Shown piece by piece: positions 1 to 24,000 of a stretch of 24,000 nucleotides of DNA. The DNA is from Planctomycetota bacterium (lineage in GTDB: Bacteria; Planctomycetota; UBA1135; GCA-002686595): NCBI GenBank assembly GCA_039821985.1, contig JBCBNC010000003.1, positions 71,219 through 95,218 on the forward strand, given 5' to 3'. The notes beneath the pieces were generated by a model. That model was given only the letters and a program-made list of their open reading frames with translations. It ran no database searches and was not told the DNA's origin. A program made the translations under genes and the position numbers. Positions within the stretch are counted from its first letter, which is position 1, and every line of letters starts with the position of its first letter.

Positions 1-238
1 CACGGGTCGCAGTCGGGAGGCGGCTCCGCGCATCTCGACGCCGATCTGCTCCGGACCGGGCCACTCAGGGCCTATTCCGCGCGTCGCACACGCTGGGTGC
101 GCAGGCATGCGACCGCCCACCGGACGGCCCGTCGGCCGCGGCAGCACCCGCAGCACACGCCGCACCGCTCTTCAACGACGGAGCCGCCGCGCTCCCTCCC
201 GCACCGTAGGCGGTCGGAGAGCGCGGCGGCCCAGTGGT

Positions 239-286
239 GCCCCTCGGCTCCGAGGGGCTCCGTCGTGCGGCCCGCTCAGGGGCCGC
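239..286 (-). terminator. Two tandem GC-rich stem-loops just downstream of the boxB stop (possible intrinsic terminator, no clear U-tract)
   Basis: Plus-strand gcccctcg-gctc-cgaggggc (about 239-258) and gcggccc-gctcag-gggccgc (about 267-286). Both lie within 60 nt of the boxB stop at 294-296, and no convincing ORF follows. Confidence 0.3.
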
Positions 287-293
287 GCATCGA

Positions 294-1712
<1,419 letters not shown>

Positions 1713-1765
1713 GGTTCGTCTTCGTACCTGGTTCTGGTTTCGATCGGGTCCGTACGTGGGAGAGC

Positions 1766-3451
1766 TCAGGTCCGCTCGACGCTGAACTCGGGGCGGTTGG
1801 GTGTGCCGTAGCAACTGAGCGCTCCGCGCTCACCAACCGCGTTCGGCCGCTGGAAGATCCAGTTCTGCCAGGCCGTCAGACGGCCAAAAATCTTGGTCTC
1901 CATCGTCTCCGGGCCGGCGAAGCGGAGGTTCGCCTCCATGCCGGTCAGAGCGTCGGGGGAGAAGCTCGCGCGCTCTTCGATCGCGAGGCGCAGCTCGTCC
2001 TCCCAGTCGATGTCGTCGGGTGCGAAGGTCGCCAGCCCGAGTTCGTTCGCCTCGTCGGCGGGGATCTGGCGCATGTGCTCGAGCACGCGGGCCACCTGAC
2101 CCGGGTCCTTGAGGAAGCGCGTCTCCAGCCGGGAGATGCCGTTGGACATGGGGAACATGCCCGCGTTCGCCGCGGTCACGCCGACCTCGACGGGGATGTC
2201 CGGGTCGTCGAGCACGTAGACGCGGTCGGAGCTCAGCGCGAGCTCGAGGAAGGTGCCCGTGAAGGACGAGCCCTCGCCGGCGATCGCGTAGAAGCTCTTC
2301 GCCGTGAGATCCATGCGCTTGAGCGTGCGCTTCACGAAGTGCTTGACCTCGTTCACGAACCAGTGGCTCGAGCCTGCGACCAGCCCGTCGGTCGAGCGCA
2401 CGGTCTCTGCGCTGCCCTCGGCGTGCACGAGCACGAGCGCGATGTCGCGCAGGTTCGTGCGCAGGTGCAGGAGCACGTCGTCGAGCTCGCGGAACGCGCG
2501 GAACAGCCACCAGTCGGCGCCTTCCGCGTACGCGTCGGCCTCGGACGTGGGGCACGCGTCCGGCGCGGTGATCGTCACCGTGGCCGTGCGCTGACCCTCG
2601 TCCAGCTCCATCCGCACGTGACGGTACGCCCACGACGAGCCTTCGATCGTGGGCTCGATCGGGTCGAGCGCAACGCCGGTCTCGCCCGAGCGGTCCTCGC
2701 GGGCGTCGGCCGCGGTGCGGGCTTCGCTCGCGACGAGCTCATCCCACTTGGAAAGCGGCGAGATCGCGTCCACGAGATCCCACTCGACCGCGCGCTTGCC
2801 CTTGATGCCCTCGGCGATGCTCGAGAACACGTCGCAGCGGTCCCGGCGGACCATGCGCTTGTCCGTAATCCGCGTAAGGCCACCGGTGCCGGGCAGCACG
2901 CCGAGCAGCGGCACCTCGGGGAACGAGACGGCGCTGTTGCGGTCGTCGACGAGCAGGATGCGGTCGCACGCGAGCGCGAGCTCGTAGCCGCCGCCCGAAG
3001 CGGTCCCGTTCAGCGCCGCGATGAACGTCTTGTTCGAGTTCTCCGACGCGTCCTCGATGCCGAGCCGGGTCTCGTTCGTGAACTTGCAGAAGTTCACCTT
3101 GAACGCGTGCGCGCTGCTGCGAAGCATCACGATGTTCGCGCCCGCGCAGAACACGCGGTCGAGCGCGCCCGTCACGACGACCGAGCGGACGCCGGGATGT
3201 TCGAAGCGCAGCCGCTGGATCGCGTCGCTGAGCTCGATGTCGACCGAGAGGTCGTAGCTGTTCAGCTTCAGCTCGTAGTCGTCGCCGCGCAGGCCGCCGA
3301 ACGGCTCGACGTTCATCGCCAGCTTCGCGACGTCGCCCTCCACCGTCAGCGTCCAGTGCCGGTAGCGGTCCGGATGGGTCTGGAACCGGATCATCCCGTC
3401 CTCGCCGAGGAGCTGGGAGACGTTGTCCGACGCGGGCTGTGTGGCGGTCAC
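1766..3451 (-). CDS. boxC: 2,3-epoxybenzoyl-CoA dihydrolase (benzoyl-CoA-dihydrodiol lyase) BoxC, crotonase superfamily
   Basis: Crotonase-fold motifs are present (RVFCAGANI, SGGGYELALACD, FPEVPLLGVLPGTGGLTR) in a ~560-aa two-lobed protein, with FQTHPDRYRHW near the N-terminus as in BoxC. I set the start at GTG 3451 because third-position GC drops in 3452-3496. ATG 3496 (track ORF start) is the alternative. Confidence 0.9.
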   Translation of the reverse strand: MTATQPASDNVSQLLGEDGMIRFQTHPDRYRHWTLTVEGDVAKLAMNVEPFGGLRGDDYELKLNSYDLSVDIELSDAIQRLRFEHPGVRSVVVTGALDRVFCAGANIVMLRSSAHAFKVNFCKFTNETRLGIEDASENSNKTFIAALNGTASGGGYELALACDRILLVDDRNSAVSFPEVPLLGVLPGTGGLTRITDKRMVRRDRCDVFSSIAEGIKGKRAVEWDLVDAISPLSKWDELVASEARTAADAREDRSGETGVALDPIEPTIEGSSWAYRHVRMELDEGQRTATVTITAPDACPTSEADAYAEGADWWLFRAFRELDDVLLHLRTNLRDIALVLVHAEGSAETVRSTDGLVAGSSHWFVNEVKHFVKRTLKRMDLTAKSFYAIAGEGSSFTGTFLELALSSDRVYVLDDPDIPVEVGVTAANAGMFPMSNGISRLETRFLKDPGQVARVLEHMRQIPADEANELGLATFAPDDIDWEDELRLAIEERASFSPDALTGMEANLRFAGPETMETKIFGRLTAWQNWIFQRPNAVGERGALSCYGTPNRPEFSVERT

Positions 3452-3524
3452 GGTGCTTCGTTCTGGGCTGGGGGGGCGCGGAGCGCGCCCACACATCGTT
3501 CGACGCGTGGGAGCCGATGGACAG

Positions 3525-3596
3525 CGCTCGATGCGAAAAATAGATCGCTCGGTGCGCTGAAGTATGAACTATAGTTTCCATTCAATGGCGACGCAA
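3525..3596. promoter_or_regulatory. Divergent boxC / boxR control region: AT-rich island, 11-bp direct repeats, 10-bp palindrome and a sigma70-like promoter facing boxC
   Basis: This is the only markedly AT-rich stretch in the window.
- Direct repeats CGCTCGATGCG (about 3525-3535) and CGCTCGGTGCG (about 3546-3556) match at 10/11 positions and are 21 bp apart.
- Perfect palindrome AACTATAGTT at 3567-3576 gives TATAGT on both strands.
- On the minus strand, TTGCGT (3596-3591) - 17 nt - TATAGT (3573-3568). Confidence 0.45.
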
Positions 3597-4352
3597 GACC
3601 GCTCCCTCCTCCGTGAACTCGGCGCGCGCATCCGCGGGCAGCGGGAGATCCTGCGGATGACGGTGACCGAGCTCGCCGAGCGGAGCGAGCTCTCGCGGCG
3701 CTATGTCACGGAGGCGGAGGCCGGTCGGGCGAATCTCTCGGTGCTCAAGCTGTCGCAGCTCGCCCGCGCGCTCCGCGTGTCGCTGGCGTCGCTCTGCGAT
3801 CTCCCCTCGACCCAGACGGGAGCGGAGCGGATCGCCCTCGTCGGGCTCCGGGGCGCGGGCAAGACCACCCTCGGGCGCGCCCTCGCCCGCGCTCTCGAGG
3901 TCCCGTTCGTCGAACTGGACGAGCGGATCGAGCGCAGCGCCGGCCTGTCCCTCGCGGCGATCTTCGACCTCGAGGGCGCAGAATCGTACCGGCGCCTCGA
4001 GCGGGAGGCCCTCGAGGAGGTCCTCGCCGAGGGCCAGCGCCAGGTCATCGCCACGGGCGGCTCCATCGTGACGAGCGAGGACACCTACGCGAGGCTCCGC
4101 GGTGCCTGCCGCACGGTGTGGCTGCGCGCCGCGCCCGAGGAGCACCTCCGCCGCGTCCTCGAACAGGGCGACCATCGACCGATCGACGGCCGTCCGCGCG
4201 CGTTCGACGAGCTGTGCGAGCTGCTCGAGCGACGCTCGTCGCTCTACGCGCTCGCGGACGAGGAGGTCCAGACGAGCCAGCGGACCCCGGACGAGGTCCT
4301 CGCCGAGCTCGTCGCGCGGATCGATCCGACCGATCCGACCCCGGTCGGCTGA
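3585..4352 (+). CDS. boxR: BzdR/BoxR-type transcriptional regulator (XRE-family HTH fused to a shikimate-kinase-like effector domain)
   Basis: N-terminal HTH (MTVTELAERSELSRRYVTEAEAGRANLSVLKLSQLARAL) is followed by a P-loop domain (IALVGLRGAGKTTLGRALA ... VIATGGSIV). This is the two-domain architecture of the benzoyl-CoA-responsive repressors BzdR/BoxR. The gene is divergent from boxCB. I prefer ATG 3585; the alternative ATG 3564 sits inside the AT-rich, low-GC3 stretch. Confidence 0.8.
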   Translation: MATQDRSLLRELGARIRGQREILRMTVTELAERSELSRRYVTEAEAGRANLSVLKLSQLARALRVSLASLCDLPSTQTGAERIALVGLRGAGKTTLGRALARALEVPFVELDERIERSAGLSLAAIFDLEGAESYRRLEREALEEVLAEGQRQVIATGGSIVTSEDTYARLRGACRTVWLRAAPEEHLRRVLEQGDHRPIDGRPRAFDELCELLERRSSLYALADEEVQTSQRTPDEVLAELVARIDPTDPTPVG

Positions 4353-4356
4353 CCGG

Positions 4357-5352
4357 TCACCGTCGACGGGATGCGAGCCGCGGCACGACGACCACGAAGT
4401 GCCCCGTGTCGAGGTCCTCGCCGGCGACGTCCGCGCCGAGGTCGTCCGCCTCGAGCATCGACACCACCGCGATGTTGAGGCCCGGCATTCGGCGCCGCAG
4501 TCGTTCGACGGTGCCGAGGCCGAAGTCGCTGTGGAACCGGCCGTTCCAGTGCACCACGGGCGGCGCCCCGTCCCCGCGGCGGCGGAGTGCGTCCGCGATG
4601 CTCTCGGCCATCGTGTCGTCCTTGAGGCACTGCGCCGCGAACACGCGGTCGAGCGCGCCCAGGTCTCCGCCCGGGGCGCCGTGGGACGTCCCGCTCATGA
4701 TCTCGCGGAAGCGTCGCTTGTACTCCCCGTCGCGCGTGTCGACCGACTTCGCCGACCAGACGTCGCCGAGGCCCGCCGCGAGCCCGTCTGCAGCGACCCG
4801 CGAAGCGAGCGGCCGGTAGACGTTCGCCGACACGACCTCGAAGCCGTTGTCGCGCGCGAAGTTGAACGCCGGCTCGTAGTGCTCCGCCCAGTTGCCCCAG
4901 AGCCGCGTGCCCTCGAGGAAGTTCTCCCGGTCGATCGCGCCCGAGAGGTAGAGCGCGACCCGCGGGCGCGCGTCGCGTTCGAGCATCTCCATCGAGAGGA
5001 TGACCTCGCCGCGGCGGCGGGCGATCGCCTCGGTCAGCGCGAGCTGCGCCGCGTGGCCCTCCGTCGAGTTGTGCAGCTCGCCGAGGAAGATCGCGTCCGC
5101 GCTCGCGAGCGCGTCGGCCGCCGCCTCGACCGTGACGCGCTCGTCCGCCGGCGTGCGCCGGATGGAGTAGCGCCCCGAGGAGCCCGGAACGCGTCCCGCG
5201 GGGACGAGTTCGACGGATGTCCGTTCCCCGCCGCGCCTCCCCGCCGGCGGAGCGGAGGCATCGGAGACCAGCGCACGCGGTCCGGTGCACGCGGCCGCGC
5301 CGATGGAGAGAAGGACGACGGCGGCGGTGCGCCGGAGAGCGGGAGCGGTCAT
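4357..5352 (-). CDS. ChaN-family (haem-binding uptake, Tiki-superfamily) lipoprotein
   Basis: Signal peptide with lipobox (VVLLSIGAAAC). IFLGELHNSTEGHAAQLAL motif and overall ChaN/Cofac_haem_bdg-like sequence (Pfam PF04187, ID from memory). Convergent with boxR, with 4 nt between the stops. Confidence 0.7.
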   Translation of the reverse strand: MTAPALRRTAAVVLLSIGAAACTGPRALVSDASAPPAGRRGGERTSVELVPAGRVPGSSGRYSIRRTPADERVTVEAAADALASADAIFLGELHNSTEGHAAQLALTEAIARRRGEVILSMEMLERDARPRVALYLSGAIDRENFLEGTRLWGNWAEHYEPAFNFARDNGFEVVSANVYRPLASRVAADGLAAGLGDVWSAKSVDTRDGEYKRRFREIMSGTSHGAPGGDLGALDRVFAAQCLKDDTMAESIADALRRRGDGAPPVVHWNGRFHSDFGLGTVERLRRRMPGLNIAVVSMLEADDLGADVAGEDLDTGHFVVVVPRLASRRR

Positions 5353-5440
5353 GGCCGGATGATCGCAGATCGCCCGGCCGGATGTCGCGCGTTCGACGGG
5401 AGGCCTCGGCCGGCGGGGTCGATCGCGCCCCGCGGCGCGC

Positions 5441-6367
5441 TCAGCGCACCTGACCGAAGAGTCTCAGATGCCGCCGTGTGACCTCGACCCAGGTCAGGAA
5501 GTCGATCGTGCCGAATTCTTCGTCGATCGCGGGCGGCCCGAGCACCCGCGCGCCGTGGCGCAGGTAGCTCGCGAACAGCTTGGGCACTTCGACCTCCTCG
5601 ACCTCGGTGCCCGGACGAACGGGCCAGTCGAGCAGCGGGCACGCGAGCGCGAGACGCGGCGGCGCGTGGTACTCGGGGTGGACCAGGCCGTCGCGCACGA
5701 GCTTGGCGTAGAGCGCCACGCCCTTCGCGGGGTCGGTGCCGGTGAGCGAGCTGCAGCCGAAGAACGCCTTGACGCCGTTGTGCTGCGCGTAGGCGATGAG
5801 CCCGTGCCAGAGGAGGAACAGGACCGTGCGGTCGCGATGCGCGCGGGCGACGCAGGCCCGGCCGAGCTCGGCCGCGTCCTCCAGGATCTCGGGCGGCAGC
5901 CCGCCGAGCTCGAATTCGCCGGCCGTGTACCAGCCGTGCCCGGTGCGCGCCGATTCGGCCACCTGCATCCGGTACGTGCCGACGACCGCGCCGGACGCGG
6001 CTTCGATCACCATCAGGTGCTGGCACTGGCGGTCGAACGCGTCGGCGTCGAGGCCGGTCTCGTGGGCGCCAGCGAGGCCCTCGCCCATCTCGACGTTGAA
6101 GACGGCATAGCGCAGCCTGCGGACGGACTCGAGGTCGGCGTCCGTCCGGGCGAAGCGCAGCTGGTACTTGCCCAGCGCGACGTCCGTGTCGGGCGCGAGG
6201 TCGAGGCGGTCGAGCAGGGTGCTTCCGCGGGGGGAGTCGTTGGCGGCGGACAAGGTGCGGTGGCGCGGGGTGCCAGTGCTGAGCGGGGAGGGGACGTCGC
6301 TCAGTGCGGGGAAGGGACGAGCCAGTGACGACCGAGTTGATACCCCAGCGCGTGGAGCGCGGCGCAT
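5441..6367 (-). CDS. GNAT-family N-acyltransferase of the OlsB / hemolysin-like N-acyl amino acid synthase type
   Basis: The C-terminal ~245 aa carry YQLRFARTDADLESVRRLRYAVFNVEMGEG, GTYRMQ and ELGRACVARAHR, typical of the OlsB/GlsB/NAS branch (Pfam PF13444, ID from memory). The ATG overlaps the upstream stop (TGATG, shared base 6367). The N-terminal ~60 aa are low complexity, so the true start is uncertain. Confidence 0.8.
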   Translation of the reverse strand: MRRAPRAGVSTRSSLARPFPALSDVPSPLSTGTPRHRTLSAANDSPRGSTLLDRLDLAPDTDVALGKYQLRFARTDADLESVRRLRYAVFNVEMGEGLAGAHETGLDADAFDRQCQHLMVIEAASGAVVGTYRMQVAESARTGHGWYTAGEFELGGLPPEILEDAAELGRACVARAHRDRTVLFLLWHGLIAYAQHNGVKAFFGCSSLTGTDPAKGVALYAKLVRDGLVHPEYHAPPRLALACPLLDWPVRPGTEVEEVEVPKLFASYLRHGARVLGPPAIDEEFGTIDFLTWVEVTRRHLRLFGQVR

Positions 6368-8994
6368 CAAGGTCTGCTCAGGATCTCGTGCGGCAGTTTC
6401 AGGTGCTGGGCCTGACCCTTTCTGTACTTACGGAGTTCCTGGAGGATGCCGAGGAGCCCGACCGTCGGCGCGCCCAAGGCCGCGTTGGCGGCCCCGATGC
6501 GGTACGCGAGGGTCCACTGGGCCCACAGGGTCCGGTACGCGGCGAGGACCGAGAATTTCGGGTCGTAGACGTTCGTCGACTCGGACGTGACCCCGTTCAG
6601 CTCGATGACCCGGAGCCCGACGCCCTCGGCGAATGCCTCCTCGGACGGCGCGATGACGTCGAAGCGCCCGAAGTGGAAGCCCTCGAAGCGCGACGCGATG
6701 CGCTCGACGGCCTCCTCCAGGGCGGGCGTTCTCAGGTGCTCACCGTCGAGGAAGATCGCCCCGCGCGCATGGGTCCCGACCTCGACGAGCCGGCGGACCT
6801 CGCCCTCTGGCAGCACCGCTTCGGCGTCCTGCCCGAGCTCCGCGAGGTAGGCCCCGTGCATTGCGCAGGCGCGCGGGTCGTCGAGCAGGAGCTCCTCGAC
6901 GGTCCGCCGGCCGTCCCCGACGACCTCCGGGAGCTGCTTCACGGTCACGGAGAAGACGCGGCCGCGCTCGGCGCCGGGCTCGCGGACCCAGAACACGCCG
7001 AACTCCGGTCCGTGGACGACCTGCTGCAGGATCGCGTCGTGCTCCAGCTCGCGGGCGTGGCGCACGGCGTCATCGGCGCGGTCGAGGAGCGCCACCCCGC
7101 TGCCGCGCTGACCGGCGTCGGGCTTCAGGACCACGGGCAGGTGCCCGTCGGCGTCGACGAACGCGCGCGCCCGCTCCGCCCGCGCGTCGGGTCCGTCGCT
7201 CGCGCGCAGGAGCGCGAAGTCGGGGATCTCGGGGTGCTCGGGCCCGAGGCCCTCGAGGATCGCGGACTTGGACTCTCCGACGAAGCCGCCGGCGGGCAGC
7301 GCGGGGTTCGCGGCCGTGCACTTCGCGAGGCCGCCGTGCCGGACGCCGAGCCAAGCGACGTGCGGCAGGACGGGCAGGTAGGTGATCCACGGCGGCCAGA
7401 ACTCCCAGCGCGTCAGCCGCAGCCAGCGCCCGCGCAGGATCCGCCGGCCGCGGTGCGTGAACACGAGGGGCAGGTTCCGGTACAGGAGGAGCAGGCCGAG
7501 GACGAGCGCGACGAGCCACGGCAGCTGCCGTGCGCCCAGGCCGCCCAGCGCGTGCGCGAGCTGCTCGCCGGCGAGCGCGGCGATCCCGACGAGCGCCGGA
7601 GTCCAGATCAGGCCCGCGACCGCGAAGAACAGCGCGAAGCGCGCGAAGCTCGTGCGCAGGACGCCCGCCGCGACGTACGTCGGCAGCCGCAGTCCGGGCG
7701 TGAAGCGCGAGAGGAAGATGACCGCGATGCCCTTGCGGTCGAACCAGCGGCTCGCGCGCTCGACCGCCTCCTCCGACGCGATCCACGAGAGCGGACGTCG
7801 GTGCAGCGCGGCGCGGCCGAACGCGCGCCCCAGCAGGTAGAGCAGCATGTCGCCGACGAAGATCCCGACGAAGCACGCGGCGGATCCGGCGACCCACGAC
7901 AGCCGGCCGTCGGCGACGAGCAGCCCCGCGCCGATGCACGCGAGATCCTCCGACACGAGCGTCGCGACCGCGAGGAGCAGCAGCACCGTGAACAGCGCTG
8001 GTCCCTCGAACGGAGGGACCGACGCGGGGTCGAAGGGCTCGTTCGCTCGCGCGAGTCGCTCAGGCGCCGCCGTGGAACGAACCGGCGCGGCGCCTGCGTC
8101 GGCGCGGTCGAGGAACGCGTCGATGTACCCGACGACTTCGGGCGCCTGCTCCCACGGGAGGAAGTGGTGGGCGGGCTCGGGGAGCACGACGAGCTCGGCC
8201 TGCGGCACGATGCGCGCGTGCTCGCGCGCGGCCGCGACGGGGACGAGGAAGTCGCCCTCGCCGTGCAGGACGAGCGCCGGCGGCGCGAACGACTCGAGGA
8301 TCCCGCGCAGCCGCCGCTGGTCCGTGTCGGCGAAGTTGCGCGCGTAGGGGAGCCCGAGGAACGAGCCGTCGAGGCGCCCGAAGTGCGGTACGAGCCAGCG
8401 CGCGGCGCGGAACAGGCCGACCTGGAGGAGGTGCAGGCCGTGGTTGAGCTGATGGTCGCCGAGGAGCTCGAGCTCCTCCACGCCCAGCGCCGCGAGCATC
8501 GTCAGCGACGCGACGCGTTCGGGCGCGGCCGCGTACAGCTCGAGCGCGACGCCGCCGCCCATGCTGAAGCCGACGGCGTGCACGCGCTCGACCTCCAGCG
8601 CGTCGAGCAGCGCGAGCACGTACCCCGCGTGCGCGCGGACCGAGTAGTCCGGGGCCGCGCGCTGCGACGCCCCGAAGCCCGGCAGGTCGACGGTGAGGAC
8701 GCGTCGCTCCTCGGCGAGCGGCCCGCGCAGGGCTCGGAGCTCGGAGCTGCTCCCGGGGCTCCCGTGCAGGAGGAGCACGGCTTCGTTCGCTCCCTCCGGT
8801 CCCTCGTCGAAGTACGCGACGCGCACATCGGCGCCGCCGTCGACCGGAAGGCCGTCGCCCCCGATGGCCGCGACCATGAGCGAGGGGCGGTCCGTGGGCG
8901 CAGGGGGCTCGGCGGGCTCGAGGCCCATCGCGAACCACGACGCGACGAGCGCCGCCGCGTAGGCGAACGCCAGGAGCTTCGCGACGCGTCCCAT
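6367..8994 (-). CDS. 875-aa three-domain fusion: signal-anchored alpha/beta hydrolase + DedA/VTT membrane domain + C-terminal ATP-grasp ligase
   Basis: - **Hydrolase, aa ~60-300:** LLLHGSPG, GFSMGG (Ser144), HGEGD, PAHHF.
- **DedA/VTT, aa ~335-480:** SEDLACIGAG, GDMLLYLLGR, FLSRFTPGLRLPTYVAAG, within hydrophobic helices.
- **ATP-grasp, aa ~565-860:** VVLKPDAGQRGSGV, QQVVHGPEFGV, RVIELNGVTSES.
- **Expression signals:** GAGG lies 6 nt before ATG 8994. The stop overlaps the next ATG. Confidence 0.85.
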   Translation of the reverse strand: MGRVAKLLAFAYAAALVASWFAMGLEPAEPPAPTDRPSLMVAAIGGDGLPVDGGADVRVAYFDEGPEGANEAVLLLHGSPGSSSELRALRGPLAEERRVLTVDLPGFGASQRAAPDYSVRAHAGYVLALLDALEVERVHAVGFSMGGGVALELYAAAPERVASLTMLAALGVEELELLGDHQLNHGLHLLQVGLFRAARWLVPHFGRLDGSFLGLPYARNFADTDQRRLRGILESFAPPALVLHGEGDFLVPVAAAREHARIVPQAELVVLPEPAHHFLPWEQAPEVVGYIDAFLDRADAGAAPVRSTAAPERLARANEPFDPASVPPFEGPALFTVLLLLAVATLVSEDLACIGAGLLVADGRLSWVAGSAACFVGIFVGDMLLYLLGRAFGRAALHRRPLSWIASEEAVERASRWFDRKGIAVIFLSRFTPGLRLPTYVAAGVLRTSFARFALFFAVAGLIWTPALVGIAALAGEQLAHALGGLGARQLPWLVALVLGLLLLYRNLPLVFTHRGRRILRGRWLRLTRWEFWPPWITYLPVLPHVAWLGVRHGGLAKCTAANPALPAGGFVGESKSAILEGLGPEHPEIPDFALLRASDGPDARAERARAFVDADGHLPVVLKPDAGQRGSGVALLDRADDAVRHARELEHDAILQQVVHGPEFGVFWVREPGAERGRVFSVTVKQLPEVVGDGRRTVEELLLDDPRACAMHGAYLAELGQDAEAVLPEGEVRRLVEVGTHARGAIFLDGEHLRTPALEEAVERIASRFEGFHFGRFDVIAPSEEAFAEGVGLRVIELNGVTSESTNVYDPKFSVLAAYRTLWAQWTLAYRIGAANAALGAPTVGLLGILQELRKYRKGQAQHLKLPHEILSRP

Positions 8995-9020
8995 CGGCGG
9001 CCTCGTCGAGCGGGCTCCGA

Positions 9021-17658: not shown

Positions 17659-18857
17659 ACGCTCTCCGGACTCTCCTCGTCGGCGGTGCGCTGGGCGCCG
17701 CGACCGCGGTCCTTCCCGCAGCTGCCCAGCTCCCCGGCGTCGCGCCGACCGCCGACGACCCGCCCGCGCCGCTCCGGGCGGACCGGCTGTCGCGCGAGGC
17801 GATCGGGCCCGTCGTGGACCGCGCCGTCGACTATCTCGTGCGCGTCCAGCACGACGACGGATCGTGGGGTGACGACGCCCCGAAGATCCTCGAGCTCGGA
17901 TTCGCGCTGAACACGTACCGGAGCTGGCGCCTCGCCAGCCATGCGCTCTCGACGATGGCGCTCGCGAAGGGCCCCGAGACGCCCGAGCGCCGCGCCGCCC
18001 TCGACCGCGCCGTCCGCTTCCTCGCGACGGCCGAGCTGCCGAAGCGCGACAGCGACTGGGACATCGACTTCGTCTGGACCGCGCTGTACGGCTTCGTCGG
18101 CTGCGTCGAGCTGCTTCAGGACGAGCGCTTCTCCGAGGGCGAGTTCGCGGGCCCGCTCCGGGCGCGTGCGGAGACCTTCTTCGGCGTCCTCCGGGGGCAC
18201 CAGGCAGCCTCCGGCGGCTGGGCCTACTACGACGACCCGCCGTTCGACGTGCAGCCGACCTGGGCGACCTCGTTCTGCACGGCGCTCGTGCTGCCGGCAC
18301 TCCGGGACGCCCAGGGGCTCGGGCTCGACGTGCCGGAGTCGATGATCGCGCGCGGCGTGCGCTACCTCGAGCGCTGCGCGCTCCCGAACGGCGCGTACAC
18401 CTACGACCTCGATCCCGTCGCGCGCATCAACGGCGTCGAGCACATCAACAAGGTCGAAGGCAGCCTCGGCCGGATCCAGGTCGCGCACTGGGCGCGGCGC
18501 ACGCTGGGCGATGCGCGCGTCACCGACGAGGTGCTGCGCGAGGGGCTCGAGCAGTTCTTCGAGCACCACGCGTACCTCGACCACGTCCGGCTGCGCCCGA
18601 TCCCGCACGAGGGCTTTCACGCCAATGCGGGCTACTTCTACTTCTTCGCGCACTACTACGCGGCGCGCGTGATCGAGCTCCTTCCCGAGGAGGAGCGAGA
18701 GGAGTGGCACGCGCGACTGCGGCCGCACCTTGCGAAGACCCAGCGGGCCAGCGGGTCCGCGAGCGATTTCCTCGGCTCGAGCTACACGGTCAACGCGGGC
18801 ACTTCGTTCATGGTCCTTTCCCTTGAGGCGGGCGCGCGCCAGCGCGACGAACGCTGA
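17655..18857 (+). CDS. Secreted prenyltransferase / squalene-oxidase repeat (QW-repeat alpha/alpha-toroid) protein
   Basis: GTG 17655 is in frame within track ORF 15393..18857. Signal peptide LRTLLVGGALGAATAVLPAAAQ. QW-like repeats: AVDYLVRVQHDDGSWG, FGVLRGHQAASGGWAYY, GVRYLERCALPNGAYTY. Confidence 0.75.
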   Translation: MNALRTLLVGGALGAATAVLPAAAQLPGVAPTADDPPAPLRADRLSREAIGPVVDRAVDYLVRVQHDDGSWGDDAPKILELGFALNTYRSWRLASHALSTMALAKGPETPERRAALDRAVRFLATAELPKRDSDWDIDFVWTALYGFVGCVELLQDERFSEGEFAGPLRARAETFFGVLRGHQAASGGWAYYDDPPFDVQPTWATSFCTALVLPALRDAQGLGLDVPESMIARGVRYLERCALPNGAYTYDLDPVARINGVEHINKVEGSLGRIQVAHWARRTLGDARVTDEVLREGLEQFFEHHAYLDHVRLRPIPHEGFHANAGYFYFFAHYYAARVIELLPEEEREEWHARLRPHLAKTQRASGSASDFLGSSYTVNAGTSFMVLSLEAGARQRDER

Positions 18858-19832
18858 ATGCAGACGACAGAGTTCGCCTTCCGGCCGGCCGACCTGGACG
18901 CGGCGGAGGCCTGGCTCGCTCGCGCGGCCACCGCGGCGTACGAGTGGGAGACCGACGCCACGCGGCGCGAGACGGGCGCGAGCGAGTGCGAGACGCGCAT
19001 CGACGCGGTGCGCAACGGCGCGGACGACGAGGCGTTCTGCCTCGCGCTGTCGGCGCTCAGCCGGTACGCGCCGCGCGGGCCGCTGTTCGCGACCGGCGGG
19101 TCCGCCGGTGCGGGCGCCGTCGGCGCAGAGAGCGCTCTCGGCGGCTGGAACCCCGAGCGCTGGACCGCTCTCGACGCGCAGCGCGTGCGTCTCATCGTCG
19201 CCCGAGCGCAGGCGAACGACGCGACGCTGCCCGACGCAATGGAGGAAGCGTTCCGCTACGCGGACGAGGGCGAGCTGCGCGCGATCTACCGTGCGCTCCA
19301 GCTCCTGCCCGGCCCCGAGCGGTTCCTGTGGCGCGCGAAGGAGGGCTGCCGAACGAACATGAAGAGCGTGTTCGAGGCGAACGGCTGCGACACCGTCTAC
19401 CCGGTCGCGCACTTCGACGACATCGCGTGGCGCCAGCTCTGCATGAAGGCGCTGTTCATCGAAGCGCCGCTGTGGCGCATCGTCGGCTTCGACGGCCGCG
19501 TCGACGACGAGCTCGCGCGCATGGCGCTCGACCTGGCGGACGAGCGCCGCGCCGCCGGGCGCACGGTGAACCCCGAGCTCTGGATGTGCCTCGGCGCGAC
19601 GGCCTCCGAGCGGGCGGTCGCCTCGATCGAGGACGAGATCCAGCGTTCGACCCACGAACCGTCGCGCAAGGGCGCGATCCTCGCACTGGGACGGATGGGC
19701 GCCGAAGAGCGCCTGAAGGAGATCGAGCGCGACGGCGGCACCGTCTTCGGTCCCGTCGCCCAGTGGGCGCTCCTCGGCCGCTTCGACCAGACCGCCTACG
19801 CGTCCATCTCGCCCGGAGAGGTCCCGGCCTGA
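18858..19832 (+). CDS. eboA: EboA-family protein
   Basis: The ATG directly abuts the upstream TGA. The conserved EboA block is recognised: AIYRALQLLPGPERFLWRAKEGCRTNMKSVFEANGCDTVYP...WRQLCMKALFIEAPLWRIVGFDGRVDDELARMALDLADERRAAGRTVNPELW. It is followed by an EboB-type gene. Confidence 0.8.
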   Translation: MQTTEFAFRPADLDAAEAWLARAATAAYEWETDATRRETGASECETRIDAVRNGADDEAFCLALSALSRYAPRGPLFATGGSAGAGAVGAESALGGWNPERWTALDAQRVRLIVARAQANDATLPDAMEEAFRYADEGELRAIYRALQLLPGPERFLWRAKEGCRTNMKSVFEANGCDTVYPVAHFDDIAWRQLCMKALFIEAPLWRIVGFDGRVDDELARMALDLADERRAAGRTVNPELWMCLGATASERAVASIEDEIQRSTHEPSRKGAILALGRMGAEERLKEIERDGGTVFGPVAQWALLGRFDQTAYASISPGEVPA

Positions 19833-20054
19833 GGCGACGCCGAGGCCTGGCGCTCCGTCGGCTCGGCCGACGGGCCCTCCGCGGCCGAAACCCGTCGAGG
19901 GGATGCGGTGCGGGGCTCGGCGGCCGGCGCTCGCCCCTCTCTCACGGAACCGCCGCTCCGCCGTACCCGTCCGTCGTACGTCCCACGCCGCCCTCTCTCC
20001 GCCGCTCCCCCGCCCGGGCCGACCGGCCCTCCCAGGCGCACCCCCGCAGCGAAC

Positions 20055-20960
20055 ATGTCGAGCTTCCGCTTCTTCGATCCCCACGCGCACATGACGTCCC
20101 GCACGACGGACGACTACGAGCGCATGGCCGCCGCCGGCGTTCGCGCGCTGATCGAGCCCGCGTTCTGGCTCGGCCAGCCGCGGACGAACGTCGGTGCGTT
20201 CGTGGACTACTTCTCGAGCCTGGTCGGCTGGGAGCGCTTCCGCGCGTCGCAGTTCGGCATCCAGCACTTCTGCGCGATGGGCCTCAACAGCAAGGAGGCG
20301 AACGACGAGGGGCTGGCGCGCGAGGTGCTCGAGATCCTTCCGCGCTTCGCGCTCAAGGAGGGAGTCGTCGCGATCGGTGAGATCGGCTACGACGAGATCA
20401 CGGCGGCCGAGGAGAAGGCCTACCAGTGGCAGCTCGAGTTCGCCCGACAGCACGACATGGTGGTCATGGTGCACAGCCCGCACCGCGACAAGAAGCGCGG
20501 GATCCAGCGCTCCCTCGACGTCGCGAAAGAGGTCGGGATCGACATGGAGAAGCTCGTGATCGACCACAACAACGAGGAGACCGTGCAGGACGTCCTCGAC
20601 GCGGGCGCGTGGGCCGCGTTCACGATCTACCCGCATACGAAGATGGGATCCGCGCGGATGGCCGAGCTCACCAAGCAGTACGGCGCCGACCGCTTCATCG
20701 TCGACTCCTCGTGCGACTGGGGCGTCAGCGACGCTCTCTCCGTGCCGAAGACCGCGAAGGTGATGCTCGACGCGGGGATTGACGAGGCTGCGGTGCGCAA
20801 GGCGACGTACGAGAACGCGGTCACCGCGTACGGCTACTCCGGTCAGATCGATCTCGAGCTGCTCGAGGCGAAGCCTGCGGTCGACCAGCGCGGGTTCTAC
20901 GGGGACAGCTCCGTGCTCCGCGGCCAGGAAGCGCGGGTCGACCTCGAGGTGCCGAACTGA
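20055..20960 (+). CDS. eboB: TatD-family metal-dependent hydrolase, EboB type
   Basis: Start at ATG 20055 (MSSFRFFDPHAHMTSRTTDDYERMAAAGVRALIEPAFWLGQPRTNVGAF...). Further TatD-fold metal-ligand motifs are GEIGYD, VMVHSPH and IVDSSCDWG. The upstream 49 codons of the track ORF are C-rich spacer. Confidence 0.85.
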   Translation: MSSFRFFDPHAHMTSRTTDDYERMAAAGVRALIEPAFWLGQPRTNVGAFVDYFSSLVGWERFRASQFGIQHFCAMGLNSKEANDEGLAREVLEILPRFALKEGVVAIGEIGYDEITAAEEKAYQWQLEFARQHDMVVMVHSPHRDKKRGIQRSLDVAKEVGIDMEKLVIDHNNEETVQDVLDAGAWAAFTIYPHTKMGSARMAELTKQYGADRFIVDSSCDWGVSDALSVPKTAKVMLDAGIDEAAVRKATYENAVTAYGYSGQIDLELLEAKPAVDQRGFYGDSSVLRGQEARVDLEVPN

Positions 20961-22993
20961 TGGGGATCGGACGGAACGAAGCACTCGCGGCACTCGGCGT
21001 CCTCGCGGCCCTCGTCGTTTCCGCACCGGCGGCGCGCGCACAGGTCGAAGCAGCACCGGAGGCCGATGGGGCGCAGGCGACCGAGGGTTTCGAGGACTTC
21101 GAGCCCGGGCGCTACAAGCGGGTCGAGTCCTCGATCGGCGACATTGCGGTGCAGGAGGGCTGGCTGACGCTGATCGACGGATCGCGCCGCGGGCTCGCCG
21201 ACGGGATCTGCCTGCGGCTCGACGCGGCGTCGGCGGGCGAACCGCTCGACGTGACGCTCGAGCTCGATGGCCCCGCCGCGCCCGGCGAGACGCTCGAGTT
21301 CCTCGCGCGCCGCGCACAGAAGCCCCGCACGTTCGAGCTGCGGCTCGAGTTCGCCGGCGCGGAGGGTGCGCTCGGCGCGCTCGACCTCGCTCCAATCGTT
21401 CGCCAGGGTGCGTTCGCGCCCGCGTCCGTCGCGCTGCCGGAGGGAGCCCAGACGCTGCGCTTCGTGGGGCGCTGCGAGGGCCGGTCGCCCCTGATGGTCG
21501 ACGATCTCGCGCGGCGGCAGCCTCGCAGGATGGAGCTCGAGAGCGTCACGCTGACGCACGTTGCGCGCCCGGCCATCGCCGACGGTGAGCCGTTCGTGGC
21601 GGCGCGGATCGAGCAGCTCGCCACGGGGACACTCGACGCGATCCAGAGCACCACGTTCGATCTCCGGCTCGAGGACGAGGTCGGCCTCGCTCGGCTCGAG
21701 CTGGTCGGCGACGCGGGGACCTTCACCGGCGAGGCGACGGAGGAGGGCTGGAGCGTCGTCGTCGATGCACCCACGCGCCCAGGACGGACCCTCTTCGACG
21801 TCCGCGCGGTCCTTTCCCCGGCGCCGGAGACCGGCGGTCCCGCCCTGCAGCGGTCGCCGCGTGTCCTGCTCGCCGCGTCCCACCGGCCCGCTCGCGCGGA
21901 GGGCGCGGACGAGTCGGCTCCGGTGGTGGAGGTGCCGGCGGCAGCGTCGATCGTCGCCGCGGTCCTCACTCCCGCGGACCAGGCGACGTGCGATACGACC
22001 TCGATGGTGTCGGTGGGTTCGACGAACAAGAAGGCCGGACACGTCGTCTGCGCGGCCGGCCTCGTGGACCCGTCCGGCGCAGGCGTGGTCCGCGTGTTCC
22101 ACTGGTCGCCGGAGGGTGTTCGGACGACCTTCGACCTCGCCCACGGGGGCTATCAGCTCTCGCGACCGAGCCTCCTCGCGACGCGAGGGACCGAGCGCGT
22201 CCTGCTCGCCGCGGAGGCGACCTCCTCGGGCCGGGACCGCGAGAGCCCGGAGCTCCTGCTCGGATTCTGGTCCGAGGACGGCGGGCGCACGTTCGCTGCC
22301 GGTGAGGTCCTCGCGATCGTCGACGACGACGACGTCGGGCACTACGGGGGCTGCGTACGCTTCACCGGCGGCCGCGGCGCGGTCGACGGGGAAGGCAACT
22401 GGGCGCTCCCGATCCTCCGCTCCTACGGGCACGCGCGACAGGCGGCGGCCATCCTCGTATCGCGCGACCAGGGCGCGACGTGGACCGTTTCGTCCGAGGT
22501 GTTCCGCGGTGCGAAGACCGCGACGATCGTGTCGCTCGGCAACACGGCGATCCTCATCGACGCGAGCTTCGGGTCCGGTGCCGTCCGTCGCGAGACATCG
22601 ACCTTGAACGGCGGAGTGTGGTGGCAGGAACGCCTGTCGACCACTCGTCCCGCTCGGCCCGCGGCGCCCAATGGCACGGCCTTCGTGCACGTCGGGCTCG
22701 ACACCGGGTGGGGAGCCGACGGACGGCTCGTCCTCGCCACGGCGCCCGAGGGGCGCGGCCCCGGGCTCGCGCTCTGGGGGACGAACAACGTCGGCGCGAT
22801 CTGGCATGCGTCCCGCAAGCGCGTGATCGACGACGGGGAGGCCGCCGGCGCGCCTTCCATCGCGGTCATCGACGGGAAGCGCCTCGCGGTCGCCTTCCGC
22901 TCCGGCAGCGGGGACCTCGTCTTCCAGGTCCACCGGCTCGGCGATTACGCGGCGCCCATCAAGACCTACGAGAGCCTGTTCGGCCCGCGCTGA
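20960..22993 (+). CDS. Secreted protein with a C-terminal BNR/Asp-box (sialidase-like beta-propeller) domain
   Basis: The ATG overlaps the eboB stop (TGATG). Signal peptide ALGVLAALVVSAPAARA-QV. Asp-box motifs SEDGGRTF and SRDQGATWT lie in the C-terminal ~330 aa. I do not recognise the N-terminal ~330 aa. Confidence 0.65.
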   Translation: MGIGRNEALAALGVLAALVVSAPAARAQVEAAPEADGAQATEGFEDFEPGRYKRVESSIGDIAVQEGWLTLIDGSRRGLADGICLRLDAASAGEPLDVTLELDGPAAPGETLEFLARRAQKPRTFELRLEFAGAEGALGALDLAPIVRQGAFAPASVALPEGAQTLRFVGRCEGRSPLMVDDLARRQPRRMELESVTLTHVARPAIADGEPFVAARIEQLATGTLDAIQSTTFDLRLEDEVGLARLELVGDAGTFTGEATEEGWSVVVDAPTRPGRTLFDVRAVLSPAPETGGPALQRSPRVLLAASHRPARAEGADESAPVVEVPAAASIVAAVLTPADQATCDTTSMVSVGSTNKKAGHVVCAAGLVDPSGAGVVRVFHWSPEGVRTTFDLAHGGYQLSRPSLLATRGTERVLLAAEATSSGRDRESPELLLGFWSEDGGRTFAAGEVLAIVDDDDVGHYGGCVRFTGGRGAVDGEGNWALPILRSYGHARQAAAILVSRDQGATWTVSSEVFRGAKTATIVSLGNTAILIDASFGSGAVRRETSTLNGGVWWQERLSTTRPARPAAPNGTAFVHVGLDTGWGADGRLVLATAPEGRGPGLALWGTNNVGAIWHASRKRVIDDGEAAGAPSIAVIDGKRLAVAFRSGSGDLVFQVHRLGDYAAPIKTYESLFGPR

Positions 22994-22994
22994 A

Positions 22995-23044
22995 GCCGCG
23001 CGGGGTTCGGCGGCAAGGGCCGCCGCGCGGCGCAGCGCGCGCGG
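22995..23044. terminator. GC-rich inverted repeats in the 55-nt gap between convergent genes (possible bidirectional terminator)
   Basis: GCCGCGCGG (about 22995-23003) pairs with CCGCGCGGC (about 23023-23031). An alternative stem is CCGCGCG / CGCGCGG (about 23024-23044). There is no U-tract. Confidence 0.35.
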
Positions 23045-23048
23045 CCGC

Positions 23049-23786
23049 TCAGAACGTCGTACCGAAGACGACCGAAAGGGACGTCGATTCGATCCGAGCG
23101 CCGATCAGGTCGACCGGGTTTTCGTCGTCGCCCGCGCGCCAGCGGACCTCGGCGCCGAAGAAGCGGCGCGGCTCCCAGAAGAAGCGCAGCCCGGCGCGCG
23201 CGTAGGGCCCTCCGACGACGTCGCGTTCGCGCTCGCGTCCGCCGCCGACGTCCACCTCGGCGCGTGCGAAGCCGGTGTTCCAGCCCGCGCCGACGAACGG
23301 TTTGAGCCGGATCCGCGGGTCGGGCGGCTGGGCGAGCAGTCCGACGGAGAGATCGACGATCTGCGACTCGACGGTCGCGCTGGTGCGCTCCGAGCGGTCG
23401 AAGGCGTACGCCAGGCCGAGGTCCCACGACAGCCAGTCGGTCGGACGCTCGAGCGTCACGGTGCGGTCGCCGAGGAAAGGGACCTGGAGCCCGATGCCGA
23501 GGTCGAGCTGGTCGTCGATGGGCTCCCAGCGGGCGCCGTCGTCGAACGAGCGCGCGCCGATCAGCGTCTCGAAGGCCGACGTATGCCGGAGCTCCGCCTC
23601 GGCCCACTCGAGAGCGCGGTCCACCCGTTGGTCGGTCTCGCGTGTGGACGCGTTCGGCCCGACGATGCTCGGTGCGGGCGTCGGTGACCGGCACGCGGAG
23701 CACAGGGCGAGCACGGCCGCGAGCCCAGCTGCCGAGCTGCGCCGAGCCTGAGCGCGCCGACGCCCGTCCGGCCGGGCGCGCCTCAA
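23049..23786 (-). CDS. Outer-membrane beta-barrel protein (OmpW/porin-like), possibly lipidated
   Basis: - **Terminus:** C-terminal ...SLSVVFGTTF with a terminal Phe.
- **Strands:** alternating-hydrophobicity strands (LGLAYAF, DLSVGLL, AGLRFFW, GAEVRW).
- **Signal:** signal-like AAGLAAVLALCSAC.
- **Start:** I chose TTG 23786 because it forms a TTGA overlap with the upstream amidohydrolase stop. The track ORF extension to 23912 overlaps that gene. Confidence 0.65.
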   Translation of the reverse strand: MRRARPDGRRRAQARRSSAAGLAAVLALCSACRSPTPAPSIVGPNASTRETDQRVDRALEWAEAELRHTSAFETLIGARSFDDGARWEPIDDQLDLGIGLQVPFLGDRTVTLERPTDWLSWDLGLAYAFDRSERTSATVESQIVDLSVGLLAQPPDPRIRLKPFVGAGWNTGFARAEVDVGGGRERERDVVGGPYARAGLRFFWEPRRFFGAEVRWRAGDDENPVDLIGARIESTSLSVVFGTTF

Positions 23787-24000
23787 ACCGTCGCCGCCGG
23801 AGCGCTGAGGGTCCGCTCCGCGTTCTCTGCGAAGAACGCGGCGCGCTCCTCCGCCGACAGACCGAGCTCGTCGACGACCCCGGTCCACTGCTCGAACCTG
23901 TCGCGGCGCCATCCTGCCGGGAACGTGCCGCTGTCCGTGCCGAAGAGCACGCGCTCGGTCCCGAAGACGTCCAGCGAGCGTGCGAGGACGTCTCGGAGTT
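23783..24000 (-). CDS. Amidohydrolase-family protein, C-terminal fragment (the gene continues beyond the window)
   Basis: This gene is not in the ORF track because it has no start in the window. Hand translation of the minus strand gives ...LRDVLARSLDVFGTERVLFGTDSGTFPAGWRRDRFEQWTGVVDELGLSAEERAAFFAENAERTLSAPAATV*. This resembles the Amidohydro_2 C-terminus (xxLFGTDxP ... NAxRxL) and has high GC3. Confidence 0.6.
   Translation of the reverse strand, partial: LRDVLARSLDVFGTERVLFGTDSGTFPAGWRRDRFEQWTGVVDELGLSAEERAAFFAENAERTLSAPAATV

Follow-up and report, generated by a model that had tools for sequence, protein, structure and literature searches.

A Three-Domain Gene and Its Operon

On the minus strand of the window, the 24,000-nucleotide stretch of Planctomycetota DNA that was analysed, lies a gene cluster with the order olsA-like, dinB-like, tango2-like, fusion and olsB-like (Table 1). 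The ATG of the dinB-like gene overlaps the stop codon of the olsA-like gene (ATGA), the tango2-like gene and the fusion are separated by 26 nt, and the ATG of the olsB-like gene overlaps the TGA of the fusion (TGATG). Judged from the sequence, the fusion is translationally coupled to the OlsB-like gene and is in one operon with the OlsA-like gene. Both acyltransferase genes match NCBIfam families below the family cut-offs, i.e., lyso-ornithine-lipid O-acyltransferase for the OlsA-like gene (3.2e-41, 141 bits, cut-off 300) and OlsB for the OlsB-like gene (4.6e-36, 124.9 bits, cut-off 350). The original prediction was made without genomic context, and the OlsB-/OlsA-like operon is added here.

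Table 1. Genes of the cluster, and domains and residues of the fusion protein (window positions).
Feature	Position	Strand	Basis or remark
OlsA-like (PlsC-type) O-acyltransferase	10477..11400	-	First gene of cluster; Pfam Acyltransferase 4.4e-20
DinB_2-like protein, 215 aa	9833..10480	-	Pfam DinB_2 7e-5, 23.7 bits, just under cut-off 24.8
TANGO2/NRDE-like protein	9021..9845	-	Begins Met-Cys; Pfam TANGO2 3.2e-8, 34.5 bits, cut-off 22.6
Alpha/beta-hydrolase / DedA / ATP-grasp fusion, whole gene	6367..8994	-	875 aa, one unbroken ORF
N-terminal signal-anchor helix, residues 2-25	8920..8991	-	Hydropathy peak and model helix; N-terminus predicted cytoplasmic
Alpha/beta-hydrolase domain, residues ~55-300	8095..8832	-	Pfam Abhydrolase_1; predicted periplasmic
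Hydrolase Ser144 (GFSMGG)	8563..8565	-	Invariant in 50 homologues
Hydrolase Asp248 (HGEGD)	8251..8253	-	Invariant in 50 homologues
Hydrolase His277 (PAHHF)	8164..8166	-	Invariant in 50 homologues
DedA/VTT membrane domain, residues 331-511	7462..8004	-	Pfam PF09335 VTT_dom
Arg-/aromatic-rich juxtamembrane segment (RWEFWPPW...), residues 512-590	7225..7461	-	N-terminal part of ligase module
ATP-grasp core, residues 591-866	6397..7224	-	Profile against PDB, Foldseek, RimK-passing relatives; predicted cytoplasmic
ATP-grasp Lys624	7123..7125	-	Invariant in 50 homologues
ATP-grasp Asp779	6658..6660	-	Invariant in 50 homologues
ATP-grasp Glu798	6601..6603	-	Invariant in 50 homologues
ATP-grasp Asn800	6595..6597	-	Invariant in 50 homologues
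OlsB-like GNAT N-acyltransferase	5441..6367	-	Pfam Acetyltransf_5 6e-28

The fusion begins at the first ATG, GTG or TTG past the upstream stop, with GAGG 10 nt upstream of the start, and its GC content by codon position (0.89 at the third, 0.53 at the second) matches the pattern of the other real genes in the window. The whole protein was modelled by AlphaFold with a pLDDT of 88.8 and a pTM of 0.72. More than 120 full-length relatives share 48-68% identity with it, and a relative is encoded in at least 576 species genomes; the loci belong to Planctomycetota, Acidobacteriota, Rhodothermales, Desulfobacterales, Myxococcota and other groups. As the full-length homologues are so many and the three parts are contiguous in 82 of the 82 related loci examined, the fusion is due neither to chance nor to a frameshift, and it is a genuine gene conserved across phyla. 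The single three-domain reading frame claimed in the original prediction is borne out by the unbroken frame, third-position GC content and homologues, while separate genes joined by a sequencing error are excluded by the contiguity. No published account of the three-domain architecture was found in the literature, and the claim that it is uncharacterised stands.

The linkage to Ols-type genes is conserved across phyla. Near the fusion an OlsB-like gene is found in 59-60 and an OlsA-like gene in 50-52 of the 82 loci (59 and 50 for a distance of up to 8 kb), and a DinB-like and a TANGO2-like gene are nearby in 50-51 and 27-28 loci, respectively. Among adequately flanked loci 45 of 55 have an OlsB- or OlsA-like gene within 8 kb, i.e., about 18% of the well-flanked loci have neither. 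There are no peptidoglycan or polyprenyl genes among the conserved neighbours.

Domains and Membrane Topology

The predicted N-terminal anchor was recovered both as a hydropathy peak and as a helix in the AlphaFold model. The hydrolase matches Pfam Abhydrolase_1 with 98 bits (9e-28, cut-off 25.8) and its Foldseek matches in PDB are serine esterases; together with the invariant triad, the Pfam match confirms the complete Ser-Asp-His signature noted earlier. The DedA/VTT core is likewise supported, by PF09335 (9.1e-19, 68.6 bits, cut-off 33.9) and by residues E349, D350, D382, R430, P433, G434 and R436, invariant in 50 homologues. From the invariant residues, the secondary structure of the model and the loop charges, the domain runs from a first re-entrant helix, whose tip is S-E-D (E349/D350), through TM2 and amphipathic helices on the cytoplasmic side to a second re-entrant helix (R430...PG...R436), TM3 and TM4.

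The hydrolase is predicted to be periplasmic and the ATP-grasp domain cytoplasmic because of charge statistics across the family and signal peptides on two-domain relatives, evidence that backs, as a prediction, the two-sided topology proposed originally. The tail before the first helix holds 374 K+R against 70 D+E in 111 three-domain homologues, and the net loop charges are +3.9 after TM2 and +6.7 after TM4. The two-domain relatives begin right at the first re-entrant helix, and their N-terminal tails are acidic or carry Sec or lipoprotein signal peptides. Compared to UptA the fusion is short of some eight residues of hairpin 1 and of the TM helix that canonically precedes it at the N-terminus, so that the chain would pass straight from the periplasm into this hairpin. 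A periplasmic entry of hairpin 1 has been published for DedA (10.1101/2021.10.18.464800) and fits the two-domain relatives; topology papers on YqjA and TMEM41B also agree with the topology inferred for the fusion.

Within the DedA family the domain most resembles the COG0586/UptA subfamily. It shares with COG0586 proteins (UptA, YqjA, YghB) the VTT core and the two re-entrant helices, the first with acidic residues at its tip and the second with R-x5-R, but differs from them in having enzymes fused on both sides. DedA fusions listed previously comprise only rhodanese, PAP2 and pyridine-nucleotide-disulfide oxidoreductase domains, and for the two arginines of COG0586/UptA a role in binding the phosphate group of undecaprenyl phosphate has been proposed (PMC10127716). 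It is conceivable, if quite improbable, that the domain is an UptA-like undecaprenyl-phosphate flippase, that the enzymes act on a polyprenyl or cell-wall substrate and that the aminolipid neighbours are linked for regulation only. The acidic tip and R-x5-R are COG0586 hallmarks, UptA is the best DedA family match in NCBIfam and Ddl-/CphA-like ligases are tied to cell-wall or polymer chemistry; however, the UptA match (3.8e-15, 56.5 bits) is far from the cut-off of 250, the canonical N-terminal helix and part of hairpin 1 are absent, and the conserved neighbours are OlsB-/OlsA-like.

Support from profile models differs between the domains: the hydrolase and DedA have Pfam matches, whereas no Pfam match to ATP-grasp was obtained for the whole fusion or for its C-terminal part searched alone. 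The ATP-grasp assignment is nevertheless borne out by other profiles, fold searches, relatives and invariant residues (Arg777 in addition to those of Table 1). NCBIfam gave weak matches to cyanophycin synthetase (1.6e-7, 29.8 bits against a cut-off of 850) and N-acetylglutaminylglutamine synthetase. A family profile run against PDB retrieved ATP-grasp enzymes only, with 7ta5 as best match (6.7e-7), and some family members pass the Pfam RimK threshold (e.g., P0253, 41.4 bits against 21). The C-terminal domain modelled alone (pLDDT 83.5) had only CphA, GshF or Ddl among its best 50 Foldseek matches in PDB, led by CphA2 (7ta5, E 1.4e-9) and followed by CphA1, GshF and Ddl. The cyanophycin synthetase G domain, GshF, RimK and Ddl thus have the fold in common with the fusion ligase, as well as the ATP-/Mg-binding residues (K624, a Gly-rich loop, R777, D779, E798 and N800), but identity to CphA, GshF and Ddl is only 14-23%, scores are far under the family cut-offs and the M and N domains of CphA are missing.

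Where ATP-grasp ligases usually have a soluble N-terminal substrate subdomain, the fusion has the aromatic, Arg-rich juxtamembrane segment joined to DedA. It is probably interfacial; E531, W533, Y539, P541, P564, G570, E574 and K576 are invariant in 50 homologues, and the segment is kept in two-domain and stand-alone relatives. A soluble substrate is hard to explain for a ligase tied to the membrane with such a conserved segment. This, and the OlsB-like N-acyltransferase already adjoining the fusion, makes it unlikely that the ATP-grasp domain produces a soluble dipeptide for N-acylation by the OlsB-like enzyme, or forms a fatty acyl-phosphate and from it the N-acyl amide, as reported for Legionella acyl-histidines, with DedA serving for export only. 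That explanation draws on the L-amino-acid ligases and Ddl among the sequence and fold relatives, and on a route by which an ATP-grasp enzyme makes N-acyl amino acids, cited in PMC11631085.

What stays constant among the relatives is the DedA/ATP-grasp core, to which the hydrolase is an optional addition. The two-domain form has Ols-type neighbours as well and lies downstream of olsB-like and olsA-like genes; ATP-grasp paralogues that truly stand alone are found in contexts of other kinds, unrelated to this one. The dispensable hydrolase and the paralogues would fit three domains joined for co-expression or membrane anchoring, with unrelated substrates and no coupled pathway. We regard this as highly improbable, as the DedA/ATP-grasp junction is kept in most of the matches listed, full-length or two-domain, and in 82 of 82 loci, which span several phyla, the parts follow one invariant order and every catalytic residue is retained.

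A Candidate Aminolipid Pathway

An amino-acid lipid not described so far is probably synthesised, flipped and remodelled by the fusion, for which we infer a "make, flip, trim" role. With slightly less than even confidence we propose that the protein is a bitopic machine that modifies lipids in an aminolipid pathway and acts on an N-acyl amino-acid lipid. Since the operon context is OlsB-/OlsA-like, the substrate is likely to be of the ornithine-lipid (OlsB/OlsA) type, and an aminoacyl-phosphatidylglycerol-type substrate, as suggested originally, is disfavoured.

The original analogy to MprF and its periplasmic hydrolase holds for the logic only. MprF with PA0919/AcvB also has a cytoplasmic head-group enzyme fused to a lipid-translocating domain and a periplasmic alpha/beta hydrolase acting on the flipped lipid. 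Kinship was rejected because a Pfam search found no LPG_synthase_C, LPG_synthase_TM or VirJ domain in the fusion. Unlike MprF, the fusion would take energy from ATP through an ATP-grasp fold rather than from aminoacyl-tRNA, has DedA as membrane part, carries the hydrolase on the same polypeptide and lies in the context of OlsB/OlsA-type aminolipids instead of phosphatidylglycerol (PG). There is a small chance that the ATP-grasp domain esterifies a free amino acid to a hydroxyl of PG or another lipid, independently of tRNA, with DedA flipping and the hydrolase trimming the product. Domain order and inferred topology agree with this, the DedA arginines could bind the lipid phosphate, and ester formation is possible for ATP-grasp enzymes, with VanA-type D-Ala-D-Lac ligases (1e4e) among the fold matches. 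On the other hand, besides the missing MprF or VirJ/AcvB domains, the conserved operon partners do not point to PG metabolism and the closest ATP-grasp relatives extend a carboxylate-bearing acceptor rather than acylate hydroxyls.

In the proposed aminolipid pathway, the OlsB-like and OlsA-like enzymes would first produce an N-(acyloxyacyl) amino-acid lipid in the cytoplasmic leaflet. Second, the Arg-/Trp-rich juxtamembrane segment would hold the ATP-grasp domain at the membrane, where it would phosphorylate the free head-group carboxylate of the lipid, chemically like a peptide C-terminus. Third, the ligase would add an amino acid or amine, and the aminolipid so formed would be amidated or of the dipeptide type, as the chemistry of Ser-Gly lipids or taurine-ornithine lipid requires. 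Fourth, DedA, with the acidic pair of hairpin 1 and the two arginines of hairpin 2, would carry the lipid to the periplasmic leaflet and, fifth, the tethered periplasmic Ser-Asp-His hydrolase would de-O-acylate or transacylate it. In support of this, the closest ligase relatives (cyanophycin synthetase G domain, GshF, Ddl, RimK) extend an alpha-carboxylate by an amino acid.

Counted against the pathway are the OlsB-/OlsA-like scores far below the NCBIfam equivalog cut-offs, the well-flanked loci without such genes together with the stand-alone paralogues, and the UptA-like character of DedA with arginines of the undecaprenyl-phosphate type. Cluster-bearing organisms are not known to contain a lipid whose head group is the predicted one; Ser-Gly and Orn-Ser-Gly head groups do exist.

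The fusion shares its operon with OlsB-like and OlsA-like genes and in this resembles the OlsBA, OlsF and OlsHI pathways; like OlsC, OlsD, OlsE and OlsG it would modify the head group. ATP-grasp and DedA proteins are absent from the known Ols enzymes. One alpha/beta hydrolase, OlsI, already takes part in making aminolipids, where it works as an O-acyltransferase (PMC12493201); compared by description, the fusion hydrolase differs from this biosynthetic enzyme in being predicted periplasmic. A ligase of the proposed kind would fill gaps in the literature, as the serine-adding enzyme of flavolipin synthesis is not known (PMC10191378) and no gene has been assigned to the ATP-dependent transfer of taurine to the carboxyl of ornithine lipid. 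The predicted ATP dependence of the fusion fits the latter reaction (cerilipin; PMC12971839).

Gene Integrity and Domain Content

The fusion is encoded by a minus-strand frame of 875 residues without any break. The ATG at position 8994 is the sole start, the frame being open further upstream but without an alternative start; a GAGG lies about 10 nt ahead of this ATG and the stop codon of the preceding gene 26 nt before it. The GC content by codon position (0.81/0.53/0.89) matches that of a real gene in a window of 73% GC. The source is a metagenome-assembled genome (MAG) of a Planctomycetota bacterium. A frameshift or fusion artefact can be ruled out because the single frame is kept in 82/82 loci. 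The uninterrupted three-domain open reading frame of the original prediction was in this way borne out, as hydrolase, DedA and ligase parts are contiguous in every locus examined. The cluster members MEL6429021.1 and MEO1696163.1 have a length of 875 aa.

The N-terminal part scored 98 bits with Pfam Abhydrolase_1 (threshold 25.8), and the top Foldseek matches to it were esterase structures. In an alignment of 50 homologues the HGSPG oxyanion motif is invariant together with the nucleophile S144 in its G-x-S-x-G elbow, the acid D248 and H277, and this part is accordingly predicted to be an alpha/beta serine hydrolase. The middle part matched PF09335 (VTT/DedA) over residues 357-471 with 68.6 bits (gathering threshold 33.9). 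COG0586 proteins are defined by a first re-entrant helix with an acidic tip and a second with a basic tip (PMC10127716), and the fusion contains both, i.e., a helix-break-helix (331-347/349-361) in which E349 and D350 are invariant, and a helix-TPGL-helix (423-431/436-445) in which R430 and R436 are invariant. D382 of the DedA part is likewise invariant in the 50-sequence alignment. The scores with the UptA equivalog models of NCBIfam stayed far below their cut-offs (56.5 bits vs 250 and 42.2 vs 300), which counts against a rival explanation where the fusion has an undecaprenyl-phosphate-related function.

HMMs thus supported the hydrolase and VTT domains that had been predicted, but not the ATP-grasp domain, for which the fusion itself has no Pfam match; scanning the C-terminal 361 residues alone returned only DUF7839, which is meaningless, and no curated ATP-grasp threshold of Pfam or NCBIfam was passed by the fusion. 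Four other lines of evidence show that the C-terminal third of the fusion is an ATP-grasp domain. First, its NCBIfam matches, weak and far under the cut-offs, are to ATP-grasp enzymes throughout. Second, a PDB search with the single sequence was marginal (0.053), but a profile of 18 family members matched 47 PDB sequences, of which the significant ones were ATP-grasp ligases only, the best being CphA2 (7ta5, 6.7e-7), aligned from the lysine of VVLKP to the IELN motif. Third, a Foldseek search with the whole fusion model gave alpha/beta hydrolases only, and a separate C-terminal model was therefore needed. The AlphaFold model of residues 521-875, for which the alignment was built from sub-sequences of the search hits, had a pLDDT of 83.5 and a pTM of 0.82 and adopts a predicted ATP-grasp fold; only CphA1/2, GshF and Ddl were found among its top 50 Foldseek matches in the PDB, with 7ta5 as the best (E 1.4e-9, probability 1.00). 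Fourth, relatives of the same family pass the Pfam RimK threshold of 21 bits, namely the proteins P0253 (41.4), P0151 (25.7) and P0183 (25.6).

The putative catalytic residues of the ATP-grasp domain, i.e., the ATP-binding K624 in VVLKPD, the Gly-rich loop GQRGSGV (628-634), R777, D779 and the Mg-binding E798/N800 of IELN, are invariant among the 50 homologues and align with the same motifs in CphA2. All residues picked out originally (S144, D248, H277, K624, E798, and N800) turned out to be invariant. A ligase acting on a soluble substrate is a rival explanation. The match to the cyanophycin synthetase equivalog was 29.8 bits against a cut-off of 850 and spanned only some 108 residues, all in the G domain; the set of N, G, and M domains that makes up CphA1 is not present in full in the fusion.

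Membrane Topology

The N-terminus of DedA proteins is cytoplasmic and the first re-entrant hairpin periplasmic according to published work on the cysteine accessibility of YqjA and on TMEM41B. A naive reading of this arrangement would place the hydrolase of the fusion in the cytoplasm. The canonical first transmembrane (TM) helix of DedA is, however, absent in the fusion's subfamily. The starts of the two-domain relatives, which contain DedA/VTT and ATP-grasp but no hydrolase, carry 25 K+R vs 52 D+E in 27 complete proteins and are of three types: just 10-16 hydrophobic residues ahead of the invariant S-E-D tip, an acidic tail without K or R, or a Sec or lipoprotein signal peptide (...LVSC, ...LVGC, ...VWA|E). 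These starts suggest that the chain comes into hairpin 1 from the periplasmic side. In the three-domain proteins the tail preceding the N-terminal helix is strongly positive (374 K+R vs 70 D+E in 111 proteins), which together with the two-domain starts argues against a cytoplasmic hydrolase and suggests that an N-terminal signal-anchor carries the hydrolase to the periplasm. The net charges across the alignment agree with a periplasmic hydrolase and a cytoplasmic ligase: +2.7 in the N-tail, -1.0 after the anchor, 0.0 before hairpin 1, +3.9 in the loop between TM2 and hairpin 2, -0.3 in the TM3-TM4 loop and +6.7 after TM4. Sequence statistics therefore favor the two-sided arrangement proposed originally, with the hydrolase outside and the ligase inside.

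In the two-domain proteins P0144, P0169, and P0207 a lipobox (LVSC, LVGC) or Sec cleavage site is located right ahead of the first re-entrant helix, and the N-terminus of DedA would here become lipid-anchored or a free periplasmic end.

Family Size and Forms

More than 120 full-length homologues of 844-923 aa share 48-68% identity with the fusion. With each species represented by a single genome, at least 576 loci were found to encode relatives, and searching 1.8 billion representatives with a profile gave 1,619 clusters at 50% identity (E<=1e-30). The carriers include Planctomycetota, Acidobacteriota, Rhodothermales, Desulfobacterales, Myxococcota, KSB1, Calditrichota, Verrucomicrobiota and others, and the family is frequent in phyla of soils and sediments. 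Proteins of about 850-900 aa contain all three domains, those of about 510-620 aa VTT and ATP-grasp without the hydrolase, and those of about 350-430 aa the ligase alone, the latter class being in part fragments or mis-calls and in part genuine. As two-domain forms without the hydrolase exist, DedA and ATP-grasp make up the constant core, to which the hydrolase is an add-on. That the hydrolase is dispensable would fit an unlikely rival explanation, in which the domains are joined but functionally uncoupled.

A genuine stand-alone ATP-grasp paralogue of 398 aa, on locus L083, keeps the aromatic juxtamembrane segment in an unrelated context; its neighbors are an aldo-keto reductase and an uncharacterised protein of 255 aa, and DedA, hydrolase or OlsB/OlsA neighbors are absent.

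Genomic Context

The fusion is the fourth of five genes in a tightly packed minus-strand cluster (see the table).

Genes and other features of the fusion locus and of related loci
Feature	Sequence	Coordinates	Strand	Remarks
olsA-like	window	10477..11400	-	gene 1; ATGA overlap with dinB-like
dinB-like	window	9833..10480	-	gene 2; 13-nt overlap with TANGO2/NRDE-like
TANGO2/NRDE-like	window	9021..9845	-	gene 3; starts Met-Cys; 26-nt gap to fusion
fusion	window	6367..8994	-	gene 4; TGATG overlap with olsB-like
olsB-like	window	5441..6367	-	gene 5
sigma-70 region protein	window	11507..14113	-	868 aa
HTH_3-shikimate kinase	window	3564..4352	+	262 aa
ChaN/Tiki-type protein	window	4357..5352	-	
ferric-reductase-like/Rieske protein	L082	4731-5786	+	
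stand-alone ATP-grasp paralogue	L083	7001-8197	+	398 aa
olsB-olsA-dinB-fusion cluster	L085 (CP011806.1)	3375-8038		Acidobacteria bacterium Mor1

Within 8 kb of the fusion an OlsB-like protein is encoded in 59 of 82 loci, an OlsA-like and a DinB-like protein in 50 each and a TANGO2-like protein in 27. Unsupervised clustering of the flanking ORFs recovered the same four partners and little besides. An OlsA- or OlsB-like gene is present in 45 of the 55 loci with adequate flanks, the commonest gene order is olsB-olsA-dinB-(tango2)-fusion, and a two-domain member from Blastocatellia is located directly 3' of olsB-like and olsA-like genes. In the window these neighbors scored 124.9 bits vs 350 (OlsB) and 141.1 vs 300 (OlsA) with the NCBIfam equivalogs, and are from their sequences best termed OlsB-like and OlsA-like.

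The TANGO2/NRDE-like protein (Pfam, 34.5 bits), encoded immediately 5' of the fusion and kept in 27-28 of 82 loci, has the Met-Cys start that an N-terminal-nucleophile hydrolase-like fold would have. In a lipid operon it could conceivably be an amidase, or serve in acyl transfer or acyl-CoA binding. The gene of the DinB_2-like protein (215 aa; 23.7 bits, slightly short of the Pfam cut-off) shows translational coupling to the olsA-like gene through the ATGA overlap, and about 50 of the 82 loci have it next to the fusion.

Comparison with Known Systems

The three parts can be assigned to the ATP-grasp, DedA and alpha/beta-hydrolase superfamilies, and because scores for UptA, cyanophycin synthetase and RimK are under the cut-offs, the fusion is placed outside all characterised families within these. 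Surveyed fusion partners of DedA are rhodanese, PAP2 and pyridine-nucleotide-disulfide oxidoreductase only (PMC10127716), and full-text searches of the literature on DedA together with ATP-grasp, aminolipids, OlsB and TANGO2 found no description of the three-part architecture; the view that it had not been characterised thus stands.

The fusion was originally likened to MprF with its periplasmic hydrolase (PA0919/AcvB), and phospholipid aminoacylation is accordingly a rival explanation. The working logic is indeed alike, but no domain is shared: a Pfam scan of the whole protein (E<=0.01) found only hydrolase and VTT families, with neither LPG_synthase_C/DUF2156 nor the MprF flippase TM region, the VirJ-type domain of PA0919/AcvB was not among the matches, and the hydrolase has only the general alpha/beta fold in common with PA0919/AcvB. 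While the predicted domains, topology and novelty remain, the likely substrate is moved to aminolipids of the OlsB/OlsA type and the tie to MprF becomes an analogy only. The fusion would be a lipid head-group modifier joined to a flippase.

A Possible Mechanism

The product of OlsB/OlsA-type enzymes retains a free alpha-carboxylate, a group that ATP-grasp ligases like CphA-G, RimK, GshF and Ddl activate by phosphorylation and then join to an amino group. OlsB-type GNATs use acyl-ACP to form N-(3-hydroxyacyl) amino acids, to which a second chain is attached by OlsA-type enzymes (PMC11631085). It is tempting to speculate that at the inner leaflet the ligase would extend or amidate the aminolipid head group, the lipid probably entering through the Trp-, Phe- and Arg-rich juxtamembrane segment (E531, W533, Y539, and P541 are invariant), that DedA would then translocate the lipid, and that in the periplasm the tethered Ser-Asp-His esterase would de-O-acylate or transacylate it. 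That the fusion is a coupled, two-sided modifier of a lipid from the aminolipid pathway is probable; for the specific chain of extension by the ligase, flipping by DedA and remodelling by the esterase the chances are close to even. More tentatively, and with the balance somewhat against it, the family may be the missing aminolipid head-group ligase, where an ATP-grasp enzyme working on a membrane lipid would add a further amino acid or an amine to the carboxylate of an N-acyl amino acid, fused as it is to a DedA domain that flips the same lipid and a periplasmic esterase that remodels it.

The mechanism fits known chemistry that lacks a gene, i.e., addition of taurine to the ornithine-lipid carboxyl, of serine to glycine lipid, and Orn-Ser-Gly head groups. 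No gene is known for the ATP-dependent taurine transferase of cerilipin according to reviews (PMC12971839), and the serine-adding step on glycine lipid is unknown (PMC10191378). For such reactions, an ATP-grasp ligase encoded within an operon of the OlsB/OlsA type makes a concrete candidate, and if the proposal is true, aminolipids with peptide head groups would form a new class, present in Acidobacteriota, Planctomycetota and other phyla. The transport substrates of DedA proteins are a long-standing question. A DedA located between an inside ligase and an outside hydrolase on one chain would name its own substrate, making flipping testable with a defined lipid, and would be the first DedA protein with a lipid substrate specified by its own fused enzymes. 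A widespread, unannotated family hereby opens both the aminolipid gap and the DedA-substrate question to experiment.

Additional Observations on Flanking Genes and Annotation

Directly upstream of the aminolipid operon is the gene of the 868-aa protein, whose first approximately 225 residues contain sigma-70 regions 2 and 4 of the ECF type and whose C-terminal extension of about 640 residues has no Pfam match; the protein may be a fused sigma/anti-sigma regulator. In another protein of the window (262 aa), an XRE-type HTH_3 is joined to a complete shikimate-kinase domain (SKI, 1e-36), which is an unusual regulator-kinase combination. The ChaN/Tiki-type protein with a "haem-binding uptake" domain (Cofac_haem_bdg, 5.6e-48), encoded downstream of the olsB-like gene, is a neighbor in no more than 6 of 82 loci, those of the closest relatives in Planctomycetota. 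Upstream of olsB-like genes in the related locus L082 and 16 others, a membrane protein with ferric-reductase-like TM and Rieske [2Fe-2S] domains, absent from the window, may be a lipid hydroxylase or desaturase partner.

Public names of family members are generic ("alpha/beta fold hydrolase," "VTT domain-containing protein") or wrong. The Saltatorellus ferox orthologue P0389 (WP_419191286.1/QDV06959.1/UniProt A0A518ES88) is named [quoted passage not shown] which looks like a mis-annotation propagated via AcoC-like alpha/beta-hydrolase similarity; an AcoC-like model tops the NCBIfam list of the fusion too. Similarly, the apparent stand-alone ATP-grasp protein of Acidobacteria bacterium Mor1 is an annotation artefact, as only a 347-aa C-terminal piece is called in the public record and about 2.9 kb left unannotated, while the complete olsB-olsA-dinB-fusion cluster is present there in frame.
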